The notes under the pieces: model-generated | Seen by the model: the letters and a program-made list of their open reading frames with translations, nothing else | Told to the model about the DNA's origin: nothing | The model's database searches: none | Virus record (IMG/VR): IMGVR_UViG_3300037475_000240 | Location: 62,876-126,875 of that record | From: a virus | DNA length: 64,000 nucleotides | Strand: one strand, 5' to 3' | Position numbers and translations under genes: made by a program | Shown: piece by piece, positions 1 through 64,000 of the stretch | Layout of the letters: every line of letters begins with the position of its first letter | How positions within the stretch are numbered: the stretch's first letter is position 1

Positions 1-537
1 GGGTTTCACTTTGCCAGTCAACAATAAAGCATGATAAAGAGCAACAGCAATGCCATCCGCCATATCATAATTTTCTATTTTTATTTTACCTTTTTTGTTA
101 AACTGGTAAGGGAATGTAATTCCTAAATGTTTAGCGACAAGCTCGGGCATTTGTTCTTTTTTTGGGAAGATATTATTTTCTTTTAATCCGTGCCTAATAG
201 ACATCACATTAAACATATCTGGACTGGCTTTTAAATAATCATAGGCTAATAAACAAACCATTCTATTAAATGTAGTTAACATAATAATTGTTTTAGCAGT
301 ACTTTTGCCTTGCATAAATTGAATAATTTCTTCAATACCAATATAGTCTGGTTTTATTTCTTCTATAATAGACTTTATCTTATTTCTAGTATCAACTACT
401 CTTTCTATAATAGAACCTTTTTTTAAAGGCTTTAAATAATTAGCAGAAATAAATTTAATTTCGTTATCATCTACTTCTAATACACAATATCCTATACATG
501 AACTAGAACAATCTATACCTAAAACAATTTTACTCAT
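1..537 (-). CDS. RuvC-like Holliday junction resolvase (3' end runs off the window)
   Basis: Hand translation from ATG 537: MSKIVLGIDCSSSCIGYC...IGIEE...YDMADGIAVA, RNase H/RuvC acidic motifs; no stop before position 1. Confidence 0.75.
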   Translation of the reverse strand, partial: MSKIVLGIDCSSSCIGYCVLEVDDNEIKFISANYLKPLKKGSIIERVVDTRNKIKSIIEEIKPDYIGIEEIIQFMQGKSTAKTIIMLTTFNRMVCLLAYDYLKASPDMFNVMSIRHGLKENNIFPKKEQMPELVAKHLGITFPYQFNKKGKIKIENYDMADGIAVALYHALLLTGKVKP

Positions 538-553
538 AGAGTATTATATAACA

Positions 554-585
554 AATAAAAAAGGGATACATCACTGTATCCCTTT
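554..585 (-). terminator. Rho-independent terminator after the SSB gene
   Basis: Hairpin AAAGGGATACA-tcac-TGTATCCCTTT (560-585) followed by a T-run on the minus strand. Confidence 0.75.
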
Positions 586-613
586 CTTCACACTTCATTT
601 AAGCTATTAAAGC

Positions 614-1294
614 TTATTGTCCATCATAAGCTGGAAAAGAACCATCCAACTCTTCATCGTCAGTCATGCTAACGGTTGGGGCTTTTACGGCTGGCTTTAC
701 AGCTGCAGTAACGGCACCAGTTGAACCACCATTAATCTTGTCAATTCTCTTTTGAACCAAATCAGGAGTTGGTGGAGTTACTTTACGCTTCAATTCATCT
801 AAATCAGCACTATCTTTGATAACTTGATCCGCGGCAGATAATGGCTCTTTTGGTACTGGTTGTACTGAATAGTATCCAGTTGCGCCACCTTGTTTGTCAA
901 CTACGATATTAAGATCGTACTTGGTTGGATCTCCCCATTTTGGATTCTTGGCTAATTTTCTAACTGTAGAAAAAATAGCATAAGAAATATCTAAAATCTT
1001 ATAGGTATTAGTCTTACGGCTAATTACGCCAAGCAACCAACGTGGCTTTGCTTTATCTCCCATATCACACAATGGACAGCTGCCATGAACAGCTGAACAA
1101 TATACTTTTTGACCAAACTTGTCAGTTTCGTCTTTTTTGTATTTATGAACTAAGAATTGAAAGGGTTGAGTAATAAGTCTAACCTCATTTTCACCCTCAT
1201 CTAATTTAAGCCAAATATCCTTATTTGACTCTTTCTTGTTTCCACCAGTATATACGTCATCACTCCAATTAACTTCACCGAATGTTGTTGTCAT
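614..1294 (-). CDS. gp32-like single-stranded DNA-binding protein
   Basis: WLKLDEGENEVRLI, YC...CPLC zinc motif, GDPTKYDLNI, acidic C-terminal tail; next to recA. Confidence 0.65.
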   Translation of the reverse strand: MTTTFGEVNWSDDVYTGGNKKESNKDIWLKLDEGENEVRLITQPFQFLVHKYKKDETDKFGQKVYCSAVHGSCPLCDMGDKAKPRWLLGVISRKTNTYKILDISYAIFSTVRKLAKNPKWGDPTKYDLNIVVDKQGGATGYYSVQPVPKEPLSAADQVIKDSADLDELKRKVTPPTPDLVQKRIDKINGGSTGAVTAAVKPAVKAPTVSMTDDEELDGSFPAYDGQ

Positions 1295-1373
1295 TTTATT
1301 CTCCTGTTATTATCTATTGTACTATAAGTACTTTTCTATTTAACATTAAACGAACTTATTATCTTTTTAACAC

Positions 1374-1691
1374 TTAACGTGAAAATCTAACATAACGAGT
1401 ACGATTATGATCGGTTGTACGACCAAACTTTACACTAACTTTATTGTTACGTAATCTGCTAACGACTCTATTCAATACTACTCTAAGAGCACTTGGGGAG
1501 CCTGGTAACATAGCAGAATTTTTTCTACCTAAAGTTGATACTAGTGCATTGGTTAAATCGGTCATTGTACCGGTCCAAGCAGTGCCTTTTCTCATACCTT
1601 TTACCACACTTACTACTCCATTAAAAACAACACTTTCTACGCTGTTTTCAACGGTTCTTCTACGTACATTTTTCTTACTATTAGATGCCAT
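1374..1691 (-). CDS. Small basic hypothetical protein (possible DNA binding)
   Basis: 105 aa, Arg/Lys-rich, on the coding strand. Confidence 0.55.
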   Translation of the reverse strand: MASNSKKNVRRRTVENSVESVVFNGVVSVVKGMRKGTAWTGTMTDLTNALVSTLGRKNSAMLPGSPSALRVVLNRVVSRLRNNKVSVKFGRTTDHNRTRYVRFSR

Positions 1692-1722
1692 ATTATGCTC
1701 ACTTTCTTACTATTTTTGTTAT

Positions 1723-2031
1723 TTATTTTGCTTTAAAAAGCAAATTTTTTATTGATAAAACTCTATGTGATGGAAGTAACATTTCAAAAATATTTTCTTT
1801 TGAAATTTGAGTTATAAATGTAACTATATCTTTTAACGCAACTTCAATTTCAGTTGACGATACAAAGCAACCTTTCACTTGAATAAATCCTAAAAGAAGT
1901 TCTGGTTTATCTAAAGACAAGAAATAAATTTTATTTTTACCTTCAGTCATTTCCACTAAATGTGGTGGCTTTTTAGATACTCCACCAACATTTGGTATTC
2001 CTACTACACTTAATCCAATATCACTCGACAT
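1723..2031 (-). CDS. Hypothetical protein
   Basis: Likely start ATG 2031 (MSSDIG), overlapping the end of recA. Confidence 0.55.
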   Translation of the reverse strand: MSSDIGLSVVGIPNVGGVSKKPPHLVEMTEGKNKIYFLSLDKPELLLGFIQVKGCFVSSTEIEVALKDIVTFITQISKENIFEMLLPSHRVLSIKNLLFKAK

Positions 2032-3208
2032 GGGCAGCCTTTCTTCCACGCTTTTTTGGAGCTTCATCAGAAGTGTCTTCAACGTCAATGGATTTTGCTA
2101 ACTTTGCTTGTTGTTCAGCTCTTTTAAGTTCAAGCCTATTATCACGAGCACTAGAAATTTTTTCTTCTAACTCTAAACATAAAGCAGAATCATTCTGTAA
2201 AGCATCACAGAATTTACCAAATCCTACCCACTTATAATCCCCATATTCATGAGATACTGTGCTTGGCTTCTTGACAACGTCATAATCAATCGCTAACTGA
2301 GCGACTTCGATGTGACGATCTATAACACCAATTCCGAAGTCTACTTTAAATTCACATTTTCTTGGCCAAGGACCAAATTTTGATTTTTCTATCGTGGCAC
2401 GGATAGTTTGACCAATTTTATTTTCTTTTTCATCAAGAATCTTAGCATCAGCTCTATTAACTGGTTCAAAATAAACGTTAGCGCTCAAAAAGTGAGCATA
2501 ACTATTTCCGCCAGAGAAAGAATGATCAACGCCATATGGATCCATATTGGCTTTTTTATGATTGATAATAATAAAAGGGATATTAGCTTTGCTAACCTCT
2601 AGTGACAATTTACGAAAAGTTGTAGTTAAAAATCTAGCAAGTAAAGCCATATTCATTTTACCAACAGCTGAAACGTCTTCGCCAGGAGGAATAATTGATC
2701 CTAATGAATCAAGTACAACAATATTAATATTGAATTCTCCTGCTACAATTTTATCTAATAATCCTTCTTTAGATTTACCTTTAAGAATATGTGTCTTAGC
2801 ATCTTCTTTAGGAACACCAAGAACCATTTCAAAACATTTTCTACCATTAACGGCAGTATCTCCTTCAACTAAGATAACTCTTGAAGTATCAACACCTAGA
2901 GCCTCTGCCCAAGTAGGATCAAAAGTACCTTCAGCATCAATAAATAGCTGTTGAGATGTTGGATCTTCTGCTTGAGCTTGTTTCATAGCAATCATTGCCA
3001 TGAGTGTTTTACCTGATCCTGCTGGACCATAATATTGAATAAGTCTTCCTTTTGGCAATCCACCTGAAGACAAAGCATCATCTAATAATAAAGAACCGGT
3101 TTGAATTACTGGTAGTTTTTGACCAATAGTTTCATGTGCAAATTTATAATCTAATTGATCGGCTGAATCTGCATAACTCTTAAAAAACGCATCTAATTTG
3201 TCTGACAT
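2021..3208 (-). CDS. recA: RecA/UvsX recombinase
   Basis: TGSLLLDDALSSGGLPKGRLIQYYGPAGSGKT (Walker A), FIDAEG, VVLDSLG (Walker B); ATG 3208 has a GGAG RBS. Confidence 0.95.
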   Translation of the reverse strand: MSDKLDAFFKSYADSADQLDYKFAHETIGQKLPVIQTGSLLLDDALSSGGLPKGRLIQYYGPAGSGKTLMAMIAMKQAQAEDPTSQQLFIDAEGTFDPTWAEALGVDTSRVILVEGDTAVNGRKCFEMVLGVPKEDAKTHILKGKSKEGLLDKIVAGEFNINIVVLDSLGSIIPPGEDVSAVGKMNMALLARFLTTTFRKLSLEVSKANIPFIIINHKKANMDPYGVDHSFSGGNSYAHFLSANVYFEPVNRADAKILDEKENKIGQTIRATIEKSKFGPWPRKCEFKVDFGIGVIDRHIEVAQLAIDYDVVKKPSTVSHEYGDYKWVGFGKFCDALQNDSALCLELEEKISSARDNRLELKRAEQQAKLAKSIDVEDTSDEAPKKRGRKAAHVE

Positions 3209-3312
3209 TTTATCTCCCACGCTCCGGGACTTGATTTCCTACTAGATTATATCTGACCGCTATTTTACTTATTTTATCTTTAAAAGATTTTTAATTAAAG
3301 CTTATTTTCTAT

Positions 3313-3819
3313 TTATTCCCAGCCCTCAGCCGTTTTTTCTGGCTTTAGACCATATCCTAAGATAGTTCTTCTTAATCCGGCAGCAATATCTTTGTAATGA
3401 TGGTGCGCTCGAATTAATATGTCATATTTTTTTTCTAGTACTACTTTACTACCCTTTGCTTTTGCTAATTTGATTTGTACTGCTTCTACGTCAGTGGAAG
3501 ATTCACCTGCCCACTTTTTCATATCAGCTGTTGTTTTTGATCCATCAGGAGCAGTATACTCCAAGGATACTCTATTTTTTGTACTATTTACTTTAGTCTC
3601 TAGGTAGCCAACTGTCTTGACTATTTTACCTAAGTATTCTGTTAATATATCAGCCCCTCTTAAAGATTGTTGTTGCAACATTTCGGCATGTGCCAAATCA
3701 ATTGCATCTTCAATTTGAAGTTTTGATAATACTTGCTGTATTTCAGTTAAATCAAAACTTATAAAGTCTTCTTCTAACTGATCTCCTAACAAATCACCAA
3801 GTCTTACTTGTTCACTCAT
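3313..3819 (-). CDS. Helical protein, possibly a UvsY-like recombination mediator
   Basis: Coiled-coil character and position upstream of recA; function is inference only. Confidence 0.35.
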   Translation of the reverse strand: MSEQVRLGDLLGDQLEEDFISFDLTEIQQVLSKLQIEDAIDLAHAEMLQQQSLRGADILTEYLGKIVKTVGYLETKVNSTKNRVSLEYTAPDGSKTTADMKKWAGESSTDVEAVQIKLAKAKGSKVVLEKKYDILIRAHHHYKDIAAGLRRTILGYGLKPEKTAEGWE

Positions 3820-3872
3820 GGTGTCTTACCTCTTAATATAAACTGCTGAACTTTTTCTCGACAAATAAATTA

Positions 3873-4196
3873 TTATTTGTTTTTTAATTTTTCGTCATAT
3901 TCAGCAATTTTTGCTTTCATTTGACTACATATATCGGTTACTTGGTCTTGCATTAATCTTAAATGTTGATGCTGCATCAGTGACATTAAAAATAAAAATA
4001 CTTCAAAACTTGTTTGCCGTTTGCTGGGTGGTTTTAAAAAAATAATAATTCCACTAGCATCTGTTTCAAACAAATCCATAAATAAATCTTCACCTTTATT
4101 AGTTAATGTAGTGTAAGATTTAACTATTTTTTCGTACATACCCCATTCGTCTTGAGTCATTTCAAGTCTTTTATTATCTACAACTCTAATTGACAT
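3873..4196 (-). CDS. Hypothetical protein
   Basis: ATG 4196 with AAGGA RBS (MSIRVVDNKR). Confidence 0.6.
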   Translation of the reverse strand: MSIRVVDNKRLEMTQDEWGMYEKIVKSYTTLTNKGEDLFMDLFETDASGIIIFLKPPSKRQTSFEVFLFLMSLMQHQHLRLMQDQVTDICSQMKAKIAEYDEKLKNK

Positions 4197-4204
4197 AATT
4201 ATCC

Positions 4205-4525
4205 TTACACATAATATATACAAACGGCACATGATAATTCTTCTGGATCATCATAATTAACGTCTCCTACTAAAATTACTTTATCTTCAGGACAATCATC
4301 ATTCAATTGAATTACAGAATTTATATCAAAAGAGCATTCAGCCTTTAATTTTTTTTCTGAAATAGGATTAACAATAACTGTATTTACTTTTATATCCCAT
4401 CTCTCAATACTTATCCAAGCATCAATAAATTTAGTCTTTTCACAATAAACACAATGCGGATGAATATGATTTAATCCTGACTCAGCGAAGTCGATAAATT
4501 TTAAAATTTCTTGTTTAGTAAACAT
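4205..4525 (-). CDS. Hypothetical protein
   Basis: 106-aa ORF in a packed operon. Confidence 0.55.
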   Translation of the reverse strand: MFTKQEILKFIDFAESGLNHIHPHCVYCEKTKFIDAWISIERWDIKVNTVIVNPISEKKLKAECSFDINSVIQLNDDCPEDKVILVGDVNYDDPEELSCAVCIYYV

Positions 4526-4533
4526 ATTATACT

Positions 4534-5301
4534 TTAACCTGACCTTGAAAAACTATTTTTTCCACGACTGGCGCCGGATTCAAAATTATCTCTAGAATTA
4601 GCTACGCGATCGTGCATTTGTTGCAATTTTAATAAATCTTTATTTGAAGTTAATCCACCTTTAGAGTTAGCCATAGCCAACACTGCCGCTGGAATTTCAT
4701 CATCATTAGTATCTAATAAAGAAGAAGCGATTGGGTTATCATATTGCATCATAGATCCTAATTCAGCTAGCTCTTCAGGATCTGCCCCTTCTCCGTCATT
4801 TTCAGATATGAGCGCAGCTCCAGAACTTGATCCTGCTTTTTTGATTTGGGCTGCCAAGCTTTTAAGATGTTGAGTTTTGTCGGCAGTATTTTTGAATCCA
4901 TCAATATTTGGTCTAACTGCTTCGGCTCTTTTAAAAAATTCATCCGTCTTCTGATCGGATTGAATTTTCTTCACCTCCACTTCTTCCTCTTCACCATTAG
5001 CGGATTTTACTTTAACAACAGTTGTTTTTTCTAACTTAGTATTTAAATCTTCAACTATAGATTTAGGTAAGAAATTAATTAGTGTAGGAGAATCAGTTTT
5101 TACATACGAGTGATTTAATAACATCCAATCATTAAGTTGATCTGGGTATGCAGACAAGCTCTCTATTGTAGCACTTAAAGTTAAGAATAAAGTCTTAAGT
5201 TGCTCATCCATAATTTCTGCGCCGCAAAAAGGACACTTGTTAGTATCAATTGCGTGTTTCCATTTTGGATTAATTTCGGTTTCACAAGATTTACATTTCA
5301 T
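4534..5301 (-). CDS. Zinc-ribbon protein
   Basis: N-terminal CKSC...CPFC. Confidence 0.6.
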   Translation of the reverse strand: MKCKSCETEINPKWKHAIDTNKCPFCGAEIMDEQLKTLFLTLSATIESLSAYPDQLNDWMLLNHSYVKTDSPTLINFLPKSIVEDLNTKLEKTTVVKVKSANGEEEEVEVKKIQSDQKTDEFFKRAEAVRPNIDGFKNTADKTQHLKSLAAQIKKAGSSSGAALISENDGEGADPEELAELGSMMQYDNPIASSLLDTNDDEIPAAVLAMANSKGGLTSNKDLLKLQQMHDRVANSRDNFESGASRGKNSFSRSG

Positions 5302-5373
5302 TATTCGCTCACTTTATTTATATCTGCATATAAATTTAATAATTTAGATTTTATGACTTTTAAATTATTCATT

Positions 5374-6261
5374 TTATTTCTTTCTTGGTCTTCCTCTTTT
5401 AGGTTTTTCAGACAAAGCTGAATCTGCTTTATTAAGTGCATTATATAGTCCAACAAATACTGGACTATCATGAAGAGATAATGAAGCGTCTGAAGATCCA
5501 AGAAAACTACTGGAGGCATAGTTAGTAGAGTAGGTATAATTTTGTGGATTTAAATCCGAACATAATTGTACGCCTCCAGTAGATTCTGGAATTCCATTAA
5601 ATGAAAGACTAGAAAAATTGACTTTAGTGGGAAAGTCAGAATTTACTATAAATAATTCATTTGATAACGTTTGTTGTAGGTCTTCCACTTCTGAAAAATT
5701 AGCTTCTTCCATACTAACTTCAGACGTTACGAGGACACCTTCATCGCCGAGGCGAATTTGATTTACCAGCCCTTGGTCAGTTTTTTTTCCTGACTCATTA
5801 GTCCCTACAAAAGTTTCTGTGTTGTCTGTAATTGTTTCCCATACCTCTGGCTCAGGAATAAATGCACATGGAACAGGTTTCTCAACATTAGTTGGAAGAA
5901 ACTTTTTAAAGTGCTTCTGTACTTCCTCTGGTTTTGGTTTATTTCTGGAATACTTAGGCTGATCTTGCCCGATTAACTTTAATTGAAAATTAGATAATAT
6001 ATAACCAGCAAAATCTTCTACGGTCGAATTATTTTTACTAAATTCAATTGTCTTTTTTAGAAAGATGGCTAAACTATTATCTTGTTGAGTTTCTTCTGAA
6101 GTAGGAGGTGCAAAAATATCTTCATCATCCTCTACTAAAATTGTTCCTGTTTCTGTTTGAAAGGCATTTACTGGCATTTTATCTTTTTTAAACCAACGCC
6201 ATGCTGTTAAATAGCTGACACCTCTTTTATCACACCACTCAGATAATTTTATAGTTTTCAT
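5374..6261 (-). CDS. DNA-binding protein with IS607/MerR-type HTH and C-terminal AT-hook
   Basis: KLSEWCDKRGVSYLTAWRWFK...QTETGTILV; ends PKRGRPRKK. Confidence 0.6.
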   Translation of the reverse strand: MKTIKLSEWCDKRGVSYLTAWRWFKKDKMPVNAFQTETGTILVEDDEDIFAPPTSEETQQDNSLAIFLKKTIEFSKNNSTVEDFAGYILSNFQLKLIGQDQPKYSRNKPKPEEVQKHFKKFLPTNVEKPVPCAFIPEPEVWETITDNTETFVGTNESGKKTDQGLVNQIRLGDEGVLVTSEVSMEEANFSEVEDLQQTLSNELFIVNSDFPTKVNFSSLSFNGIPESTGGVQLCSDLNPQNYTYSTNYASSSFLGSSDASLSLHDSPVFVGLYNALNKADSALSEKPKRGRPRKK

Positions 6262-6392
6262 GTCTTACCTTTGAAGTACCATCTAATAAATTTTGTTTAA
6301 CAGATAATGGTCTTAAATTGTCTAATACCTAACATTGTTGCAATATATCATCATTACAATAAATATTGCAACGTAAGCATATCTATATTTCA
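6260..6392 (-). pseudogene. Decayed C-terminal remnant of an HNH-type homing endonuclease
   Basis: Broken frames read *NID...QQC*VLDNLRPLSVKQNLLDGTSKVRH, resembling the phage HNH pattern WxIDH...CWxLxNLRPLxxxxN. Confidence 0.4.
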
Positions 6393-6444
6393 CATTATTG
6401 ATAGACTTGAAATAAAATCTATTCAACATACATCATATATATCA

Positions 6445-7704
6445 TCAATCATTTACATCTTCATCCAAGTCAATTAGCCCTTCATCATACAAGGCATCTT
6501 CAATTCTTTCCATTAAGTTAGTGAGATCATTAGGATTTTCGATTACATTTTCATTTATTGCGGCGGCACCTTTGGCTTTAGCTAGCTTTAAATTAACTTT
6601 TTTAGGCTTTAAATCTGCTGGAACTGCTGGTTGAACAGATAAATCAAACAATTGATTTAATATAATTCCAATATCATCTTCATAAATATTGGTAGTACCA
6701 GAAAAGCTTAATGCAATGCCCGTATCAAATTCCGCCTTACTATTTACTTCTTTAATACGCTTTTGTACGTCTGCCCACCTATCTGGGAAAATAGTGCAAG
6801 AACACTGCTCACCATTCTTATCTTCGATAATAGCCTTAATCATTGGCATGCCGTAGTATTTGCTAGTTTCTTTTTTTACCTTAAATTCGAAAAAACTTCT
6901 AATAATACAGTTTACTGGCTCAATTGTAGATTTATTTCCCGCCTTTTTAATATCTTTGATTGTTCTATGATCCCCGGCAAAGAAAGCCTTGTAAGCTTGA
7001 TATGGCTTACAAATAAAGGACTCGTTTAAGTAAAACTGTTCTAACGCATATTTTTCTGATAAACTCCAATCTTGTTCGTTTACCCAAGGATAAATAAAAT
7101 CTTCCTTAGATGGATCATGTTTTTTCATCCAAACTTGTAGTTTCTTTCTATAATCTGAACAATATAAAAACATATGTTTTCTAGAAATATTAAAACTATC
7201 TAAGCAGCCTGAAGCTGCCAAAGCTTGAATTGTATTAGCTCTTACCTTCTTTGAATCTACTCTTGACATAAAATCTAAGAATGAAGTAAATGGTCTCTTA
7301 GTAATAATATCATTAATAGCATCTTCACCTACATACTTCAATGCATCCAAACCCGTAATTAATTTATCTTCACCTTCCATTGTATAGGACAATAGTGACT
7401 TATTTATGTCTGGGGCAATAATTTTTACTTTATGTTGTCTAATTTCTTTCTTAATTTTTTCAATATTTGCTTTTGCATCTGGAGAATTTGATTTTACTTC
7501 CATCATTAAATTAGATAATAAAAATTCAATAGGATAATGTGCTTTCAAATACGCAGTTTTATAACTTGTCATAGAGTATAAAACAGAATGTGAATTAGAT
7601 GTCAGCATCCCATTAGATAAATAAAACTGATGATCTGGATGATTAACTTCTAAATCATAAGTTTGAAAATTACCGACTGGTGTTATTTTTTTAATATTAC
7701 CCAT
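6445..7704 (-). CDS. dnaE: DNA polymerase III alpha, C-terminal half, fused to split-intein IntC
   Basis: IntC followed by SHSVLYSMTSYKTAYLKAHYP, PDINKS, HhH and OB-fold regions; ATG 7704 has an AGGTGA RBS. Confidence 0.92.
   Translation of the reverse strand: MGNIKKITPVGNFQTYDLEVNHPDHQFYLSNGMLTSNSHSVLYSMTSYKTAYLKAHYPIEFLLSNLMMEVKSNSPDAKANIEKIKKEIRQHKVKIIAPDINKSLLSYTMEGEDKLITGLDALKYVGEDAINDIITKRPFTSFLDFMSRVDSKKVRANTIQALAASGCLDSFNISRKHMFLYCSDYRKKLQVWMKKHDPSKEDFIYPWVNEQDWSLSEKYALEQFYLNESFICKPYQAYKAFFAGDHRTIKDIKKAGNKSTIEPVNCIIRSFFEFKVKKETSKYYGMPMIKAIIEDKNGEQCSCTIFPDRWADVQKRIKEVNSKAEFDTGIALSFSGTTNIYEDDIGIILNQLFDLSVQPAVPADLKPKKVNLKLAKAKGAAAINENVIENPNDLTNLMERIEDALYDEGLIDLDEDVND
7594..7704 (-). mobile_element. 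Split intein C-fragment (37 aa)
   Basis: MGNIKKITPVGNFQTYDLEVNHPDHQFYLSNGMLTSN/S: block F (TYDLEV..H.F), terminal Asn, +1 Ser. Confidence 0.9.
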
Positions 7705-8752
7705 ATACTTCACCTATCTTATAAATTCCTGGTTGATTATCATTAAGTATCTTTAATAATCTATCTAAACACTCTTGTTTAAAATATGAATTATCTATTT
7801 TTTCTTTATTAATTTGTTTAGTTGAATATTTAAATTGATCATGAGATATTCTAATTAATAAATAATTATGTTCTTTAATAAAAATTTCTACTTCTTGATC
7901 TCTAGTTTGATTTTTGATTAAAATTTCTTCACCAAAAATATCTTTAAAATGAATAGCTCCATCAAACTCTATAAATATTTTGTTTGTATTATCTTTAATA
8001 TCTATTTGTCTTCTTAATGACTTAGAAGAAAAAGCCTTTGAATTAATAAATTGATTTCTTTTAAAATCAAATCCTGGTAAAGAAACCACAAAATCAAATA
8101 ATATTTTTTCTGGTTTACTTTGAAAAGAAGAAATCATTGGAACAATACATTTTTCGTAAAAATCTTCTGGATTTTCATCTCTCCATTTTTGTAATTGTTT
8201 AGTTCTTTGTTCTAAAATTTCGGGGCGGGCAGAAGTTTTTTTAGCAGCTTCAGACGCTTTTGTTTTCATTACATCAGATTGATTAACTTCTGTCATCACT
8301 TTAGCGCGCCGTTGGCGCTCTTCTGGATTATTTATAATGGCAGCTTTTACTCCTATACTAACTTTCTCCCAATATTCTGTTAAATCTGTACCGTTTTCAA
8401 TAGCTTGATGTAGCCAAGAATTTTCTGAAGCATTTTTAGCATATTTTTGTGAAGACTTTTCAGAAGTAGTAGTTCCTTCATAATCTTTTGGATTAATATT
8501 GTGTATCTTTTTTAAATGAATTCCTAAATTTTGAGCATGAAAATTACAAATTTTACACACAACAAAATCAATACCTTCTATTAAGTTTTTACTATCTTCA
8601 ATACATTGTTTTAAATGAACTATTATTGTGTCTTTTGATCTACATTTATAGTTGCAATATTGACAATAATAGTCAAGTCTTCCTTTATTATCTTCCACAA
8701 TGGAAGCATCTCCCCACTCTCCTCTACGCGAAATTTGTGGCTCATTGTACAT
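7697..8752 (-). CDS. Free-standing homing endonuclease (zinc fingers plus Vsr/DUF559-like domain)
   Basis: CQYC..HLKQC and CKIC..HLKKIH; C-terminal SKPE...IDI...IEFDGAIHF...RD...LIRI; sits between the split dnaE halves. Confidence 0.8.
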   Translation of the reverse strand: MYNEPQISRRGEWGDASIVEDNKGRLDYYCQYCNYKCRSKDTIIVHLKQCIEDSKNLIEGIDFVVCKICNFHAQNLGIHLKKIHNINPKDYEGTTTSEKSSQKYAKNASENSWLHQAIENGTDLTEYWEKVSIGVKAAIINNPEERQRRAKVMTEVNQSDVMKTKASEAAKKTSARPEILEQRTKQLQKWRDENPEDFYEKCIVPMISSFQSKPEKILFDFVVSLPGFDFKRNQFINSKAFSSKSLRRQIDIKDNTNKIFIEFDGAIHFKDIFGEEILIKNQTRDQEVEIFIKEHNYLLIRISHDQFKYSTKQINKEKIDNSYFKQECLDRLLKILNDNQPGIYKIGEVYG

Positions 8753-11355
8753 TTAACTTTCTCTCCAGATTCAAGTTCTATTTCTACTAAAGGTAGAAAG
8801 CCATGATCATATTTATTAATAATTTCTACTAAAATATTTTCTTTTGTTTGTTCATCACGAGATTGAATCCAATCACCAATTTGAACATCTTGTAATGTTT
8901 TGGTAGATTTAAAATTACCTTCTGAATCATATATATCAACTGTTTCAGAAAACAACACCGACTGGTTAAAACCATAACCCTGAAACTTTTCAACTACTTC
9001 ATCCCAAATACGTTTAGCAATTTCTTCATTTACTCCACATTTTACAGAATCTGTAATAAATTCTAATCTCCATTGCTGAGCCTTCTTAGGATTCTTTCCC
9101 TTTTCTTTAGTTAATTTTCTGAGTCGATCTGCTGAATGCAAACTCCAGCCCGCAATATCTTGCGCAAGATACATAAGAGACTCTTCATATAATCCGAATC
9201 CAAAAGTATTATTAAACGCTCTTGCCAAATTAGGATGTAATAAACTAAATTTCTTTCTACCATCTTTGGTAGCAATAAAATCTTCTCTCATATCACGAGC
9301 TGATGGTCTTGCCAAAGAGTTAATGTAGCTAATATCATTTACTGATTTTGGTTTAATTTTTCTACACAAATCAATAGTTCCACCTGAAGTTCCTAATTGA
9401 AATACACAAAATGTATCTCCTTTAGAAATTAAATCATATGATTCTTGATCATAAGTATCATAGCTTAGCGCATCTAAAGGTGAAGCATCCTTGCCCGAAG
9501 CTTTAATTAATTTAATTGTCTGTCCAATAATATCCAGTGTAGATAATCCTAAAGTATCCATTTTTACTAAGCCGTTTTCTTCAGCTTTATCTTTATCATA
9601 TTCAAGAGCTAATGAACCATCTTTATCTCGACGTAGTGGAATTAATCCAGTTAATGGGCGTGCTGAAATAATAATACCACCAGCATGTGTCGACCAAGCT
9701 CTAAATTTACCGCAAATACTTTTATATTTTTCTAACTGAGGATATTTTTTTACATATTCTGTAAATAATGGAACTTTAATTAAAGCTTCATCAATAGACT
9801 TAATGTCTGCTGGTAAACAATCGGCAACATCAGTTCCTATCTTAACAGCATCTTCACGTGATCCACCCAACTCACATGACCTTGAAATGTCTCGGGCATA
9901 AACTTTGGGCGTAATAGTATTGACGTTTGAAACGTGAGCTACGTGATCTTCGCCATATTTTTTTCTTAAATATTCTTGTACGAGCGCGCGACCAGATGGA
10001 GCAAAATCTGTATCAATATCTGGAAAGCTTGATTTTTCTTTATTATGAAATCTAGCAAAAATTAAACTATACTTAATTGGATCTGCTTGGTGGATACCTA
10101 ATAAATAAGCAATAAGAGATCCTCCAACAGAACCTCGACCTTCGCCAACAGCAATATTATTTTTTCTCGCCCAATTAATATAATCAGCAACAATTAACAT
10201 ATAACTGGAAAAATCGTGGAACTCTAATACATCAAGTTCTTCTGCGACTCTATCATCATATATTTTTTTATCTTCTATAGTTTGTTCACCTATTCTAGCA
10301 AAATAAGATTTTTCACATTGAAATCTTAAATAAAGTTTATCATCAGCTAATTGTTTTATTTGCTCAATTTGACTATTTCTCCAATTAAGAAAATCTGCAT
10401 AGTCGGGTTCATCTTTGAAAGGGAAAATAGGTAACTCTTTTCCAGAAGGATTAGAAAACTTCGGGTCGATCCAATCCGGAAATTCACAGAGGCTAGCAAA
10501 ATGAATAGTATTCTCGCACAAATTTTTGGAGAAACCTTCACCATATAATGTATCATAGTTTCTGGCAAAAAATGCTTCAACTTCATCTCCAGTTTTTAAA
10601 TAAAATTCAGAAACAGGATATTTTAATCTAAAATTAGAATATACTGGCTGATGCGAGCCGATCGCCAAAAGCACATCATGAACTTCATGATCTTCTTTAT
10701 TAAGATAGTGTGCATTACATGCTGGCACAATCTTAATATTGTGTTGCAGACCCAGCTTAATTAATTGTCTATTTAAAAAGAACTGATCGATTTCATCAGT
10801 AAAAATATTTCCGCCACGTTTCATATTATTTGGTTGAACTTCAATTCCTAAATTATCTCCAAATAAATCTTTTAATCTTAATAAGGCTTTTTCGGCTTCT
10901 TCACTTTTACCATTATTTAACAGCTGAGAAACGATACCGTTTCCACACGCAGTTAAACAAAGCATACCTTCTTTATATTGCTCTAATAATTTCCAATCAA
11001 CCAAAGGATAAACTCTTTTGCCTAAAAATGAGCCTTGATCGAAAGCTTTTTTATTAATAGTTAATAAATTTCGATATCCCTCTGCGTTCTTTGCTAATAA
11101 AATGATGTGCCTAAATTTGCCTTCAATGTTTGAAGCATCATCCACGAAATAACATTCACAGCCCATAATTAACTTAACACCAGTTTCTCTGGAAGCTTTA
11201 AGTGCATCCCAAGCAGCAGCTAAGGTACCATGATCAGTAATTGCAATTGCAGTTTGACCTAAATCTTTAGCCTTTTTAAAAAGATCTTTTGTTGAAATAG
11301 TAGAATCTAGAATAGAATAATCAGTTTGATTGTGCAATGATACAAAATCAGTCAT
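8623..11355 (-). CDS. dnaE: DNA polymerase III alpha, N-terminal half, fused to split-intein IntN
   Basis: PHP domain (HNQTDYS, AITDHG), GRGSVGGSL, FPDIDTDF, STHAGG, GLVKMDTLGL; extein ends GYGFNQ. Confidence 0.95.
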   Translation of the reverse strand: MTDFVSLHNQTDYSILDSTISTKDLFKKAKDLGQTAIAITDHGTLAAAWDALKASRETGVKLIMGCECYFVDDASNIEGKFRHIILLAKNAEGYRNLLTINKKAFDQGSFLGKRVYPLVDWKLLEQYKEGMLCLTACGNGIVSQLLNNGKSEEAEKALLRLKDLFGDNLGIEVQPNNMKRGGNIFTDEIDQFFLNRQLIKLGLQHNIKIVPACNAHYLNKEDHEVHDVLLAIGSHQPVYSNFRLKYPVSEFYLKTGDEVEAFFARNYDTLYGEGFSKNLCENTIHFASLCEFPDWIDPKFSNPSGKELPIFPFKDEPDYADFLNWRNSQIEQIKQLADDKLYLRFQCEKSYFARIGEQTIEDKKIYDDRVAEELDVLEFHDFSSYMLIVADYINWARKNNIAVGEGRGSVGGSLIAYLLGIHQADPIKYSLIFARFHNKEKSSFPDIDTDFAPSGRALVQEYLRKKYGEDHVAHVSNVNTITPKVYARDISRSCELGGSREDAVKIGTDVADCLPADIKSIDEALIKVPLFTEYVKKYPQLEKYKSICGKFRAWSTHAGGIIISARPLTGLIPLRRDKDGSLALEYDKDKAEENGLVKMDTLGLSTLDIIGQTIKLIKASGKDASPLDALSYDTYDQESYDLISKGDTFCVFQLGTSGGTIDLCRKIKPKSVNDISYINSLARPSARDMREDFIATKDGRKKFSLLHPNLARAFNNTFGFGLYEESLMYLAQDIAGWSLHSADRLRKLTKEKGKNPKKAQQWRLEFITDSVKCGVNEEIAKRIWDEVVEKFQGYGFNQSVLFSETVDIYDSEGNFKSTKTLQDVQIGDWIQSRDEQTKENILVEIINKYDHGFLPLVEIELESGEKVKCTMSHKFRVEESGEMLPLWKIIKEDLTIIVNIATINVDQKTQ
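8626..8961 (-). mobile_element. Split intein N-fragment (112 aa, Ser1)
   Basis: Starts SVLFSETVDI right after GYGFNQ; block B ELESGEKVKCTMSHKF (TxxH). Confidence 0.88.
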
Positions 11356-11457
11356 AGTACTTCCTTGCTGTCAAGTATTATAATAAATCACATCTGGCTC
11401 ATTCAAAGAGCACTAACACTTAAGGATAAGTGTCGTGTGTTTGTTAGAGAATACAAT

Positions 11458-12120
11458 TTAGAGTGACATAATAGATTTTAATTTTTTATTGTCAACGTTG
11501 CCGTAATTATCTGAAATATAATCAATTAACTTAAATTGCTCTTTCCAAAAAGATTTATTTTTAGAATTTTTGCAAAGTAAAGATTTTAGATCAGAATAGT
11601 ATAATCTTTTTTTATTAAACAAAGAATGAGATACAAGAGTTACGTCGTCCCAATATTGTTCTAAAATATTGGAGCAATCTTTAATCATTTTTTGTTTAAA
11701 AGCATATCTTTTTTTTCCTGCTGGTGCAAGATTATATTTTCTAATGAATTCTGAGGCTTCTGAAATATCATCTTCTGACCCATCTTTTAAGAACTTAGGA
11801 AACTTATCAGATCCACTAATAGATTTAAAATAATATCTTTCAGCACAATTTCCTGCATAACATAATCCAATTTCAGATTTTAACCAATAATTGAATAATG
11901 TCATGTCTTCTGTAGATTCTTCGAAGACAGCCTCGTAATTCGTGGTTCCTTCACCTCTAGAACTTTTAGAGTTGTTAAAGACGGTTACAGAACCAATTTT
12001 CATGAAATGAAGTAATCCATAAATAGTATGACCAGACTCATGATAAGATACAGCAATAAGTTCGTGGGTTTTAGTCACCTTTTTACGAAGATTATTGATG
12101 GATCCTGAACCATTTGACAT
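11458..12120 (-). CDS. M41-like zinc metallopeptidase domain protein
   Basis: AVSYHESGH (HExxH), AGNCAE, GSEDDI. Confidence 0.65.
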   Translation of the reverse strand: MSNGSGSINNLRKKVTKTHELIAVSYHESGHTIYGLLHFMKIGSVTVFNNSKSSRGEGTTNYEAVFEESTEDMTLFNYWLKSEIGLCYAGNCAERYYFKSISGSDKFPKFLKDGSEDDISEASEFIRKYNLAPAGKKRYAFKQKMIKDCSNILEQYWDDVTLVSHSLFNKKRLYYSDLKSLLCKNSKNKSFWKEQFKLIDYISDNYGNVDNKKLKSIMSL

Positions 12121-12123
12121 GAT

Positions 12124-12402
12124 TTATCCTATTGTTTGCATTAACACCTCAAAATCAGTTATTTTTTGCTCACAATTAGCATTTTTACACTTAACTTGGA
12201 GGCGATCAGATCCAAGCGGACCCGTTACTATTAAGTCCAAATTATCGGCATATAATATACCTGCCTGTGTAAAATGTTTCGCCTCATTGAACCCTAAATC
12301 AACAAAAGCCTTTAAATGTTCAACAGTTAGCGGCTCTCCAACTTTAAAAATTACTGAGGTTTTACCACAACAAGCTTGTACAGTAAATCGCTCGGTCTTC
12401 AT
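12124..12402 (-). CDS. Hypothetical protein
   Basis: 92-aa ORF directly after the upstream TAA. Confidence 0.6.
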   Translation of the reverse strand: MKTERFTVQACCGKTSVIFKVGEPLTVEHLKAFVDLGFNEAKHFTQAGILYADNLDLIVTGPLGSDRLQVKCKNANCEQKITDFEVLMQTIG

Positions 12403-12717
12403 TTAGTCTGAATCCTTATTATCTAAATCTTCTCCCTTGCCTTCAAGTAAGAAAAGAGCATATTTAATTTTAGCAGTTTGAGCCTTAATGGCATCTCTAT
12501 ATGGTGCAGAGTATTCTTTTACTAACTCTTTTGCTCCATTAAGTTTGGTATCATCATTTTTTTCTTTTTCAACTGTATAAATATTACCTTCGCAAGTAAC
12601 AATAATTTTTTTCAAATCATCGGCACTAGCAGCATCAGCAATATCTTTAAACTCTGGCAAATCTTTTAATACTTTTGCCCACTTCTCTGGAAATGTTACT
12701 GGATCATTATCGCTCAT
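12403..12717 (-). CDS. Hypothetical helical protein
   Basis: 104 aa, AAGGA RBS. Confidence 0.65.
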   Translation of the reverse strand: MSDNDPVTFPEKWAKVLKDLPEFKDIADAASADDLKKIIVTCEGNIYTVEKEKNDDTKLNGAKELVKEYSAPYRDAIKAQTAKIKYALFLLEGKGEDLDNKDSD

Positions 12718-12730
12718 ATTTTATTTTCCT

Positions 12731-13978
12731 TTATTGTACAATGTTTACATTTTTTGCAACAAAATCTAATGTATATTCATCTTTAATTCTAGAGAATAGA
12801 ATTTGTAAATATCCTGTTCGATTTGCTTCTTTTATAATTTCATCTACTGATTTATCAGTCCTAGATTTTGCTATATTTGCTTTAATCATATCAAATACTT
12901 CTTGATCGCTTAATTGAGCTTCTGGTTCTTCTTCTCTAATTTTATCTAGAACAAGAGACAATTTACAATTCTTTTCAGCTAATGCTAAGAATCTTTCTTT
13001 ATCTTCATCCGGACAAGTTTCCCAATTTAAACTAGATTGATGTGCTAAATATTGTGCTTCAGATAATGAAATCCAATTAGGCACATCAATTTTATTATCA
13101 TCAATTAATCTGTAACTAATTGCCTCCATAAGAGCTGCTCGTTCGCCCTCAACACTCTTAGCTACGGCAATACCATTAACATATTCTCTTAACTCTTCTA
13201 TATTATTTTTTTGTAACTTGACTGCCAACTGATCATCTAAAGGACAAGGAATATTTTTTGATCCCATATTTAAAGTCACTTTAAATTTTACAGTTTTACC
13301 TTTTAACGAAGGTAATCCATCTTCTGGCACAATAATATCAAACTCTCTAACATCACCAATTACCATACCTAATAAATTAGAATCAAATTCTTTGAGTTGA
13401 CTAAATCCTACTGTAAGCATTTCTCCCTCAGCAACCAAAGATTCTACTTTCTCTCCGTCAACAGAACCTTCATAATCTAAAATTACGGTATCTCCATCTT
13501 GAACAAAATCTGTCTCTGTATATGGATTAGTTTCACCTAAACGAACTCTAAGATCTTGCAGCATTTTCTCTGAAAACTCTAAGGCAGATCCTCTTGAAGA
13601 AGGCTTTGGAATATCTATCCCTTTGAAAGGGACAAGTTCAAAGGTAGGTTTAGTTAAAACTTCAAATTCACAAGTAAATTTTCCATCTGCCAAAAGAGCT
13701 GAATTAAACTTGGGCGCCCCATGTGGTTTAATCTTTTTCTCAAAAAGAGTGTTATGGTAAGCATCTTCAGCAAGCGCGCGCTTCAGAGACTCTTCGATTT
13801 GAGTATTGTAATGTCTTTTAATAGCATCAACGCTTGCCTTTCCCTTACGAAAGCCTGGGACTGGTGCCTTCTTAAACGAAGTTATAATTTCGCCTCGTTT
13901 ATTTAAAATTTGCTCGGCATCTGCCTCATAAACAACTGATAGCTTGCACGGTTCTAATTCTGTGACTTGAATTTGCAT
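12731..13978 (-). CDS. tig: Trigger factor
   Basis: VPGFRKGKA ribosome-binding motif; FKBP region GDTVILDYEG; typical length. Confidence 0.92.
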   Translation of the reverse strand: MQIQVTELEPCKLSVVYEADAEQILNKRGEIITSFKKAPVPGFRKGKASVDAIKRHYNTQIEESLKRALAEDAYHNTLFEKKIKPHGAPKFNSALLADGKFTCEFEVLTKPTFELVPFKGIDIPKPSSRGSALEFSEKMLQDLRVRLGETNPYTETDFVQDGDTVILDYEGSVDGEKVESLVAEGEMLTVGFSQLKEFDSNLLGMVIGDVREFDIIVPEDGLPSLKGKTVKFKVTLNMGSKNIPCPLDDQLAVKLQKNNIEELREYVNGIAVAKSVEGERAALMEAISYRLIDDNKIDVPNWISLSEAQYLAHQSSLNWETCPDEDKERFLALAEKNCKLSLVLDKIREEEPEAQLSDQEVFDMIKANIAKSRTDKSVDEIIKEANRTGYLQILFSRIKDEYTLDFVAKNVNIVQ

Positions 13979-13987
13979 TTTATTTCC

Positions 13988-14782
13988 TTACCAATTTACT
14001 TCACCATTAAAAATATTTGCTCTTTTTTGTCCTGGTTCACATATATTTACATATGAACAATATGCGCACAATGCAGAAACTGTTGGCTTATATTCAGTTT
14101 CATTTAAAATCTTTTCACTATATTCAAGATAAAGATCTTTTGCTTTCATAGCATCTTCTCTTGTATACTCATATGTAACATACTCAAAGTCATGTCTTAA
14201 TAAAATATATGAACATCTAACTTTTTCTGCATCCGGATATTCTTGAGATAACATATAATAAGCATATGTTAATAATTGAAGATCATTATTCTTCAAATAT
14301 TTTTTGTTTTTTATCGTTTTATAATCTCCAACGTGAATGATACCATCGTCATCAAGCTGTACTCTGTCAATCATTCCGTTTAAAATAAGATTTGGAGCGC
14401 ATTCAAATTCAAATCTTTTTTCACAAGACAAAACATTTGCTGATAAATTATTTTTCTTATCATCAGATACTATTTTCAAATATTGATTAATAATATCAAA
14501 ACATTCTTTTTTCATTTCAGAGGTCATTTTTTCTTTGTACTCAACTAAAGTATCTTTAAATGCTTTAGACATAACTACATTATATTTTTCTTGAGATCCT
14601 GCCAAATATGCTAAATGAAAATCTTCTAATACTTTATGACAAAACTTACCAAAAATAGTATAAGTATTATCTTTTTGCGGCATCTTTAAAACATATGAAA
14701 ACTTATATTTTGCTTGACAATCTAAATATGTTTTAGTTTTTGATACAGATAAGCGCAAGTCTTTTTTTAATTCTTCTGTCAT
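13988..14782 (-). CDS. PD-(D/E)XK nuclease (RecB/Cas4-like)
   Basis: LSVSK...C...FGKFCHKVLE; GMIDRV, GDYKT, QLLTY; C-terminal CxxCxxxxxC. Confidence 0.85.
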   Translation of the reverse strand: MTEELKKDLRLSVSKTKTYLDCQAKYKFSYVLKMPQKDNTYTIFGKFCHKVLEDFHLAYLAGSQEKYNVVMSKAFKDTLVEYKEKMTSEMKKECFDIINQYLKIVSDDKKNNLSANVLSCEKRFEFECAPNLILNGMIDRVQLDDDGIIHVGDYKTIKNKKYLKNNDLQLLTYAYYMLSQEYPDAEKVRCSYILLRHDFEYVTYEYTREDAMKAKDLYLEYSEKILNETEYKPTVSALCAYCSYVNICEPGQKRANIFNGEVNW

Positions 14783-14888
14783 TTAATTCTAATTTTGTTT
14801 GAGTGTACAGAATATATATCCTGCGTCAAATAAAAACTAATAATTTCGTAATTTTATCTAAAAATTCATCTACGTTATTTTTATAAAA

Positions 14889-15881
14889 TTAAAACAAATG
14901 TCTTCTTTGAAATTTTATCCACTCGAATACATATTTTGCTCCTGGCTGACTATTGCCGGAACTAAACATTCCTGCCATATTACCATCCCAAGTACCGGTT
15001 GGTTGATATGGAGATTTAGATATAATCCATCTATTAGATGAAGAGTCAAAATAATAATATGTGATGGTATTATCTCTTGGATTATAATGAGATCTTAAAA
15101 AGGCGCCGGTTGCTGCTGGTGCATCAATAGCAGTAGTAAAAAAAGCACTTCCATCTCGAGCACGTTCAGGATTTTCTAAACTAAAAAATTGCCTATTAAT
15201 ATTAGGCGGATCATTAGGATCTTCATTAGCAAAGTCTTGAAAAATAACTAAAGCTTTAGGATTAAACATATTACTAAATTGCTCAACTTCTTCGGGTGGA
15301 GCTGGTGAAACTTCTACATTTACATTTCCAGGCAATGTTCCGATTCCACGACCCATTTCACCTTGAGCATTAGTAGTACTATATACAATACTATAATTTT
15401 CAGTATTATATGGCTCATTAGTAAAAGCTGCTGGATAACCATCAGCATCAAAAGCATTTGAATTTGTATTTAAACTTGGATTATCAACTGTAATACCTGC
15501 ATCACCAGGACTTAAAAATTCGCCTGTTGGTTGCGATTCATTTGTTCCAAATGGATACAAAGCCTCTCCAGCCGCACCAACTGGTTGAGTAGTTGCAGAA
15601 TGAGGTAGTCTTGTATTATCTAACATATTAGTTTGATATGTTTCTTCTATAATAGGAGAGAAATCAGAACCATTTGTTGCTAACACTTTTAGTGTAATTG
15701 AAATTGTAGAATTTGGAATAGCAATTGGTGAAATATAAATATCAGAAGAAAGTGTTGGGTCTGTACCATCTAAAGTATAAAATATACTGCTAGGAATATT
15801 TGTAGAAATAGCAACAGTTCTAGGTACTCCTGAAACTACTTGTTCTTCTGATGCTGTGATGGTAACACTAATTACTGCCAT
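14889..15881 (-). CDS. Fn3-associated domain protein, probably virion structural
   Basis: IFYTLDGTDPT...Y..PI motif; acidic, Pro/Thr-rich. Confidence 0.55.
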   Translation of the reverse strand: MAVISVTITASEEQVVSGVPRTVAISTNIPSSIFYTLDGTDPTLSSDIYISPIAIPNSTISITLKVLATNGSDFSPIIEETYQTNMLDNTRLPHSATTQPVGAAGEALYPFGTNESQPTGEFLSPGDAGITVDNPSLNTNSNAFDADGYPAAFTNEPYNTENYSIVYSTTNAQGEMGRGIGTLPGNVNVEVSPAPPEEVEQFSNMFNPKALVIFQDFANEDPNDPPNINRQFFSLENPERARDGSAFFTTAIDAPAATGAFLRSHYNPRDNTITYYYFDSSSNRWIISKSPYQPTGTWDGNMAGMFSSGNSQPGAKYVFEWIKFQRRHLF

Positions 15882-15882
15882 T

Positions 15883-16200
15883 TTAAACCAAAGTTAGAAA
15901 TTTTCTATTAGGAGAAGTCATATCTTTTTTCAACATGATTCTATATATTTTGTGGGCAACTTTTCTAAACAATTTAGCTAGTTCGAGATAAATCTCATCA
16001 CCCTCTCTTCTATACAGAATTATGAACTTATCATGACATTCTATAAACTCTAAATTGGGTAAAATTCCTTTATAATTATCTTTTTCTATTAAAACAAGCT
16101 TGTTTAAAGCATAAACTAATAGGTGTCTATAAAACTTATATGGTCCTATTTCTTTATATTTGGATACAAATTGTACTTTTAAAATATCTACATCTGACAT
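15883..16200 (-). CDS. Hypothetical protein
   Basis: 105-aa ORF. Confidence 0.55.
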   Translation of the reverse strand: MSDVDILKVQFVSKYKEIGPYKFYRHLLVYALNKLVLIEKDNYKGILPNLEFIECHDKFIILYRREGDEIYLELAKLFRKVAHKIYRIMLKKDMTSPNRKFLTLV

Positions 16201-16225
16201 TTTATAATATGCAAAAATATACTTA

Positions 16226-16807
16226 TTATAATGCTAATTTTATTTTAGCTACTATATTATTAGCTTCAGACTTAAGATCAGTCAATGTCCCATTATTATG
16301 AATAATATAATCAAAATCTTTGTCTAAAATTTGATCTTGTGTTTCACTAAGATGATTAATAACAGGAGAATCATTTCTATATAATCTAATAAGCAAAAAA
16401 TCTTTATTTTTAAGATAATCTAACTCATTTTTAAATCTTAAATCTGGAACAATAAATAAACATTTTCTTACATTATAAGAATCTATTTCTTTTAATTTTT
16501 GATCAAAAGCTTTAATCCAAATTTCATTATCATATTCTCGGGCAGCAGATCCTATATCTATTAATAATTGTCTAACAGATAATGGCTGATTATTCTTAAT
16601 GGCTCCCTCAATTAATTCTTTTCTAAAGGAAGATGAACCAAATAAATGTTTTTTAGGAATGTGCGGAAACATTATCTTTGCTATTTTTTTAATAGGGTCT
16701 GCGAAAGCTACCTGATAACTGCTATCATAACTAATTTGTTTAATAAGCAATTTTGCTAAAGCATTTTTTCCAGAATTTGCTTTTCCGCATATAGCTATTT
16801 TAATCAT
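16226..16807 (-). CDS. Deoxynucleoside monophosphate kinase
   Basis: ICGKANSGK, FADPIK, RQLLIDIG, DLRFKNE, HLSE. Confidence 0.85.
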   Translation of the reverse strand: MIKIAICGKANSGKNALAKLLIKQISYDSSYQVAFADPIKKIAKIMFPHIPKKHLFGSSSFRKELIEGAIKNNQPLSVRQLLIDIGSAAREYDNEIWIKAFDQKLKEIDSYNVRKCLFIVPDLRFKNELDYLKNKDFLLIRLYRNDSPVINHLSETQDQILDKDFDYIIHNNGTLTDLKSEANNIVAKIKLAL

Positions 16808-16816
16808 AAAAATTCC

Positions 16817-19051
16817 TTACCATGATGAAACCACTCTTGCTCTTGATATCATATTTATATCTTGCTCAACTAAGATAGCATGTGAGAATTTATCTTTCAA
16901 TCTATCGTTGTGAGTAATAACTAGAATAGTATAGTCTTTTTGAAAAAACTTAACTATATCTGCAAAAGCATCAACACTTGCTTTATCTAAAGATTGATCT
17001 ATCTCATCTAACATCAAAAACTTAATATCTGTACCAATACTCTTTTGAAGTAAAAATGATAATCCTAATTTTAGACTAAAAGTAATAGCAATTTTTTGAG
17101 CACCAGAAAGTTGTTCATAATATCTTTCTTTGCCATTAATATGATAATTAATTTCTAAAGTATCAGCTAAGTCACCCGTTTTTTCAACCGTTTTTTCTAC
17201 AAAGAAAGAAAGTTGAAGTCCAGGTTTTAATTGAGTTAATAAATTGTTAGCCTCTACTTGTAAATCATCTAATACGTTTTGAATTATTAGATTTGGTATT
17301 CCAGTAGTAGAGAATCCATGAATAACATCTGGATACATGTTTACTTTAGCATCAAGCTTAATAAGTTCTTCTTTTATTTCTTTGATCTTTATTTTGTCTT
17401 TAATTTTTTGATCAATGTTATGTTGAATAACCGCTTTACTACTAGTTGCTTGAGTAAGATCTTTATTTAAAGAATTAACTTTAATGTTAAAAACATGTGA
17501 TTCTTGTTTTAAAATTTCAATATTTTTCTTGACTGTTTCCGCTTCAATCATTGAAGAATTTTTTAAATCTTCTTCAGCTACTTCTAATTCACCAGTCTTG
17601 GCAAGTAAATCAGCTTTAAATTTATCTAATAAATTAGAGTATTCTGAGTGTAAAGTTTTTTTATCTTGAATTTCTTTATTCTTTGAAGAAATATTTGTAT
17701 TAATAGTCTCTAATTGTTTTTTGGATAAACTTAAAGAGTTAATGGTTTGTTGAGATTTTTGAACATCATCATTAATATATTTAATTTCTTTTTTTGACGA
17801 TTCAATTATTTTTTGACAATTGGCAAGCTCTAAATCAATTTGTCTTTTACATTCTTCTCGATGTTCTTCTGTAGAGACTTGACGACAATGTCTGCATACA
17901 CTATCATCTGGTAAAGGAATTTTTAATTCCTCATATTGATCTAATGTATTTTTAATTAAAACATTAAGATGAGTTAATCTTTCTTTTTTTGTAGAGATAT
18001 CTTCATTAATAATATCAATTTGAGAATAATCTATTTCAACTAATCTTTTTTGATTTTCTTTTAATAAATTAATTTGATCTAATATCTCTTTAGCTGTTCT
18101 AGAGGCATTTGCTTTTTTAGACGTATATTCTTTTACAGATATTTCTAATTTCAATTTTTCATTTAAAATAGTTTGTTTTTTTGTAAGCAAACCAGAAAAT
18201 TTACTCTCTAAATTAGAATGTGTAACGGTTAATTCATTAATTTTAATATTTAAATCAGAGATATATGATTTAACTTTATTTAAATCATCAGTTTTATCCA
18301 TTATTAATTTATCTAAAGTTACTATTTGACTCTCAAACATTTTAATATCTTCTTTAGGATTACCTAAAGTATCTAATATTGTTTTTAATTTATCAATATC
18401 TTTTGATAAAAAATTAAATTTATCCTTTGCCATTTTTTCTAACTTAGAATAAATCATAATATTTAAAGCATCTTTAAGAATACTTTTTCTTTTTTCTGGT
18501 GTTGAGGTGGCGAGCCCCCCAAAATCATTTTGAATAAAGTGAATCGTACTTCTAAACGATTTGTAGTTAATTTTAATTAACTTATCTAAATCTCTTTCAG
18601 TATCAGATGCTCTAGATCCAGATAAATCTTTCCAGAATTTATTATCTTTGTTGATAATATTTGGTTTATAAATTTCTTCAGAATTATCAACTAAAGTATG
18701 ATATGCTTCTTCTTCAGATCCTGATTCTTTTGTTCTAATATAAAGAGAAAAATCTGTGCTTTTTTTGGTGCGCTTTCTAGAAATTCTATATTCATCATCA
18801 CCAATAGTAAAATCAAGAACAACCATACAAGAATCACATCCATCTCTAATTATTTTCTCTAAATTAACATCAGCTTGGTTAAATAAAACATATTCTAAAG
18901 CTTTAAAAATGGTGGTCTTACCAACGCCATTTGAATAAAGATCATTATTATCTACTTTACCAACAATTAAAGCAGTACTGAATTTAGTAAAATCAATATA
19001 ACTAACTTCATGGCACATGAAGTTTTCCAAATATAATCTAAGAGGTATCAC
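16817..19051 (-). CDS. sbcC: SbcC/Rad50 (gp46-like) ATPase
   Basis: NGVGKTT, CRHC zinc hook, LSGAQ signature, MLDE, VITH. Confidence 0.9.
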   Translation of the reverse strand: MIPLRLYLENFMCHEVSYIDFTKFSTALIVGKVDNNDLYSNGVGKTTIFKALEYVLFNQADVNLEKIIRDGCDSCMVVLDFTIGDDEYRISRKRTKKSTDFSLYIRTKESGSEEEAYHTLVDNSEEIYKPNIINKDNKFWKDLSGSRASDTERDLDKLIKINYKSFRSTIHFIQNDFGGLATSTPEKRKSILKDALNIMIYSKLEKMAKDKFNFLSKDIDKLKTILDTLGNPKEDIKMFESQIVTLDKLIMDKTDDLNKVKSYISDLNIKINELTVTHSNLESKFSGLLTKKQTILNEKLKLEISVKEYTSKKANASRTAKEILDQINLLKENQKRLVEIDYSQIDIINEDISTKKERLTHLNVLIKNTLDQYEELKIPLPDDSVCRHCRQVSTEEHREECKRQIDLELANCQKIIESSKKEIKYINDDVQKSQQTINSLSLSKKQLETINTNISSKNKEIQDKKTLHSEYSNLLDKFKADLLAKTGELEVAEEDLKNSSMIEAETVKKNIEILKQESHVFNIKVNSLNKDLTQATSSKAVIQHNIDQKIKDKIKIKEIKEELIKLDAKVNMYPDVIHGFSTTGIPNLIIQNVLDDLQVEANNLLTQLKPGLQLSFFVEKTVEKTGDLADTLEINYHINGKERYYEQLSGAQKIAITFSLKLGLSFLLQKSIGTDIKFLMLDEIDQSLDKASVDAFADIVKFFQKDYTILVITHNDRLKDKFSHAILVEQDINMISRARVVSSW

Positions 19052-20250
19052 TTTTCGTTTTCCTCTTTATATTCTTTATAAATTTCCATAGCCAATTCTA
19101 TGTAATCTGATCGCTTACTATCTTCTATATAATTTTCAGCATATGCTTTAATAGCTGAAGTTACATCCATCTTAGTATCAATTTTATTATTAATGTTTCT
19201 TTTAACTAAAGAAATCTTTTTAGATTCTGAGATGGATGAAATATTAAATACGCCCAACTCTAATAAATATTTTTCAATCAAAGATTTATTAACGGAATCA
19301 AGCTCTGGAGCAGCCAAAGAAAGTTCTAACTTAATTATAGATTTATTAAGATCTTCTTTTTTACCCTTAATCTCATCAATAACATATTGAGTTGGATTTT
19401 TAGTATCTTTAGGAATTGTTATAGAATATTTTTTTAAAGTACGTGTTGGTAAATCAATTAAAACAAAGTCATCTGACTCTGAATCACAATCAAAAATAAC
19501 TATACTCTTTGTATGATCTGTTTCACCAAAATTAGAAATATCCATACTTCCAACATGAGCAATATAAGGTTTCTTTTTTTTCATCACTTGTGGTTTATGG
19601 ACATGCCCCATCCAAACATAATCATAGCCTTCAAACATATCTGTTGGACAAAATAGCTCATTAGTAATATCATCAATTTCATCGCCGACTGGAATTGATC
19701 CTTCTATAGCTAAGTGTCCAACTATAACTTTTTTATAAGTTATTGGTATACCTGCCAACTCATATACTAAAGAATCCTTTAATAAAACCATTGCTTCTGC
19801 ATTTGAGGTAGTCCCAAAAGATTTTCTATCTCTAAACGGCATTAAAGTGAAAGCTGTTGTTCCAATAAAAACAGTATTAATATTTTTATGAACAGTTACG
19901 TTTGGTAGATCTACTTCTCCAATGATATCTAGACAAGATGTAAATACTGATCCACTACGTAACATATCATGATTGCCTAAAATAATATGCACATTAACAC
20001 TATTAGTTTCACATTTCTTTAACCAAGAAATAAAAACTGCAATAAGTGTAGGATGTGGTTTAGGATCTTCAAATATATCGCCAGTAATAATGATATCATC
20101 AATATCACGATCAATAGCTTGATCTAAAGTCCAATCAAGTAAATTTATTTGATCAACAATTCTACTATTTAAATTTGCACCAATACTTGTTTTTCCGATT
20201 GAAATCGATTTTCCAAGATGTACATCGCCTAAAATTATAACTTGTAGCAT
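19048..20250 (-). CDS. sbcD: SbcD/Mre11 (gp47-like) nuclease
   Basis: GDVHLG, TGDIF, GNHD, VGH, MGHVH. Confidence 0.9.
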   Translation of the reverse strand: MLQVIILGDVHLGKSISIGKTSIGANLNSRIVDQINLLDWTLDQAIDRDIDDIIITGDIFEDPKPHPTLIAVFISWLKKCETNSVNVHIILGNHDMLRSGSVFTSCLDIIGEVDLPNVTVHKNINTVFIGTTAFTLMPFRDRKSFGTTSNAEAMVLLKDSLVYELAGIPITYKKVIVGHLAIEGSIPVGDEIDDITNELFCPTDMFEGYDYVWMGHVHKPQVMKKKKPYIAHVGSMDISNFGETDHTKSIVIFDCDSESDDFVLIDLPTRTLKKYSITIPKDTKNPTQYVIDEIKGKKEDLNKSIIKLELSLAAPELDSVNKSLIEKYLLELGVFNISSISESKKISLVKRNINNKIDTKMDVTSAIKAYAENYIEDSKRSDYIELAMEIYKEYKEENEK

Positions 20251-20867
20251 GGTGAATAAGAATCTATTATGTAAATAAATTTACCAATAGTTGACTTTAA
20301 TCTTTCATTATTAGTTAACTTGTGTTTATGGTTCATCTGATCATATAACGAGCAAATATGTTCGATAAATACTTCCGATTTTTCGTCAAAATGAGATTGA
20401 CGAAAAATTCTCACAGCACTAGAAAATTTTATCATTAATTCAAGTGTTTCTCCAACATCTTGAATATCTAAAAAATTAGAATCATCAAATGATGATTCGA
20501 AAAGTGATAATATTTTATGGGCAGCATCTACTTTAGATGTTCCTTCTAATTTACAAACAAAATCTGTTGTCTTACTACCTGCAGTACAACCATAGCAATA
20601 AAAACTATTTGTTTCTGGAAAAATCTGAAATGATGGAGTTTTTTCCCGCCCACCTTTATGACTTTTAAATGGACAAATTATTTTAGTAACGCCTGAAGTT
20701 AATTTAGGATTATAATATTTAATAACTCGATAAATTGAAACGCTATTAGCTTGAGCTATTAATCTTTGATAATAGTCTTGTCCTGTAAAAGCGCCTGCAA
20801 GATCTCCATCCTCCCAAGATGTCTTGCCTTCACTATCGGATCTTCTGGAGTTTGATAATTCGCACAT
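20235..20867 (-). CDS. CHC2 zinc-finger protein (primase zinc-binding domain only)
   Basis: CPFKSH..EKTPSF...FYCYGC; no TOPRIM domain. Confidence 0.75.
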   Translation of the reverse strand: MCELSNSRRSDSEGKTSWEDGDLAGAFTGQDYYQRLIAQANSVSIYRVIKYYNPKLTSGVTKIICPFKSHKGGREKTPSFQIFPETNSFYCYGCTAGSKTTDFVCKLEGTSKVDAAHKILSLFESSFDDSNFLDIQDVGETLELMIKFSSAVRIFRQSHFDEKSEVFIEHICSLYDQMNHKHKLTNNERLKSTIGKFIYIIDSYSPCYKL

Positions 20868-20938
20868 GATTGTGAATATTTACTAAAAATTTCCTTTTCT
20901 TCGGCAAAAAGATTTAACAATACTTGTTTGGTTATCAT
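20759..20938 (-). CDS. Small hypothetical protein (59 aa), absent from the ORF track
   Basis: Hand translation MITKQVLLNLFAEEKEIFSKY...KTIIKD*; starts 6 nt after the upstream stop. Confidence 0.5.
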   Translation of the reverse strand: MITKQVLLNLFAEEKEIFSKYSQSCANYQTPEDPIVKARHLGRMEILQALLQDKTIIKD

Positions 20939-20944
20939 AACAAC

Positions 20945-21448
20945 TTATTCATTAGTTTTAATACCGTCAAGAGGCAACAATTCTTTTACAATAGATTTTA
21001 AATTATTATTTTCTAACTTTTTCTCCAATAAAGAGATTTTATATTCTAAATCATTAATTTTATTATTTTGAGATAAAGAAACTTTTAACAATAAAGTTAT
21101 CCACCCTAAAGATCCCATTCCCTCTTGTTCAGCAGGATCATTATTAATATCTATAGCTAACTGTACCATAGAGGTAATAATTTCTTGTTCCATTTCACGA
21201 ACAAATAAACTTTTATTTTGTTTTAAAGTTTTATCTTGAAGTAATCCAATATATTTTTTAGATAGCTCCGCACCATCAGCTCTATATCCAGATAATTTAT
21301 CTTGGGTTTTTTTAACTCTATTGTCTAAATCTTTCTGAGTAGGTTTTTTAGGCATATCATCAAAAATAGATTTTTGAGAACTTGCTTTTTTTAAACCCGA
21401 TTTTTTAGGAGGTAAAACTTCTTCTTGTGATTCTTCGTCAAATGGCAT
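20945..21448 (-). CDS. Hypothetical coiled-coil protein
   Basis: 167 aa, AAGGA RBS. Confidence 0.6.
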   Translation of the reverse strand: MPFDEESQEEVLPPKKSGLKKASSQKSIFDDMPKKPTQKDLDNRVKKTQDKLSGYRADGAELSKKYIGLLQDKTLKQNKSLFVREMEQEIITSMVQLAIDINNDPAEQEGMGSLGWITLLLKVSLSQNNKINDLEYKISLLEKKLENNNLKSIVKELLPLDGIKTNE

Positions 21449-21456
21449 ATTAATCC

Positions 21457-21741
21457 TTAACCAATTGGTTGTTCAGTATAAGAAATAGCAAGAAATCTTC
21501 CTGCATTTTCTACTTTATAAGAAGATCCTAAAGCATTTTCAAGAGCAGGTAAAATAGAAGACACTGTATATGTAACATATAATTTACTTGGCTCGATTGA
21601 TGTTGGAACACAATATTGATTAACTAATTGATTTGGTAAGGTAAACATATTAATTTGTTTATCCTTAATTTCTTCCCAAATTTTCTCAGCATTTGTCTTT
21701 GCTTTACTTTCGCCTTTAACTTTATTTTCTTTATTTTCCAT
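21457..21741 (-). CDS. Hypothetical protein
   Basis: Likely start ATG 21741 (MENKENK) with GGAG RBS. Confidence 0.6.
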   Translation of the reverse strand: MENKENKVKGESKAKTNAEKIWEEIKDKQINMFTLPNQLVNQYCVPTSIEPSKLYVTYTVSSILPALENALGSSYKVENAGRFLAISYTEQPIG

Positions 21742-21766
21742 AATCTCTCCAAAAAAAATGATAGTA

Positions 21767-22075
21767 TCAAGATTTACATATATCAACAAACGCCGCTTTA
21801 ATTACTGAAGTTAATATTAATCCTTCTAAACGCTTAATTTCTTTGCCATTATTTAAAATAATGATAGTTGGAATAGAACTAATTCCAAATCTTTTAATAA
21901 ATGGTTTAAATCCATCAACATCTACAGCAAAAAAATCTATATCTTTATATTTTTGTTCCATTTTAGAAACCATATTAACCATCTTTTTATGATATGGCAT
22001 CCATGATGCATAAAAATATAATGTTTGAAGTTTTGGTTTTAAAATCAATCCTTCTTCTGAAGATAAGAATAACAT
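21767..22075 (-). CDS. Thioredoxin-fold protein lacking CxxC
   Basis: FYASWMPYHK in place of WCxxC; VDVD, ISSIPT, GKEIKR. Confidence 0.7.
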   Translation of the reverse strand: MLFLSSEEGLILKPKLQTLYFYASWMPYHKKMVNMVSKMEQKYKDIDFFAVDVDGFKPFIKRFGISSIPTIIILNNGKEIKRLEGLILTSVIKAAFVDICKS

Positions 22076-22317
22076 TAATTATCCGTATTTTTTTTAGTAA
22101 TGGTTCCCAAAGTTTCCAATAATTTATCTAAGTCTCCAGGTACCTGAGCCTTTTGCAAAATAGCTTTCAATATATTATTGGAAACTTCTTTAATTTCAAC
22201 AGAAAATTCTTCGTTAGTAAAGTATCCCTTACGAACTAAAATATTTTGCATAGATTGCAATCTTAAAATTGCATCAGCAACCAAAACATCACTTGTTGTT
22301 TCTTTTTTATCAGACAT
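22075..22317 (-). CDS. Hypothetical protein
   Basis: 80 aa, translationally coupled. Confidence 0.6.
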   Translation of the reverse strand: MSDKKETTSDVLVADAILRLQSMQNILVRKGYFTNEEFSVEIKEVSNNILKAILQKAQVPGDLDKLLETLGTITKKNTDN

Positions 22318-22854
22318 TTAACCTCGGCAACATTTTTTGTATTTTTTACCAGATCCACAATAACACGGATCATTAGGTCCGATTTTTGATTTATTAATAA
22401 TAGATTCTGGTTTTTGTAAAATATGATCTATAAATAATATTGAGTTTAAGTGATCTATCTCATGTTGACAAACTACACCTAATAATCCGGTAATTATAAG
22501 TCTTTCAGATTTAATGAAATTATTAGTAATATGAACTTCATTAAATCTAGTTGTATCCTCTACTCTTCCAGGAAAAGATAAACATCCTTCTTGCCTAAAC
22601 ATAAGCGGATCAAATCCAGCATCAATGATAGGATTAACCAAATTAATATTTAAATCACTAACATTGCCTAATCTAACAATAGCAATTTTTTTAGCAACCC
22701 CGATTTGGGGTGCAGCTAAACCAATACCACCTTTACCTAATCTATTGGCATTAGCAAGTTCACTCTCCAAAAGAGCAACTAATTCACCAACTTCTCCTGG
22801 TAAAACCTCTTCACATTTTACACGAAGAGCCTCTTCATTATTTATGATAATCAT
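22318..22854 (-). CDS. def: Peptide deformylase with C-terminal SEC-C motif
   Basis: GIGLAAPQIG, EGCLS, QHEIDHL; ends GPNDPCYCGSGKKYKKCC. Confidence 0.93.
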   Translation of the reverse strand: MIIINNEEALRVKCEEVLPGEVGELVALLESELANANRLGKGGIGLAAPQIGVAKKIAIVRLGNVSDLNINLVNPIIDAGFDPLMFRQEGCLSFPGRVEDTTRFNEVHITNNFIKSERLIITGLLGVVCQHEIDHLNSILFIDHILQKPESIINKSKIGPNDPCYCGSGKKYKKCCRG

Positions 22855-22881
22855 ATAAATTCTATATATCAGGCGTTAATT

Positions 22882-23088
22882 TTATCGCTTACACGACCCG
22901 CAACCACCAAATTTATGTTTTGTTGTTACTGAATTTTGAATTTTCTTTAAACATGCAGAACATTGCTTTGCCGTAGCTGAACAAGTATCACAAATTACAC
23001 AAATAGTATTTGTAACGGATGACTGGCATCTCATGCAAACTTTGTTGGTATATTGATACGATAACTTAGTACAACCTTGACAAAACAT
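22882..23088 (-). CDS. Cys-rich small protein
   Basis: Five CxxC motifs in 68 aa. Confidence 0.6.
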   Translation of the reverse strand: MFCQGCTKLSYQYTNKVCMRCQSSVTNTICVICDTCSATAKQCSACLKKIQNSVTTKHKFGGCGSCKR

Positions 23089-23097
23089 ATTAAACTC

Positions 23098-23121
23098 TTA
23101 TTAATATTATAATATTAATAA
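23098..23121. repeat. Perfect 24-bp palindrome between divergent genes
   Basis: TTATTAATATTATAATATTAATAA equals its own reverse complement. Confidence 0.8.
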
Positions 23122-23134
23122 AGATGGAGGTTAC

Positions 23135-23284
23135 ATGTTTCCGTTTTATCCATTTATTTACGAAAAATATAAAAAAGAAGAATTTCAACAAATCCCACTT
23201 TATATAGAGGATTATTTTCCTTTAGAAGAGATTAAAAAAGAAAATATTGAAGAGGAAACTATAATCATAATAGATTTACTATAA
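23135..23284 (+). CDS. Small acidic protein (49 aa), absent from the ORF track
   Basis: GGAGG RBS; MFPFYPFIYEKYKKEEFQQIPLYIED...IIIIDLL*. Confidence 0.6.
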   Translation: MFPFYPFIYEKYKKEEFQQIPLYIEDYFPLEEIKKENIEEETIIIIDLL

Positions 23285-23512
23285 TTATTTTTTTATAGAA
23301 TCAAGAATTTCTTTAGCTTCATTAAACAATTTTTCTGGATTTAAAAAATAAGATTCTACAATTTGACGTGCTTGACGATAATCATCAGCTGGGTCAGATT
23401 TATCAAGACATGCTTTGCAAATTTTAAAGTTATTAGACAAAGCTATGCTTTCTAATTCATCAACGTTAAACTCAGAGGCACATACTATGCAATTACAGCT
23501 TACTTGTTTCAT
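23285..23512 (-). CDS. Small zinc-finger protein
   Basis: CIVC...CKAC. Confidence 0.55.
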   Translation of the reverse strand: MKQVSCNCIVCASEFNVDELESIALSNNFKICKACLDKSDPADDYRQARQIVESYFLNPEKLFNEAKEILDSIKK

Positions 23513-23644
23513 GGTCAGTCCTATATATCAGAGAGACTATTTATTATTCGTAAATATTGAATGATATTCAGGATAATAATAAATATGACCATTTTATATA
23601 TTTCTATTAAAATAGGTAAATTTGTTTATTATTAAACACTTAAC

Positions 23645-24157
23645 TCAATTTGTTCCCAAAAAATCGTCCCAACCATCGTGCCAATATTCTTGCGGATCAG
23701 CAACATAAAGTGCAGAAGAAAAAGATGGATGTGTTGCTTTTTTCAATAAAACCATATTTGCTTGTTCTGGAGTTCTATCTGCTTTTGTGTTATTGCATAT
23801 TTGGCAACAAACTACACAGTTTGTAAAAGATGTAATTCCACCTTGTGCTCTTGGAAGAACATGGTCAACCGTTACTTGTGATGCAGTTAATTTACGAGCA
23901 CAATATTGACAAGTTGAACGATCTCTTTTAACCAAAGCTTTTCTGCTAAAATTAGAGTTAAAGTAATGTCTTTTGACTGGATTCTTTAATCTTATAATCG
24001 CTGGATGCATTATCTTCTCTTTTCCCCAAGCAATACTGTCTTCCCAACTAGAAACGACTTCAACTTTATCTTTAAATAAAAGTTTAAATACTTTTCTTTC
24101 TGGAATAAAAGAGATAACTTCATAGCCTGCGCTTAATAATAACGTTTTTTTAGACAT
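23645..24157 (-). CDS. HNH endonuclease (McrA-like)
   Basis: RDRSTCQYC...TVDHVLPRAQGG...NCVVCCQICNNTKADRTP. Confidence 0.9.
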   Translation of the reverse strand: MSKKTLLLSAGYEVISFIPERKVFKLLFKDKVEVVSSWEDSIAWGKEKIMHPAIIRLKNPVKRHYFNSNFSRKALVKRDRSTCQYCARKLTASQVTVDHVLPRAQGGITSFTNCVVCCQICNNTKADRTPEQANMVLLKKATHPSFSSALYVADPQEYWHDGWDDFLGTN

Positions 24158-24202
24158 AATATTTTAATAATTCCTTTAAATTAAAGGTCAAGTGGATCTA
24201 AT

Positions 24203-24874
24203 TTATAATAATTTAGCGAGAGAAACGGTAATATCTTCACCATTACAGACTTCATTTCCTATACAAGTCCAACCACTAAGCTCACGGCGAGCAAAGATTT
24301 CTAATTTTTCAACGTCTGGAAACATGATTTCCAAAGAATTTTGAAGATGGTCAGGCTTTTTAGAATGTTTTAAATTCTGATCTAATGATACAGAGCGTTG
24401 TGACTTATTTTTTAAAAGCTTATATATTTTGTTATTGCTAACGCCTATTAAACATATTTCATGAGTTTGTCGAAACAATCTTCCCATGCCAAATGCTAAG
24501 GTTTCATTTAATGAAAAACCTTTAAATATATTTTTAATATCTAATTTTTCTTTTTTTAAATCTTTAATAAGAGATTTTAACAAAGAAATAAGTGGCTGTT
24601 TTTTAGTTTTAACCCAGATATAAGTTTGTTTATGTTTAAATCCCCATGCCTTCATAACATCTAAACCTTCTTGTAATAAAGAAGAAGGAACCCATAAAGC
24701 CAAAATGGCGCCATCAGGAGACGTTATTTCTTTAACTTTTAAATCTTTAATTTGATTAACAGTCATAGTATTGTAATTAGCCAATGCACCACGTGCTACA
24801 TCTGACATTTTAAGTGTATCAGAAAATGACCAAGCAGGATCTGCAACAATAACTTGAAATTTCTTTTTACTCAT
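24203..24874 (-). CDS. MT-A70 family adenine methyltransferase
   Basis: IVADPAW, LALWV, AWGF..K...WVK, HSKKP, LEIFARR..GW..IGNE. Confidence 0.85.
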   Translation of the reverse strand: MSKKKFQVIVADPAWSFSDTLKMSDVARGALANYNTMTVNQIKDLKVKEITSPDGAILALWVPSSLLQEGLDVMKAWGFKHKQTYIWVKTKKQPLISLLKSLIKDLKKEKLDIKNIFKGFSLNETLAFGMGRLFRQTHEICLIGVSNNKIYKLLKNKSQRSVSLDQNLKHSKKPDHLQNSLEIMFPDVEKLEIFARRELSGWTCIGNEVCNGEDITVSLAKLL

Positions 24875-24906
24875 GATCTAATTTATATCAGATCGTCTTA
24901 AAGAAT

Positions 24907-25644
24907 TCACTTAATAATCATAACAGGTAATTCCAAAGGATTAACTGAGCCATCAACTATAATATTGTTTTGAGGTATATCTATTTTATCTTTTGTAATA
25001 GGATCTCTTTTTCTTACAATTATATTATAAGTACCAATTGGTAAAGATGTCATCCATTTACCAGTACCATTTGTTTTTAATTTTTGAACAACTTCAATAC
25101 TTGAAGCATCTATAATTTCAACTTCTGCAAGAAAAACTGATTTTCCATTTTTATCAACAACTCTTTGAACAATAGAAACTACACCAGATCCATGATTAGA
25201 AATTATATTGGATGGCGGAATAATACTTGGTATTTTTTTATTTAAATTTATTGCCTCTTGTGGTACAACAATTTCAACATGATTTCCTTTAGGAACTTGA
25301 ACAGGCATTTTTGTATGTTGTTCTTTTTTATTTGGTTTCTGTAAATAAGAATTATCACCAGAAAATGTTTCTGGTCTTGATGTTCTAGAAAACCCTTTCT
25401 CACTTGGATTACTTGCCATGGATAAAGATTGTTCTGAATTAATTTGTACAGTTGTAGTAGTGTTTACTGTTTCTGCCGTAAATGTAGGAGGAGCTTTATT
25501 TTCTGATAAAATAGATAATAATTTATTAAGTTTATTTGATAAAATTTTATCAGACAAATCTTTACTTCTAATTAAATTTATTAGAACATCTAATTTTTGT
25601 TCAACAGATAAAAGAACATCTGTTGCTTTTCTTTGTTCTGACAC
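24907..25644 (-). CDS. Hypothetical protein with C-terminal Ig/CarboxypepD_reg-like beta domain
   Basis: RVVDKNGKSVFLAEVEI...KTNGTGKW..LPIGTY. Confidence 0.5.
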   Translation of the reverse strand: MSEQRKATDVLLSVEQKLDVLINLIRSKDLSDKILSNKLNKLLSILSENKAPPTFTAETVNTTTTVQINSEQSLSMASNPSEKGFSRTSRPETFSGDNSYLQKPNKKEQHTKMPVQVPKGNHVEIVVPQEAINLNKKIPSIIPPSNIISNHGSGVVSIVQRVVDKNGKSVFLAEVEIIDASSIEVVQKLKTNGTGKWMTSLPIGTYNIIVRKRDPITKDKIDIPQNNIIVDGSVNPLELPVMIIK

Positions 25645-25653
25645 AAATTCTCC

Positions 25654-26259
25654 TTATCCTAAAAATACTCCAACTTTAATTTTAATTCTTTTAATAACAA
25701 TTAAATCTTCTTCTGGAACAGGAACCCCATCACATAAATTATGCTCTCCAAAAATTAATGCTCTAGTTTCATCTTCAATTTGATCTATTGGACCTGAACA
25801 AATTGGTTCACCTTTAACCAAAAGAAGATAGGAATCAATCTCTAAATCTTCAACAACATTTAACAAATCATCAGAAATAACTTGATTCCTATCTATTCTT
25901 GGTGAAATACCAACAGCATTTTCTGTATAAAATTCATTATTATCAATAAGCTCTTCAGTATCTTGATTAAAAACATCATCTAAAATATTTCCATCTAGTG
26001 ATGCCCAAGTTTGCCCCATACCAACATTTGGTAATGGAATTTGCTTAGGAATCTCAATCTCTCTGATGCCTGGTTGTCTATTTCGATTGGCAGCTTCAGA
26101 AGGAATTGCTATTGGAGTATTTACTGGAACATCCCCACCCCTATATTCTTGCGGCTCAATACCAAGAATTTGGTATTGAGGAACATATGGCTGAACAAGT
26201 TCCGAATTATTTCTCAGCTTATTTTTATAAATTTTTATACCTTTATTCATAAACTCCAA
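25654..26259 (-). CDS. Hypothetical protein
   Basis: 201-aa ORF. Confidence 0.55.
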   Translation of the reverse strand: MEFMNKGIKIYKNKLRNNSELVQPYVPQYQILGIEPQEYRGGDVPVNTPIAIPSEAANRNRQPGIREIEIPKQIPLPNVGMGQTWASLDGNILDDVFNQDTEELIDNNEFYTENAVGISPRIDRNQVISDDLLNVVEDLEIDSYLLLVKGEPICSGPIDQIEDETRALIFGEHNLCDGVPVPEEDLIVIKRIKIKVGVFLG

Positions 26260-26260
26260 A

Positions 26261-26599
26261 TCAATCTAAAGCGTCATTTTTGAATTTATACTTAAGTCCC
26301 TTAAATTCAAGTTCTTTCATTTTTCTGATAGACTCATTACGCTTTCTTCTGCGTTTATCAGAGGGTTTCTCATATGTCTGTTTATCCTTATAGACTGAGA
26401 GTATTCTCTCCTTCTGGACTAGGGCTCTAAAAGCTTTCAAAGCTTTATCAAAGTTATTATTATACACCTTAACTTCTAATGGGCGAGCTTGCAACGGTTG
26501 AATGTGTGCAAACTTATCTTGGCTAATAGATTCACCCCCTTTCAATGCCTTTTTGAAGGGTTTCTTACTTCTATAATTTTCTTTACTCATTCGTATCAA
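26261..26599 (-). CDS. rpsU: Ribosomal protein bS21 with N-terminal extension
   Basis: VKVYNNNFDKALKAFR...ILSVYKDKQTYEKPSDKRRRK. Confidence 0.85.
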   Translation of the reverse strand: MIRMSKENYRSKKPFKKALKGGESISQDKFAHIQPLQARPLEVKVYNNNFDKALKAFRALVQKERILSVYKDKQTYEKPSDKRRRKRNESIRKMKELEFKGLKYKFKNDALD

Positions 26600-26623
26600 C
26601 TAACCTATATTTAACTTTCGTTA

Positions 26624-27991
26624 TCACGTCAAATATTTTTCGGTATCGACCGTTTTATCGCTACCTAAAATATTTTTATCTTTAATTAAACACTGTAACA
26701 CTTTATTCACATCAGCTTTAGTAGGGGCTTTTCTATTATTAGAAATAACTTCATACATAGAGGAGATGTAAAGCTCTTTTAGATGGACATATGAAAATCC
26801 ATATTTTACTGAAACTATGGATAGTCTCTTATACTCGGCATCAGGAAGCAATTTTCCAAACCACTTCTTAAGATATATATAAGCCATTTTCTGATTTGGT
26901 AGTGGTATTTCAAATTTTCTATCAAATCTTGACGGTCTATCTGTAATTGATGATTTTAATTTTTTAATTTCATTGGCGGTGGCAACAATAAATAATCCAT
27001 TTTTAGATGCGACACCATCCATTAAATTCAAAAAAGAAGATAAATCAACTTTTTGAAATAAAGAATCCAAATCTTCAAAATACAATAAAGCTGGACTTTG
27101 ATTCTCAGAATAAGAAAATGCTTCTCTTACAGTATCATCATTTGCATTAGATGTAATCGTAACTGGTTTAAAATTATATACTGATATTAAAGTTCTAATT
27201 AAAGAAGTTTTTCCATTACCTGGCTTACCATACAATAAAATCCCCCTTTTCCAAGGAATCTTTTTAGATAAATAAAAATCTTTACTTGATAAAAATCCTT
27301 CAACAACAGACTTTAATTCTGTTTTAAGATCTTCTGGAAAAAACAAATCATTCCAAGAATGATCTTTAGTATAAGGAATATCGTCTCCATCAATAACTCT
27401 AATATGAAGATTGCTTCTATCTCTTTGTTGCACCCAATCATCAAATTCATTTCTTATTTCAACATAACTATCATAATTGGAATTTGAACAAAGAACAAAA
27501 AAGCTTACTTCATCTTCATGCTGATTACCCTTATGATAAAGAGCGGCATGAATAAATTCACAATTTTTATATTCAATTTTAAATACACCTTGAACAAAAT
27601 ATTTTTCAAAATTATTATCTGTTTTCCAGGAAATAATTGCATCCTTATACAGACAAGTAATTTTTACTTTTTTCTCTTTAGCAAAAGCTATAAACTGACC
27701 GTCAATAATTACTCTATTGTGCACAAATCTATTTATATTTGATGTATCTTTTAGATGCTTTTTAAAATTTTCCTCTGTCCATTTCATTAATTCTAAAAAG
27801 CTCTCGCGAGGACGAGAAGATTCAAAATCTAAGTCTCCAGGACTTCTCTTATCTTGAGGCACTCTAAACAAAGAATTTAACGATTCTTTTGATAGATTTT
27901 CTTGTTGTTCAACAGTGGTATTTGTTAGAAACTGCGAAATTTCAGTTTTATTCATTAAAAATAAACTCATTCTTTCTTTAAATTTAAACAT
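26624..27991 (-). CDS. AAA+ ATPase
   Basis: KRGILLYGKPGNGKT, FEDLD, FLNLMDG, ATAN, RPSRFDRK. Confidence 0.88.
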   Translation of the reverse strand: MFKFKERMSLFLMNKTEISQFLTNTTVEQQENLSKESLNSLFRVPQDKRSPGDLDFESSRPRESFLELMKWTEENFKKHLKDTSNINRFVHNRVIIDGQFIAFAKEKKVKITCLYKDAIISWKTDNNFEKYFVQGVFKIEYKNCEFIHAALYHKGNQHEDEVSFFVLCSNSNYDSYVEIRNEFDDWVQQRDRSNLHIRVIDGDDIPYTKDHSWNDLFFPEDLKTELKSVVEGFLSSKDFYLSKKIPWKRGILLYGKPGNGKTSLIRTLISVYNFKPVTITSNANDDTVREAFSYSENQSPALLYFEDLDSLFQKVDLSSFLNLMDGVASKNGLFIVATANEIKKLKSSITDRPSRFDRKFEIPLPNQKMAYIYLKKWFGKLLPDAEYKRLSIVSVKYGFSYVHLKELYISSMYEVISNNRKAPTKADVNKVLQCLIKDKNILGSDKTVDTEKYLT

Positions 27992-29765
27992 TCTTAGTAT
28001 TATAGCATTTCGGATAAGAAGAACATGCTAGAAATTTGCTTCCGGTTTTAGAGGTTCTGTTAGACATTGGAGAACCACATTTTTCACATAAAGTTCCACC
28101 CTGATTTAAATAAGCTGCATCTAATTGATCTTTGAATTTAGGATAGAATTTTTTTAACATATCAATATGATCCACTTTACCACTTTCAATTTCATCCAAT
28201 AAAAGTTCCATTTTTGCAGTATAATCATAATCCATAAAAGAAAAATATTTTGACAAAACATCTGTAACTTTTTTACCTAAATCAGTAGCATAAAATACGT
28301 TTCCTTTTTTCTCAACATAATTTCTTGCACAAATTTTAGAAAGAAGTTCAGCATAAGTTGCAGGTCTACCAATATTTTTAGTAACTAATTCTTTAATTAA
28401 TTTATCTTCTGAAAATCTTGGTGGTGCTTGTGTAGACTTTTTTTCCATCTTTAAGTCATTCTTACCTTTAAGATAGACTATGTCACCAATTTTGACGTTT
28501 GGAATTTCTATTTTTGAATTATCTTTGTCATCGTCGGCACTGAATATTTTTAAATATCCTTCAGATTTTAGAGCTTTACCAGTAGCTTTTACTTTTGATT
28601 TTACATCATCTTTAGGGTGAGCTATAACAGCCAAAGTATCATATACTGCGGGATTCATTTGACTAGCAACAAAAGAGTTCCATACTGCTTTATAAACTGC
28701 TTTTTCATCGGAATCAATGATTGCAAAATTATCCTCGTTTGGTAGCAATGAAAGATCTGTTGGATGAATACACTCGTGCGCGTCTTGAGCCGCTTCTTTA
28801 TTCTTATAGGCGTTTGGTTTTTTAGGAACTTCAAACTTATTTTGTTTTAACCAATCTCTAACTCCTTGAATATCTTCATCTGCGACTCTTACTGAGTCTG
28901 TTCTAATATAAGAAATATATCCATTCTCATATAAAGATTGTGCTGCTTTCATAGTTCTCTCTGCATTAAACCCAAAAGACTTTGACATAAATCTTTGTAA
29001 TGTAGATGTAACAAATGGGGCTTGTGGAGATTTTTTCTCTTCTTCAGCGACAACATGTAATATTACATATTCGTTGCTATTTAAAGTCTTTTTAACATTC
29101 TCTGCAGTATTTACATCAACAATTTTATTTATATATTTAGCAACAAAAGAACTATCATTAGTGTCAGTTAATTTAACTTGTAAGGTCCAAAAATCTTCTG
29201 AAACAAAATTTTCAATTTCTCTCTCACGATCTATGATAATTTTAGTTACAACTGATTGAACTCTACCAGCAGAAAGCTTTGGTCCAAAGAAATTCATAAG
29301 GAAAGGTGATGCTTTAAATCCAACCAATCTATCTAAAATACGTCTAGCTTCTTGTGCATGAAAAAGATTCATGTCTATATCTCTAACATCTTTAACTGCT
29401 TTTTGTAGTAAATCTTTGGTTATTTTATTAAAAACCATTCTTTTAATAGGTTTGCCAGTATCAAATAATCTATCTGATAGATGCCAAGCAATAGCTTCAC
29501 CTTCACGATCGGGGTCGCTTGCCACTAAAATTCTTCCAACTTTCTTAGAAGCTGCCAATAAAGAATCCATTACTTCAAGTTTATCGTCAGATAAAATATA
29601 GTGAGGCTTAAAATCATTGTCAATATCCACGCCAAGACCATGTTTGCCACCTTTTGCTAAATCTGTAATATGACCTTTACTAGCCATTACAATAAAATCT
29701 TTGCCAAGATATTCTTGGATTTTGTGCCCTTTGGCTGGCGACTCAACAATAACTAAAGTTTTCAT
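27984..29765 (-). CDS. topA: DNA topoisomerase I (type IA)
   Basis: LVIVESPAK, SDPDREGEAI, SAGRVQS, ISYIRTDS (catalytic Tyr), QDAHECI, GRPATYA. Confidence 0.95.
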   Translation of the reverse strand: MKTLVIVESPAKGHKIQEYLGKDFIVMASKGHITDLAKGGKHGLGVDIDNDFKPHYILSDDKLEVMDSLLAASKKVGRILVASDPDREGEAIAWHLSDRLFDTGKPIKRMVFNKITKDLLQKAVKDVRDIDMNLFHAQEARRILDRLVGFKASPFLMNFFGPKLSAGRVQSVVTKIIIDREREIENFVSEDFWTLQVKLTDTNDSSFVAKYINKIVDVNTAENVKKTLNSNEYVILHVVAEEEKKSPQAPFVTSTLQRFMSKSFGFNAERTMKAAQSLYENGYISYIRTDSVRVADEDIQGVRDWLKQNKFEVPKKPNAYKNKEAAQDAHECIHPTDLSLLPNEDNFAIIDSDEKAVYKAVWNSFVASQMNPAVYDTLAVIAHPKDDVKSKVKATGKALKSEGYLKIFSADDDKDNSKIEIPNVKIGDIVYLKGKNDLKMEKKSTQAPPRFSEDKLIKELVTKNIGRPATYAELLSKICARNYVEKKGNVFYATDLGKKVTDVLSKYFSFMDYDYTAKMELLLDEIESGKVDHIDMLKKFYPKFKDQLDAAYLNQGGTLCEKCGSPMSNRTSKTGSKFLACSSYPKCYNTKNV

Positions 29766-29799
29766 CCAAAATCTCTTTCAATATTAATGCATTTAATAT

Positions 29800-30207
29800 A
29801 TGTTTGTTGTTTATAATAATGTTAATAATTTTTTTAACGAAATATTATCTGACATAGACTGTCAGCGTGATACTAAAGCTTATATCATCAGTATATATGA
29901 TAAATATAAGTCCAGTCAATTTGATTTTTCGAAAAATAGTGTAACATTATTATATGCTGAGGCAAAATATAAACATGATTTTTCAATTTATCAAAATATA
30001 GGAGATTGGATATTTTTTAGTAATACATTAGTTTCCAATCATCTACAGTGTGCCTCAAAAGATTATTATGATACTATCGCACAATTATCATACTATTCAT
30101 GCTATCGTTTAATTAATAAACAATGGAAGCTATTTGAAGAATTAGCTGATAATTTTCAAAACATTGAAATTCAAGTAAAAGACAGACTTCAAAAAATTAA
30201 TAGCTAA
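29800..30207 (+). CDS. Hypothetical helical protein
   Basis: 135-aa ORF divergent from topA. Confidence 0.6.
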   Translation: MFVVYNNVNNFFNEILSDIDCQRDTKAYIISIYDKYKSSQFDFSKNSVTLLYAEAKYKHDFSIYQNIGDWIFFSNTLVSNHLQCASKDYYDTIAQLSYYSCYRLINKQWKLFEELADNFQNIEIQVKDRLQKINS

Positions 30208-30622
30208 ATTCTTTATTAAAGAATTTTTTTGACTGTCTCATTGAAATTTCTTTTCTATCCTTTGTTGATTTATAATTAAATTTCCAGCCAGTCTTACCAC
30301 AATCACAAAATAAAAATTCTTCATAGTTGTTTTTATTATTAACGCCCTTTGTGCGATGCATTTTTATATTGAATTTATTCAAATCAAGAATAAAAGAGTG
30401 CTCTTGAATAGAGGCATGACGACATTTAATTATCGCATCATTATGATCATAATTTACATTGTATATTGTTTTATTTTTAAAACAAAGATCTGGAGACTTA
30501 TACATTTTTTCATTTTTATAAAACGAATAAAAAACAGGTCCAGAACAACAAAATTTGCACAAAGACCTAGTAGGAAATGTTGTTGATGTTTTTATTTTAG
30601 TAGAAAAATTTTTTCTATTCAT
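30197..30622 (-). CDS. Hypothetical protein
   Basis: 141 aa, Cys pairs. Confidence 0.5.
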   Translation of the reverse strand: MNRKNFSTKIKTSTTFPTRSLCKFCCSGPVFYSFYKNEKMYKSPDLCFKNKTIYNVNYDHNDAIIKCRHASIQEHSFILDLNKFNIKMHRTKGVNNKNNYEEFLFCDCGKTGWKFNYKSTKDRKEISMRQSKKFFNKEFSY

Positions 30623-31943
30623 TGTTTTTATTTAACAAAATCTTTACTTTATCTATTATTTTTTTTCTTACTCTATTAACGTAAACCATACCACCCATTT
30701 GATAATGAGGAGGAACTCTTAAATGAGTTACAATTACATTTGTTCCTGGTGAAACATCTTTTAATTTTATTTTGGAAAAACTGTATTCTTTTACTTGATG
30801 CAAAATAGAATATTTATTATCCTCAATAATAACATTAAGCAATTTACCAATATAATATGGTTTTGTGTAAGTGGCTTTTCTTCCACCAATATAAAATTCT
30901 TGTGTATTATTTTTTATTTCACCTTTAGCTGTCACTATTGCTTTAAAAGTAGATATTCCTTCAAATAAGGATAAATTTTCATCTAACAAAGATGTTATAT
31001 TATAAATATTCTTTTTTTTCTTAAGAGAGATTGGAAGATTTGATTCTAAAATAGAAATATATTCTTGAAAAATTTTATGTTGAAATCCTCCTGACCTACT
31101 GTTATCTAATAAATATGGTACCATTTCTAATGGATATTTTTCTAATATAGACTTAAATGCTTGATATACAAATATTTTATGTTTAATTGTAAAATTAACA
31201 CTACTCCAATGAGCAGAATTTACTTGTTGATCTATTACTTCTTTAATAAGTTTGAGTTTATTATTAAACTCTTCTTCAATTTCTATTTTAGATAAAGCAT
31301 CAACTTCTTGATATTGAACTTGAATTTTACTAGCATTCATTGAAAAATGTTTTATATTAGAAGTTGAATTTGGGTGATTCATCTTATTTAAGGATGAACC
31401 TTCTCCTATAAAACAACAATCAATATAAGGACAAGTTACATTATCAGATCCATCTAATGGTTTAGGAATAAATCTTTGACAATCAGAACATCTCCAACCT
31501 AATTTGGAATGTTTTTTAAAAGTATTAAAAAATGTAATCCACTTTAAATCCGTTGTTTTTTTAAGCTGTATAGTGCATTCAACACAAGATAATGTTTTTT
31601 CTAGAGTTATGTGATTTTCTTTTCCTAAGAATAGACATCCGGGGCAAAGATATTCTGTATTCTTTTTTACAGTTAAAATAGCTCTTTTTTTACAAAAAGA
31701 ATTTGTAATATAAAAAAGATAGGTATCTAAACCTTCCACATGATTATTTTTATTAATAAAAGCTATGCATCCAGTTTTTAATACATCAATTAGTTCTTCG
31801 ACTAAAGCTCTATAAGAAAGTTGATCTGTTCCTTTAAACCAATTATTATGTAATTTAACAATTCCTGGCTGCTTGTCAAGCAAGAATTTATTTACTAAAT
31901 TATCAACATCCATCATATTAAATTTTAAATTATTAACCGCCAT
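30615..31943 (-). CDS. Hypothetical protein with several CxxC zinc ribbons
   Basis: CPGC, CVEC, CSDC, CPYIDC; likely start ATG 31943; ends in TAG. Confidence 0.6.
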   Translation of the reverse strand: MAVNNLKFNMMDVDNLVNKFLLDKQPGIVKLHNNWFKGTDQLSYRALVEELIDVLKTGCIAFINKNNHVEGLDTYLFYITNSFCKKRAILTVKKNTEYLCPGCLFLGKENHITLEKTLSCVECTIQLKKTTDLKWITFFNTFKKHSKLGWRCSDCQRFIPKPLDGSDNVTCPYIDCCFIGEGSSLNKMNHPNSTSNIKHFSMNASKIQVQYQEVDALSKIEIEEEFNNKLKLIKEVIDQQVNSAHWSSVNFTIKHKIFVYQAFKSILEKYPLEMVPYLLDNSRSGGFQHKIFQEYISILESNLPISLKKKKNIYNITSLLDENLSLFEGISTFKAIVTAKGEIKNNTQEFYIGGRKATYTKPYYIGKLLNVIIEDNKYSILHQVKEYSFSKIKLKDVSPGTNVIVTHLRVPPHYQMGGMVYVNRVRKKIIDKVKILLNKNNE

Positions 31944-32925
31944 AATAATTACAAACTTCTGTGGGGGTAGTATAAGCAACTTGAAATCTATCTAGATGTC
32001 TAAAATTATCTCTTACTAAGGCATCGCCACGCCCTAAAAGATTTTCAGCGCCACTCGTGTCAAGCACAACTTTAGAATCTACATGACTTGCAACTTTACA
32101 AGATATTCTTGCCGGAAAATTAGCTTTAATAGTGCCATTAATAATATTAACAGAAGGTCTTTGTGTTGATAAAATAATATTCATTCTAGCTGCACGACAT
32201 TTTTGTGCTAATCTACATAATTTATTATAAAATTGATCTTCTTTATCTTGCATAATCAAGTCTGCAAATTCATCAATTATTAATACAATATATGGTAATT
32301 TACTTGCTAAAAATCCTTTTCTTAACATATTGTATCTAGAATCCATTATCTCTAATAAATTATCTAACATAAAAATACATTCTTCATATGTGTATGATAC
32401 TTGAACTTTAGATTTAATCCTTTTATCATATTCTGAAAATTCAATATTTTTAGGATCCATTAAAAATAATTGAGCATTATTATAATTAAATAAATTAGCA
32501 ATAATATTATGCAATAAACTACTTTTACCCGAACCAGTTGTTCCAGAAATAATCATGTGTGGATTTTGAGATAAATCCATCCACATTCTTTTTCCATCAA
32601 CTGTTTGCCCTAATAAACAAATTAAATCTCCTTTTGGAATATTTTTATTTGTAAAATAATCAAATAAATTTAAAATATCTTTTCTAGGCTGTGCAAACTC
32701 CAATCTTACAACACCTTCATTATGAATAACTTTTAAAGAAGGTTTACAAGGGGTACGTAAAATTAAAGAAATTTCTTCTATATACTTTATCAAATCTTTT
32801 ACTTTAGCGCTTGGGTTTAACTTAATATCATAGTAAAAATAATTATCTACTTTATTAAAATGAACACATGAGGCTTTAATCTTAAAACTAGTTAAGATTT
32901 TATTGAATAAATTAATTTCTTCCAT
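31933..32925 (-). CDS. FtsK/SpoIIIE-domain ATPase (no membrane domain)
   Basis: PHMIISGTTGSGKS, IIDEFADL, STQRPS, IKANFPARI, GAENLLGRGD. Confidence 0.9.
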   Translation of the reverse strand: MEEINLFNKILTSFKIKASCVHFNKVDNYFYYDIKLNPSAKVKDLIKYIEEISLILRTPCKPSLKVIHNEGVVRLEFAQPRKDILNLFDYFTNKNIPKGDLICLLGQTVDGKRMWMDLSQNPHMIISGTTGSGKSSLLHNIIANLFNYNNAQLFLMDPKNIEFSEYDKRIKSKVQVSYTYEECIFMLDNLLEIMDSRYNMLRKGFLASKLPYIVLIIDEFADLIMQDKEDQFYNKLCRLAQKCRAARMNIILSTQRPSVNIINGTIKANFPARISCKVASHVDSKVVLDTSGAENLLGRGDALVRDNFRHLDRFQVAYTTPTEVCNYYGG

Positions 32926-33008
32926 GAGATGTTAAATAGTATAAATTTATTAAATAGGGGCGCAAGGGGTCCGTATTTTTTTACAATCTAAACGGATTCT
33001 CTCGACTT

Positions 33009-33374
33009 TTATTTTTTAAAATTTAAAGAAGACACAAGCCCAACATCTTGACCAATTTTAATATCAGTTGATGCTACAGTGCCATGAGGAAATTCTATTA
33101 TTAGATCAGATAAATCATTGGGTCCAATAATTTTTGTAGATAAAGGCTCTCCATAACAAATATCAATTACTTTGCCATTACGACAAAATACTATATCTAA
33201 AGGGCTTGGTGTCTGGTGCATCCAAAATTTATTTATCTTAGGGTATTTATAAATAAAAGACATTATTGGTGGTGGCCAAGATTCATGCATAAGTCCATGC
33301 TCTTGCTCTTGTTCTGATTCAGCAAGTAAAGAGTGAAACACATTATTGTTAATAAAAACATAACCTGATTTCAC
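33009..33374 (-). CDS. DUF192 family protein
   Basis: AES..EQEHGLM, FWMHQTPSPLDIVF, IIEFPHG. Confidence 0.8.
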   Translation of the reverse strand: MKSGYVFINNNVFHSLLAESEQEQEHGLMHESWPPPIMSFIYKYPKINKFWMHQTPSPLDIVFCRNGKVIDICYGEPLSTKIIGPNDLSDLIIEFPHGTVASTDIKIGQDVGLVSSLNFKK

Positions 33375-33375
33375 T

Positions 33376-34755
33376 TTATTTCCTTGAATACATATTAGTT
33401 AGGTCTCTAAATTGCTTGGTTTGAATCATCTTTTCAAGTTGCTCTTTTTGCTTCTTGTCAAGTTTAGATTCATAATCTGTTAGTTTATTGTCACCCAATA
33501 GATCTACGAAAGTTTTATCAAACAACTTTCCTTTAATAGTAGCCTCTAACGGTCTCATTAGAGATTTAATCATAATCATCTTGTTATTTATTTCTGACAA
33601 AGATGATTTAACGTCTTCTGGATTTAATCCTTTTTCTAAAGAATTCATTAATTGATTAAGTATAGTACGAGATTCTTTAGCTAATTTACTGATGTCTAAT
33701 CTGATAGCTGAAGTTTTATCAAATGGATTTAGTTTATGATTAAGCTTACCTACCCATTTATCAAGTAAATTTTGGGCAACTACCTGCATAGCGCTTTTAG
33801 TTTTCATTAGAACTTCAGATAAAGTAGCTGCCGAAGTACCTCTTTTATTATTAATGTCGGTTAATAATAATTGATAAGACCTATTAATTTCTGGGGCTAG
33901 CGCCTCTTTTACACTATCATCAGATAAGAATTTTAAAATTAAAGATGAAAATTGTTTAACTAAAGTTCCATCTAAGTCATCAAAATTGGCAAAGTTTTTG
34001 CGAAAATCTGTAATAGCAGCAGTTGCACGATCTACTTCAGAAGAAGCTACTGGAATGTTTTCTTCCATTGGTTGTGCTGAAGACACGCTTTCATTTTCCA
34101 ATGACTTAAGGGCATTAAGTGATTCAAGTACAAATTTTAAATGGTTATCAATTTGAAATAACAATTTACTTGCAACGAAAATACTTTCTCCAGAAGATCC
34201 TAAAATTTGAATTTCAAATTTTTCTAAATCTTTTTCCAAAAGAGCGGTTGCTCTTAACATAGCTAAACGATATTTTCTAGCTCTAACTTCAGGTGACGAG
34301 CCAAACCAAGGACCTTTAAGCCTAGAGAAAAACCTAGTTACCGAATTAGATCCTTCTACCGTTAAATTATAATCTAAACTAGCAGATAGCTGTTGAGTTA
34401 AGTTTGAAGCAGGAGATGTTGAAATGGATGGTGTTGATACATTAGTAGTTTTAGGTTGTTTCTTTTTTCTAGCTTTAGAATACTCTATTTGTTGTTGAAT
34501 AATAGAGTTGCCAGATTGAGCTAATTCTTGAAAATCAGAAGCTAAAACTCCTAAAATAGAATGTGGATCTGATGGAATTGGATCTTTAATAAAGGATCTT
34601 TCCATATGAAATTTAGATGGCCAACCATTCATTGTCTTCTTAAGATTAATTAAATCTGTAATAAAAGTAGACACATCCTTATTCCATTGAGATTTAGATT
34701 GTCTCAATTTTTCTTGAATAGGGTCTGAGGATGGTTTTCTAGCCGTTTTATTCAT
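33376..34755 (-). CDS. Large helical hypothetical protein
   Basis: 459 aa with Ser/Thr/Pro linkers between helical blocks. Confidence 0.65.
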   Translation of the reverse strand: MNKTARKPSSDPIQEKLRQSKSQWNKDVSTFITDLINLKKTMNGWPSKFHMERSFIKDPIPSDPHSILGVLASDFQELAQSGNSIIQQQIEYSKARKKKQPKTTNVSTPSISTSPASNLTQQLSASLDYNLTVEGSNSVTRFFSRLKGPWFGSSPEVRARKYRLAMLRATALLEKDLEKFEIQILGSSGESIFVASKLLFQIDNHLKFVLESLNALKSLENESVSSAQPMEENIPVASSEVDRATAAITDFRKNFANFDDLDGTLVKQFSSLILKFLSDDSVKEALAPEINRSYQLLLTDINNKRGTSAATLSEVLMKTKSAMQVVAQNLLDKWVGKLNHKLNPFDKTSAIRLDISKLAKESRTILNQLMNSLEKGLNPEDVKSSLSEINNKMIMIKSLMRPLEATIKGKLFDKTFVDLLGDNKLTDYESKLDKKQKEQLEKMIQTKQFRDLTNMYSRK

Positions 34756-34784
34756 TACTAAAGAATAGGTAATTATTGATATTA

Positions 34785-35369
34785 TTAAATAATATCATCA
34801 ATAATACCATAATCTAAAGCTTCTTTTGGCGACAGCCAAACATCTTGTTCAAAATCTTTTTTAATTTTAGCTAGAGGATGACCTGTATGATTGGCTAAAA
34901 TTTTCATAATATTATCATCATTATCTTTTAAGAAAGAAAAATAATTCTTAGAAGATGCAATATCTTCTCCTGGAAGAGGAAAAATACATTGAATTCCATG
35001 AACCATTATTTCTGAATTTTTAAACGCAAATCTTCCACCAGTTCCTGCTGCTAATAAAACCGCTCCAGCAGAATATGCTCTACCCATACATATTGTTTTT
35101 ACTGGAGCATTAATCATTTGCATAATATCATAAATACAAACTAAGCCCGAAGCATCTCCACCAGGAGAATTTATATATAAATATATTGGTTCTTCATGAC
35201 TCATATTATCATAATATAATAACATTGCTGCTAAATCAGCAGCACTTTTTTTTGTAACTACATCAGAAAAAAATATTACTCTACTTTTAGATGCTTTAAC
35301 ATAAGTTTCAAAATATCCATGGGATGGAGCTTCGGGCTCTTTAACAGAATGATCATCTAATTTTTTCAT
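34785..35369 (-). CDS. clpP: ClpP protease subunit (catalytic triad present)
   Basis: YINSPGG, GRAYSAG (Ser), IMVHG (His), EQDVWLSPKEALDYGIID (Asp). Confidence 0.9.
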   Translation of the reverse strand: MKKLDDHSVKEPEAPSHGYFETYVKASKSRVIFFSDVVTKKSAADLAAMLLYYDNMSHEEPIYLYINSPGGDASGLVCIYDIMQMINAPVKTICMGRAYSAGAVLLAAGTGGRFAFKNSEIMVHGIQCIFPLPGEDIASSKNYFSFLKDNDDNIMKILANHTGHPLAKIKKDFEQDVWLSPKEALDYGIIDDII

Positions 35370-35376
35370 AAAGTCC

Positions 35377-35964
35377 TTATTTTTTATTAGGTTTTATAAC
35401 ACGATCAATAAATCCATACTTAACAGCTTTAAGTGGATCCATAAATACAATTCTATCAAAATCTGCAGAAATTTTCTTTATTGGCTGTTTACAATGTTTT
35501 GCAAGAATATCCATCATTCTTTTGTTATCTCTAGTAACTTGAATTAATGTTTTCTTTGCATCTAATAAATTAGATCTTTTAGCCCACTGAGAAGTCAATT
35601 GTCCTGCAGAAATGATAGCATTTTTTGTCGCATATCTCATTCCTGAAGTTCCTCCAGCTAATAAAATTACTGCTTCATTCATAGCTGAGCCAAAACAAAC
35701 TACTTCTATTGGTGCTTGTATCATTTGCATTGTATCATAAATCATAAATACACTTCTAATATCACCCCCTTCAGAATTAATAAACATAGTTATTTTATTT
35801 TTAGAATCTTCTCCATCCTTTAATAAAAGGGTAGCTGAAATATCAGAAGCTACCCTATCATCTATAAAATCTGTTAGAAATAAAATTCTATCATTAGACA
35901 ATTTTTGATAAATATCAATTGGAACTTCACCGTGCTCAGTAGTTTCTGTTATGATTGTGTTCAA
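35377..35964 (-). CDS. ClpP paralog lacking catalytic Ser/His (ClpR-like)
   Basis: DIYQKLSNDRILFL, FINSEGG; GSAMNEA has Asn at the Ser position and ISAGQL has no His. Confidence 0.8.
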   Translation of the reverse strand: MNTIITETTEHGEVPIDIYQKLSNDRILFLTDFIDDRVASDISATLLLKDGEDSKNKITMFINSEGGDIRSVFMIYDTMQMIQAPIEVVCFGSAMNEAVILLAGGTSGMRYATKNAIISAGQLTSQWAKRSNLLDAKKTLIQVTRDNKRMMDILAKHCKQPIKKISADFDRIVFMDPLKAVKYGFIDRVIKPNKK

Positions 35965-35966
35965 GA

Positions 35967-36326
35967 TTATGACCTCTTATGTTTTTCCTGTAACTCCCTA
36001 TCTTCAGCGCACGAAATACATGTTAAAAAGTAAGGATTTGCTTCTAATCTTTTTTCAGGAATATTTTCAGTACAATCCTCACATATACCATATGTTAACT
36101 CTTTGATTCTTAAAATAGCATTATCAATGCGGGCAATTTTTTCAGCATGTCTCGTTGCAATTCTATTCTGCATTTCAATTAACATTGCACCTTGAATTTC
36201 ATCTGTTTCATCACCATCTAAATCTATAGATTCTATATCTTGATCTATTTGAGTTTTAGATAATAAATTTTTTCTTTCATTAACTAATTTTTCACTTACT
36301 TTTTTTAAAAATGTTTTATTCAGCAT
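35967..36326 (-). CDS. dksA: DksA/TraR C4 zinc-finger protein
   Basis: DETD at the coiled-coil tip; YGICEDC..IPEKRLEANP...CISC. Confidence 0.88.
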   Translation of the reverse strand: MLNKTFLKKVSEKLVNERKNLLSKTQIDQDIESIDLDGDETDEIQGAMLIEMQNRIATRHAEKIARIDNAILRIKELTYGICEDCTENIPEKRLEANPYFLTCISCAEDRELQEKHKRS

Positions 36327-36714
36327 TTAATAACCTCAAATCATAAATTGGAACAACTATAATTCCTTGTGGTTTTAGCACATTTTGACCATCTATTCTA
36401 CTTTTAAAAAGCAGGTGTGCATGATCTGTTGGTTTCTTTAAAATATTTGCGCTTACAATCCAACCATTGTATTCAGCTGTTTTATAAACAGTTGAGAAAA
36501 TTAATTCTGTAGTGTTTACTAATACTTGAGTTTTCTTTTTATGGAAAGGTCCATAAACATCTTTTGGTTTATATCCAAACTGGCTAGTAAATAAACTAAT
36601 AGCTTCGTCAAGATTTAAAGCCTGAATAGATTTTGTTTGTAATTCATTATTTGTTGAGATTCCGGCACAAACAAAAAAAATAGGTTTTACACGCTTATCC
36701 CGCTTATTAAACAT
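36316..36714 (-). CDS. Hypothetical protein
   Basis: 132 aa; ATG directly follows the upstream in-frame TAG. Confidence 0.6.
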   Translation of the reverse strand: MFNKRDKRVKPIFFVCAGISTNNELQTKSIQALNLDEAISLFTSQFGYKPKDVYGPFHKKKTQVLVNTTELIFSTVYKTAEYNGWIVSANILKKPTDHAHLLFKSRIDGQNVLKPQGIIVVPIYDLRLLNAE

Positions 36715-37047
36715 CTAATCATCCTTAAAAGTTTTGTCAATGTCTAGCGAATTACATAATTTTTTTCTTATCAATGGTGCTAGTGAAAATTTTAAAATAC
36801 GTGCGCCTGATGAAAGCATGATTTTATTATATCTAACATCATGATATTTTCTTGGTTTAGTTTCTTCTAAAGATAAAATTCCAAAATTAAAAATCTTTAT
36901 TTTGTTGCCATTTTTTAAATCTTTTATCATTTCATCAATTAAAATTGTAATAACAGATCCAATATGATAAAAGTGAAGAGATTTATTTAATTTTTTATTA
37001 ACATATTTCCATAAATCTCTTCTACTAATATTGTTAATATCTTTCAT
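36715..37047 (-). CDS. HU/IHF family DNA-binding protein
   Basis: LKNGNKIKIFNFGIL...KPRK...LKF; ends in TAG. Confidence 0.75.
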   Translation of the reverse strand: MKDINNISRRDLWKYVNKKLNKSLHFYHIGSVITILIDEMIKDLKNGNKIKIFNFGILSLEETKPRKYHDVRYNKIMLSSGARILKFSLAPLIRKKLCNSLDIDKTFKDD

Positions 37048-37370
37048 TTACTTACTCTTCCTTGACAATATGTTTTAATTATTTTTAAATTCTTAAGGTG
37101 CCTTTTACCTTTATTATAAATTTTATAATGTTCTTGATTTAATATTATATTTTGTTGATTATAAGTATAAGTAAAATTACTATCATTTTGCCCATAAATA
37201 CTTTCATAAATAAAAATACATTGCTTGCAAAACTTTTCATTTTTTTGATTGAAAGAAATTATATTAAATTTATTTTTCTTATATTTTTTACCACACATAG
37301 AATAATGATTAATAGAACTGGATTCTCTTTCCTTAATACAAATTGATTTATCTATAATTCCAACGAACAT
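37044..37370 (-). CDS. Hypothetical protein
   Basis: 108-aa coupled ORF. Confidence 0.45.
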   Translation of the reverse strand: MFVGIIDKSICIKERESSSINHYSMCGKKYKKNKFNIISFNQKNEKFCKQCIFIYESIYGQNDSNFTYTYNQQNIILNQEHYKIYNKGKRHLKNLKIIKTYCQGRVSK

Positions 37371-37831
37371 TAATTATTTCCTGTTATTGTTTGTAAGTAT
37401 TCATTAAATTTATTTCCTCGTAACAGACAATCTCCAGTTCTGTATATTATTTTATGCTCTAATAATTGTTTTATACAAAATAAAATATCATCGGAAGAAT
37501 GAATGGTTGATTTTATTGAATCTATTTTTAAACCAGATAATTGCAAGGAATCGCAAATAAATTTACATATATTTTGATTTTTAATATTAAAATATGGAAG
37601 AGACTTAATTTCATTTTCATTATTTTTATTTTTAATATCAAACATATTAATAACATCTAATAATTTAGATCTTTTAATTTTAAGCGTTTCCACTTCTTTA
37701 ATTTTATTATCAATTTCTGAAATCAAATCTTTTGCACTTGCAACAATTTCTTTAGCCGAACCTTTTCCTAAGGAAGCACATTCTGCAATAAAAGAACTTA
37801 AAAAGTCATTATCTACTTTTTTACCCCTCAT
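37370..37831 (-). CDS. Hypothetical protein (possible C-terminal winged helix)
   Basis: 153 aa. Confidence 0.55.
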   Translation of the reverse strand: MRGKKVDNDFLSSFIAECASLGKGSAKEIVASAKDLISEIDNKIKEVETLKIKRSKLLDVINMFDIKNKNNENEIKSLPYFNIKNQNICKFICDSLQLSGLKIDSIKSTIHSSDDILFCIKQLLEHKIIYRTGDCLLRGNKFNEYLQTITGNN

Positions 37832-38354
37832 TTATTTCTCCGTAAACTGAATTATGAAATCTTAAAAAAGATTTAAGTAAATTTATTTGATCTTCCGGCT
37901 TAGTTGATTTAACCCAATCTAAATTAGAATCTTTTATTTGTTCCATACCTGCTAAAAATGTGGCTTGTAAATAAGTATTACATTCCATCCAATTTGTACC
38001 ATTTAATGTACAAGCAATCATTGCATCAGAATTATAACCTTCAGTAGATACTAAATATAATCCATAAGATGGAGCATCTTCAAGTTGAAATATTAAACAG
38101 TATTCTAATATATTTTTATCAATAGAACAATTTGCAACTAACAAATTTAATGATTTATTTCCAGTACTAGATGTACATCCCCAAATTTTATTTTGGTATA
38201 AATCAGTACTATCATTTAAATCAAGCGTTTCTTTCAGTAAAAAATCTTTACTTAAAGCAGATTTACTATTATCATAGTTAATAAAATCTGAAGGTATAAT
38301 TTTTAAACTGGCATAAATATGTCTTATTATTTGTTTAGTTAATTCTAAATTCAT
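37821..38354 (-). CDS. Hypothetical protein
   Basis: 177-aa coupled ORF. Confidence 0.6.
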   Translation of the reverse strand: MNLELTKQIIRHIYASLKIIPSDFINYDNSKSALSKDFLLKETLDLNDSTDLYQNKIWGCTSSTGNKSLNLLVANCSIDKNILEYCLIFQLEDAPSYGLYLVSTEGYNSDAMIACTLNGTNWMECNTYLQATFLAGMEQIKDSNLDWVKSTKPEDQINLLKSFLRFHNSVYGEINEG

Positions 38355-38665
38355 TTTTTATTACCTATAACTTGATTTAATACCTGTCTAATATCAAATC
38401 CTGCTAAAGAAAAATCTAAAGTAGGCAATTCTTTGTAAGCTTCATCAATATAAGATTCAAATTCAAATAAATCTCCATTTATTCTTCTTTTAGCTAATTC
38501 TTCCATACAATAAACATCAATATCTTCATTAAATCCAAAATATCTTCCTGTAACAATCATTTCACATAATTTTTTAGAACTATGTGTTGGTATTTTACTT
38601 TTAATTAAATCAATGTTTAATTTAATTTCTTCATAAGGCTCATTATCTTCATCAAAATTAATCAT
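38351..38665 (-). CDS. Hypothetical protein
   Basis: 104-aa coupled ORF. Confidence 0.6.
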   Translation of the reverse strand: MINFDEDNEPYEEIKLNIDLIKSKIPTHSSKKLCEMIVTGRYFGFNEDIDVYCMEELAKRRINGDLFEFESYIDEAYKELPTLDFSLAGFDIRQVLNQVIGNKK

Positions 38666-39005
38666 GTTTCCTCATTGGGGGTGGCGTAGAAATTTTTACT
38701 TTTAAAGCAGGTAATATGCGTTTATTTTTACGATATGTAAAAAAATGAAATTTTGTATCAAAAAATAAATTGTTAAAATTTAAAACTTTACCTAAAACCA
38801 TTAAATCTCTAATGGATTCAAAAATAAATTTAACAATAGTACTTAATTCTGTTTTTGATATTAAAGGATATCTAGCATAAATTCTATTTACTAATTTTTG
38901 ATTATACTTAAGATTAATTGGGTGATCTATATTTAACTGATCACATATTTCTTGATGTAAATGATCCTTAAAGAAGAATGGTTTTACTATCTTAGGTTTC
39001 TTCAT
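38658..39005 (-). CDS. Divergent HU/IHF-like protein
   Basis: LVNRIYARYPLISKTELSTIVKFIFESIRDLMVLGKVLNF resembles the HU helices. Confidence 0.45.
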   Translation of the reverse strand: MKKPKIVKPFFFKDHLHQEICDQLNIDHPINLKYNQKLVNRIYARYPLISKTELSTIVKFIFESIRDLMVLGKVLNFNNLFFDTKFHFFTYRKNKRILPALKVKISTPPPMRKHD

Positions 39006-39123
39006 GGGTTCCTATATAACACTACTCCCCTATAGATCCCCTCGGTGAGTGTCGAGAAAAAGTTCACTTTATTTTTTACAATTAATAATAAAATCAATTT
39101 TTGGTTAGTTATATGCTTGGCTA

Positions 39124-39720
39124 ATGACTGCCCTAACTATTAAAAACTTTAATCATAAAATATTAGTTGTAGGCTCAATTTATGATAAAATCAATAAACT
39201 TGAAGATATTAAAAAAATTGAGCATAATTATAATTTAATTATAATTGCTGGAAACATTCTTTACCCATTTAAAAAAGCAGAAGAATTAGAATTTAGAATT
39301 AAATTATTTAATAATTCAAAATATCATTATGTTATAGGAAGTTATGATTTAAAAGTACTGAGTAGTAATCTTTCAACTACTATTAATAATTGGATTATAT
39401 CTCAACCTAATGCCATTATAGTTGAATTTATTAATCAAACTAGATTAATTGTAATTAATGGAGGAATAACTCCACAAATAAACAAAACTAATTTTAATGA
39501 CAGTTTAGAAATTAGTTTTGTTTCAAATATTGAAAAGAAACCATGGCATCAGTTTTATGGTGGTGGTTTTGGATATATTATCAGTAATAATCCTTTAACT
39601 AATGAAAAGCCCGTTTTTTATAATTATTCTGCTCAAATAGGTAATATTTATGAAAATGTATTAAATACTTATGCGCAGGAAATAGATCAATATGGCTTAA
39701 AAAAAACAATTTTAATATAA
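39124..39720 (+). CDS. Degenerate calcineurin-like metallophosphoesterase
   Basis: VVGSIYD / AGNILY / IGSYD / INGG align with GDIHG / GDLLD / GNHE / VHGG. Confidence 0.55.
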   Translation: MTALTIKNFNHKILVVGSIYDKINKLEDIKKIEHNYNLIIIAGNILYPFKKAEELEFRIKLFNNSKYHYVIGSYDLKVLSSNLSTTINNWIISQPNAIIVEFINQTRLIVINGGITPQINKTNFNDSLEISFVSNIEKKPWHQFYGGGFGYIISNNPLTNEKPVFYNYSAQIGNIYENVLNTYAQEIDQYGLKKTILI

Positions 39721-39768
39721 GATACTAATAAAAACATATCTTTTTGAAAATTCTTTTAAGAGAAAAAT

Positions 39769-40212
39769 ATGAATAAATGTAATAAAGTTGCAGCCTTGTA
39801 TATTGCTACATTAAAAAGTTTAGCTATTATACATCAAAATAATCATTGGAACACCAAAGGCGCTAACTTTTATGGAGATCATTTATTATTTGAAAGACTT
39901 TATAAATCAGTTTTAGAAAATCTTGATTTAGCTGCAGAAAAATTCTTAGGTATTCTGGGTGACGAATGTCTTGACTATGAATTCCAAAATGACCTTTTAG
40001 GTAAAGTGCTATCAAAATATAATAATCTTGAAGGCTCTCCAGTGGAGATGTCCTTGTCTGCCGAGAAAGATTTTATTAAATTGTCCAGGGATGCTTATAA
40101 TTGTTTTGAAGATGAAGATAAAATGACATTAGGATTAGATGATATGATTATGTCAATATCTAGTAAAAGAGAAGAAGCGATTTATCTTTTACAACAAGTA
40201 ATAAAAGGGTAA
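39769..40212 (+). CDS. Dps/ferritin-like protein
   Basis: HQNNHWNTKGANFYGDHLLFERLY...DLAAEK. Confidence 0.8.
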   Translation: MNKCNKVAALYIATLKSLAIIHQNNHWNTKGANFYGDHLLFERLYKSVLENLDLAAEKFLGILGDECLDYEFQNDLLGKVLSKYNNLEGSPVEMSLSAEKDFIKLSRDAYNCFEDEDKMTLGLDDMIMSISSKREEAIYLLQQVIKG

Positions 40213-40213
40213 T

Positions 40214-40567
40214 ATGAACAACAAAAAATTGTTAAGTAAATTATTAAAAATCGCAAAAAATCAACAAAAATCCATAATTTCAATAGCTCAATTATCTAAT
40301 GATATAGAGTATATAAAGAAATTTATTAAAAATAGCATCGCTTTGTGGCTAGTAAATAATGGAATAATAGCTAAAGAACAATTTTCTTTAGAGCAAATTG
40401 ATAGCAATAGTTATTATATAACTATTCAATTATCTCCTGCCACTAAAACGCCATTATCAGAGAGTGTTGTTAATAAATTGAAAGATTTTTTAACAGCTAA
40501 GATTCAAATAGATCCTAATCTTAAATCTAAATCAATTGATTTAGATGTTCAAACCTTACCCCTTTAA
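40214..40567 (+). CDS. Hypothetical protein sharing its N-terminus with the next gene
   Basis: KKLLSKLLKIAKNQQKSIISIAQ. Confidence 0.65.
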   Translation: MNNKKLLSKLLKIAKNQQKSIISIAQLSNDIEYIKKFIKNSIALWLVNNGIIAKEQFSLEQIDSNSYYITIQLSPATKTPLSESVVNKLKDFLTAKIQIDPNLKSKSIDLDVQTLPL

Positions 40568-40581
40568 TTGAGGATATCCAT

Positions 40582-40941
40582 ATGAGTGACAAAGAAGTAC
40601 TTAAGAAATTATTAAGAATTGCTGAAAATCAACAAAAAATTATTAGCAAACTTGCTCAAGCAGTAAATGCTCCAGCAAATGAAATGCCAACTCCTGTTTC
40701 TGCTAATAAACATGAAGCAGAAACAATTTTAGGGGCATTACCTCCACAAGTTAAGGCTCTTATTTCTGTTTTAGAAGTTCATCCATCTCATGATGGAACT
40801 TTTGACGGCGAAGTTAAAGTAAGATTTGCTCCAGGCAAAGCTTCTGATGCTGGATTTAAAGCTGTTCAAAAAACAGTAGAAAACTTGGCAAGCAGAAATA
40901 TGCTTCCAGGTGCAAGTTATGCAGTTAAACAAGTAGCTTAA
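40582..40941 (+). CDS. Hypothetical protein
   Basis: KEVLKKLLRIAENQQKIISKLAQ; GAGGA RBS. Confidence 0.7.
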   Translation: MSDKEVLKKLLRIAENQQKIISKLAQAVNAPANEMPTPVSANKHEAETILGALPPQVKALISVLEVHPSHDGTFDGEVKVRFAPGKASDAGFKAVQKTVENLASRNMLPGASYAVKQVA

Positions 40942-41229
40942 TCACTTATACTTTTCAGTATAATGCTCAATACTTCTAAATTGAAGTGCTTCAGAAAGCG
41001 CTTTAAATACGTTGATATTGTCAACTAAAGATATGTTTGTAATAGTTAATAAAATCTCGCCTAAAACGCGAGATTTTATTTTTTCAGCCTCTTCACTTGG
41101 TAAACCTTGGACATCAATTTTTTTATAAAGACTAAATTTTAAATCTAATTCCATTAAGGAAGTAGAAATTGTTGTTCCTGCTTCCTTATGTAATTCTTCA
41201 CATTTCTCCCACAAATTTTCAAAATGCAT
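40942..41229 (-). CDS. Hypothetical protein (MazG-like helical hairpin?)
   Basis: LGEILLTITNISLVDNINVFKAL. Confidence 0.45.
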   Translation of the reverse strand: MHFENLWEKCEELHKEAGTTISTSLMELDLKFSLYKKIDVQGLPSEEAEKIKSRVLGEILLTITNISLVDNINVFKALSEALQFRSIEHYTEKYK

Positions 41230-41231
41230 TT

Positions 41232-41432
41232 TTATTTACCATCATCTAAATTTTTACTATCCATTGGAGCTATTTGCAATTGTTCATCTCCTTTATCAGA
41301 AATAAAAATTAAAAAGACAACTCCTTTAGAGCAATCAATAAAAACGGGCGCCTCAACTTTACCTACGTAAAATACTTCACCATCAACATCTTTTCTAGAC
41401 TTCAAATCAATAGTAATGTTTTTGTTAGACAT
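41232..41432 (-). CDS. Hypothetical protein
   Basis: 66 aa, GGAG RBS. Confidence 0.6.
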   Translation of the reverse strand: MSNKNITIDLKSRKDVDGEVFYVGKVEAPVFIDCSKGVVFLIFISDKGDEQLQIAPMDSKNLDDGK

Positions 41433-41443
41433 ATAATCTCCAA

Positions 41444-42301
41444 TTAAATATTTTTCACATAATTATTCATACAAATTTTTAAAGCTTCTATGGCTGGTGT
41501 CATGGTAAATCCAGCAGCTTTTAATTTATTTGAGTTCAATAAACAATTAGACCTTTTAGCAATTGTTAAAGATCCTAATGTATTCTCATCAATTATTGAA
41601 AATTGATGTTCTGGTACATACTTTTTATATTCGTTCATGATTTGAGCCGCTGTTAAAGTTCCAGGATTAGTTACATGATAAATTCCCGTTTTACTATTTT
41701 TAGCTGCCCAATCTATACACTTAACAAAATCATCCATGAAAGTCATTGAGTTTGGTATATCAATAACCTTAGAATATTGTCTTAATTTGTTAAGTAAATT
41801 TCGAGAGTTGTTTTTTTCTGAAATCGGCATACGCACTCTTAAGATAGAGACGTTAGACATCTTTCCTAAAAGTAAATCTGCAGAAAATTTTGTTTTTGAG
41901 TAATATGATTCAGGGTTAGCAAAATCTTCTTCTTCCCAACCCGTACATTGAGAGAAGTAATTATAAGGTGCAATCTGTGATTGTCCATACACCATATGAG
42001 GTGAATTACCATAAAATATACATCCAGAACCAATGTGAATGAAGTGTATATTTCTTTTTGCACATTCAGTTGCAAATATAGTGGGAATAATTGTATTGGC
42101 TAATGCAGTAGATTCTTTGTTATTTTCACACCAATCAACATTTGGCATACCTGTACGACCAATACAATTAATTAAAACATCTGGTGTGTACTTATCTAAA
42201 AGTGCGCTAATCTGAGTTTCAGATGCTGTAAGTCTATCAGAAATTACTGGATAGGGCAAATGATCGCTTACAAAACCTGTGCCTAAAGTCAAAATTTTCA
42301 T
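41444..42301 (-). CDS. NDP-4-keto-6-deoxyglucose epimerase/reductase (RmlD-like SDR)
   Basis: LGTGFVS, CIGRTGMPNVDWCE, GSGCIF, YYSKTK, RVRMPI. Confidence 0.8.
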   Translation of the reverse strand: MKILTLGTGFVSDHLPYPVISDRLTASETQISALLDKYTPDVLINCIGRTGMPNVDWCENNKESTALANTIIPTIFATECAKRNIHFIHIGSGCIFYGNSPHMVYGQSQIAPYNYFSQCTGWEEEDFANPESYYSKTKFSADLLLGKMSNVSILRVRMPISEKNNSRNLLNKLRQYSKVIDIPNSMTFMDDFVKCIDWAAKNSKTGIYHVTNPGTLTAAQIMNEYKKYVPEHQFSIIDENTLGSLTIAKRSNCLLNSNKLKAAGFTMTPAIEALKICMNNYVKNI

Positions 42302-42336
42302 ATTACCTCAATATAGAATTATAATTTAAATTATGA

Positions 42337-43071
42337 TTAAAACGATTCGGAATCTTTATTATAATAAAAATTATTTACAAAATTAATAGATTCATGTGTG
42401 CCCGCATCACTCCACATACCATCAACAAATGTATAGTGAAGTTTTCCATCTTCTAAATATTTTTTAATAATATCTACGATCTCATATTCACCACGCGCAC
42501 TTGGTTGTAAATTTGCAAAATATTTAAAGAAATTACTATCAAACTTATAACATCCTGTAACAGCATAATGATCATATGCACGATCTAAAATTATAGGATT
42601 GGGCTTTTCCACCAATAATTTTACTTCATTATTATAGATGCTTGCGACACCAAAACGATGTAATTCTGTATGATTATGCAAAACAATTTGAGCGCCTTCC
42701 AATTGTTCTGGATTTAATTTTATAGGTTTCTCAAAAATATTATCTCCAAGAATTACCATAAAATCATTACCCATAAATTTTTTACATAAATTTACGGCTT
42801 GTGCAATTCCCATTGGCTTATCTTGATATACATAATTAACTGTCATTCCTAAATGACTTCCATCTTTAACATGAGATACCACTTGACTAAAATGGGCACC
42901 ACCAAGTACTATTGTTAAGTCTGTTACTCCTAAATTTTTTAAAGTATCTAAAGGATAATCTATAATAAATTTATTATAAACTGGAACTAAATGCTTATTA
43001 AATAAGGAATTTAAAGGAGCTAATCTCGACCCAGTACCACCAGCCAAAATAATTCCGGATGTAACTTTCAT
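42337..43071 (-). CDS. rmlA: Glucose-1-phosphate thymidylyltransferase
   Basis: GIILAGGTGSRLAP, YQDKPMGIAQA, ILGDNIF, EKP, PSARGEYEI, WSDAGT. Confidence 0.9.
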   Translation of the reverse strand: MKVTSGIILAGGTGSRLAPLNSLFNKHLVPVYNKFIIDYPLDTLKNLGVTDLTIVLGGAHFSQVVSHVKDGSHLGMTVNYVYQDKPMGIAQAVNLCKKFMGNDFMVILGDNIFEKPIKLNPEQLEGAQIVLHNHTELHRFGVASIYNNEVKLLVEKPNPIILDRAYDHYAVTGCYKFDSNFFKYFANLQPSARGEYEIVDIIKKYLEDGKLHYTFVDGMWSDAGTHESINFVNNFYYNKDSESF

Positions 43072-43084
43072 ATTTTAGTATATA

Positions 43085-43615
43085 TCAACCATTCTTTTTA
43101 GTTGGAGATACAAGTAAATACATAAATTTACCTTCAAGAGAAATATTAGGAGAAGCAACAATTAAATCTTTTAACTGATCAATGATCCAATTAAGTTTAT
43201 CAGCTCCAACCTCAGGATGAACAATTTCACGTCCGCGAAATCTGATAGTGAATTTTACTTTATGACCTTCTAACAAAAATCCTTTAGCAGAATCAAGTTT
43301 ATGATTTAAATCATTTTCATCTGTATTAGGTCTAAAAGTAATTTCTTTTAATTCTTGAATTTTCTGATTTTTTTTAGCTTCTGAAAGCTTTTTCTTCTCA
43401 TCATATTTAAACTTACCATAATCTATAATTTTACAAACTGGCGGAATTCCCTTTGGATTTACTTCCACTAAATCCAAACCTTGATCTATTGCCATTTTAA
43501 GAGCATCGCGAATAGACATAATTCCTGGGGATGTTCCATCTTCTAAAATAACTCTAACCTGAGGAACACGAATTTGATTATTTATACGAATTTTATATTG
43601 ATTATTTGTTTGCAT
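43085..43615 (-). CDS. infC: Translation initiation factor IF-3
   Basis: RINNQIRVPQVRVI, GLDLVEV, PPVCKIIDYGKFKY, KVKFTIRFRGRE. Confidence 0.95.
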   Translation of the reverse strand: MQTNNQYKIRINNQIRVPQVRVILEDGTSPGIMSIRDALKMAIDQGLDLVEVNPKGIPPVCKIIDYGKFKYDEKKKLSEAKKNQKIQELKEITFRPNTDENDLNHKLDSAKGFLLEGHKVKFTIRFRGREIVHPEVGADKLNWIIDQLKDLIVASPNISLEGKFMYLLVSPTKKNG

Positions 43616-43632
43616 TTGCCTTTATTATAAAG

Positions 43633-43815
43633 TTATCTAAGTAATGGTAAATTGTGCGAGTGTATGACTCCAAATGCTTGAAGTACATATAAAAATACTA
43701 TAAGAAAAACTATAGCATTGATTACTGTTTTAATTCTAGAATCCATTGGAACAAGAACATTAAGTAAATATAAAAGAACACCTATTACAACTAGCGCGAT
43801 TAAAAGGGAAACCAT
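43633..43815 (-). CDS. Small two-helix membrane protein
   Basis: Two hydrophobic helices linked by PMDSRIK; AGGAG RBS. Confidence 0.7.
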   Translation of the reverse strand: MVSLLIALVVIGVLLYLLNVLVPMDSRIKTVINAIVFLIVFLYVLQAFGVIHSHNLPLLR

Positions 43816-44022
43816 AGAAACTCCTTAAGGATATTAGGTGATTGCTATTAATTTTGTTAATCGTTTAATTGCATGCTATGCCTCAATGTGCATTTCACCA
43901 TCTATAGATATGTCAATAAAGTCTATGCTTTTAAAGATAATCAATTTATAATTATAAAGATAGCTGTTTTAGCATAATTTTGCTATTTTAAGTTATTAAA
44001 ACGAGTAAATATGCCACATTAA

Positions 44023-44445
44023 TTACCATTGTACATAATAAGAATAATCTGCAGGTATTAAACAAGTATGACTCTCATCATTAGGATGGTAGTCAGGAGG
44101 ATTATATTGTTCCCTCACTCTTAATCCGTCAACTTCTTTAATAGCTATCACAATTGATTCCACAGGGATATTATTTGGAATAATTGAAGATCCTAAAAAA
44201 ATCTCTTTAATATGTTTATTATAAATATCTCTTTTAATATTATTATCTATTTTTATATCTTCTTTTGCAATTAAATCAAATAAAGTGCTTTCAACCCAAA
44301 CTTTAGCTTCAGGAATTTTAGTTTGTATCTGTTTATTTTTTCGATCACGTTCAAGCGCTTTTGCACGTAATTTTTCAGAAATTTTCTTATTTTCTTCTTG
44401 TTTTGCTTGATTTATTTTTTCTTCTAATTTTGGGTGCATTAACAT
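44023..44445 (-). CDS. Hypothetical protein
   Basis: 140-aa ORF. Confidence 0.55.
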   Translation of the reverse strand: MLMHPKLEEKINQAKQEENKKISEKLRAKALERDRKNKQIQTKIPEAKVWVESTLFDLIAKEDIKIDNNIKRDIYNKHIKEIFLGSSIIPNNIPVESIVIAIKEVDGLRVREQYNPPDYHPNDESHTCLIPADYSYYVQW

Positions 44446-44878
44446 CTACTCCATAATTTTTTAATATAGAAATATCCAGTTTCCATTGTTTTGTGGAACG
44501 TTCAACCCATTTAATAAAAATATCCTCAATATATTTCTCAGCCGTTTTCTTTGACCAAGAATTAATTTTCATTAAATGACGTAAGGCGTGTTCGCTTTTA
44601 TTTTGGATATTTGCGAGCCCAATATGTTTAACCATATGACAGTCCGGGCACAAGGCGATCATTCCGACTAAAATTTGAATTAAATTTTTATCATCATATT
44701 CCCAAATTTCGTGACATTCTACAGGGTGTTTTTTACCAACATCACCACAAATTTGACAAACGTAATAAGCTTCTGAATATACTTTCTGGCGAATTATATC
44801 CCATTGTGTTTGAGTTACTTCTGAACGTATGTTGGAAAACCAGCAGGTAGATGGAACAAGATCAATAGTTAACTTCAT
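44387..44878 (-). CDS. HNH-like nuclease-fold protein
   Basis: LTIDLVPSTCWFSNIR...CQICG...ECHEIWEY...LCPDCHMVKH; start ATG 44878, 3 nt after the tRNA CCA. Confidence 0.7.
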   Translation of the reverse strand: MKLTIDLVPSTCWFSNIRSEVTQTQWDIIRQKVYSEAYYVCQICGDVGKKHPVECHEIWEYDDKNLIQILVGMIALCPDCHMVKHIGLANIQNKSEHALRHLMKINSWSKKTAEKYIEDIFIKWVERSTKQWKLDISILKNYGVDVNAPKIRRKNKSSKTRRK

Positions 44879-44881
44879 TTG

Positions 44882-44956
44882 TGGTGCGTCTAGGGAATTC
44901 TGCCATCCCAACCTACCAGTTTAGAATTGGTCGCTCTACTTTTGAGCTATAGACGC
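44882..44956 (-). tRNA. tRNA with CUA anticodon (amber suppressor) 1
   Basis: GCGTCTA/TAGACGC acceptor stem, GCTC/GAGC D-stem, loop TT-CTA-AA, encoded A-CCA; atypical T-loop GGCAGAA. Confidence 0.8.
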
Positions 44957-45014
44957 ATATTTCGAACTCACTATCAATACTATAACATAATATTACTATA
45001 TAATAGGAGATATA

Positions 45015-45716
45015 ATGAAAAAAATGACTGAAGAAAAATTAAAAGAAGCTGTAAAAAAATCAATTAGTATCGCTGGCGCTTTAAAATTTATGGAAATGAG
45101 TGTTACTACAGGTAACTATAAGTCTTTCCATAAGAAAGTAAAATTATACAATATAGATATAAATCATTTTTTAGGACAATCTCATTTACGTGGAGCTTCA
45201 CATCAAACTAAAAAAAGTATACCTCTTGCAGATATTCTTGTAGAAGATAGTATGTTCTCTAATACTGCTTCACTTAAAATAAAATTATTAAAGACAAATT
45301 TGTTAAAATATGAATGTTATAACTGTGGAATTTCTAGTTGGAAGGACAAAGATTTAATATTACAATTAGATCATATTAATGGCATTTGGAATGACAACCG
45401 TTTAGAAAACTTACGATTATTGTGTCCAAATTGTCACTCCCAAACAGAAACATTTGCTGGTCGTAATATAAATAAAAATAAAGCAAAGGAAACAATTATT
45501 TATTATTATAGTAAGTGTGAAAATTGTGAAGAGCTTGTTCAACAAAAAAACACAACTAAATGTTTAGATTGTTATCTAAAATTACAACCTACTAAAATTT
45601 CATGGCCATCAACTAAAAATTTAATCAAAATGGTAGAAGAAAGTAGTTATTTAGCGGTTGGGAAAAAACTAGGAGTTAGTGATAATGCTGTTAGAAAGAG
45701 AATAAAAAATCATTAA
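45015..45716 (+). CDS. HNH homing endonuclease within the tRNA cluster
   Basis: CYNCG..W....LQLDHING..NDNRLENLRLLCPNCHSQT; C-terminal HTH GKKLGVSDNAVRKR. Confidence 0.88.
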   Translation: MKKMTEEKLKEAVKKSISIAGALKFMEMSVTTGNYKSFHKKVKLYNIDINHFLGQSHLRGASHQTKKSIPLADILVEDSMFSNTASLKIKLLKTNLLKYECYNCGISSWKDKDLILQLDHINGIWNDNRLENLRLLCPNCHSQTETFAGRNINKNKAKETIIYYYSKCENCEELVQQKNTTKCLDCYLKLQPTKISWPSTKNLIKMVEESSYLAVGKKLGVSDNAVRKRIKNH

Positions 45717-45718
45717 AA

Positions 45719-45796
45719 TAGCTCTCTAGGTAGGATTTGAACCTACAATCATCTATTTAGAGTAGATAGCTTTAGACCACTGAGACTTACAGGAGA
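45719..45796 (-). tRNA. tRNA with CUA anticodon (amber suppressor) 2, partly degenerate
   Basis: ATCTA-CT-CTA-AA-TAGAT anticodon arm; GTAGG-TTCAAAT-CCTAC T-arm; acceptor TCTCCTG/CTAGAGA with two mismatches; ends G-CTA. Confidence 0.65.
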
Positions 45797-45801
45797 ATAG
45801 T

Positions 45802-45921
45802 TGAGGCGGCAGGTAAGATTCGCACTTACATCCTCTTCTTTAACTAAGAAGTGCTCGGTCATAAATTATTTATCATATCACGTTAATATGAGATATTTCA
45901 TTTTAATTGAGCTACTGCCAC
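45802..45921 (-). tRNA. tRNA-like gene with 52-nt D-loop; central triplet GTT
   Basis: GTGGCAG/CTGCCGC acceptor, GCTC/GAGC D-stem around 52 nt, CTTCT-TAGTTAA-AGAAG, GTAAG-TGCGAAT-CTTAC. Confidence 0.65.
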
Positions 45922-45962
45922 ATAAAATCTATAACAACTATAATTTATTTTTTAATGAAAAA

Positions 45963-46697
45963 TTAAACTTGAACTCCAGCACCATAATAAGATGTAACCC
46001 ATGCATCTAAAGCAGCTTTTTCACCTGATGTGGGTTCTCCATTCCAGGCTCCAACAGCCGCAATATCTACATCAGAACTTGTTGTTGATGCATTTGATCT
46101 AGCGAATAAAACGAAAGATGGAGCATCGGAATTACCAGCATTAGCTCCAGTAACGGATGTAGATCCAGCTTTTACGTAATCAGAAGTGCTATTAGTAAAT
46201 GATGTTTCTACACGAGTGGCAACTCCAATTGTTGCTCCACCATTTACGTTAACTTGAGTTGTGTTGCTTTGTCGAATATTGACTCCACCTGATGCTTGTG
46301 AAATCGCTAAAATACCATTACCACCAGCCATAATGTATCTACCTGATAAGCTTGAACGTTGACGCAAAATTACCCAGAACCACACTGGCGTGGTACCAGG
46401 TACTGGTGGATCCCAAGTCATTGTCATAGCAGCATTATTACTACTAGTTAGACTATTTCGTGAACCAAAATTAGAATCTGCAATATTATAAGCTGGTTGT
46501 AAGCCGGTGTTAGCTTGAACAGCATTATTTCCATTTCCACTTTGATCTGCCCATAACGATGCACCTGTTACAACTGTAACTCCAAGATCCGCAATTAAAT
46601 AGAAAAAGGCTGATCTACTAGTTATAATAGACAAAGGATCAGTTGGTCCTATTTGTACTGAATTTTTTATCCAAGATATTGTTGCTGTACCAGGCAT
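45963..46697 (-). CDS. LamG/concanavalin-like beta-sandwich protein, probably virion-associated
   Basis: WADQSGNGNNAVQ...QP motif; Ser/Thr/Gly/Ala-rich. Confidence 0.55.
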   Translation of the reverse strand: MPGTATISWIKNSVQIGPTDPLSIITSRSAFFYLIADLGVTVVTGASLWADQSGNGNNAVQANTGLQPAYNIADSNFGSRNSLTSSNNAAMTMTWDPPVPGTTPVWFWVILRQRSSLSGRYIMAGGNGILAISQASGGVNIRQSNTTQVNVNGGATIGVATRVETSFTNSTSDYVKAGSTSVTGANAGNSDAPSFVLFARSNASTTSSDVDIAAVGAWNGEPTSGEKAALDAWVTSYYGAGVQV

Positions 46698-46724
46698 ATA
46701 AATATGCCGTTACAGTAATATAAA

Positions 46725-47063
46725 TTACTTAAATGCTAACTTTAAATTATTAACTAATTTTTTAGTTAATTTGCCGGGCTCTATACAAATTGCAGTAAGA
46801 GAATTATTTAAATCTGGTTCTAAAAATTTTGAATATTTTAACTCTAATTCTTCTGATTTATTAATTAAATTAATTAAATCACTTTCAGAAGCTACAGCTA
46901 ATAGACAAATATAATTTGAATTATTAAACCATTCTTTATCTATTTCAGGATGATCATTTGAGAATTGTCTTAAAGCATGACATAGTTGTGATGCTTGTTG
47001 ACCAAAATTCAAATCATTTCTAGTAATTACGTATAACTTATCATTTTGTTGAATCTACGACAT
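46725..47063 (-). CDS. Pth2-family peptidyl-tRNA hydrolase with in-frame TAG at codon 3
   Basis: AAGGA-8nt-ATG TCG TAG ATT CAA...; MS*IQQNDKLYVITRNDLNFGQQASQLCHA...EPDLNNSLTAICI; the YVxxRxDL motif lies upstream of the track's TTG start. Confidence 0.8.
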
Positions 47064-47427
47064 TTTTTATTTCCTTCATTTTTGACACAAATTTACGACC
47101 ATGTTCACGCCATTTTTCAACAGCTTCAGCATACCTATTTCCATTATCTTGGCATTCTGATAAATCAATAGGCACTTCTGGATCTTCTAATAATACATCA
47201 GCCAAACTTAGTGGATTAATAAATATTTTCATTCCTCTGGAAGTAATTTTTCCGCCCACTATATTATAGTATGGAAGGCTTTCATCTCGATTAAGTATTT
47301 CTAATCTTCCATCATAATAAGCTGGAACAATTTCTACAAAATGTATATCATTGTTACCAATACAACATTCAGCCTCACCTGACGGATCTTCTTTCATTAA
47401 TAACTCAATTAATTTTTTAGTTTTCAT
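47041..47427 (-). CDS. Hypothetical protein
   Basis: 128 aa, ATGA-coupled to the HD gene. Confidence 0.65.
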   Translation of the reverse strand: MKTKKLIELLMKEDPSGEAECCIGNNDIHFVEIVPAYYDGRLEILNRDESLPYYNIVGGKITSRGMKIFINPLSLADVLLEDPEVPIDLSECQDNGNRYAEAVEKWREHGRKFVSKMKEIKNVVDSTK

Positions 47428-47996
47428 TTAATAAATAATTTCTGACAAATAGCTTTGCCTCGCTTGTTAATTTGATTCCATTTAATTTTAAATGATTCAG
47501 ATGTGCAACCACCAAACATTTTAGAATTAGAATGAATTTCGGCTAATCCTACTATTAACAAAGTAATAGCCTCTGGATACTTAATAAAATTATCTACATC
47601 TATTGCTTTCATTTTATGAATAAGCATATCCATTTTCATTAGTTGAGCGGCTTGTAAATTACCACCCACGCTCAACCAAACTTCATAAGATTTTTCTGCA
47701 TGATTAGGAAAATGTTTCTTACCAAGACTATCTATTTCTAAACAATAAATTTTTCCACAATCATGATAGATTGTATATTCTTCAATAATACTTTCAGATA
47801 ATAAGTTATTTAATATTTGTTCGCGAAATTGAAAAAACCATTCAGGTAATCTCCAGCCTGACAATTCCACATTGTTTTTTAACATAAATAATAATTCAAA
47901 ATAGTGCTCTTTTACAGAAATTCCATGTTGGTAAATGGTTTGATTTTCTGTTTGCAAACAGCTCTGCATATCTAAAATTAATTGACTCTATAACAT
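47424..47996 (-). CDS. HD-domain hydrolase with in-frame TAG at codon 3
   Basis: AGGAG-5nt-ATG TTA TAG AGT CAA...; ML*SQLILDMQSC...QHG...YHDCGK...HFPNHA. Confidence 0.75.
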
Positions 47997-48023
47997 TTTA
48001 ACTCCTAATTATATATACCGTTA

Positions 48024-48368
48024 TTACATAAAAGCTTTAAGCCCTAAAATTTTTTCAAATTCTTTTTGAGAAGAACACTCAATATTTTTACCTTTATAAA
48101 ACCAAGCGACAGCTCCAGTTATAAAAATAACTGCAGGTCCATCTAACCTGTGAATTAATCCATATTCATACCATTCTTTATATTTTCCACTTTGTGAGAT
48201 ATAAGCAGGTCCATTAATTCTATGTAATTTTCCTTCAAAATACCATTCTTCATCACCATTAGAATATTCAATGGCAGGTCCATCTACTCGATGTAAAACA
48301 TTATTTTTATACCATTTGAATCCATTTGCATATTCAAACACACCATTTTTTATAACGTCTTCAGCCAT
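48024..48368 (-). CDS. HRxDGPA-repeat protein
   Basis: Three WY.xG.LHR.DGPA repeats; likely start MAEDV. Confidence 0.7.
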   Translation of the reverse strand: MAEDVIKNGVFEYANGFKWYKNNVLHRVDGPAIEYSNGDEEWYFEGKLHRINGPAYISQSGKYKEWYEYGLIHRLDGPAVIFITGAVAWFYKGKNIECSSQKEFEKILGLKAFM

Positions 48369-48871
48369 GCTGCACATTCTTTTGCATGAGAAACTGATTC
48401 AATAATATCATCTTTAGCTCTATGAGCTTCAGCTTTTTTAAATTCAGGCATACCTAAACTTTGGCAAAATAACTTCACTGAAGATACATCATAGTGACGA
48501 TGAGAAAATCTATCATGAAGTGGTGCCATATATTGTTTAATAAACCCAGCATCAAAATGAATTGCGCTACCAGCATAGATTGGCATGCTTTTTCTATTTA
48601 CAGCAGTAGGAATTAATTTTAATAAATCCTCTTGAACATCTTCAATAGTTGCAGTGCTTTCTAAGCACTCTTTAAGCAAACCATTTTTAGTATGCATTTC
48701 TCTTACAAAAGGATCTAAAGATTCATCTTGGCTAAATTTTAAAACATTTTGATATACAAAATTAATGTTAAAAGGATCTTCTAGAGTTGCTTTATAAACT
48801 GCAACTTCTAATATTTTATCTATTTCAGGTTTAAGTCCAGTTGTTTCTAAATCAATCCAATATAAATCCAT
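48350..48871 (-). CDS. orn: Oligoribonuclease (DEDDh)
   Basis: WIDLETTGL, MHTKNGL, GSAIHFD, HYDVSSVK, HRAKDDIIES. Confidence 0.9.
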   Translation of the reverse strand: MDLYWIDLETTGLKPEIDKILEVAVYKATLEDPFNINFVYQNVLKFSQDESLDPFVREMHTKNGLLKECLESTATIEDVQEDLLKLIPTAVNRKSMPIYAGSAIHFDAGFIKQYMAPLHDRFSHRHYDVSSVKLFCQSLGMPEFKKAEAHRAKDDIIESVSHAKECAAWLKTL

Positions 48872-49362
48872 TATGTGCCCTTCAGTTTTTCTAAAAAGGT
48901 TCTTGGGTCCAATAGTTCTTCTGGCTTAGGCTCATCATGCTTCCAAGTAACATGATGTCTTGTACCTATCGTATACTGCTCTAAATGCAGCATAGTAGTA
49001 CCATTGCCTTTATCTTTTTTTAAAACCGGAACAATGTGTGCTATAACTTCGCCTTCGGTCACTTTATAATTTTTAATTATGTGTGGCAATGGTTTTAATT
49101 CGCAATAACCTACTACGCCAGAATTTCCTTCAATTAAGATTGACCAAGTATCTAACCACCAAGGACTTGGAGGCTCGGCTTCAGCTCCAGTAAAGTGTTC
49201 AATATGAACAACAACTCCATCTTCAATAGATTGAACTTCTTCTCCTGATGAACAATAAAGATCTATTCCAGGATGATAATAAAAAGATCTTTTGAAGGCA
49301 AAGTCTCCGACAGATCCAAGATCAGGTATAGAGGGCTGTTTATTTTTTAATGGCCATTTCAT
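48871..49362 (-). CDS. M23 family peptidase
   Basis: HPGIDL (HxxxD), MLHLE. Confidence 0.75.
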   Translation of the reverse strand: MKWPLKNKQPSIPDLGSVGDFAFKRSFYYHPGIDLYCSSGEEVQSIEDGVVVHIEHFTGAEAEPPSPWWLDTWSILIEGNSGVVGYCELKPLPHIIKNYKVTEGEVIAHIVPVLKKDKGNGTTMLHLEQYTIGTRHHVTWKHDEPKPEELLDPRTFLEKLKGT

Positions 49363-49434
49363 GTAAAATTATTATATATTTTTTATAATATTGATGTTTA
49401 CCATTATTATCTTATATAAGAGTAGGAGAATATT

Positions 49435-50070
49435 ATGACAGCAAAATTAGTTACAGCCGTAAGAACAACATATAATCAACAACAAATGATTAAAGGATTC
49501 GTTGAGGGCTGGTTTAAACAATTTGGATCAGTTCCAAAAAAAGAATCTATTGGGGTTTTATATTCTCAAAATGCATTAGAGACTGGCGGAACAGTTTCAA
49601 TGTGGAACAATAATGTTGGTAACGTTAAATTTGTACCTAATAAAGATCCTAATCTTGATGCAGGCAAAGAATATATGATGTTAGCAAATGTTTGGGAGAT
49701 TATTGGTGGAGTAAAGAAAATATTTAATCCACCAGATCCAGCCACTTGGTTTAGATCTTTTCCAACTTTAGCTGAAGGCATTAGCTTTCATCTTGATACA
49801 TTAAAAAATAAAAATTTTAAAAGTGCATGGACTGCAGTCGATTCAGGTAATCCAGCAGCCTTTGCTCATTTGTTAAAACTAAAAGGATACTATACTGCAC
49901 CTGAAGCAGATTATATTAAGTTAATGAATTTTTATTATTCAAAATATATGAAGGATAGTACGTTTGAAGTTGCTATTAAATCACTACCAGTAGCTCCAGT
50001 TATTGAGGTTGATCCAGCTCCACCCGTAAGTGATTCCTTTTTTGATAAATTTAAAAAAATCTTAGGATAA
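49435..50070 (+). CDS. GH73/FlgJ-like peptidoglycan hydrolase (endolysin candidate)
   Basis: QNALETG, NNVGNVK, FRSF, GYYTAPE..Y. Confidence 0.7.
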   Translation: MTAKLVTAVRTTYNQQQMIKGFVEGWFKQFGSVPKKESIGVLYSQNALETGGTVSMWNNNVGNVKFVPNKDPNLDAGKEYMMLANVWEIIGGVKKIFNPPDPATWFRSFPTLAEGISFHLDTLKNKNFKSAWTAVDSGNPAAFAHLLKLKGYYTAPEADYIKLMNFYYSKYMKDSTFEVAIKSLPVAPVIEVDPAPPVSDSFFDKFKKILG

Positions 50071-50355
50071 AGTTACTGTAGAATTAGTTAATACTGCAAC
50101 AAATTTAGCTTTGAATTTTTCTTGTTCAGGATAATCTCCCAACATAAAAACTGCATTTGCATTTATAATTGTCAAATGATAGTCTGTTAAATGTTGACTA
50201 ATTTCATCTGGCATTCCACCAAACTCTGGATAATAAACTTGAAACCCATAATGGTCTCCGACTAAAAGCACATTATCATTAACGTCTTTAAGGATCCTGT
50301 CTCTATTATCCCAAAACCAATTAACTAATGGTTCTAACCAAACTACCATTTTCAT
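50062..50355 (-). CDS. Hypothetical protein
   Basis: Start ATG 50355; the longer track ORF begins inside the tmRNA. Confidence 0.55.
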   Translation of the reverse strand: MKMVVWLEPLVNWFWDNRDRILKDVNDNVLLVGDHYGFQVYYPEFGGMPDEISQHLTDYHLTIINANAVFMLGDYPEQEKFKAKFVAVLTNSTVTLS

Positions 50356-50377
50356 AATACATAATTTCCTAATAAAT

Positions 50378-50733
50378 TGGTGTAGGCGCAGGGTATCGAA
50401 GCCCTGGTCCACAAAACGTCATTATCGAAATTCATTCACAAGCTTAGTTAATGTTAACGTCACTAACAACGTTGAAAGAATTCGCTCTCACGGGCTATCT
50501 ACATTAATTTCATGTTGAACTATATAGAGTTATCCAACACTATCTTTAGTGGGTTTATACTTCTTTGATTACCAAAAATATCTCATCTGGAAGTATCAAG
50601 TGTGCCCTTAGGCTGCTTGAGCAATGCTATTATCGTTTGCATTTGGACGTTTAATTGCTTTTTATAAGGTTGCAATCATCCTTAGCTTGCATCATTTCGA
50701 CAAATCTTTTCCATGTCGAATCCATTCGCCCAC
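50378..50733 (-). ncRNA. ssrA: tmRNA, tag (A)ANDNSIAQAA
   Basis: 5' GTGGGCGAATGGATTCGAC; 3' CAGGGCTTCGATACCCTG-CGCCTAC-ACCA with G3-U pair; tag ORF at 50608-50640. Confidence 0.92.
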
Positions 50734-50752
50734 ATATTCGTAACAACAGAAT

Positions 50753-50938
50753 TTAACTTCTGCTTTTAAATTGATTTGCTGGTATTGGATGAGCACCATT
50801 CAAATAAGAATTATATCCACCTCTACCATCATCAATCCAAACACTATTATTACCACAACTACATATTAAATAGTAATCAACACCCATGCGAGTGTCTTTA
50901 CCACAAATATGTCCGCAATTTGAACAAACATAATCCAT
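50753..50938 (-). CDS. Small zinc-ribbon protein
   Basis: CSNC...CSC; AGGA RBS. Confidence 0.55.
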   Translation of the reverse strand: MDYVCSNCGHICGKDTRMGVDYYLICSCGNNSVWIDDGRGGYNSYLNGAHPIPANQFKSRS

Positions 50939-50953
50939 ATTAATCCTAATAGT

Positions 50954-51028
50954 TGGAGCTACAGGTGAGAATCAAACTCACGACAACCTACCTACCAAGT
51001 AGGGATTCTATCACTGAATTACTGTAGC
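50954..51028 (-). tRNA. tRNA-Thr(GGT)
   Basis: GCTACAG/CTGTAGC acceptor, CCTAC-TT-GGT-AG-GTAGG, encoded CCA. Confidence 0.85.
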
Positions 51029-51116
51029 TTACTAAGATATTGATGGAGTAACAAGAGAACATTACCACCTGCCCTTTTTCTCTTAAAAATGTATAAGGTG
51101 TTTTCTTCAATATCTG

Positions 51117-51193
51117 TGGAGCCCTGGACCAGGATTTGAACCGGTGACCTGTGCCTTACAAGAGCACTGCTCTACCAACTGAGCTACCAGGGC
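51117..51193 (-). tRNA. tRNA-Thr(TGT)
   Basis: GCCCTGG/CCAGGGC acceptor, AGTTGGTA D-loop, CT-TGT-AA, TTCAAAT, encoded CCA. Confidence 0.93.
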
Positions 51194-51220
51194 ATGTATA
51201 ACATATTTTGTTATGCGTAT

Positions 51221-51248
51221 ATTATAACCACGACAAACTGACTGTCAA
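51221..51248 (-). promoter_or_regulatory. Consensus sigma70-type promoter for the tRNA-Thr/tmRNA unit
   Basis: TTGACA-N16-TATAAT, 27 nt upstream of tRNA-Thr(TGT). Confidence 0.8.
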
Positions 51249-51266
51249 TGGTTTTTATTTTAAAAA

Positions 51267-52052
51267 TTACAGTCCACCTTCTCTAAAAATATCCATACCA
51301 TTTTTTAATATATTACTTAAAAATGATTGATCTCTAGTAAAAATAGGAAGCTCAGAGTTTAAAAACCACTTAGCCTTCATTTTACCATCAACTACTTTAG
51401 GGACTTTATAGTAAGCTGTCCCTCTTTTGAAAGCGGATGGATAGTCATTAAAATCAATATTAGATTCTTGTTTTAAGAGTTCAATTTTTTCGTCTGCTCC
51501 TAATCCTGATAACATCTCTCTAATTGTATTTTTATCATGTTTCTTTAATAATTCATATAGACAGGCTTGATGAAGAGAACTCAAAAAGCTATGTTGTTGC
51601 TTATAAACCATTGTATTAATAGCTTCACCAACAGTGGGTACAGGAAAAACCTGAGATATAAAAATCGGATCACCTAATGTGTTTAACTTAATAGTACTAG
51701 CACAATCATTGAAATGCATAGTAGCAATAGCTGATGTTACTGAACATATTTTTTGAATGTTATTGTCAAACCAAGCTTCAGTATCATTGTTTTGATCATT
51801 TCTAAGTATTAAAGTGATTTCATCACTATGTTGATAGGCAAAAACTACACCTTCAACTTCATTACATATTCTTAATGAAGTATTAAAAATACATTCAGCA
51901 AATTTATTATCATAAGGCTTATCTAATAAAGATGTTAATTTAGAAAAATTCTTTCCATTTATATTAATAATAATTGGAACCTTAGCAATTAAAGTATAAT
52001 TTGTAGTTTTTTGATAAGACTCTATTCGGTCTTTTAAGGTGAGGCTAGACAT
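51267..52052 (-). CDS. Thg1-like (tRNA-His guanylyltransferase family) protein
   Basis: PIIININGKNFSKLT..KPYD, AYQHSDEITL, AWFDNNIQKICSV, FKRG. Confidence 0.85.
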   Translation of the reverse strand: MSSLTLKDRIESYQKTTNYTLIAKVPIIININGKNFSKLTSLLDKPYDNKFAECIFNTSLRICNEVEGVVFAYQHSDEITLILRNDQNNDTEAWFDNNIQKICSVTSAIATMHFNDCASTIKLNTLGDPIFISQVFPVPTVGEAINTMVYKQQHSFLSSLHQACLYELLKKHDKNTIREMLSGLGADEKIELLKQESNIDFNDYPSAFKRGTAYYKVPKVVDGKMKAKWFLNSELPIFTRDQSFLSNILKNGMDIFREGGL

Positions 52053-52073
52053 TCTACTTTAACTATAACTGCT

Positions 52074-52607
52074 TTATTTTATTTGCAATAAGTAATTTTG
52101 AATAATTGTTTTTAAATTTCCACCTAATTTTGTAGTTAATTGCCCGCTTGTGTTAGATGAGGGCAAATTATTTAAAGATGGTTGAGATTTAATATAATTA
52201 ATTTTTTCAGCAATTTGTTCTGATGTAAGAGCTTGTTTAAATTCTTGTCCCAAATTAGTATAAACATATGTGTACATTAACTTACAGAAAGCCATTATGT
52301 TTTTTAAATCTTGAGAGGGTATCTGTGAGATGCCGGCGCCAAAATTATTAGTTTTCATCCACTGTAAATTAACCTGTCCATTACTAGTATAATAGAGTGC
52401 GTCATTCAAGACATTTGATAGTCCATTAATCCATGGAACGTTTTTAGTATTAAAGCCAATTACTAAGCTAGGATAAGCACTAGATGCAGTAAAGGAAGGG
52501 GGTGCGCCCGCCACCGATTTATTTTTATTAACCTCATCAGTCGCCATCTGATTAGTGGCAGCTTGAGCAAGCTTTTTTAAAATAGCAAGTTTGGCAGTAG
52601 TCTTCAT
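52074..52607 (-). CDS. Hypothetical protein
   Basis: 177 aa; N-terminus KLAILKKLAQ. Confidence 0.65.
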   Translation of the reverse strand: MKTTAKLAILKKLAQAATNQMATDEVNKNKSVAGAPPSFTASSAYPSLVIGFNTKNVPWINGLSNVLNDALYYTSNGQVNLQWMKTNNFGAGISQIPSQDLKNIMAFCKLMYTYVYTNLGQEFKQALTSEQIAEKINYIKSQPSLNNLPSSNTSGQLTTKLGGNLKTIIQNYLLQIK

Positions 52608-52633
52608 GTAAAAATATAAAGATATGTATAGAT

Positions 52634-53320
52634 TTATCTCAAAATACTAAAGTGACCATCACACCATTCTGCTGTGAAATCTTTCTTATTTAAAGACCAC
52701 ATCATGAATTTTTCAGGATAATACTCTTCTCTTATATGAAAATACTCAGGAATATCAAAAAAGGCGGAAGAATAAACATCCATATTATTTGGAGAAGCAA
52801 TGGCAAATTGGTCATTATACCAATGAGAGTGAAAGGTCGACCGAGGCATAAATATTTTATTTTCTATATCATGTTCAGGAATAGTTACATTACCATGAAA
52901 TAGTAAATCAGTACGTGAACGAACAACCCAATCATATTCTACATTAGTTTCTAATTGATAGTGTTTTCTAAGTTCATTGCAAGCATATATTTTATAAAAC
53001 ATAGATGCCATGTGATGAGCCGGCTTTGGTTGAGTAACTAGATGAGGAGCATAAATGTTAGCCTCTTTGCGAAGTTCATCTATAAAGCTAGAGTGCTCTA
53101 CTATTATTTTCTTTGGTTTAAAAAGAAAGTTAATATCATTAATTCGATCATTAGTATTATTAATTATTTGATCTTTTCTAAAATTAGACTGATACCCTAA
53201 TTTGTCCCAAGTATGAATAAAAATATCACAATCATATCTATCTAAAAAATATTTTTGCAATGAAGGGTATGTTTGATCAAATTTTCTTAAATGACCAGAT
53301 AAACATAATGCTACTTTCAT
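52634..53320 (-). CDS. Putative glycosyltransferase-like protein (paralog 1)
   Basis: KVALCLSGHLR, DIFIHTW, SMFYKI, YDWVVRSRTD, NDQFA. Confidence 0.6.
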   Translation of the reverse strand: MKVALCLSGHLRKFDQTYPSLQKYFLDRYDCDIFIHTWDKLGYQSNFRKDQIINNTNDRINDINFLFKPKKIIVEHSSFIDELRKEANIYAPHLVTQPKPAHHMASMFYKIYACNELRKHYQLETNVEYDWVVRSRTDLLFHGNVTIPEHDIENKIFMPRSTFHSHWYNDQFAIASPNNMDVYSSAFFDIPEYFHIREEYYPEKFMMWSLNKKDFTAEWCDGHFSILR

Positions 53321-54834
53321 TTAACAAACCCCAATACTCTTTCTAACATCATATTATCTTGAACCATTCCATTGGCTCTTCTAATATTATATTTAATATA
53401 ATCTTTAACTATAGGTAAGTTATTATAATTGATATGGGCGAGCAATAATTTTTCTGGATTTAAATTGGCTCCTGCTTGCAATAAATTTTCTAAATTAGAA
53501 TATAATGAAGAGTATGTATCCATAACACTTGAACTACCATAAGCTAATTGATCATTAATTCCGCCGAAATTACCATGTAATGGTACATGAAGACAAGTTA
53601 AATTAGTATTAGCATCTAAAGGTAAAGGTTGTTCAATATGTAAGTCACTTCTAAATCTAATAACACAATCATAAATTATATTATTTTCTTTTTCATAATC
53701 TTTTTTTAAATTATTACAAGCTTCAATTTTATAATACATACTTATAGTTCCGCCCGCATCTCTTCCAGGAACAGCACGCTGTTTCATTAAATTATTTAAT
53801 TCAAAATATTTAAATGGCTCTATTATAAGTTTTTTAGGATTATAAAAAGATTCTATTTTTTCAATATACTTAGCTGTATTTAAAAGATGTAATTTACTAT
53901 CAGTGAATCTATAGGATGATCCTAAAATATCCCAAGTGTGAATAAAAACATCGCAATCATATTTAGATAAAATATTATCTTTAAGACTTTGATAATTATT
54001 TTCAAATGTACGTAGATGACCAGAAATACAAATAGCAACTTTTAATATTTTGCCACCAGGATTAATTTGTTTTGGACTAGCATTTATTGGATAAACATGT
54101 CTAACTGGTATATTAGTATCTTTTAAGGTTGGCACATAACCTTTAACTGGGGCAGGAGGTGGAGCTTTAGTAATACTGTTTGGTAAATTAAATTTGGAAG
54201 CATTAGTAGATTTTGAGGCAAACCAAAGTCTTCTTTTATTTAAATCTAAAGAATCATCATTTTTTTCTTGCCAGTCATAAGAATAAGGTTTAGAGTTATA
54301 TTTAGAGCCATCAATTCTTTTAAAAGACATTCCTGCTTCATTAAGAATTCTTTCGATGGCAGCGGCACTAGGACGGCTTCCTAAGCCATTTATAGATAGG
54401 TCCGCAATATTCTTGTTCTCATAGACCGGAATGCATTTAAAGGGGTCACTAGAGTCACAGACAGCCGTTTCTAAGACTAGATGAGATGTTGATTGACAAA
54501 CTGCCTTCAAATGCGCCTCATAGTCTCGCAAATGACACAATAAACCTAAATCTAAGATTAAATCAAATTTTTTACCATAAAATGGCCAATTAGAATCTAA
54601 ATCAGCTTTTACAACTTTTATACCTTCAAATTTTTTTGAAACGACCTTAAGGAAATCTTGGCGTGCATCTACACAAGTAATATCAGCACCCAAACGATAA
54701 AGAACTCCTCCAAGGTCACCATGACCACAACCAAGATCTAATACTTTTTTGTGTGCCATAAACTCATGACCATAAAAATCAAGAATTGCTTTTATACGTT
54801 TCTGATTCCAATCTAATTGATTAACTCCCGCCAT
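53317..54834 (-). CDS. SAM methyltransferase fused to a putative glycosyltransferase-like domain (paralog 2)
   Basis: VLDLGCGHG; KVAICISGHLR...YDCVIRFRSD...NDQLAYG. Confidence 0.7.
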   Translation of the reverse strand: MAGVNQLDWNQKRIKAILDFYGHEFMAHKKVLDLGCGHGDLGGVLYRLGADITCVDARQDFLKVVSKKFEGIKVVKADLDSNWPFYGKKFDLILDLGLLCHLRDYEAHLKAVCQSTSHLVLETAVCDSSDPFKCIPVYENKNIADLSINGLGSRPSAAAIERILNEAGMSFKRIDGSKYNSKPYSYDWQEKNDDSLDLNKRRLWFASKSTNASKFNLPNSITKAPPPAPVKGYVPTLKDTNIPVRHVYPINASPKQINPGGKILKVAICISGHLRTFENNYQSLKDNILSKYDCDVFIHTWDILGSSYRFTDSKLHLLNTAKYIEKIESFYNPKKLIIEPFKYFELNNLMKQRAVPGRDAGGTISMYYKIEACNNLKKDYEKENNIIYDCVIRFRSDLHIEQPLPLDANTNLTCLHVPLHGNFGGINDQLAYGSSSVMDTYSSLYSNLENLLQAGANLNPEKLLLAHINYNNLPIVKDYIKYNIRRANGMVQDNMMLERVLGFVK

Positions 54835-54840
54835 GAGTTA

Positions 54841-56220
54841 TTAACCTTTGTAATTATCTAAAAACAATTGATAATCTTCTGGTGTACCTAATCCCCAAAA
54901 AGAAGATGTTGGTATTTCATATGAAATTATTTTCTTGTTATGTTTAATTAAGTAATTATAAGTTGGAGCCAAATAATATTCATTATTTGTTTTATCTTGA
55001 TTTACAATCATTTCTTCGGCGGCAGAAACAAAATCTTCTCCCTTATTAAAATAATACCCTCCAATAGTAGCTAAATTGCTAATTGGATTTTTCTCTTGAA
55101 CATCAATAATAAAGTTATCTTCATTTAATTTAACATAGCTCCACTTAGGATCATTCTCTTTTTTAAAATTTATGATGCCGCCATCCGCCTTCGATACTAA
55201 CATCTTATTAAAAAAATCAATGCTATCCCATTCTAAATATTGATCAGAGTTAATTATAAACAAATGATTATCATTATTAATAAATTTTTTGGCTTTTAGA
55301 ACAGAACAAGCTGCTCCTTCTGTCATTCCATCCAATTGAACTATTTTACAATTAGGGGCAATAAGTGGAAGAAGATAACCAAGATTATATTGTTGATAAT
55401 GAGACTTTTGGACAATAAATATAAAGTTAGCTTCAACATTCATATTTTCAACAACTTGTTGAATCATTGGTTTACCATTAACATTTATTAATGGTTTAGG
55501 TAATTCAAATCCCATTAAACTAAAACGACTGCCTGCACCAGCCATAGGCAGTACAATATTTAATTTATTATCAATCCATTTATGTTTCTTGGTTGGCAAA
55601 CTATTTATTACATTTTTAATATGTTCATAGGTAGTATCTTTTTCACAATCTACTGTACAAACATAAGCCCCTGAACGTTGAGCTGATTCTCTGCCATGAC
55701 CACTGTCTTCTATAATTAGACACTCTTTAGGATCAAGCGATGCATGTAAGAAACTTTGTAAATAAATATCTGGGGCAGGTTTTTGTCTTTTAACACTGTC
55801 ATTTCCAACAATATGATCAAAAATATCAAAAATTCCCAATTTTTTTAAACCTAATTCTACCGTTTGATACATGGCATTAGATACGCAATAAATTAAATAA
55901 CCTTCAGATTTTAGTTTTTGTAAGTCTTTTTTTAGAGTTAAGTTTTCTGAAATTTTATTTTCTATATATTCAACGGTATATTTTTGTTTTAAATCATTAA
56001 TAGGCTTGACATATTCTTGTAAAAGACCTTTTGATTCAACAAGCATTTTTAATTTAGTTTTAGTTGACAAACCATTGAATGTTTTGTTCTGTTCTTCTCT
56101 GGTGATAGTATATTGCATTCCAGCTATTTCTGTAATAGCTTGATTTAATGAAATATAGTGAGCCTCAACTAATTGGCATAACGTTCCATCAAAGTCCATC
56201 ATAATAGCTTTAATAGTCAT
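54841..56220 (-). CDS. HAD phosphatase fused to sugar nucleotidyltransferase
   Basis: DFDGTL, KPAPDIY, IEDS; PMAGAGSRF, PKPLINV, GLGTPED; start ATG 56220. Confidence 0.85.
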   Translation of the reverse strand: MTIKAIMMDFDGTLCQLVEAHYISLNQAITEIAGMQYTITREEQNKTFNGLSTKTKLKMLVESKGLLQEYVKPINDLKQKYTVEYIENKISENLTLKKDLQKLKSEGYLIYCVSNAMYQTVELGLKKLGIFDIFDHIVGNDSVKRQKPAPDIYLQSFLHASLDPKECLIIEDSGHGRESAQRSGAYVCTVDCEKDTTYEHIKNVINSLPTKKHKWIDNKLNIVLPMAGAGSRFSLMGFELPKPLINVNGKPMIQQVVENMNVEANFIFIVQKSHYQQYNLGYLLPLIAPNCKIVQLDGMTEGAACSVLKAKKFINNDNHLFIINSDQYLEWDSIDFFNKMLVSKADGGIINFKKENDPKWSYVKLNEDNFIIDVQEKNPISNLATIGGYYFNKGEDFVSAAEEMIVNQDKTNNEYYLAPTYNYLIKHNKKIISYEIPTSSFWGLGTPEDYQLFLDNYKG

Positions 56221-56228
56221 GCAATCCT

Positions 56229-57005
56229 TTATCCTAGATTCCAAAAATCTTTAATTCTAAAGTCATCTACTTCATTACAATATTTTTGTTGAATATAAAA
56301 TAATTCTGGATCCATTCTTGTGCCAGTATCTGCTCTTAATTTATTATTTTTAATAGTAAACTCTTCTTTGCTTTTTAAAATATAATGAGCTACAAAAATT
56401 TTATTTTGAGTATGTTTTTCATGTAATGAAATAGTTCCATTATGATCTCCTATCTTAATACAATTTTCATCAACAGAAATTTCTCCAATTTTAGGAATTA
56501 AACGATGTGGATCTGGAGGAACAATTGGTTGCATTTTACTTATATCACATATAGATTGTGTATGATTATTAATACCAGACTCGCTTTTTGCACGTTTAGT
56601 AAAACGTGTATAAACTGATCCTGGTTCTTTTTTTTCTAACCAAGAGTCACCAAATGTTTCCCATACTGGTTGCATTTGCGCAAATTTTTCATATTGTTGC
56701 ATAGTAATTTTTAAATCAGTATTAGTTGGTGAAAATAATACTTGATCACAATCAATAAAAGCCATCCATTTAGAATGACCTTGAAAATTTTTAACTGTAT
56801 AGGCATGGGAATGATGATGTCTATTTGGTTCAGGATATTTAACTACAGTGACATTTTTTTTATCTTTAAATTTATTAGTTAAATTATCTCCATCCCTATC
56901 ATAAAAAATAAAAGATTCTACACCTAATTTTTCATGAATTTTTATAAAATCATCAATATAATCGTCTTCTTGTTTAATACAAGTTACTACAGTTAAATAA
57001 TACAT
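56229..57005 (-). CDS. GT-A glycosyltransferase (GT92/GT2-like)
   Basis: IKQEDDYIDDFIKIH..LGVE.F..YD, WMAFIDCD, HYILKSKEEF. Confidence 0.75.
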   Translation of the reverse strand: MYYLTVVTCIKQEDDYIDDFIKIHEKLGVESFIFYDRDGDNLTNKFKDKKNVTVVKYPEPNRHHHSHAYTVKNFQGHSKWMAFIDCDQVLFSPTNTDLKITMQQYEKFAQMQPVWETFGDSWLEKKEPGSVYTRFTKRAKSESGINNHTQSICDISKMQPIVPPDPHRLIPKIGEISVDENCIKIGDHNGTISLHEKHTQNKIFVAHYILKSKEEFTIKNNKLRADTGTRMDPELFYIQQKYCNEVDDFRIKDFWNLG

Positions 57006-57908
57006 TTATACCTTTATATTTAAAATATGTTTTCCTGGATCTTTAGGCAGATCAATTTTTATACCATTATAATTTCTATTCATTGGTTTTCCAGTTAAAA
57101 TATTATTAGGATTTCTAATCATCCATTCATTTTTACTTGGATTACTTAACATTGGAGTTATAGGAATAACATTATCAAATAAATAATGAGTTACTTGACT
57201 CCATCTTGTTAAGGTATGGTTTTCTATTTTTGAACCACCATGTAATAAATTAGACGCCCAAATTAAACAATCACCCTTTTTAATTTCTAATTCTTTTCTA
57301 AGAAATTGTTTAGCAATTTTATCAATTTTATTTTCATATTCATGATAGCTTTTACTAAAATAAGAAGTATCTAAATATCTGTCCCCATTTGTGTCAATAA
57401 TTAATTTTTCATACTCCATAGCTTCATGTTTATGGGATCCTACATAATAATGTAATGGTCCTTGTTTTAAAGATACGTCTTCAAGTGCTACCCAAACACC
57501 ACACATATAATGATATGGAATAGTATTAAAATGAATAAAATCACTATGTGTGGCTTGTTGTGTTCCTGTTATAAAATTTAATGTTTGAAATGGTACTGGA
57601 GTTCTATTATAAATAATTTTTAAAGTTTCTAAAATTATTTTATTACAAGCAATTTGTTTAGATTGTTCACAAAATAAATGGGCATCTTGTACTCTATTAG
57701 TTTTCCAATCATATTTTAGTCTGATAGATTTCTCTAAAGATTTAAAATCTATATTATTAATAATATTAGTATTTTCTAATATTAAAAATCCATTATTAAC
57801 ATAATTGTCAATTTTTGACTGATAATCAGATGATAATGTTAGATAATATGGGTTATTTTTATAATTTGGATCTTCAATCCAAGGAAGGTTTTCTAAACAA
57901 TAATTCAT
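57006..57908 (-). CDS. PhyH-family 2OG/Fe(II) dioxygenase
   Basis: HSD, GVWVALED, GPL.YY.GSH, KGD..IW..NLLHGG. Confidence 0.85.
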   Translation of the reverse strand: MNYCLENLPWIEDPNYKNNPYYLTLSSDYQSKIDNYVNNGFLILENTNIINNIDFKSLEKSIRLKYDWKTNRVQDAHLFCEQSKQIACNKIILETLKIIYNRTPVPFQTLNFITGTQQATHSDFIHFNTIPYHYMCGVWVALEDVSLKQGPLHYYVGSHKHEAMEYEKLIIDTNGDRYLDTSYFSKSYHEYENKIDKIAKQFLRKELEIKKGDCLIWASNLLHGGSKIENHTLTRWSQVTHYLFDNVIPITPMLSNPSKNEWMIRNPNNILTGKPMNRNYNGIKIDLPKDPGKHILNIKV

Positions 57909-57946
57909 TGTACCTTTAAAAAATTAATTGCAACAAACAATATATA

Positions 57947-58651
57947 TCACGATTTTTTGGCTCTAAAAAATATCCAATTCGTATGTCTATCACCAGGTCC
58001 AACTGGTCTAATATCATAATCAAAATCTATAAATCCAATTTTTTCTAAATCTGATTTTAATTGACCAGGATCTTCTACCCTTACATCACAGGCACTGTTA
58101 GTACCATTAGCATCATAAAAATTATCATAATAATTAACACTATTTGGATGACTGTTTCCAAATCCCATTTGAAAACAAATATAACCATTATTTTTTAAAA
58201 CTCTAAAATATTCTTTAAATAAATTAAATCGTATTTCATAAACACAAATATGTTGCATAACTATAGTGCTAAAAACAATATCATAAAGTTCAGATGGTAT
58301 TATAGATAAATCTGTTCCATTATTATGATATAAATTAGGAACAGATTTATTATTATTTTCGCACCACACTTTAACATTTTTTAAGTTAAAATCAGAAATA
58401 TCTACTCCATCAATTTGTTTAAATCTATCATTAAATTTAACAATATTTCTGCCTGGACCACAACCAAAATCTAATGCGATTTTATTTTTAGTATCTATAT
58501 TTTTAAAAAGAAAATCATCATAATCTTTCCAATTATTATGATGATCAAATACCCCTACAACTGGATCTCTATTACTGAGAGACCATTGTTTAGCTTCATG
58601 ATCATATTGATTTTTTTGCATTTTACTATATTTATTATCTGAATTAACCAT
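57947..58651 (-). CDS. Class I SAM-dependent methyltransferase
   Basis: ALDFGCGPGRN, GVDIS, FRVLKNNG. Confidence 0.88.
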   Translation of the reverse strand: MVNSDNKYSKMQKNQYDHEAKQWSLSNRDPVVGVFDHHNNWKDYDDFLFKNIDTKNKIALDFGCGPGRNIVKFNDRFKQIDGVDISDFNLKNVKVWCENNNKSVPNLYHNNGTDLSIIPSELYDIVFSTIVMQHICVYEIRFNLFKEYFRVLKNNGYICFQMGFGNSHPNSVNYYDNFYDANGTNSACDVRVEDPGQLKSDLEKIGFIDFDYDIRPVGPGDRHTNWIFFRAKKS

Positions 58652-58676
58652 AATATTTATCTAATAAAATTAGTAG

Positions 58677-59348
58677 TTAAGACTTAATGAGTCCAAAATC
58701 AATTTCTTTTTGTTTCATATTATGAACATGTCCATTGTACCAAATAATATCATAATCAATATCTTGCCGAGCAACAATTAAATTTTCAGTAAAAAAATGA
58801 TGTTTTAATAAAACTTCTGGACAAAACTCAACATTATTTTTACAATAATCTATTATTTTATTAAAACAATTAGAATATTTTTTCATATCATTCATTGAAC
58901 CATATGCTATTTGATCATTGTATCCTGAAAAATTTCCATATAATGGAATAATAACTTTATCATAATGATCTAATAAATTCCAATTATTTTTTAATAAAAT
59001 ATCGCCCCTAAATCTAATAATAAGATCATAATTTTCTTCAACCATATTTATTGATTTAAATATTGAATTATACATTGAAAATACTCCATTAATATCATAT
59101 GATGTATTTCCAACTTTATTTTGATTATTAAAGTTAATAGGATCTTCTATTATTAATTTTTTAGGATTATATATTTCTTTTATTTTGCTTTCAAATTTAT
59201 TTAAATTTGTTTTAACGCCACGATCAATTTCTGACCAAGTATGTATATAAATATCTGGATTATATTTTGATAAAAAATATTTTTTAAGATTAATAATATT
59301 TTTATTATAAGTTCTTAATAATCCGGATATACATAGTGCTATTTTCAT
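58677..59348 (-). CDS. Putative glycosyltransferase-like protein (paralog 3)
   Basis: KIALCISGLLR, DIYIHTW, YDLIIRFRGD, NDQIAYG. Confidence 0.6.
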   Translation of the reverse strand: MKIALCISGLLRTYNKNIINLKKYFLSKYNPDIYIHTWSEIDRGVKTNLNKFESKIKEIYNPKKLIIEDPINFNNQNKVGNTSYDINGVFSMYNSIFKSINMVEENYDLIIRFRGDILLKNNWNLLDHYDKVIIPLYGNFSGYNDQIAYGSMNDMKKYSNCFNKIIDYCKNNVEFCPEVLLKHHFFTENLIVARQDIDYDIIWYNGHVHNMKQKEIDFGLIKS

Positions 59349-59364
59349 GTTTTTACTATATCAA

Positions 59365-60291
59365 TTAATACATAATGTAAAGATAGCCCGAGCCACCATA
59401 ACCACCTATTCCACCTTGCACAGTAGCATTTCCGCCGCCACCTCCACCTCCAGCTCCAGTATTGTTTAATGCAGAATCTGCAAAATTACCACCATCACCA
59501 CCATTGGCACCATCTCCTTGAGGACCTGCACCACCACCTCCACCCCCACTTTGTGTTCCAGATGCTGTTGAAGCTCCACCAGCACCAGGACTATATAAAC
59601 TTATAAAATTAATTTCCCCTGGATTACCACTTACTGATTCTGGTGTTCCACCTGCTCCCCCACCAGCTGACATGAATGAAATTTGAATTCCTCGACCCAT
59701 TATATGAGGAAAATTACATCCACCTAAACCTCCAGCAGAATCAAATCTTCCTCCACCGCCTCCGCCCCCCGCCCCAGTTGCAGAAAATAAAATAATACTA
59801 CTTAATTGAATCTGAGTTTCTCCGCCCGAAGAACCAGCAGAAGCATTTCCACCAATAGCACCAGCAGAAGGTGTGCCGCCAGCCCCAATAATAATATCAT
59901 AAGTTAATCCTGGAGTAACTTGTAAATTACTTACTTGCTGTATAGATCCTCCTCCACCACCTCCGCCGAATGCTTTTGCAGTAAATCCTTGACTACTTCC
60001 GCCGCCACCTCCGCCGCCGCCACCTCCAGCCGCAATAACCAATATATTAGTTACTCCTTCTGGACATGTCCAAGTATCATTTGAGGTAAAATATTCTTTT
60101 CTAAGTCCACTAGATGCTGGAATTGGTTTTGGCCCCCAATATCCGTCTCCTGAACTATCATAAGTTAATACATAGCCATCAGTTGGAGTTTCATCAGAGA
60201 CTGGAACATTTTGTAAGCCAACTACAACGCTATCATTAATAATTAAATCACTCGACATATTATCTCCATAAATTTCTTTATTTGATGGCAT
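59365..60291 (-). CDS. Glycine-rich tail-fibre-like protein
   Basis: FTSNDTWTCPEGVT..V.AAGGGGGGG and multiple GGxG runs. Confidence 0.75.
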   Translation of the reverse strand: MPSNKEIYGDNMSSDLIINDSVVVGLQNVPVSDETPTDGYVLTYDSSGDGYWGPKPIPASSGLRKEYFTSNDTWTCPEGVTNILVIAAGGGGGGGGGGSSQGFTAKAFGGGGGGGSIQQVSNLQVTPGLTYDIIIGAGGTPSAGAIGGNASAGSSGGETQIQLSSIILFSATGAGGGGGGGRFDSAGGLGGCNFPHIMGRGIQISFMSAGGGAGGTPESVSGNPGEINFISLYSPGAGGASTASGTQSGGGGGGAGPQGDGANGGDGGNFADSALNNTGAGGGGGGGNATVQGGIGGYGGSGYLYIMY

Positions 60292-60325
60292 AATATGTAC
60301 AAAACAAAATTATAAATTTAATAAA

Positions 60326-60787
60326 TTATTTTACAATTCCGTTTAATTTATATTTTTCAGGATAGTCAGTGCAGATACCACCAGAATAATACAAATTACT
60401 TGGAATAATTTTTGAAATTTCTGGCATTACAGCAATACTCTTAGAATGACCCACAAGTCTATTTGGATAAGTCCAAATCCATCCTTTGGATGTAAGTGTA
60501 GCATCATCTGTATTATGAAAGAAATAATGTATTAAATTACCTGAGCTTGCTAACACATGTAATGTTTCAATATTTTTGGCGTGAACCCAAAATTTGTTGT
60601 TAGATAAAAAGTGCTTATCTACTTCATATTGAGGTTTATCATGACCTAATATAAATTTATTGTTAATGAACCATACGTCAAGCTCAGCTTGATATCCAAG
60701 TTTAAGAGCTTCTTTTAAATAATCTGGATGGTTTTCTTTTGAAAGATTTGGACCATTAATGTTACCACGATGGGCAATGTAAATCAT
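60326..60787 (-). CDS. GDPD-like phosphodiesterase-fold protein
   Basis: IAHRGN, EN, ELDVW, LGHD, GICTDY. Confidence 0.7.
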   Translation of the reverse strand: MIYIAHRGNINGPNLSKENHPDYLKEALKLGYQAELDVWFINNKFILGHDKPQYEVDKHFLSNNKFWVHAKNIETLHVLASSGNLIHYFFHNTDDATLTSKGWIWTYPNRLVGHSKSIAVMPEISKIIPSNLYYSGGICTDYPEKYKLNGIVK

Positions 60788-60825
60788 ATAGTATCCTTAA
60801 GAGAAAAATAAATCTCTTATATGTA

Positions 60826-61608
60826 TTATATTTTATTAGCAGTATTCCAAAGTTCTAAAACTCTATCCTCTTTTTCTGCATTGCAGAACCTATCATGCTC
60901 ATCAAACAAATCAAAGGGCATCTTTTCTCCAAAAATATCAGCCCTTCCTTTTGAATTTTTAAAAGTCCATTCTTCTTTTGACTTGCTAATATAGTGTGCA
61001 ACATACATTGTATCATGAAGTGGAGGAATGTTAAAAGCACTATTATGTACTAGTCCATGATTAGTATTAACAGAAACTTCGTGTTGAGCTAATCTAGGGT
61101 GATGTGGGTCATGAGTTCTTAATGTTAATGTTCTGTCAGGCTGACAAATAAATTGTGTGTGATTATTTATTCCTTCTTGACTTTTAGCTCTCATTAAGAA
61201 TCTTTCGTACAGAGATCCTTCTCCTTTTTCAATTCTTCCAGAAGATCCAAAGGTATGCCAGTTACATTGTAAACTAGCATAGCTTTCATAGCTCTTTAAA
61301 GTTTCTTTAATATCATCATTTTTAACTGGAACTAAGACTTGATCGGCGTCAATTAAAGCTAACCATTTAGTTTTTCCTTGGTTATGCTCAATTAACTTTG
61401 CCCAACCTTCAGCATGAACATTTTGAGGAATATCTGGAAAATGAACAATTTCAATGTCAGGTTCTCCACCCAAAAGCTTTGTTAATGGAGAATACTCTCG
61501 ATCAAAAAATACGAAGTGTTCAACGCCAACATGACGATGGAATTTCACAAAGTCAATCATATACGCTTCTTCTTGTTTTAAACACGATCCTAAAGTTAAA
61601 TATTTCAT
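60826..61608 (-). CDS. GT-A glycosyltransferase (paralog of 56229-57005)
   Basis: KQEEAYMIDFVKFH..VGVEHF, WLALIDAD, HYISKSKEEW. Confidence 0.75.
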   Translation of the reverse strand: MKYLTLGSCLKQEEAYMIDFVKFHRHVGVEHFVFFDREYSPLTKLLGGEPDIEIVHFPDIPQNVHAEGWAKLIEHNQGKTKWLALIDADQVLVPVKNDDIKETLKSYESYASLQCNWHTFGSSGRIEKGEGSLYERFLMRAKSQEGINNHTQFICQPDRTLTLRTHDPHHPRLAQHEVSVNTNHGLVHNSAFNIPPLHDTMYVAHYISKSKEEWTFKNSKGRADIFGEKMPFDLFDEHDRFCNAEKEDRVLELWNTANKI

Positions 61609-61632
61609 ATGTTCCTTGTCATAATAGATATA

Positions 61633-61794
61633 TCATTCGCTGATCGGGCGCCTCTTTAGAATAACAATTTCTGGTTGTTTCTTTTCTCCATTAGAGAAGC
61701 CGCACTTTTTACATTTAATTTTTTTAAATACAGATCGTTCATTTCCAATAATATCACACTCACCCATACAAATCTTACATACAAGAAACTTCAT
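61633..61794 (-). CDS. Small zinc-ribbon protein (53 aa), absent from the ORF track
   Basis: AAGGA RBS; MKFLVCKICMGEC...IKCKKCGFSN...*. Confidence 0.6.
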   Translation of the reverse strand: MKFLVCKICMGECDIIGNERSVFKKIKCKKCGFSNGEKKQPEIVILKRRPISE

Positions 61795-61802
61795 TTTTTC
61801 CT

Positions 61803-62333
61803 TTATCTGAAAGCCATTAGCTTTTTTATTTTTTCATCAAGATGCTTTGCATTAATTTTATAGCTTGGATACTTATCAATAAACTCTAAAATCTTTATTC
61901 TACAATCGTTAAGCATATCAATGTTAAAATTATTGTTCTTAAAATTAACTTGAATTTTAGAAAAATTAATTTGTCTTTCTATTGTTTTAAAATTACCATT
62001 AATATCTTTGGTATGATATCTACTAACATATGCTAATCGACTAGAGCCTGGACTAGAATGAATTCTGATGATTTCGGTTTTTCCATTATAAGTAAAATCT
62101 AATAATAAATAAGGTGAAACATATAATGTATCATAACTTTTTCTGAATTCTATTCCGGTATAAGTTTGATTAACTGAGGCAGAAACAAATTTAGGATTTA
62201 ATGAAATTAAATCTCCATAAGGTTTGGCTTGAACATCTGGAATTTTTTCTTTTACAAATTCAAGTTTTTTAGTAATATAATCAATTTGTATGAATTGCTC
62301 ATCTAAGCCTTTTAAGCTTTTGTTCTTTCTCAT
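61803..62333 (-). CDS. Hypothetical protein
   Basis: 176 aa, AAGGA RBS. Confidence 0.6.
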   Translation of the reverse strand: MRKNKSLKGLDEQFIQIDYITKKLEFVKEKIPDVQAKPYGDLISLNPKFVSASVNQTYTGIEFRKSYDTLYVSPYLLLDFTYNGKTEIIRIHSSPGSSRLAYVSRYHTKDINGNFKTIERQINFSKIQVNFKNNNFNIDMLNDCRIKILEFIDKYPSYKINAKHLDEKIKKLMAFR

Positions 62334-62341
62334 TATAATCC

Positions 62342-63058
62342 TTAATCAAAATCTGATTTATAATATACTTGTTTAGCTTTAACTTGAACTATTTCTTTAG
62401 TTTCTAGAATAAGACAACTTAAATTGCCTCCAAAACAGCAACCAGTATCTAATCCATAACAAAATACACCCGGGATAACCTCTTCAATTAAAGGCTTGTC
62501 ATATGAGTGAACATTATGTCCGTACACAATAGACTCTGGACCTTTCCAGAATTCTGTCCAGAAATGCGCTCCAGCTGCTTCTTTACCTAATTTATGTATC
62601 TTTTTTAAGGATAAAAATTTCATATCCTTATCGGTATACCTTAGATATAACAGCTCGTCTTTAGATTGTTTTTCTATGGGGGTGCCAGGTTTAGCTCCAC
62701 CATGTACTGCAACGACTTCGCCAAGATTAATATAGATTGGCATTTTAAAAATGTAATCTACATCTTCTTGACAAAAATCTTGGTAGTAAGATTTCTTATC
62801 ATAAACGTCTACCTTAGTGCCAAAAGTTTTGTACCACTTTAAGAATTTATGTTCATGGTTTCCCATAATACATTCTAAGTTAAGTTGACGCGCTCTTCTA
62901 ACAACTCCGACAGGATCTGGTCCTCGATCCAAAAGATCTCCTAATAAAACAACTCTATCATTTAAAACGTTGTAATTTAATTTATTTAAAAGTAAATTAA
63001 ATTCTTCTAAGCAACCGTGGATATCTCCTATAATTATAGTTCTTTCTTTAATTTCCAT
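62342..63058 (-). CDS. Metallophosphoesterase (ApaH/PrpE/Pnkp-phosphatase-like)
   Basis: GDIHGC, GDLLDRGP, GNHE, VHGG, VYGH, LDTGCCFG. Confidence 0.9.
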   Translation of the reverse strand: MEIKERTIIIGDIHGCLEEFNLLLNKLNYNVLNDRVVLLGDLLDRGPDPVGVVRRARQLNLECIMGNHEHKFLKWYKTFGTKVDVYDKKSYYQDFCQEDVDYIFKMPIYINLGEVVAVHGGAKPGTPIEKQSKDELLYLRYTDKDMKFLSLKKIHKLGKEAAGAHFWTEFWKGPESIVYGHNVHSYDKPLIEEVIPGVFCYGLDTGCCFGGNLSCLILETKEIVQVKAKQVYYKSDFD

Positions 63059-63287
63059 TCCCTTTTACGTCCCCTGAATCTTCAAAGACGATTTTTGTTT
63101 TACCTTCATGACCATGAATTAATTCTACATCTTCGATACTATCATAGCAGTTAGTGCTAGCGTGGCTACTTAACCATTCAATTACCACTTTGCCATTTGA
63201 AAATACCACACCTTCGGCTACTCTACCACAACCACTTACGCCTGACGCATCTTCCAATCTTAAAAAGTGAAATATACGCATACTCAT
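63048..63287 (-). CDS. Conserved-looking phage protein
   Basis: RLEDASGVSGCGRVAEGVVFSNG...IHGHEGKT. Confidence 0.7.
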   Translation of the reverse strand: MSMRIFHFLRLEDASGVSGCGRVAEGVVFSNGKVVIEWLSSHASTNCYDSIEDVELIHGHEGKTKIVFEDSGDVKGNGN

Positions 63288-63334
63288 TTGATTTTCCTTC
63301 GTTTGCCCCTCTATCGCAATATCTGGATATCCAC

Positions 63335-63362
63335 ATAATAATTATTTATATTATCATGTCAA
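63335..63362 (-). promoter_or_regulatory. Sigma70-like promoter
   Basis: TTGACA-N16-TATTAT in the intergenic gap. Confidence 0.5.
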
Positions 63363-63374
63363 GTTACCATAAAA

Positions 63375-64000
63375 TCAAATCAATTTATTCTTAATGATTT
63401 CCTGGTCTTTCCAGTGCTCAGAGGTTTGAACATGTCCCTTTCTAACATTTTTTGCAATAGATTTTGCAAATGAATTATTAGAAAATTCATTTTCTACACG
63501 AGCTACTATACCTTCTCTTAATCCGCCACATAAGGAAGGTTCTTTCATAAATTGCTCGGTTAATTTTTGTAAATTGATTTCTGAATCACATATTCCTTTG
63601 AATAAGACAGGAACAGTTGGTACTTCAATTTCTTCTGCCCATAACTCTACCTCTCCCCAAGAAAGCCATTTATCACTATTTAAATCTCTAACATTAAATA
63701 AAAGAAAATAATGTGGTAATTTAGAATATGCTATTGAATGCAAAGCTAAAGTCCATTCACCAAATAATTGTATCCCTTCAGGAATTTTATATTTAACACT
63801 TGCATGTAATGCTTTTAATCCATCAAAAGATGCATGGTTTGGCGGACCAGAATGTGTACGAGCAAAACACCCTTCTTTTTCTAAAGACGTATTACTTCCA
63901 TCCATTTTTTCAGTAATCACAATATTATTGTTAATTAATAAAGATATGTCATCTGAAATTTTATCATCATTAGTACAGCCCAAAGACCAGGAAAAATGTG
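63375..64000 (-). CDS. ATP-dependent RNA ligase family protein (5' end outside the window)
   Basis: HFSWSLG.T.DDK, TEKMDGSN (motif I), LFGE, REGIVAR; frame is open to the window edge. Confidence 0.85.
   Translation of the reverse strand, partial: HFSWSLGCTNDDKISDDISLLINNNIVITEKMDGSNTSLEKEGCFARTHSGPPNHASFDGLKALHASVKYKIPEGIQLFGEWTLALHSIAYSKLPHYFLLFNVRDLNSDKWLSWGEVELWAEEIEVPTVPVLFKGICDSEINLQKLTEQFMKEPSLCGGLREGIVARVENEFSNNSFAKSIAKNVRKGHVQTSEHWKDQEIIKNKLI

Follow-up and report, generated by a model that had tools for sequence, protein, structure and literature searches.

Organisation of the locus and assignment of its genes

The window analysed here comprises 64,000 nucleotides (positions 62,876 to 126,875 of the IMG/VR virus record IMGVR_UViG_3300037475_000240), and its source contig of 126,875 bp represents approximately 29% of a jumbo phage (giant soil phage). 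The following features, given by their positions in the window, were considered:

43085..43615, minus strand: IF-3, phage translation initiation factor (TIGR00168, 204 bits, cut-off 60)
44882..44956, minus strand: tRNA(CUA) of the G1:C72 and A73 class, CCA encoded (Rfam match at 44885-44956, 43.7 bits; missed by ARAGORN)
45015..45716, plus strand: HNH endonuclease gene, an insertion that separates the two CUA tRNAs and has the opposite orientation
45721-45796, minus strand: tRNA(CUA) of the U1:A72 and G73 class (ARAGORN; Rfam only 25.8 bits against a gathering score of 29)
45805..45921, minus strand: tRNA-like gene, D loop enlarged by a 49-nt insertion, anticodon loop UAGUUAA (Rfam tRNA 41.4 bits)
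45963..46697, minus strand: ORF of 244 aa between PTH2 and the tRNAs, no family match in Pfam or PHROG
46725..47054, minus strand: PTH2-type peptidyl-tRNA hydrolase (P0002) of 109 aa counted from the TAG, ending at TAA 46727-46725 (PF01981)
47055..47063, minus strand: PTH2 leader ATG TCG TAG (ATG 47063-47061, amber codon 47057-47055)
47072..47076, minus strand: Shine-Dalgarno (SD) sequence AAGGA of PTH2, 8 nt 5' of the leader ATG
47041..47427, minus strand: P0003, small protein; the gene overlaps the HD stop with its ATG (ATGA) and the PTH2 leader with its 3' end
47424..47987, minus strand: HD-fold phosphohydrolase (P0001) of 187 aa counted from the TAG, ending at TGA 47426-47424
47988..47996, minus strand: HD leader ATG TTA TAG (ATG 47996-47994, amber codon 47990-47988)
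48002..48006, minus strand: SD sequence AGGAG of the HD gene, 5 nt (ttaaa) 5' of the leader ATG
48350..48871, minus strand: RNase T-type DEDD exonuclease (PF00929, E 2.7e-12)
50378-50733, minus strand: tmRNA, conserved upstream neighbour
50954-51028 and 51117-51193, minus strand: tRNA-Thr GGU and UGU, conserved upstream neighbours
51267..52052, minus strand: Thg1-like 3'-5' nucleotidyltransferase of the tRNA 5'-end repair family (PF04446, E 4e-22)

HD and PTH2 are hereby placed in one island with the tmRNA, the Thr tRNAs, the Thg1-like enzyme, the RNase T-like exonuclease and IF3, and the order of the tmRNA and tRNA-Thr genes (50378..51193) is identical in relatives. An earlier note on this DNA had described for both genes a ribosome binding site, an ATG, one sense codon and a TAG followed by continuation in frame, and this arrangement was seen in each case (AGGAG-5nt-ATG TTA TAG at 47996-47988 for HD; AAGGA-8nt-ATG TCG TAG at 47063-47055 for PTH2). 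The HD frame is open from the TAG via an ATG at 47969 to the TGA at 47426-47424. Since this in-frame ATG is kept seven codons past the TAG, re-initiation could yield a slightly shorter HD protein. The first ATG, GTG or TTG 3' of the PTH2 TAG is the TTG at 47012, residue 15 of the post-TAG translation.

The Pfam search of the HD protein returned no family at E-values up to 0.01, and the only PHROGs match was phrog_14850, a family of unknown function. Its predicted structure (pLDDT 97.8), in which residues 2-9 belong to helix 1, had as best structural match a tRNA nucleotidyltransferase (3wfo_A, residues 253-448; Z 13.4, rmsd 3.1, 158 aligned), followed by GlyRS beta HD domains (Z 9.3-11.1) and many HD hydrolases (Z 7-10), while the sequence profile matched 3wfp (E 1.4e-4). 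Residues H21, H75, D76, H96, D120, and H124 are invariant among 86 sequences and display the H...HD...D metal-binding pattern. The protein is predicted to be a metal-dependent HD phosphohydrolase, with the C-terminal part of tRNA nucleotidyltransferases as its nearest structural match.

The PTH2 protein matched PF01981 with 34.9 bits (cut-off 23; residues 6-106 on profile positions 2-114 of 115), the match beginning at residue 6, i.e., five codons past the TAG and before the first canonical start. A profile built from 17 phage PTH2 sequences matched the solved Pth2 chains 2zv3, 1wn2, and 1rzw (E 1.3e-8 to 2.7e-6), among them the archaeal Pth2 2zv3_A over its full length (E 1.3e-8; profile 6-106 on chain 2-114 of 115), and the solved chains begin at the residue aligned to K6 of PTH2. 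The NCBIfam Pth2 equivalog model scored 27.8 bits against a cut-off of 126, and the protein is therefore regarded as a divergent member of the family and is predicted to be a Pth2-type ester hydrolase. The suspicion in the earlier note that both products are enzymes of tRNA ends is supported by the proximity of the HD model to the C-terminal part of tRNA nucleotidyltransferase and by the full-length match of PTH2 to archaeal Pth2. Distant relatives encode the two proteins as a fusion, and a shared substrate, the tRNA 3' end, is therefore most likely.

Searches of Pfam and PHROG with P0003 gave no match; 26 other homologs were found, with relatives near the same HD/PTH2 module in L016, L025, L028, and L120. 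The three-gene unit described earlier is correct for the window, but the middle gene falls outside the conserved core, PTH2 following directly after HD in relatives.

Conservation of the early TAG in relatives

For the comparison of homologs, distinct 5' regions of HD (n = 57) and PTH2 (n = 58) were collected from IMG/VR and metagenome relatives. The early TAG, the conservation of which had been proposed as a test in the earlier note, was kept in 53/57 HD regions, where it lies within 20 codons 5' of an invariant Met (at seven codons in 44), and in 56/58 PTH2 regions, where it lies six codons before the KLY motif in 46. Two of the remaining four HD regions are PTH2-HD fusions that carry a single TAG where the fusion begins; the other two have no TAG. 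Neither TAA or TGA nor CAA or CAG occurred at this position in any of the 57 HD and 58 PTH2 regions compared at the DNA level. An ATG precedes the TAG in all cases (53/53 HD, 56/56 PTH2), with an SD-like 4-mer before it in 32/53 HD and 54/56 PTH2 regions, and the leader comprises 2-8 codons before the TAG, with outliers of 12 and 36. The position of the TAG is shared by both genes across relatives down to 38% identity.

Among 15 distinct HD genes, the third position after the TAG encodes Leu or Ile in 14, via six different codons, the fourth Ile in 13, and the sixth Asp in 13 (GAT or GAC). All 56 PTH2 genes lack an ATG, GTG or TTG in the stretch from the TAG to the domain. These patterns suggest that the stretch between the TAG and the next Met or domain is translated as protein. 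That the TAG itself is the selected codon at the gate position is indicated by its near-constant presence there and the absence of TAA and TGA, although TAG is uncommon among upstream in-frame stops and gene ends. In relatives lacking the TAG, the residue at this position varies (T, Y, A, F and others). PTH2 of L021 and L022 starts with an ATG exactly where the other relatives have the TAG, and the database cluster P0037 has Leu there; the gene can therefore persist after the gate has disappeared.

A leader minigene was weighed as an explanation, according to which ribosomes would terminate at the UAG and restart at Met7 (HD) or at the AUU, GUU or AUC following the TAG (PTH2), with the CUA tRNAs being unrelated. 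We regard this as improbable. Any stop codon would serve such a restart, yet the codon found in 53/53 HD and 56/56 PTH2 genes is TAG, the rarest stop in these genomes. The ATG seven codons past the TAG in 44/53 HD genes is what a restart would use, but this Met is also invariant in the PTH2-HD fusions, where a start is impossible, and conservation at the protein level extends over the residues between the HD TAG and the Met, which are modelled within helix 1. The codon after the PTH2 TAG (ATT 28, GTT 13, ATC 6; n = 56) likewise agrees with a restart; these codons are, however, compatible with a conserved Ile/Val residue, and elsewhere the codons after the TAG are not near-cognate starts (AAC 16, CTT 9, and AAT 6 in HD; AAC, GGC, and TTA in some PTH2 genes). 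The ATG at the TAG position in L021/L022 and the possession by the phage of its own IF3, a factor that tunes the choice of start codon, also speak for re-initiation, and the tight linkage of the CUA tRNAs speaks against it.

CUA tRNAs and the use of TAG in the genome

Two tRNA genes with CUA anticodons had been reported downstream on the same strand, and both were found, 0.9 and 1.8 kb away. Each folds into a cloverleaf with a CUA anticodon and irregular arms: in the tRNA at 45721-45796, the acceptor stem contains two mismatches and the D arm is altered, and that at 44882..44956 has a 9-nt T loop without TTC. Their counterparts in the relative L002, which lie only 5 nt apart, reached Rfam scores of 58.4 bits (vs. 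25.8) and 63.9 bits (vs. 43.7). Both CUA tRNAs of the window look degraded compared with the closest complete relative, which makes it uncertain whether this individual phage suppresses UAG. A counterpart of the tRNA-like gene at 45805..45921 was not seen in L002.

Of 39 distinct homologous loci whose 3' flank extends for 2 kb or more, 28 carry one or two CUA tRNAs downstream on the same strand, in agreement with the co-occurrence that had been anticipated, and 11 have none in the flank. In the tRNA-rich stretches examined of three distant genomes, CUA tRNAs are located at other places of the contig, in one case 80 nt from PTH2. The 634-kb phage LR745206.1 carries the TAG in both genes, and no plain CUA tRNA was found among the 57 tRNAs of the parts examined. 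By pairwise score, the nearest tRNAs are of the Asn type for one CUA class and of the Lys or Val type for the other.

The complete 448-kb relative G005 (approximately 666 genes, 37 tRNAs) contains no close paralog of the CUA tRNAs. It encodes RF2 (TIGR00020, 398 bits, cut-off 370) and also a LysRS; RF2 does not read UAG. The label "tRNA-Pyl" assigned by ARAGORN reflects the anticodon only, and the sole aminoacyl-tRNA synthetase seen in G005, which scored 29.9 bits on PylS_Cterm (cut-off 178), was identified as LysRS.

Gene census of the whole contig with a simple custom gene caller yielded 155 genes with a coding density of 0.945 (94%) under code 11, and the genes end in TAA (124), TGA (29) or TAG (2). 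The nearest upstream in-frame stop is TAG in 30 of 154 contig genes. When these stops were scanned for an SD-like motif (4 nt or longer) and a start codon no more than five codons 5' of the stop, the combination was detected for 2/30 TAG, 1/95 TAA, and 0/29 TGA stops, and the two TAG cases are exactly HD and PTH2. In G005, 25 of 666 genes end in TAG, the coding density is 0.885 under code 11 vs. 0.865 with TAG as a sense codon, and an SD sequence, an ATG and a TAG at codon 3 coincide only in HD and PTH2 among its approximately 666 genes. None of six candidate internal TAGs in G005 lies inside a Pfam domain. A code-15 phage with reassigned TAG was rejected given the code-11 densities of the contig and of G005, where further supported in-frame TAGs were not found, and the earlier view that this is not genome-wide recoding holds, the standard code being used elsewhere on the contig and in G005.

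Incipient or residual reassignment of TAG throughout the genome, which would make the early TAGs neutral leftovers of no regulatory role, is about as unlikely as the leader minigene. A neutral TAG should alternate with sense codons and sit anywhere, whereas here it occupies one position in two genes down to 38% identity, is never replaced by CAA or CAG in the 57 and 58 DNA-level regions, and forms such a gate in no other of the approximately 666 genes of G005; in relatives without it, the residue varies (T, Y, A, F and others). On the other side, the relatives own the tool kit of a code change (CUA tRNAs, RF2, an aminoacyl-tRNA synthetase), TAG is depleted among stops, the contig represents only 29% of this genome, and the acquisition of suppressors by standard-code phages has been proposed as a step of recoding (Borges et al., bioRxiv 10.1101/2021.08.26.457843, in the part of the text available).

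Still less probable is initiation at the UAG itself by means of an initiator-like tRNA(CUA). An initiator tRNA of E. coli is able to start translation at UAG when its anticodon is CUA, and ATG replaces the TAG in L021/L022; yet the SD sequence is spaced for the upstream ATG (54/56 PTH2), the distance from ATG to TAG varies from 2 to 8 codons, so that the spacing between SD and TAG is not kept, and the anticodon stems of the CUA tRNAs examined have no run of three G:C pairs, which is typical of initiator tRNAs.

A second assembly (Logan contig of 36,674 bp, run X1) covers positions 44800-48100 with one difference (47597 C>T) and agrees with the window at both TAGs; it is not independent, because it probably comes from the source sample. 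This DNA was present in no RNA run. Sequencing errors or pseudogenes under loss, for which the degraded look of both CUA tRNAs and the insertion of the HNH gene and an extra ORF into the module would speak, are scarcely credible, as the second assembly is concordant, the same TAGs recur in dozens of independent contigs and both ORFs are otherwise intact with all family-invariant residues.

A probable gene-specific amber gate

Taken as a whole, the conserved TAG, the co-localized CUA tRNAs and the otherwise standard code support the core of the earlier reading, namely that full-length HD and PTH2 need gene-specific read-through of UAG by phage CUA tRNAs. We consider it likely that translation of the two genes needs a phage suppressor tRNA and that they are controlled by a gene-specific amber gate in a genome otherwise using the standard code. 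Ribosomes would initiate at the SD-linked ATG of HD and PTH2 and reach the UAG at codon 3, where a dipeptide would be released if no UAG reader were present, and where a charged phage tRNA(CUA) would permit read-through to the full-length enzyme. P0003 would probably be made via coupling to HD, as its start overlaps the HD stop. Read-through at both genes would therefore let the amount of both enzymes be set by suppressor activity vs. release factor 1. This layout recurs in dozens of related phages, so that production of the enzymes probably requires the CUA tRNAs to override the stop; the occurrence of read-through is inferred here from sequence comparison. Our best guess for the purpose of the gate is that the supply of the enzymes is tied to the tRNA expression of the phage itself or to the level of read-through.

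More tentatively, and with some doubt, the CUA tRNAs, possibly together with LysRS and RF2 as seen in G005, could form a private UAG channel with the two tRNA-end enzymes as its only clients and the suppressor as licence signal. HD and PTH2 would then appear once the phage tRNA genes are expressed and their products charged, in proportion to read-through. Two uses would fit the gate: rescue capacity could be matched to the stalled ribosomes and shed peptidyl-tRNA arising from read-through, the tmRNA being encoded in the same island, or enzymes that strip or reset host tRNA ends could be withheld until the phage tRNA set takes over.

Control of genes by one tRNA is known from Streptomyces, where the bldA tRNA-Leu(UAA) controls TTA-containing genes. 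The proposed gate resembles it in that one tRNA species would license a small set of genes via one special codon; bldA, however, involves a rare sense codon in a cellular developmental switch, whereas here a stop codon and release-factor competition in a virus are concerned. The minigenes of lambda bar (ATG-ATA-stop) release peptidyl-tRNA and become toxic if Pth is in short supply. The leaders in the window likewise consist of a start, one codon and a stop, and one gated gene encodes a peptidyl-tRNA hydrolase. Unlike in the stand-alone bar minigenes, the leaders of the relatives have 2 to 8 or more codons and invariably stop with TAG, and the frame leads on into a conserved protein. The two-codon form is therefore not the conserved feature, so that the bar analogy drawn in the earlier note found no support, and a bar-type minigene was rejected, since the leader, the frame of which continues into conserved protein, is not stand-alone. 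Synthetic amber-suppression switches and biocontainment systems use an early UAG and an orthogonal suppressor tRNA as an on/off gate for chosen genes; these are engineered, and the phage gate would be their natural counterpart.

Suppressor tRNAs and RF2 are also features of stop-codon-recoded phages (code 15: crAss-like, Lak, Agate and others), where they have been proposed to time late and lysis genes (bioRxiv 10.1101/2021.08.26.457843, in the part of the text available). These phages share with those studied here a phage tRNA(CUA), RF2 (in the complete relative), the depletion of TAG as stop and in-frame TAGs that would block a protein until the suppressor acts. However, they have hundreds of in-frame TAGs across structural and lysis genes and a low code-11 density, whereas here this density is 94% (contig) and 88.5% (G005), TAG is confined to two genes, and the gated genes are not late proteins but encode tRNA-end enzymes beside tRNA genes, with the TAG in every case a few codons past the start. 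PTH2, Thg1, IF3, and CCA-adding or HD-type enzymes are recurrent tRNA-repair and ribosome-rescue genes of jumbo phages (Iyer et al., 2021, PMC7824862), and PTH2, Thg1, IF3, and an HD-type enzyme are present here. In contrast, the in-frame TAG and the link to CUA tRNAs are not described in the accessible part of that text, from which "suppressor" and "tmRNA" are absent and in which "amber" appears only in a reference title.

A search of the literature found no publication describing an amber-gated HD/PTH2 layout with CUA tRNAs. We know of no target so far for the suppressor tRNAs of standard-code phages, for which two conserved candidate client genes are now proposed. Both the switch and the enzymes can be tested directly with simple reporters and tRNA substrates. 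The pairing of HD hydrolase and Pth2, fused in some phages, is likely a tRNA 3'-end processing unit of jumbo phages. If read-through is confirmed, it would represent a natural gene-specific stop-codon switch, the counterpart of synthetic amber gates, and possibly a first step towards whole-genome recoding, and a private UAG channel, if true, would be a natural, virus-built orthogonal translation switch.

Architecture of the gate and similar arrangements on the contig

The record is a single viral contig of 126,875 bp with 31% G+C, of which the window forms the 3' half, and because CheckV estimated its completeness at 29% it was regarded as a fragment of a jumbo phage genome. The genes for an HD-fold phosphohydrolase (HD) and a PTH2-type peptidyl-tRNA hydrolase (PTH2) each begin with an SD motif, an ATG, one codon (mostly a few in relatives) and an in-frame TAG, an arrangement termed the gate, and a small gene (P0003) lies between them:

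47996-47988, minus strand, HD leader ATG TTA TAG, preceded by AGGAG and a 5-nt gap; frame open to the TGA at 47426-47424
47427-47041, minus strand, P0003 (128 aa); its ATG overlaps the HD stop and its 3' end the PTH2 leader
47063-47055, minus strand, PTH2 leader ATG TCG TAG, preceded by AAGGA and an 8-nt gap; frame open to the TAA at 46727-46725

The first ATG, GTG or TTG past the PTH2 TAG is residue 15 and the Pfam PTH2 match runs from residue 6, the start of which is aligned to the residue where the chains of solved archaeal Pth2 proteins start. A Logan contig of sequencing run X1, a second assembly of what is probably the source sample and not an independent one, was identical to the window at both TAGs; it differed by one base (C>T) at 47597 within the HD gene. 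Only short, unlike pieces of runs X2 and X3 matched the window in the contig-level comparison. No RNA run containing the window DNA was found among the sequencing runs listed, and promoter and terminator scans gave no usable result. The P0003 tail ...NVVDS(T/A)K is the PTH2 leader region (ATG TCG TAG ATT) read in another frame (47041-47066), and the same tail ends the HD proteins of several relatives. Whichever gene lies upstream of PTH2, its end crosses the PTH2 gate.

The gene census of the contig was performed using a simple home-made gene caller under code 11 and yielded 155 genes, with 94% of the contig coding and TAA, TGA and TAG as the stops of 124, 29 and 2 genes. Genes were scored as gate-like when an SD-like motif and a start codon were located at most five codons 5' of the nearest upstream in-frame stop, which was the case for 2 of the 30 genes in which this stop is TAG (HD and PTH2), for 1/95 with TAA and for 0/29 with TGA. 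Two look-alikes were rejected. The gene at 44023-44445 and its homolog in the related locus L002 (ATG GAG TAG ATG/ATA...) are not gated, the GGAG before the TAG being the SD of the ATG after it, and at position 336623 of the relative G005 an ordinary start comes directly after ATG TAG. Both TAG-terminated genes lie on the minus strand. The HU-like gene (36715-37047) is followed immediately and in the same frame by the ATG of the next gene (36316-37047 together), so that suppression would yield a 244-aa fusion; since the G005 homologs of the two genes are in different frames, this TAG was read as an ordinary stop and the in-frame arrangement as probably incidental. The other gene (30615-31979) has a TAA five codons on, and read-through would add only 6 residues.

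Conservation of the gate and its linkage to CUA tRNAs

Related loci were collected from IMG/VR scans (27), a metagenome scan (56) and GenBank (one megaphage), and duplicates were removed before counting; repeat scans used alignment A1, and a scan of genome contigs returned no relative. The expectation of the earlier note that homologs would keep a TAG near codon 3 held, with variable spacing from the ATG. For HD, a TAG was located at most 20 codons 5' of an invariant Met in 53 of 57 distinct 5' regions, with a spacing of 7 codons in 44; two of the remainder are PTH2-HD fusions with one TAG at the fusion start, and two have an ordinary start. For PTH2 the TAG was present in 56/58 distinct 5' regions, the exceptions being L021/L022, in which ATG takes the very place of the TAG, and L142, whose TAG is 21 codons away. 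TAA or TGA never occupied the gate position in any of these 57 HD and 58 PTH2 regions. All gated genes have an ATG 5' of the TAG, mostly at a distance of 2-5 codons (outliers 7, 8, 12 and 36), and an SD-like 4-mer precedes this leader ATG in 32/53 HD and 54/56 PTH2 genes.

The codons flanking the TAG vary freely save for two preferences, namely CTA or TTA (Leu) before it (HD 24/53, PTH2 38/56) and a purine after it (HD 42/53, PTH2 53/56). The Leu codon bias may reflect selection of a read-through context or a dependence on a second tRNA; G005 encodes its own tRNA-Leu(UAG) and tRNA-Leu(UAA). Between the TAG and the Met of HD the codons show a protein-coding pattern (15 distinct genes): position +3 after the TAG is Leu or Ile in 14/15, written with six different codons, +4 is Ile in 13/15, and +6 is Asp in 13/15, as GAT or GAC. 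These residues form the first helix in the AlphaFold model of HD (pLDDT 97.8). None of 56 PTH2 genes offers a canonical start codon between its TAG and the domain. Among N-terminally extended database proteins, 23 of 24 have Q at the TAG position, and the PTH2 homolog cluster P0037 has L; as CAA and CAG are absent from this position in all DNA-level regions, the Q presumably stems from gene calling with TAG read as Q.

The co-occurrence with CUA tRNAs, i.e., putative amber suppressor tRNAs, that the earlier note had proposed to test was likewise supported. Among the 39 distinct loci whose 3' flank spans 2 kb or more, 28 have at least one CUA tRNA downstream on the same strand, and 12 of these 28 have two. 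The usual gene order is Thr tRNAs, tmRNA, a few genes, HD, PTH2, CUA tRNA(s) and tRNA-Arg(CCU). Where the flank had no CUA tRNA, Rfam detected no tRNA of any kind in L021, L117, L135 or L138; in L136 it detected none downstream. Neither the L011 contig (15% complete) nor the L021 contig (37%) contains a tRNA. Leaving aside the distant genomes, the loci that lack a tRNA lie on short contigs or on fragments with a completeness of 15-37%. In the more distant genomes, tRNA-rich stretches were scanned for CUA tRNAs. G002 has a gated HD, an ungated PTH2 and a CUA tRNA 80 nt from PTH2; G003 has a gated PTH2 and one CUA tRNA elsewhere; G004 has an ungated HD, a PTH2 beginning ATG TTG TAG and two CUA tRNAs. 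In the 634-kb phage LR745206.1, where both genes are gated, no plain CUA anticodon was found among 57 tRNAs in seven tRNA-rich stretches. One intron-containing tRNA call in this phage has CTA beside the intron.

Predicted functions of the module and its surroundings

The HD protein had no Pfam match. Its invariant residues are H21, H75-D76, H96, D120 and H124 (86 sequences). Structure comparison placed its model nearest to a tRNA nucleotidyltransferase, over residues 253-448 of the latter (3wfo_A; Z 13.4, rmsd 3.1, 158 aligned), with bacterial GlyRS beta HD domains next (Z 9.3-11.1) and generic HD hydrolases after those; Foldseek and a sequence profile led to the same entries. In the CCA-adding enzyme of E. 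coli, the HD domain acts as a 2',3'-cyclic phosphodiesterase and as a phosphatase. The second protein (P0002) is, judged by its sequence, a divergent PTH2. The HD family comprises 461 clusters at 50% identity, PTH2-HD fusions occur among many distant members and were seen at the DNA level in L023, L143 and L147, and this recurrence argues that the two enzymes probably share a substrate. A complex prediction for HD with PTH2 scored 0.00, which speaks neither for nor against contact between them. Neither Pfam nor PHROG assigns P0003 to a family, and the best fold match of its model (pLDDT 94) has Z 5.4, on the C-terminal helix. It is absent from the conserved HD-PTH2 junction of relatives; members of its family occur near the module in L016, L025, L028 and L120, and 26 other related proteins are in the databases.

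Features around the module in the window are as follows:

51267-52052, minus strand, Thg1-like 3'-5' nucleotidyltransferase, flanking the module
50954-51193, minus strand, tRNA-Thr(GGU) and tRNA-Thr(UGU), preceding the tmRNA
50378-50733, minus strand, tmRNA (Rfam 104.5 bits; no ARAGORN call in the window)
48350-48871, minus strand, RNase T-type exonuclease, flanking the module
45805-45921, minus strand, tRNA-like gene (Rfam) with a 49-nt D-loop insertion, anticodon loop UAGUUAA and no U33
45721-45796, tRNA(CUA) of the U1:A72/G73 class (ARAGORN; Rfam 25.8 bits vs 58.4 in L002)
45015-45716, plus strand, HNH endonuclease gene
44885-44956, tRNA(CUA) of the G1:C72/A73 class (Rfam 43.7 bits vs 63.9 in L002)
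44387-44878, minus strand, HNH endonuclease gene
43085-43615, minus strand, full-length IF-3 (TIGR00168, 204 bits)

The Thg1-like enzyme, the RNase T-type exonuclease, HD and PTH2 together form a putative tRNA end-repair island. Relatives have up to all four Thr isoacceptors at the position of the Thr tRNAs, which suggests pressure on tRNA-Thr. PTH2, Thg1 and IF3 have been described as tRNA-repair and rescue genes of jumbo phages, with no mention of suppressor tRNAs or of an in-frame stop (Iyer et al., 2021, PMC7824862).

Both CUA tRNAs of the window are irregular: in the U1:A72/G73 copy the D arm is altered and the acceptor stem contains two mismatches, and the G1:C72/A73 copy has a 9-nt T loop. 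As a result, the gate of this phage may function poorly or be in decay, though both enzyme ORFs are intact. The two HNH genes flank the G1:C72/A73 copy, and the one at 45015-45716 separates the two CUA tRNAs; in L002 the spacing of the pair is 5 nt. This HNH gene resembles T4/T5-type homing endonucleases (~70% identical at the DNA level across 200 nt), and L012 encodes a homolog. The tRNA-like gene is without counterpart in L002; a 102-nt tRNA match in L028 (4862-4963) may resemble it. In a BLAST search of E. coli genomes, two CUA tRNAs matched tRNA-Arg and tRNA-Ile at 76-79% identity, which is no guide to the amino acid carried; the CUA tRNAs of G005 have no close paralog in that genome. By pairwise score, Asn-type tRNAs are the nearest to one class and Lys- or Val-type tRNAs to the other. 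One class combines A73 with a Lys-like body and may be a substrate of the LysRS encoded by G005 (see below).

Genetic code of the clade and probable read-through of the gate

The claim that the genome is not recoded throughout was upheld by the code-11 coding density and the census of G005, a complete relative of 447,763 bp with an HD 76% identical to that of the window and the same gene order. Its coding density is 0.885 under code 11 vs 0.865 with TAG as sense, its 666 stops comprise 474 TAA, 167 TGA and 25 TAG, and none of its six candidate internal TAGs lies within a Pfam domain. An SD followed by ATG and TAG at codon 3 occurs only in HD and PTH2. Two of its 37 tRNAs are CUA tRNAs, and it also encodes:

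L082:16679-18298, LysRS (TIGR00499, 504 bits)
L100:5360-6439, RF2 (TIGR00020, 398 bits)

The relative G006 likewise has matches to the Pfam families of these two proteins (tRNA-synt_2 and RF-1). RF2 has been reported in TAG-recoded Lak and Agate phages (Borges et al., bioRxiv 10.1101/2021.08.26.457843).

Translation of HD and PTH2 by read-through of the UAG with the phage tRNA is the best explanation of the gate, and we consider it likely, because TAG is used exclusively, the coding signal continues across it, PTH2 has no alternative start and matching tRNAs adjoin. Re-initiation after the leader ORF would leave the constant use of TAG as the stop unexplained and appears improbable. That TAG serves as a neutral sense codon is equally improbable, as its fixed position and its restriction to two genes would then be unaccounted for. 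In full-text literature searches, no account of a conserved early UAG in the HD or PTH2 genes of phages came up.

Read-through with the phage tRNA could serve to time or license synthesis of the two enzymes by the phage's own tRNA expression, or to scale rescue capacity to read-through. Since G005 has CUA tRNAs, LysRS and RF2 and the gate in HD and PTH2 alone, this standard-code clade has the tool kit of a code change yet only two clients for it.

What the first reader, a model, noticed from the sequence alone, without database searches (positions are those of the whole stretch)
45802..45921. tRNA-like gene with a structured 52-nt D-loop and a His-like acceptor end
Seen: all four stems pair, but the D-loop (45857-45908) is 52 nt and holds a hairpin TCATATTA-ACG-TGATATGA. 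The anticodon loop TAGTTAA lacks U33. The 5' GTGGC.. start and C73 resemble tRNA-His without G-1, while the central triplet is GTT (Asn). Inference: a non-canonical intron, a decoy or tRNA mimic, or a substrate for the encoded RNA ligase and Thg1-like protein.
Basis: partly seen in the sequence, partly recalled or inferred. Interest (0 to 1): 0.7.

Follow-up and report, generated by a model that had tools for sequence, protein, structure and literature searches.

The report
Five-armed tRNA look-alike of huge phages
This giant soil phage carries a conserved gene for a tRNA-shaped RNA with a folded 52-base extra arm in its D loop, placed directly before a stop-codon-reading tRNA; it is probably a tRNA mimic and not an ordinary codon reader.

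Summary
On the minus strand, 45805-45921 folds as a full cloverleaf (Rfam tRNA 41.4 bits, cut-off 29) with a 52-nt D loop, A33, G55 and C73. It is neither chance nor a decaying insertion.

I found 14 distinct family members, all on huge-phage or metagenome contigs. On the 13 aligned, 95% of cells pair and 21 of 30 pairs show changes on both sides. That includes two helices inside the insert. Between those helices lies a sarcin-ricin-like GAA/AGUA internal loop. The apical 7-nt loop has an almost invariant, self-complementary ACGU core.

Every member has an amber (CUA) tRNA within 2 kb, and in 9 of 14 it starts 8 nt or less downstream. Where checked, the locus also holds tRNA-Thr genes, tmRNA and PTH2.

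The "anticodon" loop is irregular: 6, 7 or 8 nt, with A33 in 8 of 14 and central triplets GUU, UUU or GAU.

My best reading (0.45) is that the arm is kept and the RNA is a tRNA mimic. Rival readings are an odd decoder and a spliced intron.

The His-like, Thg1 and RNA-ligase ideas gain no support. No RNA data exist.

This scan noted other D-loop-arm tRNAs before on other DNA. I found no paper describing them.

The parts
45805..45921 (-). Gene for the five-armed tRNA-like RNA (G1 at 45921, discriminator C at 45805)
   Evidence: Rfam RF00005 41.4 bits, cut-off 29. Own models R1 150.9 bits and R2 119.2 bits. Cloverleaf minimum-free-energy fold. 13 homologs.
45857..45908 (-). 52-nt D-loop insertion forming an extended D arm
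   Evidence: Sequence. Covariation of its two helices on 13 sequences. Not repeated elsewhere in the 126,875-nt record.
45900..45903 (-). Insert helix Pi1, 5' strand (pairs with 45863-45866)
   Evidence: RNAalifold predicted it without my input. 4 of 4 pairs change on both sides and 84% of cells pair. It was not part of the model the alignment was fitted to.
45863..45866 (-). Insert helix Pi1, 3' strand
45896..45899 (-). GAAA of the internal loop between Pi1 and Pi2. It faces AAUA at 45867-45870, where 12 of 14 members have AGUA.
   Evidence: Segment table. AGUA/GAA is the classical sarcin-ricin motif sequence (PMC1865062 passages).
45874..45891 (-). Insert hairpin Pi2 with the 7-nt apical loop UAACGUG (45879-45885)
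   Evidence: 5 of 5 pairs change on both sides and 100% of cells pair. The loop core AACGU is invariant in the 13 of 14 members that have the heptaloop.
45835..45851 (-). Anticodon-type arm; loop UAGUUAA at 45840-45846 (A33, GUU, U32/A38 able to pair)
   Evidence: Stem covaries in 5 of 5 pairs. Loop length and sequence vary across the family.
45813..45829 (-). T arm with loop UGCGAAU (G55)
   Evidence: G55 in 14 of 14 members.
45721..45796 (-). Amber-suppressor-type tRNA(CUA) starting 8 nt after the tRNA-like RNA; likely co-transcribed
   Evidence: ARAGORN. Rfam gives only 25.8 bits. The same arrangement, 8 nt or less apart, occurs in 9 of 14 loci.
44885..44956 (-). Second tRNA with a CUA anticodon
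   Evidence: Rfam 43.7 bits. In G001 the two CUA tRNAs are adjacent.
46725..47012 (-). PTH2 peptidyl-tRNA hydrolase gene, conserved upstream neighbour
   Evidence: Pfam PF01981 in the window, G001 and G005.
50378..50733 (-). tmRNA gene, start of the conserved synteny block together with the tRNA-Thr genes at 50954-51193
   Evidence: Rfam 104.5 bits. The same order holds in 6 other loci long enough to show it.

Best explanation
Shown: 45805-45921 (-) is a real, conserved gene for a tRNA-shaped RNA with five arms. The 52 extra bases in the D loop form a rod of two helices that covaries across relatives. The helices are separated by a sarcin-ricin-like GAA/AGUA internal loop (AAUA in this copy), and the rod is capped by a 7-nt loop whose ACGU core is almost invariant and self-complementary. 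The gene lies in a fixed translation-rescue neighbourhood of a clade of roughly 430-480-kb phages: tRNA-Thr genes, tmRNA, PTH2, this RNA, amber tRNA(CUA).

Inferred: it is transcribed together with the amber tRNA that starts 8 nt downstream, and it is released by the usual tRNA end-processing enzymes. The acceptor stem, discriminator and T arm are kept, and CCA is encoded in 5 of 14 members. The arm stays in the mature RNA. The elbow is probably kept through a single conserved G in the 3' part of the D loop that would pair with C56.

Most likely function (speculative): it does not act as an ordinary elongator tRNA. It is a stable tRNA mimic. Its anticodon-type loop keeps the U36-A37-A38 look of Lys/Asn/Ile tRNAs, while the arm serves as a docking or dimerisation handle. 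I consider two candidate roles. One is to compete for host factors that bind or cut such tRNAs, for example anticodon-arm nucleases of anti-phage systems. The other is to tune maturation or use of the neighbouring amber suppressor.
For: Reality and conservation:
- Rfam tRNA scores 41.4 bits against a cut-off of 29.
- There are 14 distinct members. Pairwise identity among the 13 aligned is 51-96%.
- On those 13 sequences 95.1% of cells pair, against 73.4% in shuffles and 48.5% or less with slid partners. 21 of 30 pairs change on both sides, and 0 of 500 shuffles reach the score.
- Both insert helices covary (4 of 4 and 5 of 5 pairs). Pi1 was predicted by RNAalifold independently of the model used for the alignment.
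- About 20 G-U cells fit only this strand.

Conserved loops: AACGU is invariant in the 13 of 14 members with the heptaloop, GAA is present in 13 of 14 and AGUA in 12 of 14. The motif identity rests on PMC1865062 passages.

Against ordinary decoding:
- The anticodon loop is 7 nt with A33 in 8 members, 8 nt in 3, 6 nt in 1, and canonical (U33) in only 2 of 14.
- The central triplet differs between close relatives: GUU here, UUU in G001, whose DnaE is 87% identical.
- G001 has its own canonical tRNA-Lys(UUU).
- Other D-arm-expanded tRNA-like genes in related phages have anticodon arms closed by 4-nt loops: L065 and L212.

tRNA-type processing: spacers of 8 nt or less to the CUA tRNA in 9 of 14; CCA encoded in 5 of 14.

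Plausibility of the role:
- PARIS AriB cuts tRNA-Lys(UUU), Thr(UGU) and Asn(GUU), which share U36-A-A-U.
- T5 tRNA variants rescue infection, and the authors note that viral tRNAs may also inhibit by competition (PMC12409363 passages).
- Phage tRNAs are proposed to evade tRNA nucleases through anticodon-loop changes (PMC10264068 passages).
Against: - No RNA data: neither expression, nor size, nor end structure, nor charging is known (one search listed no RNA run).
- G55 and a D loop without GG are not diagnostic. Many normal-length phage tRNAs with canonical anticodon loops and CCA have the same T loop.
- Two members (G018, L200) have a fully canonical 7-nt loop with U33 and GAU.
- Positions 34-38 always look like a genuine ANN-reading tRNA, and Lys, Asn and Ile codons are the ones an AT-rich phage uses most.
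- From recall, U33 is not absolutely required for suppression in vitro.
- No nuclease, binding partner or dimer has been shown.
- The self-complementarity of ACGU is a post-hoc observation.
- This copy lacks the bulged G of the AGUA motif.
- An earlier scan note on a different A33/UUU phage tRNA family reports that a similar 'conflict mimic' reading was later priced at 5 in 100.
Confidence: 0.45

Rival explanations
1. It is a working elongator tRNA (Asn-type here, Lys- or Ile-type in relatives) that simply carries a fifth arm. The arm and the changes at positions 32-33 might make it resistant to host tRNA nucleases or mark it for a phage factor.
For: The cloverleaf is complete with covarying stems. 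Positions 34-38 match ANN-reading tRNAs in 13 of 14 members, and U36-A37-A38 is invariant in those 13. Two members have canonical U33 loops. CCA is encoded in 5 of 14. The G55-type T loop is shared with apparently normal phage tRNAs. Phage tRNA variants that resist nucleases are documented (PMC12409363, PMC10264068). Scan note e1-3037527 reports a D-loop-arm tRNA-Glu thought to decode.
Against: 12 of 14 anticodon loops are non-canonical in ways kept across deep divergence: A33 in 8, 8 nt in 3, 6 nt in 1. The anticodon differs between close relatives. The pyrimidine discriminator does not fit Lys, Asn or Ile identity as I recall it. G001 already has a normal tRNA-Lys(UUU). The arm's apical loop is more conserved than the anticodon loop.
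Confidence: 0.27
2. The 52 nt are an intervening sequence that is cut out and the halves rejoined, by phage or host enzymes, to give a tRNA of normal length.
For: Removing the arm at the base of Pi1 would leave a D loop of about 9 nt, similar to those of the normal-length G55-type phage tRNAs. These phages encode 2-5 RNA ligase genes each. They also have other tRNA genes with 44-60-nt insertions in the anticodon arm. A conserved structure could be the recognition element of a splicing enzyme.
Against: No tRNA-splicing endonuclease domain (PF01974) and no RtcB in 5 of 5 carrier records, 2 of them complete. The controls found PF01974 in all 4 archaea. By eye there is no bulge-helix-bulge geometry, since the junctions are internal loops. 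At 52 nt it is far too small for a group I intron. The product would still have A33 or loops of 6 or 8 nt. The RNA ligases are equally present in relatives without this gene.
Confidence: 0.1
3. It is a cis-acting leader. This tRNA-shaped module would direct processing, stability or timing of the amber suppressor tRNA made from the same transcript, with the arm as binding site for a regulator. It would have no function of its own after cleavage.
For: An amber tRNA lies within 2 kb on the same strand in 14 of 14 loci and 8 nt or less downstream in 9 of 14. No member was found without a CUA tRNA nearby.
Against: In 5 of 14 loci the two genes are 0.9-1.7 kb apart, and in one of those the order is reversed. 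Relatives G002 and G003 keep the CUA tRNA without it. In this window the CUA tRNA looks degraded (25.8 bits, two acceptor mismatches) while the tRNA-like RNA is intact.
Confidence: 0.1
4. It is a tRNA pseudogene disrupted by a chance or mobile insertion.
For: ARAGORN does not call it. The region is a hot spot for insertions, with an HNH gene and a 244-aa ORF that are absent in G001.
Against: The insert is kept in all 14 members, with compensatory changes in both of its helices. It is not repeated elsewhere in the record. All four tRNA stems are intact.
Confidence: 0.03
5. It is a tRNA-His-like substrate that the phage Thg1-like enzyme extends with G-1 opposite C73 and/or that the RNA ligase repairs.
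For: C73 and G1 in this copy. Thg1-like (51267-52052) and RNA ligase (63375-63983) genes are in the window.
Against: C73 occurs in only 5 of 14 members and U73 in 9. No member has a GUG anticodon. The base at -1 is U or A. Both enzymes occur in 7 of 7 near-complete relatives, including 5 without this RNA.
Confidence: 0.03

Closest known systems
Canonical elongator tRNA (Rfam RF00005), in particular the normal-length phage tRNAs with a GGUGCRAAUCC T arm seen
   Same: 7-bp acceptor stem, U8, 4-bp D stem, 5-bp anticodon stem, 5-nt variable loop, T arm, discriminator. T loop with G55 and a D loop without GG, as in those phage tRNAs.
   Different: A 52-nt (49-66 nt in relatives) two-helix arm inside the D loop. 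The anticodon loop has A33 or is 6 or 8 nt long in 12 of 14 members. tRNA finders do not call it.
Non-proteogenic tRNA-Gly of Staphylococcus aureus (PMC13443448, passages read)
   Same: Lacks G18-G19 and U55. A possible extra 32-38 pair would shorten the anticodon loop. These are tRNA-shaped molecules that are processed like tRNAs but kept out of translation.
   Different: Those are 75-nt Gly(UCC) tRNAs of a bacterium, used by Fem transferases. This one has a large D arm and an ANN-type loop, is phage-encoded, and has no known transferase partner.
Phage T5 tRNA-Lys(UUU), Thr(UGU) and Asn(GUU) variants that neutralise the PARIS nuclease AriB (PMC12409363 passages; PMC11464382 listing only)
   Same: Phage-encoded RNAs with Lys/Asn-type anticodon arms that differ from host tRNAs near the loop. 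Here too, Thr tRNAs lie in the same block. Possible action by competition.
   Different: The T5 tRNAs are canonical, functional decoders with point changes in the anticodon stem. No extra arm, and no defence system is known for this phage's host.
Class II tRNAs (long variable arm)
   Same: A natural fifth helical arm on a tRNA body.
   Different: Their arm leaves from the variable region, is 3-7 bp with a small loop, and serves synthetase recognition. Here it leaves from the D loop and carries an internal-loop motif and a conserved heptaloop.
Archaeal and some eukaryal tRNA introns at non-canonical positions, including the D loop (PMC3241643, listing and abstract only)
   Same: An intervening stretch of tens of nucleotides inside the D loop of a tRNA gene.
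   Different: Those are flanked by a bulge-helix-bulge motif and removed by EndA-type endonucleases. This is a phage of bacteria (it carries tmRNA), with no EndA or RtcB and no such motif.
Stable 'species 1' and 'species 2' RNAs encoded in the phage T4 tRNA cluster (recalled, no call)
   Same: Small stable RNAs of unknown function, longer than tRNAs and co-transcribed and processed with phage tRNAs.
   Different: Any relationship is unknown.

Membership tests
Canonical tRNA (RF00005) | Cloverleaf with four stems, scoring above the curated cut-off | tested here: met
   41.4 bits against 29. All stems pair and covary.
Canonical tRNA (RF00005) | D loop of about 7-11 nt with G18-G19 | tested here: not met
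   52-nt D loop with no GG. 49-66 nt in the relatives.
Canonical tRNA (RF00005) | T loop with U54-U55-C56 | tested here: not met
   UGCGAAU, and G55 in 14 of 14 members. The same T loop occurs in normal-length phage tRNAs, so this alone does not exclude function.
Canonical tRNA (RF00005) | 7-nt anticodon loop with U33 | tested here: not met
   The window has A33. Only 2 of 14 members have a 7-nt loop with U33.
Canonical tRNA (RF00005) | Aminoacylation and decoding on the ribosome | not testable with these tools
   No RNA or biochemical data; no RNA run listed.
tRNA-His | G-1 paired with C73 | tested here: not met
   Base -1 is U. C73 occurs in 5 of 14 members and U73 in 9.
tRNA-His | GUG anticodon | tested here: not met
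   GUU here; UUU or GAU in the relatives.
tRNA with a protein-spliced (bulge-helix-bulge) intron | Two 3-nt bulges around a 4-bp helix at the exon-intron borders | tested here: not met
   By eye on the consensus structure: Pi1 has 4 bp, but both of its junctions are internal loops of 4-13 nt on both strands.
tRNA with a protein-spliced (bulge-helix-bulge) intron | Splicing endonuclease and ligase available | tested here: not met
   PF01974 in 0 of 5 and RtcB in 0 of 5 carrier records. Host enzymes are unknown. Rnl-type ligases are present.
tRNA with a protein-spliced (bulge-helix-bulge) intron | A mature RNA lacking the insert | not testable with these tools
   No RNA run holds the locus.
Group I intron in a tRNA gene | A core of about 200 nt or more with P3-P7 (recalled), usually in the anticodon loop | tested here: not met
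   52 nt, in the D loop. Rfam found no intron family at E up to 10.
Sarcin-ricin / loop E internal-loop motif | AGUA opposite GAA, flanking a helix in the right strand order | tested here: inconclusive
   Sequence and strand order fit in 12 of 14 members. This window copy has AAUA. The consensus comes from PMC1865062. No 3D evidence.
Non-proteogenic tRNA-Gly type | Gly identity, UCC anticodon and Fem-type transferases | tested here: not met
   The anticodon-type triplet is GUU, UUU or GAU. No Fem-like domain among the 43 window ORFs scanned. This is an analogy only.

The most novel reading that the evidence does not exclude
Huge phages make a class of five-armed tRNA mimics. Their D-loop arm (sarcin-ricin-like module plus a self-complementary apical loop) would let them dimerise or dock onto a partner. 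Produced from one transcript with an amber-suppressor tRNA, they would either disarm host nucleases that attack Lys/Asn/Ile-type tRNAs or gate stop-codon read-through during infection. That would be a new kind of RNA-based counter-defence or translation control built on the tRNA fold.
Probability: 0.18. Interest if true: 0.85.

Novelty: new variant of a known kind. Interest (0 to 1): 0.64.

Why it matters
The D loop has been regarded as one of the most constrained parts of tRNA, because it forms the elbow. Here a natural, conserved family carries a 50-nt structured arm at that position. This shows that the fold tolerates, and evolution exploits, a fifth arm at the elbow.

The constant company of amber-suppressor tRNAs, tmRNA and PTH2 ties the RNA to how giant phages take over or protect translation. 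If it is a mimic, it adds an RNA decoy to the tRNA-centred arms race between phages and bacterial immunity. If it decodes, it is a natural precedent for engineering handles into tRNAs.

There is also a practical point. Standard tRNA finders miss these genes, so the tRNA-like content of huge phages is under-annotated.

Tried and rejected
Searches that found nothing useful:
- An exact two-part pattern of this gene in IMG/VR gave 0 hits.
- Relatives of the 244-aa upstream ORF (L001, L002) hold no tRNA genes. That ORF is an insertion in this phage and not a conserved neighbour.
- BLAST of the 120 nt against GenBank phages gave only short partial matches in 7 records (36% coverage or less, E 0.1 or more).
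- The 634-kb phage LR745206.1 has 63 tRNA matches. One is 124 nt long, but its insert is in the anticodon arm, not the D loop.

Mobile-element test: the insert has no second copy in the 126,875-nt record.

False leads:
- BLAST hits in G004 and G008 were chance matches inside coding sequence.
- Of the pattern hits, L070 and L072 are chance matches. L069 holds only a 5'-half-like fragment.
- 30 pattern hits in bacterial and archaeal genomes: 0 were confirmed by the model.

Uninformative or absent data:
- The promoter and terminator scan was uninformative in this AT-rich DNA.
- Sequencing runs: no RNA holder is listed, only two soil DNA runs, one of them possibly the source.

Ideas considered by eye and dropped:
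- A k-turn (the GA dinucleotides are not next to the helices).
- A hammerhead or other small ribozyme (no core motifs).
- A spare Arg(ACG) anticodon arm in the heptaloop that would recruit a synthetase (4 of 7 loop positions do not fit; no geometric argument).
- Pairing of the heptaloop with the T loop (both are invariant, so it cannot be tested by covariation).
- A promoter inside the insert (present only in this AT-rich copy).

I first took G55 as evidence against decoding and withdrew that.

Not used: protein-structure tools, the search for homologous proteins, complex prediction and the protein atlas. Supplementary files of the papers were not opened. They may hold tRNA alignments that bear on A33 or G55 in phage tRNAs.
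Full report
WHERE THE WINDOW LIES. The window is the second half of a 126,875-nt IMG/VR virus record, estimated 29% complete. GC content is about 30%. The standard genetic code fits: ORFs of 100 aa or more cover 94% of the record, and TAG ends only 4 of 168 such ORFs.

The genes are those of a huge phage with its own translation toolkit. I found a DnaE-type polymerase, RecA, topoisomerase, trigger factor, two ClpP genes, IF3, PTH2, an RNase T-like exonuclease, a Thg1-like protein, an RNA ligase, tmRNA and several tRNAs. Relatives found through DnaE (38 loci) include complete genomes of 430-480 kb. A sequencing-run look-up listed only two soil DNA runs.

THE OBSERVATION.
- a 7-bp acceptor stem, a 4-bp D stem, a 5-bp anticodon stem and a 5-bp T stem;
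- a D loop of exactly 52 nt (45857-45908) holding an 8-bp hairpin around ACG;
- the anticodon loop UAGUUAA, with A where U33 should be;
- C73, and no encoded CCA.

Rfam's tRNA model scores the stretch 41.4 bits against a cut-off of 29, treating 49 nt as an insertion in the D loop. ARAGORN and the fast-filtered Rfam run miss it. The minimum-free-energy fold is the cloverleaf with a long D-arm hairpin (z = -2.8).

HOMOLOGS KEEP THE INSERT. The closest complete relative, G001 (DnaE 87% identical), has the same gene with a 57-nt D loop. It also has compensatory changes in the acceptor, anticodon, T and insert stems.

I built a covariance model from these two sequences (R1) and used it with two motif scans of IMG/VR and one of the metagenome collection. 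Matches were confirmed with R1. A second model, R2, was then built from 13 sequences and searched. Together these gave 14 distinct members. All lie on phage or metagenome contigs. None of the 30 motif hits in bacterial and archaeal genomes was confirmed.

Among 37 related records searched with R2, 6 hold a full-length member, and so do 2 of the 7 records that are near-complete. In G002 and G003 the syntenic region keeps the tmRNA, a CUA tRNA and tRNA-Arg(CCU) but has no such gene. The gene is therefore accessory. I found no homolog without the insert.

STRUCTURE. On the 13 aligned sequences (51-96% identical, mean 65%):
- 95.1% of cells form standard pairs, against 73.4% after shuffling and 48.5% or less with slid partners;
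- 21 of 30 pairs change on both sides;
- 0 of 500 shuffles reach the covariation score.

RNAalifold, run without my structure, predicts the tRNA stems plus two helices inside the insert.
- Pi1 has 4 bp. All 4 pairs change on both sides and 84% of cells pair. It was absent from the model the alignment was fitted to.
- Pi2 has 5 bp. All 5 pairs change on both sides and 100% of cells pair.

About 20 G-U cells fit only this strand, so the constraint acts on RNA and not on a DNA palindrome.

Between Pi1 and Pi2 the 5' strand reads GAA(A) in 13 of 14 members and the 3' strand reads AGUA in 12 of 14. This window copy has AAUA. AGUA/GAA in this strand order is the classical sarcin-ricin motif (PMC1865062, passages). 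No 3D evidence exists here.

Pi2 is capped by a 7-nt loop of the form K-AACGU-R in 13 of 14 members, with AACGU invariant. Its ACGU core is self-complementary. The fourteenth member (G024) has a 17-nt loop that holds an 8-nt palindrome instead. A second class of D-arm-expanded tRNA-like genes in related phages (L059, L065) also carries GAAA, ACGU and AGUAG in its arm. Dimerisation through these loops is an idea, not a result.

A single G in the 3' part of the D loop is invariant, four bases before the D stem. It could pair with C56 as G19 does in ordinary tRNA. The L shape may therefore be kept, with the arm leaving the D loop between positions 17 and 18. This is inference.

NEIGHBOURHOOD. The order of genes is conserved wherever the contig is long enough: tRNA-Thr genes, tmRNA, an M23 peptidase, a protein of about 185 aa, PTH2, this RNA, tRNA(CUA), often a second tRNA(CUA), then tRNA-Arg(CCU).

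A CUA tRNA lies on the same strand within 2 kb in 14 of 14 loci:
- 8 nt or less downstream in 9;
- 0.9-1.7 kb downstream in 4;
- 1.2 kb upstream in 1.

The adjacent CUA tRNAs have U1-A72 and G73, which I recall as glutamine-type features. They have normal D and T loops.

In this window an HNH endonuclease gene (45015-45716, +) separates the two CUA tRNAs, and a 244-aa ORF separates PTH2 from the tRNA-like gene. Neither is there in G001.

DOES IT DECODE? Several points speak against ordinary decoding.
- The anticodon-type loop is 7 nt with A33 in 8 members, 8 nt in 3, 6 nt in 1, and canonical in only 2.
- These forms are kept across deep divergence, so they are features and not recent damage.
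- The central triplet is GUU here, UUU in six members and GAU in six, and it differs even between the window and G001.
- G001 has its own ordinary tRNA-Lys(UUU).
- U32 and A38 could pair and shrink the loop.
- Two further classes of D-arm-expanded tRNA-like genes in related phages have anticodon arms closed by 4-nt loops (L065; L212).

Other points keep a decoder reading alive.
- Positions 34-38 always look like a Lys, Asn or Ile tRNA, and U36-A37-A38 is invariant in 13 of 14.
- CCA is encoded in 5 of 14.
- The G55 T loop, which I first read as a sign of a non-ribosomal tRNA, is shared by many normal-length phage tRNAs with canonical loops.

I therefore put 0.45 on a non-decoding mimic and 0.27 on a specialised decoder.

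INTRON? The carriers encode no EndA-type endonuclease domain and no RtcB (0 of 5 each). There is no bulge-helix-bulge geometry. The insert is too short for a self-splicing intron. Removing it would not repair the anticodon loop.

On the other side, these phages encode 2-5 Rnl-type RNA ligases each and have other tRNA genes with 44-60-nt inserts in the anticodon arm. Some RNA cutting and joining cannot be ruled out without RNA data. I put 0.10 on this reading.

THE HIS, THG1 AND LIGASE IDEA. C73 is present in 5 of 14 members, -1 is never G, and no anticodon is GUG. Thg1-like and RNA-ligase genes occur in 7 of 7 near-complete relatives, 5 of which lack this RNA. There is no specific link.

WHAT IT MAY DO. 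The literature offers two relevant precedents.
- tRNA-shaped molecules can be kept out of translation by just these departures. [quoted passage not shown]
- Bacterial immune nucleases attack exactly the tRNAs that this RNA imitates. PARIS AriB cuts Lys(UUU), Thr(UGU) and Asn(GUU), which share U36-A-A-U. T5 tRNA variants rescue infection, possibly also by competition (PMC12409363, passages). PrrC and the colicins are discussed in PMC10264068 (passages).

My preferred mechanism is a stable, tRNA-processed mimic that competes for such tRNA-binding factors, with the arm as a handle. An alternative is an RNA that modulates the neighbouring amber suppressor. Both roles are inference.

IN PRINT? Three full-text searches turned up no description of a tRNA or tRNA-like RNA with a structured D-loop arm in phages. 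The search themes were:
- phage, tRNA, D-loop, insertion and suppressor;
- huge phages, tRNA, intron and D-loop;
- bacteriophage, tRNA-like, D-arm and jumbo phage.
Subscription journals are not covered.

This scan's own notes report other D-loop-arm tRNAs on other DNA (e1-5822482, e1-6079827, e1-3037527) and another A33/UUU phage tRNA family (e1-3451191). I did not see their sequences. By short-word look-up, my family matches only notes on this same window.

VERDICT. It is a real, conserved, structured RNA gene and a new variant of the tRNA kind. Its function is open. Interest is 0.64.

Noticed in passing
window 45721-45796 (-): The CUA tRNA directly after the tRNA-like gene scores only 25.8 bits with Rfam (cut-off 29). 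It has two mismatches in its acceptor stem and a poor D arm. Its G001 ortholog scores 58.4 bits with a perfect stem. This copy may be decaying while the tRNA-like gene beside it is intact.
   Followed up: partly
window 45015-45716 (+): An HNH endonuclease ORF (weak Pfam HNH match; about 70% DNA identity to HNH or F-Tfl-type genes of T4- and T5-like phages) sits between the two CUA tRNA genes. In G001 these two tRNAs are 5 nt apart. It looks like a homing-endonuclease insertion in the tRNA block.
   Followed up: partly
window 45963-46697 (-): A 244-aa ORF without a Pfam match lies between PTH2 and the tRNA-like gene. It is absent at this place in G001. Distant relatives (33-38% identity) lie on two other viral contigs with no tRNAs nearby.
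   Followed up: partly
window 44885-44956 (-): A second tRNA with a CUA anticodon is found by Rfam (43.7 bits) but missed by ARAGORN. The phage uses TAG as a stop in only 4 of 168 long ORFs of the record.
   Followed up: partly
window 50378-52052 (-): tmRNA (104.5 bits), two tRNA-Thr genes and a Thg1-like gene form the start of a block. The order (Thr tRNAs, tmRNA, M23 peptidase, PTH2, tRNA-like RNA, CUA tRNAs, tRNA-Arg CCU) is conserved across the clade.
   Followed up: partly
loci L197 2541-2619, L201 1109-1188, L193 1654-1733, L185 1394-1473 and others: Many normal-length phage tRNAs have G55 (T arm GGUGCRAAUCC) and a short D loop with a single G. They also have canonical anticodon loops (Thr UGU, Arg CCU, Ile GAU) and CCA. 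This looks like a widespread G18/U55-less tRNA design in phages.
   Followed up: no
L059 1505-1633, L065 1505-1633 (G005 and G007 tRNA arrays): A second class of 129-nt tRNA-like genes has a D-loop arm (GAAA, ACGU and AGUAG motifs), G55 and an encoded CCA. In L065 the anticodon arm is closed by a 4-nt loop.
   Followed up: partly
L212 70-185 (G012:39665-39784): A third kind of D-loop-expanded tRNA-like gene has a canonical T loop, an encoded CCA and an anticodon arm closed by a 4-nt loop.
   Followed up: partly
L134 214-303, 2553-2689, 4232-4368 (G001); L004 725-848 (LR745206.1): These are tRNA genes with 13-60-nt structured insertions in the anticodon arm. One holds an internal T-arm-like hairpin. 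ARAGORN calls them introns.
   Followed up: no
L069 2300-2470 (-): This is a fragment with the 5' acceptor strand, the D stem and the arm motifs (GAAA, UAACGUG, GAACC-GAGCA) but no recognisable anticodon or T arm after it. It may be a broken copy of the family on another 129-kb viral contig.
   Followed up: no
handles G001-G006, G009: Each near-complete relative encodes 2-5 RNA_ligase (PF09414) matches and 1-2 Thg1-like genes. That is a heavy investment in RNA end repair across the clade.
   Followed up: no

What the first reader, a model, noticed from the sequence alone, without database searches (positions are those of the whole stretch)
47424..48019. HD-domain protein whose best RBS points at a two-codon amber minigene
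Seen: the only clear Shine-Dalgarno (AGGAG, 48002-48006) sits 5 nt before ATG-TTA-TAG. The in-frame ATG at 47969 has no RBS. The H...HD...H pattern (QHG, YHDCGK, HFPNHA) recalls HD domains attached to tRNA nucleotidyltransferases. Inference: a tRNA 3'-end healing or de-modifying enzyme co-regulated with Pth2.
Basis: partly seen in the sequence, partly recalled or inferred. Interest (0 to 1): 0.75.

Follow-up and report, generated by a model that had tools for sequence, protein, structure and literature searches.

The report
Amber-gated phage tRNA-repair genes
The supposed two-codon minigene is really the start of the HD-domain gene, which, like the neighbouring Pth2 gene, carries a conserved UAG stop a few codons in and so can probably be made in full only when the phage's own UAG-reading tRNAs override that stop.

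Summary
In detail: AGGAG (48002-48006), 5 nt, then ATG-TTA-TAG on the minus strand, and no ribosome-binding site before ATG 47969.

The Pth2 gene (46725-47063) opens the same way, ATG-TCG-TAG. Its Pfam domain begins before any canonical start.

Two CUA-anticodon tRNAs lie 1.6-2.7 kb downstream on the same strand.

- In related phage and metagenome loci, 51 of 67 distinct HD-gene upstream sequences keep ATG, 1-6 codons, then an in-frame TAG.
- I found 51 distinct Pth2 starts with this amber and 3 without.
- The codons after the TAG are conserved as protein, with synonymous changes.
- Cultured jumbo phages show it too: XacN1, RsoM2USA, RAS14, pT24, GAP32, Arash, ME3.
- In some phages the two genes are fused, in either order.

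These genomes are otherwise standard-code. The fold is an HD domain, closest to that of a class II CCA-adding enzyme.

Best reading: amber-gated translation that ties two tRNA-end enzymes to the phage's suppressor tRNAs. I found no paper describing this, and the XacN1 authors wrote that they could not find targets for its suppressor tRNAs. The inserted amino acid and the purpose of the gate remain inferred.

The parts
48002..48006 (-). Shine-Dalgarno AGGAG, 5 nt upstream of the true start codon of the HD-like gene
   Evidence: An SD-like motif sits at the same place in 36 of 51 distinct relatives.
47424..47996 (-). HD-like gene read from its true start: ATG 47994-47996, Leu codon, amber TAG 47988-47990 as codon 3, then 187 sense codons and the stop. 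The code-11 gene model starts at ATG 47967-47969.
   Evidence: In frame. The amber is conserved in 51 of 67 distinct relatives. Codons after the TAG are conserved as protein. AlphaFold2 pLDDT 93.2, with residues 3-12 modelled as a helix. HD fold.
47988..47990 (-). In-frame amber codon (codon 3) of the HD-like gene
47041..47427 (-). 128-aa ORF of unknown function lying between the HD-like and Pth2 genes; not found between them in the related loci compared
   Evidence: no family; in those loci the HD-like and Pth2 matches lie about 10-30 nt apart.
46725..47063 (-). Pth2-like gene: AAGGA 47072-47076, ATG 47061-47063, TCG, amber TAG 47055-47057 as codon 3, then the PF01981 domain. The only canonical start after the TAG (TTG 47012) would cut off the first domain residues.
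   Evidence: Pfam PF01981 at 34.7 bits (cut-off 23), covering residues 9-109 of the read-through protein. Amber conserved: 51 distinct amber starts against 3 without.
45721..45796 (-). CUA-anticodon tRNA of the type with U1:A72 and G73. This copy has two acceptor-stem mismatches and a weak D arm.
   Evidence: ARAGORN. Rfam 25.8 bits, below the 29-bit gathering score. Compared with relatives' copies.
44882..44956 (-). Second CUA-anticodon tRNA (G1:C72, A73, encoded CCA), with non-canonical D and T loops
   Evidence: Rfam tRNA 43.7 bits, anticodon loop UUCUAAA. ARAGORN missed it. The related type best matches E. coli tRNA-Lys, at 72%.
45015..45716 (+). HNH endonuclease gene on the opposite strand, inserted between the two CUA tRNAs
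   Evidence: Homologs lie at the same place in L013 and L021.
50378..50733 (-). Phage tmRNA, part of the same conserved translation island
   Evidence: Rfam RF00023, 104.5 bits. tmRNA at the syntenic place in relatives.
50954..51193 (-). Two tRNA-Thr genes (GGU, UGU) of the island
   Evidence: Relatives carry 2-4 Thr tRNAs here.
51267..52052 (-). Thg1-like gene (tRNA-His guanylyltransferase family) at the head of the island
   Evidence: Pfam PF04446 4e-22 and PF14413. Syntenic in relatives.

Best explanation
The HD-like gene starts at ATG 47996, not 47969. Its third codon is UAG. The full 189-residue protein is made only when the ribosome inserts an amino acid at that UAG, most likely through the two CUA-anticodon tRNAs the phage encodes 1.6-2.7 kb downstream on the same strand.

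The Pth2-like gene two ORFs downstream is built the same way. Together they form a conserved 'amber-gated' pair: two enzymes that act on tRNA ends, a peptidyl/aminoacyl-tRNA hydrolase and a CCA-enzyme-type HD phosphohydrolase, whose synthesis is tied to the activity of the phage's own suppressor tRNAs.

Placing the stop 2-7 codons after the start means a failed read-through costs only a tiny peptide.

- Shown: the anatomy, its conservation, protein-level constraint downstream of the UAG, co-occurrence with CUA tRNAs, the standard code elsewhere in these genomes, and the HD fold.
- Inferred: that the CUA tRNAs are charged and read this UAG, which residue goes in (Gln or Lys are the likeliest), and why the gate exists. 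My preferred reason is a feed-forward gate or sensor that switches these enzymes on only once the infected cell reads UAG as sense.
For: 1. Frame and signals. ATG-TTA-TAG is in frame with the ORF and carries the only SD.

2. Second case. Pth2 opens ATG-TCG-TAG behind AAGGA. Its Pfam domain (profile positions 2-114 of 115) begins at residue 9, upstream of the only later start, TTG 47012.

3. Conservation in relatives.
- 20 of 23 viral loci and 51 of 67 distinct sequences among 98 loci keep ATG, 1-6 codons, then TAG.
- The TAG lies 7 codons before the conserved Met in 45 of the 51.
- Protein identity to the window's protein is 48-77%.
- For Pth2, 18 of 21 viral loci and 51 distinct amber starts against 3 without.

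4. The stretch after the TAG is translated. Among 46 distinct sequences, +3 is Leu in 36 (5 different codons), +4 is Ile in 41 (3 codons) and +6 is Asp in 39 (2 codons). No start codon lies between the TAG and this stretch. RAS14 has no Met after the TAG at all, and its annotated GTG start cuts off the QHG motif.

5. Readers of the codon.
- CUA tRNAs lie in 19 of 23 viral loci within 4 kb, with 45 distinct sequences of three types.
- They are also present in XacN1, RsoM2USA, RAS14 and pT24 and next to the genes in GAP32, Arash and ME3.

6. This is not general recoding.
- In the window's genome, 118 of 149 long ORFs end in TAA, 28 in TGA and 3 in TAG.
- A TAG joins two long open stretches in 1 of 205 frames in this genome and 30 of 1048 in the loci.
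- Only these two genes pair an SD-bearing upstream ATG with an in-frame TAG.

7. Functional link. The two genes are fused HD-Pth2 in XacN1, RAS14 and P0090, and Pth2-HD in pT24, L067 and L076. In XacN1, RAS14, pT24, L067 and L076 the DNA shows the amber at the start of the fusion; for P0090 only the protein was seen.

8. The N-terminal extension is modelled as a confident helix (residues 3-12, pLDDT about 92).

9. The two complete relatives searched (G001, G002) each encode a release-factor homolog with the RF-1 domain. The G001 copy scores as RF2: prfB, 398 bits, cut-off 370.
Against: - There is no direct evidence of translation. No RNA run was listed and no proteomics was available.
- Both CUA tRNAs of this window look degraded. 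One scores 25.8 bits, under Rfam's 29-bit cut-off, and has two acceptor-stem mismatches. The other lacks the canonical D-loop GG and T-loop UUC. Suppression in this particular phage could therefore be weak or lost.
- The Met nine codons downstream is invariant in the alignment, so a shorter product by re-initiation cannot be excluded for the HD-like gene.
- L016/L017 keep the HD amber, but no CUA tRNA was found in that record, which is a 37%-complete fragment.
- The 'Q' at the amber position in database homologs may be only the gene callers' table-15 translation. It is not evidence for Gln.
- tRNA identity is unresolved.
- The window's genome is a 29%-complete fragment.
Confidence: 0.78

Rival explanations
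1. Termination and re-initiation. Ribosomes translate the two-codon ORF, terminate at UAG, and some re-initiate at ATG 47969, giving a 181-residue HD protein. The mini-ORF serves only to load ribosomes.
For: The Met at 47969 is invariant in 35 aligned homologs. ATG 47969 lacks its own SD. Short upstream ORFs can couple translation (general knowledge).
Against: The six codons between TAG and Met are conserved as protein with synonymous variation, which re-initiation does not require. Pth2 has no start codon between its TAG and the beginning of its domain. RAS14 has no Met after the TAG. The mini-ORF length varies from 2 to 7 codons, yet the TAG stays in frame. CUA tRNAs are encoded beside the genes.
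Confidence: 0.1
2. A lambda bar-type toxic minigene. A free-standing SD-ATG-codon-stop unit provokes peptidyl-tRNA drop-off and ties up a host tRNA, placed near a Pth gene for that reason.
For: The SD, two sense codons and a stop resemble the recalled lambda bar minigenes. A peptidyl-tRNA hydrolase gene is next door. Termination on very short nascent peptides is inefficient (recalled knowledge).
Against: The unit is always in frame with the downstream ORF and always ends in TAG, never TAA or TGA. Its sense part varies in length and codon: CTA in 17, TTA in 5, CAC in 5, and others. The following codons are under protein constraint.
Confidence: 0.04
3. A nonsense mutation or an assembly error. 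The gene is a recent pseudogene, or the TAG is an artefact of this contig.
For: CAG to TAG is a single change. The window's CUA tRNAs look degraded.
Against: The same amber occurs in 51 distinct sequences from many samples and in independently sequenced cultured phages. A second gene carries it at the same relative position.
Confidence: 0.01
4. Genome-wide reassignment of TAG (table 15), as in crAss-like and Lak phages. The ambers here would simply be two of many sense TAGs.
For: CUA tRNAs are present. A release-factor homolog is present in the two complete relatives searched, scored as RF2 in G001. TAG is almost unused as a stop. Some gene callers translated homologs through the TAG.
Against: Code-11 ORFs already cover 93% of the genome. 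A TAG joins long open stretches in only 1 of 205 frames here and 30 of 1048 in relatives. Syntenic genes such as Thg1, M23 and HNH align end to end without breaks. Another candidate (25654-26259) has no amber in its relatives.
Confidence: 0.05

Closest known systems
Stop-codon recoding with phage-encoded suppressor tRNAs (TAG read as Gln; crAss-like, Lak and other gut phages; Borges et al. preprint 10.1101/2021.08.26.457843, passages read)
   Same: Phage CUA tRNAs and depletion of TAG stops occur here. A phage release-factor homolog occurs in the two complete relatives searched, scored as RF2 in G001. The proposed idea is shared: in-frame stops delay or gate translation until the suppressor is active.
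   Different: In those phages, many TAGs are spread through structural and lysis genes, and the genomes fragment under code 11. Here the genome reads well under code 11. The amber is a single codon 2-7 codons after the start of two specific tRNA-related genes next to the tRNAs. 'N-termin' has 0 occurrences in that preprint.
Suppressor tRNAs of standard-code jumbo phages with no known target (XacN1, PMC5852040; RsoM2USA, PMC8504454; passages read)
   Same: The same kind of phage and the same CUA tRNAs. XacN1 and RsoM2USA carry homologs of this gene with the N-terminal amber.
   Different: The XacN1 authors read through 18 annotated amber stops, found nothing, and wrote that they could not identify target genes. 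The targets proposed here sit at gene starts, behind unannotated 2-7 codon ORFs, so that approach could not find them.
prfB (RF2) autoregulation by an early in-frame stop codon (recalled knowledge)
   Same: A conserved in-frame stop early in an ORF makes the yield of a translation factor depend on the balance between termination and recoding at that codon.
   Different: prfB uses UGA and a +1 frameshift and senses its own product. Here the frame is unchanged, the codon is UAG, and the sensed quantity would be suppressor tRNA against RF1.
Engineered suppressor-tRNA feed-forward 'leak dampener' (PMC7969014; title and abstract seen in the listing)
   Same: Gene output requires both the mRNA and a co-expressed amber suppressor tRNA, which gives AND-logic gating.
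   Different: That circuit is synthetic. This would be a natural circuit conserved across jumbo phages.
HD domain of bacterial class II CCA-adding enzymes (PDB 3WFO-3WFS)
   Same: Best structural match: Z 15.2, rmsd 2.6 A over 157 residues, chain residues 250-446. H...HD...D residues are present.
   Different: This is a stand-alone 190-residue protein without the nucleotidyltransferase head. Sequence identity is 12%, and there is no Pfam HD hit at E <= 0.01.
Lambda bar minigenes (recalled knowledge)
   Same: An SD, a start codon, one or a few sense codons and a stop, in a setting that involves peptidyl-tRNA hydrolase.
   Different: Here the unit is in frame with, and continuous with, a conserved ORF. 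It always ends in TAG and has variable length.

Membership tests
HD-domain metal-dependent phosphohydrolase superfamily | Conserved H...HD...D metal-binding residues | tested here: met
   H24, H78, D79 and D123 (plus H95, H99, H127, E153, H155) are invariant in 35 sequences. That these are the metal ligands is inferred from the motif, not checked on coordinates.
HD-domain metal-dependent phosphohydrolase superfamily | All-alpha HD fold | tested here: met
   Model pLDDT 93.2. VIA-align Z 15.2 to 3WFR residues 250-446; Z 10-11.7 to the GlyRS-beta HD domain, PhnZ, PgpH and PPX/GppA; Z 8.6-8.9 to YfbR and OxsA. Foldseek E-values were only 7.5e-3 and weaker.
HD-domain metal-dependent phosphohydrolase superfamily | Match to a curated HD sequence model | tested here: not met
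   No Pfam family at E <= 0.01 and no NCBIfam family at E <= 0.001. The only match is PHROG 14850, of unknown function.
HD-domain metal-dependent phosphohydrolase superfamily | Phosphohydrolase activity and its substrate | not testable with these tools
   Needs enzymology.
Peptidyl-tRNA hydrolase Pth2 (PF01981), for the neighbouring gene | Match to the family model over its whole length | tested here: met
   PF01981 at 34.7 bits (cut-off 23), profile positions 2-114 of 115. The NCBIfam equivalog models score far below their cut-offs: 27.7 against 126, and 23.5 against 82. It is a distant member, not an equivalog.
Stop-codon-recoded (table 15) phages | Many in-frame TAG codons, so that genes fragment under code 11 | tested here: not met
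   93% of the genome is covered by code-11 ORFs. TAG joins long open stretches in 1 of 205 frames here and 30 of 1048 in relatives.
Stop-codon-recoded (table 15) phages | Phage-encoded CUA suppressor tRNA | tested here: met
   Two in the window. 19 of 23 related viral loci have at least one.
Lambda bar-type minigene | A free-standing mini-ORF whose stop ends translation, with no dependence on the downstream frame | tested here: not met
   Always in frame with the downstream ORF. Downstream codons are under protein constraint.
Functional elongator tRNA (the two CUA tRNAs of this window) | Canonical cloverleaf with an intact acceptor stem and D/T-loop tertiary partners | tested here: inconclusive
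   45721-45796 scores 25.8 bits, under the 29-bit cut-off, with C5·A68 and U6·U67 mismatches by my reading. 44882-44956 scores 43.7 bits but has a non-canonical T loop and no D-loop GG. Relatives' copies look canonical.

The most novel reading that the evidence does not exclude
Standard-code jumbo phages run a short, deliberate code switch. Their CUA tRNAs, helped by a phage RF2, make UAG a sense codon in the infected cell, which sabotages termination of host genes. The only phage genes written to need that state are a Pth2-like hydrolase and a CCA-enzyme-type HD phosphohydrolase. These two, together with the phage tmRNA, clean up the stalled ribosomes and blocked tRNA ends that the switch or host anti-tRNA defences create. 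On this reading the N-terminal amber is a built-in sensor that doses the clean-up enzymes according to how far the cell has been converted.
Probability: 0.25. Interest if true: 0.9.

Novelty: new variant of a known kind. Interest (0 to 1): 0.82.

Why it matters
Many large phages that use the standard code carry amber-suppressor tRNAs with no known purpose. The XacN1 paper says in so many words that no target genes could be identified.

A conserved amber a few codons into two adjacent, sometimes fused, tRNA-end enzymes gives these tRNAs a concrete natural target. It also explains why read-through searches from annotated stops missed it.

It corrects the gene models of this family: database proteins start at the wrong Met or, as in RAS14, at a GTG that removes a catalytic motif.

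It offers a natural example of suppressor-gated translation that can be tested directly in cultured phages.

It ties the HD-like protein to Pth2, tmRNA, Thg1-like and tRNA genes as one translation-maintenance island.

Tried and rejected
- Other amber-gated genes in this genome.
  - 25654-26259 has ATG-ACG-CTT-TAG upstream, but its relatives start at the later Met behind a TAA or with no amber.
  - 44023-44445 has ATG-GAG-TAG immediately before its own SD-served ATG and inside the upstream gene's coding region.
  - 6445-7713 was not pursued beyond Pfam.
- Megablast of 8 kb of the window against phage records: no match.
- Sequence search of solved structures: only weak hits, best E 2.9e-5 to an unrelated repeat protein and 0.16 to the 3WFO group.
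- tRNA identity by likeness to E. coli tRNAs.
  - The G1:C72 type best matches tRNA-Lys, at 72% with E 0.2.
  - A U1:A72 type best matches records annotated tRNA-Ile.
  - The third type has no match.
  - This is too weak to name the amino acid.
- Sense codons at the amber position in the few relatives that lack it were AAA (L089) and TTA (L077), by my counting back from the conserved Met. With two cases, this is not informative.
- Promoter and terminator scan of 44000-52500: promoter-like sites are common in this AT-rich DNA (61 found against 44 expected). It gives no usable statement on co-transcription.
Whether the two proteins bind is left open.
- Sequencing runs: no RNA holder listed.
- GlnRS/GluRS-family synthetase (PF00749): none found in the window's genome or in two complete relatives.
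- Earlier-findings look-ups by place and by sequence returned nothing.
Full report
**The observation**

On the minus strand the sequence reads AGGAG (48006-48002), five bases, ATG (47996-47994), TTA, TAG (47990-47988). Eighteen more bases follow, then ATG at 47969, which opens the 181-codon ORF that ends at 47424.

The 'minigene' is therefore in the same frame as the ORF. Read through, the product starts Met-Leu-amber and then runs six residues into the Met of the annotated start.

**A second case nearby**

The Pth2-like gene (PF01981, 34.7 bits against a cut-off of 23) opens the same way: AAGGA, eight bases, ATG (47063-47061), TCG, TAG (47057-47055). Its Pfam match covers profile positions 2-114 of 115 and begins at residue 9 of the read-through protein. 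The only canonical start after the TAG is TTG 47012, nine residues inside the domain. Ordinary initiation cannot make this gene whole.

**tRNAs that can read the codon**

- ARAGORN finds a CUA-anticodon tRNA at 45721-45796 on the same strand.
- Rfam finds a second tRNA at 44885-44956 (43.7 bits) with anticodon loop UUCUAAA, hence also CUA, followed by an encoded CCA.
- An HNH endonuclease gene on the other strand lies between them.
- Both copies look worn. The first scores 25.8 bits, under Rfam's 29-bit cut-off, and by my reading has two acceptor-stem mismatches. The second lacks the usual D-loop GG and T-loop UUC.

**Relatives: conservation of the ambers**

A protein search returned 440 homologs. 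Those of 181-187 residues begin at the Met equivalent to 47969. Those of 190-198 residues begin Met-x-Gln-x-Gln-Leu-Ile-x-Asp-Met. That Gln is not independent evidence, because gene callers that use table 15 would print Q for TAG.

The DNA is decisive.

- 20 of 23 loci from viral contigs have an in-frame TAG a few codons after an ATG.
- Adding 75 metagenome loci gives 98 loci, of which 90 show the N-terminus.
- These hold 67 distinct upstream sequences.
- 51 of the 67 have ATG, 1-6 codons, then TAG, at 48-77% protein identity to the window.
- The TAG lies 7 codons before the conserved Met in 45, 8 codons in 4 and 9 codons in 2.

Of the 16 counted as lacking the pattern:
- L009 and L060 do carry an in-frame TAG but failed my strict criterion.
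- L067 and L076 are 322-residue Pth2-HD fusions whose amber sits at codon 3 of the fused gene.
- Most of the rest are 52% identical or less and have longer N-termini.

An SD-like motif precedes the upstream ATG in 36 of 51 sequences and the conserved Met in 0 of 51.

For Pth2, 18 of 21 viral loci have the amber. I extracted 51 distinct amber-started Pth2 proteins against 3 distinct starts without one: L016/L017, L018/L081 and L066.

**The stretch after the TAG is translated**

Among 46 distinct sequences with the TAG at -7:
- The third codon after the TAG is Leu in 36, using five different Leu codons.
- The fourth is Ile in 41, using three codons.
- The sixth is Asp in 39, using two codons.

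This is constraint at the protein level. No start codon lies between the TAG and this stretch, so ribosomes must arrive through the TAG. The base after the TAG is A in 29, C in 13, G in 9 and never T. The AlphaFold2 model (pLDDT 93.2) places residues 3-12 in a confident helix.

**The island**

The relatives share this order: Thg1-like gene, two to four tRNA-Thr genes, tmRNA, M23 peptidase, HD-like gene, Pth2-like gene, one or two CUA tRNAs, HNH gene, tRNA-Arg(CCU).

- 19 of 23 viral loci have at least one CUA tRNA within 4 kb.
- The loci hold 45 distinct CUA tRNAs.
- By my reading these fall into three types: U1:A72 with G73; G1:C72 with A73 or C73; and a C1:G72 type with G73.
- Many loci carry two different types.

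The window has the same island (Thg1-like 51267-52052, tRNA-Thr twice, tmRNA 50378-50733). It differs by a 128-codon ORF inserted between HD and Pth2, and by a 244-codon ORF and an odd tRNA inserted before the CUA tRNAs.

**Not a recoded genome**

- Code-11 ORFs cover 93% of the 126,875-base record.
- Of 149 long ORFs, 118 end in TAA, 28 in TGA and 3 in TAG.
- A TAG joins two long open stretches in 1 of 205 long frames here and in 30 of 1048 in the relatives' loci.
- Only the HD-like and Pth2 genes combine an SD-served upstream ATG, an in-frame TAG, and no SD at the annotated start.
- Another candidate failed the comparative test.

The two complete relatives searched (G001, 447,763 bases; G002, 480,838 bases) each encode a release-factor homolog with the RF-1 domain and an SPF motif. 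The G001 copy was scored against NCBIfam as RF2 (prfB, 398 bits, cut-off 370). None was found in the window's record, which is rated 29% complete.

**Cultured phages**

A protein search of phage records found 29 records with the HD-like gene. I read nine of them.

| Phage | What the DNA shows |
|---|---|
| Xanthomonas XacN1 | Met-Lys-amber opens an HD-Pth2 fusion |
| Stenotrophomonas RAS14 | Met-Lys-amber opens an HD-Pth2 fusion; no Met after the amber, and the annotated GTG start removes the QHG motif |
| Tenacibaculum pT24 | Met-Lys-amber opens a Pth2-HD fusion |
| Ralstonia RsoM2USA | Met-Lys-Ser-amber opens the HD-like gene |
| Uncultured 634-kb phage | Met-Asn-Thr-amber opens the HD-like gene |
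| GAP32, fHe-Yen9-04, Arash, ME3 | The Pth2-like gene just upstream of the HD-like gene opens with Met, one or two residues, then amber |
| GAP32, fHe-Yen9-04 | The HD-like gene also has an internal amber that splits its annotation |

CUA tRNAs were confirmed in RsoM2USA, RAS14, pT24 and XacN1. They lie within 3 kb of the genes in GAP32, Arash and ME3. I did not check fHe-Yen9-04 beyond its 5.5-kb locus.

The XacN1 paper (passages read) reports two CUA tRNAs per terminal repeat. It states that read-through of 18 amber stops revealed nothing and that target genes could not be identified. The RsoM2USA paper (passages read) reports one CUA tRNA.

**The protein**

- Pfam and NCBIfam give no family. 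PHROG 14850, of unknown function, matches.
- The model's best structural match is residues 250-446 of PDB 3WFR and its sister entries: Z 15.2, rmsd 2.6 A, 157 residues aligned.
- Next come the HD domain of bacterial GlyRS beta (Z 11.7) and PhnZ, PgpH and PPX/GppA (about 10), followed by YfbR and OxsA (8.6-8.9).
- Foldseek's own E-values were weak, 7.5e-3 at best.
- A preprint whose passages I read calls 3WFR a bacterial class II CCA-adding enzyme and discusses it among HD-domain comparisons.
- H24, H78-D79, H95, H99, D123, H127, E153 and H155 are invariant.

I therefore read it as an active HD phosphohydrolase of the kind attached to CCA-adding enzymes, working with Pth2 on tRNA ends. The substrate is inferred.

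**Mechanism and its limits**

The best-supported mechanism is that both genes are translated through an early UAG by the phage's CUA tRNAs, so their output follows suppressor activity.

- An early stop makes failure cheap.
- The same logic has been engineered as a suppressor-tRNA feed-forward gate (PMC7969014; listing only).
- It also resembles the early in-frame stop of prfB (recalled).

Why these two enzymes are gated is open. One possibility is that they clean up after a UAG-to-sense switch that also needs tmRNA and RF2. Another is that they are harmful if made too early.

Not shown: that the tRNAs are charged, which residue is inserted, and that the window's own degraded tRNAs still work.

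**Literature and earlier notes**

Five full-text searches found no paper describing an N-terminal amber in these genes. The Borges et al. preprint on phage recoding has no occurrence of 'N-termin'.

Four earlier AI notes of this scan, on other genomes, reached a similar reading for a Pth2-like or small gene beside CUA tRNAs. They are leads, not independent evidence.
- The HD-like gene as a second, co-gated and sometimes fused target.
- Its fold.
- The codon-level test.
- The cultured-phage cases.

Noticed in passing
window 50378-50733 (-): Phage-encoded tmRNA (Rfam 104.5 bits) that ARAGORN did not call in the window. By my reading of the Rfam alignment its tag reading frame would encode about ten residues ending Ala-Ala. 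Relatives' tmRNAs have tags such as those ARAGORN printed.
   Followed up: partly
window 45805-45921 (-): tRNA-like gene (Rfam 41.4 bits) with a 49-nt insert in the D loop that folds as its own hairpin. Without the insert, ARAGORN calls it tRNA-Asn(GUU), with A instead of U at position 33. L001 has a 22-nt match at the syntenic spot. Unexplained.
   Followed up: partly
window 36316-37047 (-): An HU-like DNA-binding gene (PF00216) ends in TAG. It is followed at once, in frame, by the ATG of a 132-codon ORF. Amber read-through would fuse the two. It is one of only 3 of 149 long ORFs that end in TAG.
   Followed up: partly
window 45015-45716 (+) and 44387-44878 (-): Two HNH endonuclease genes flank or separate the CUA tRNAs. 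The plus-strand one sits between the two tRNAs and has homologs at the same place in L013 and L021.
   Followed up: partly
window 51221-51248 (-): A perfect sigma-70 consensus (TTGACA, 16 nt, TATAAT) just upstream of the tRNA-Thr pair.
   Followed up: no
window 48024-48377 (-); L016/L017: A 117-residue repeat protein just upstream of the HD-like gene has about ten tandem paralogs around the HD/Pth2 pair in L016/L017.
   Followed up: no
G001:C1:425360-426439; G002:C1:406809-407903: The two complete huge-phage relatives searched each encode a full-length release-factor homolog with an SPF motif. The G001 copy scores as RF2 (prfB, 398 bits, above the cut-off).
   Followed up: yes
L108 2462-3028 (fHe-Yen9-04); L111 2462-3028 (GAP32): In these two cultured jumbo phages (GAP32 and fHe-Yen9-04) the HD-like gene has a conserved internal amber at about codon 47. 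It is annotated as two or three separate small ORFs.
   Followed up: partly
L109 3464-3538 (Salmonella phage Arash): The record annotates this tRNA as tRNA-Phe, whereas ARAGORN reads the anticodon as CTA.
   Followed up: no
L005, L009, L010, L012, L022: Relatives carry tRNA-Thr genes for all four Thr anticodons in a row, next to the tmRNA. The window keeps two (GGU, UGU).
   Followed up: no
L104 4413-4973 (RsoM2USA_92): In RsoM2USA the amber that precedes the HD-like ORF is also the annotated stop of the upstream gene in the same frame. Read-through could therefore also give a fusion with that protein.
   Followed up: no
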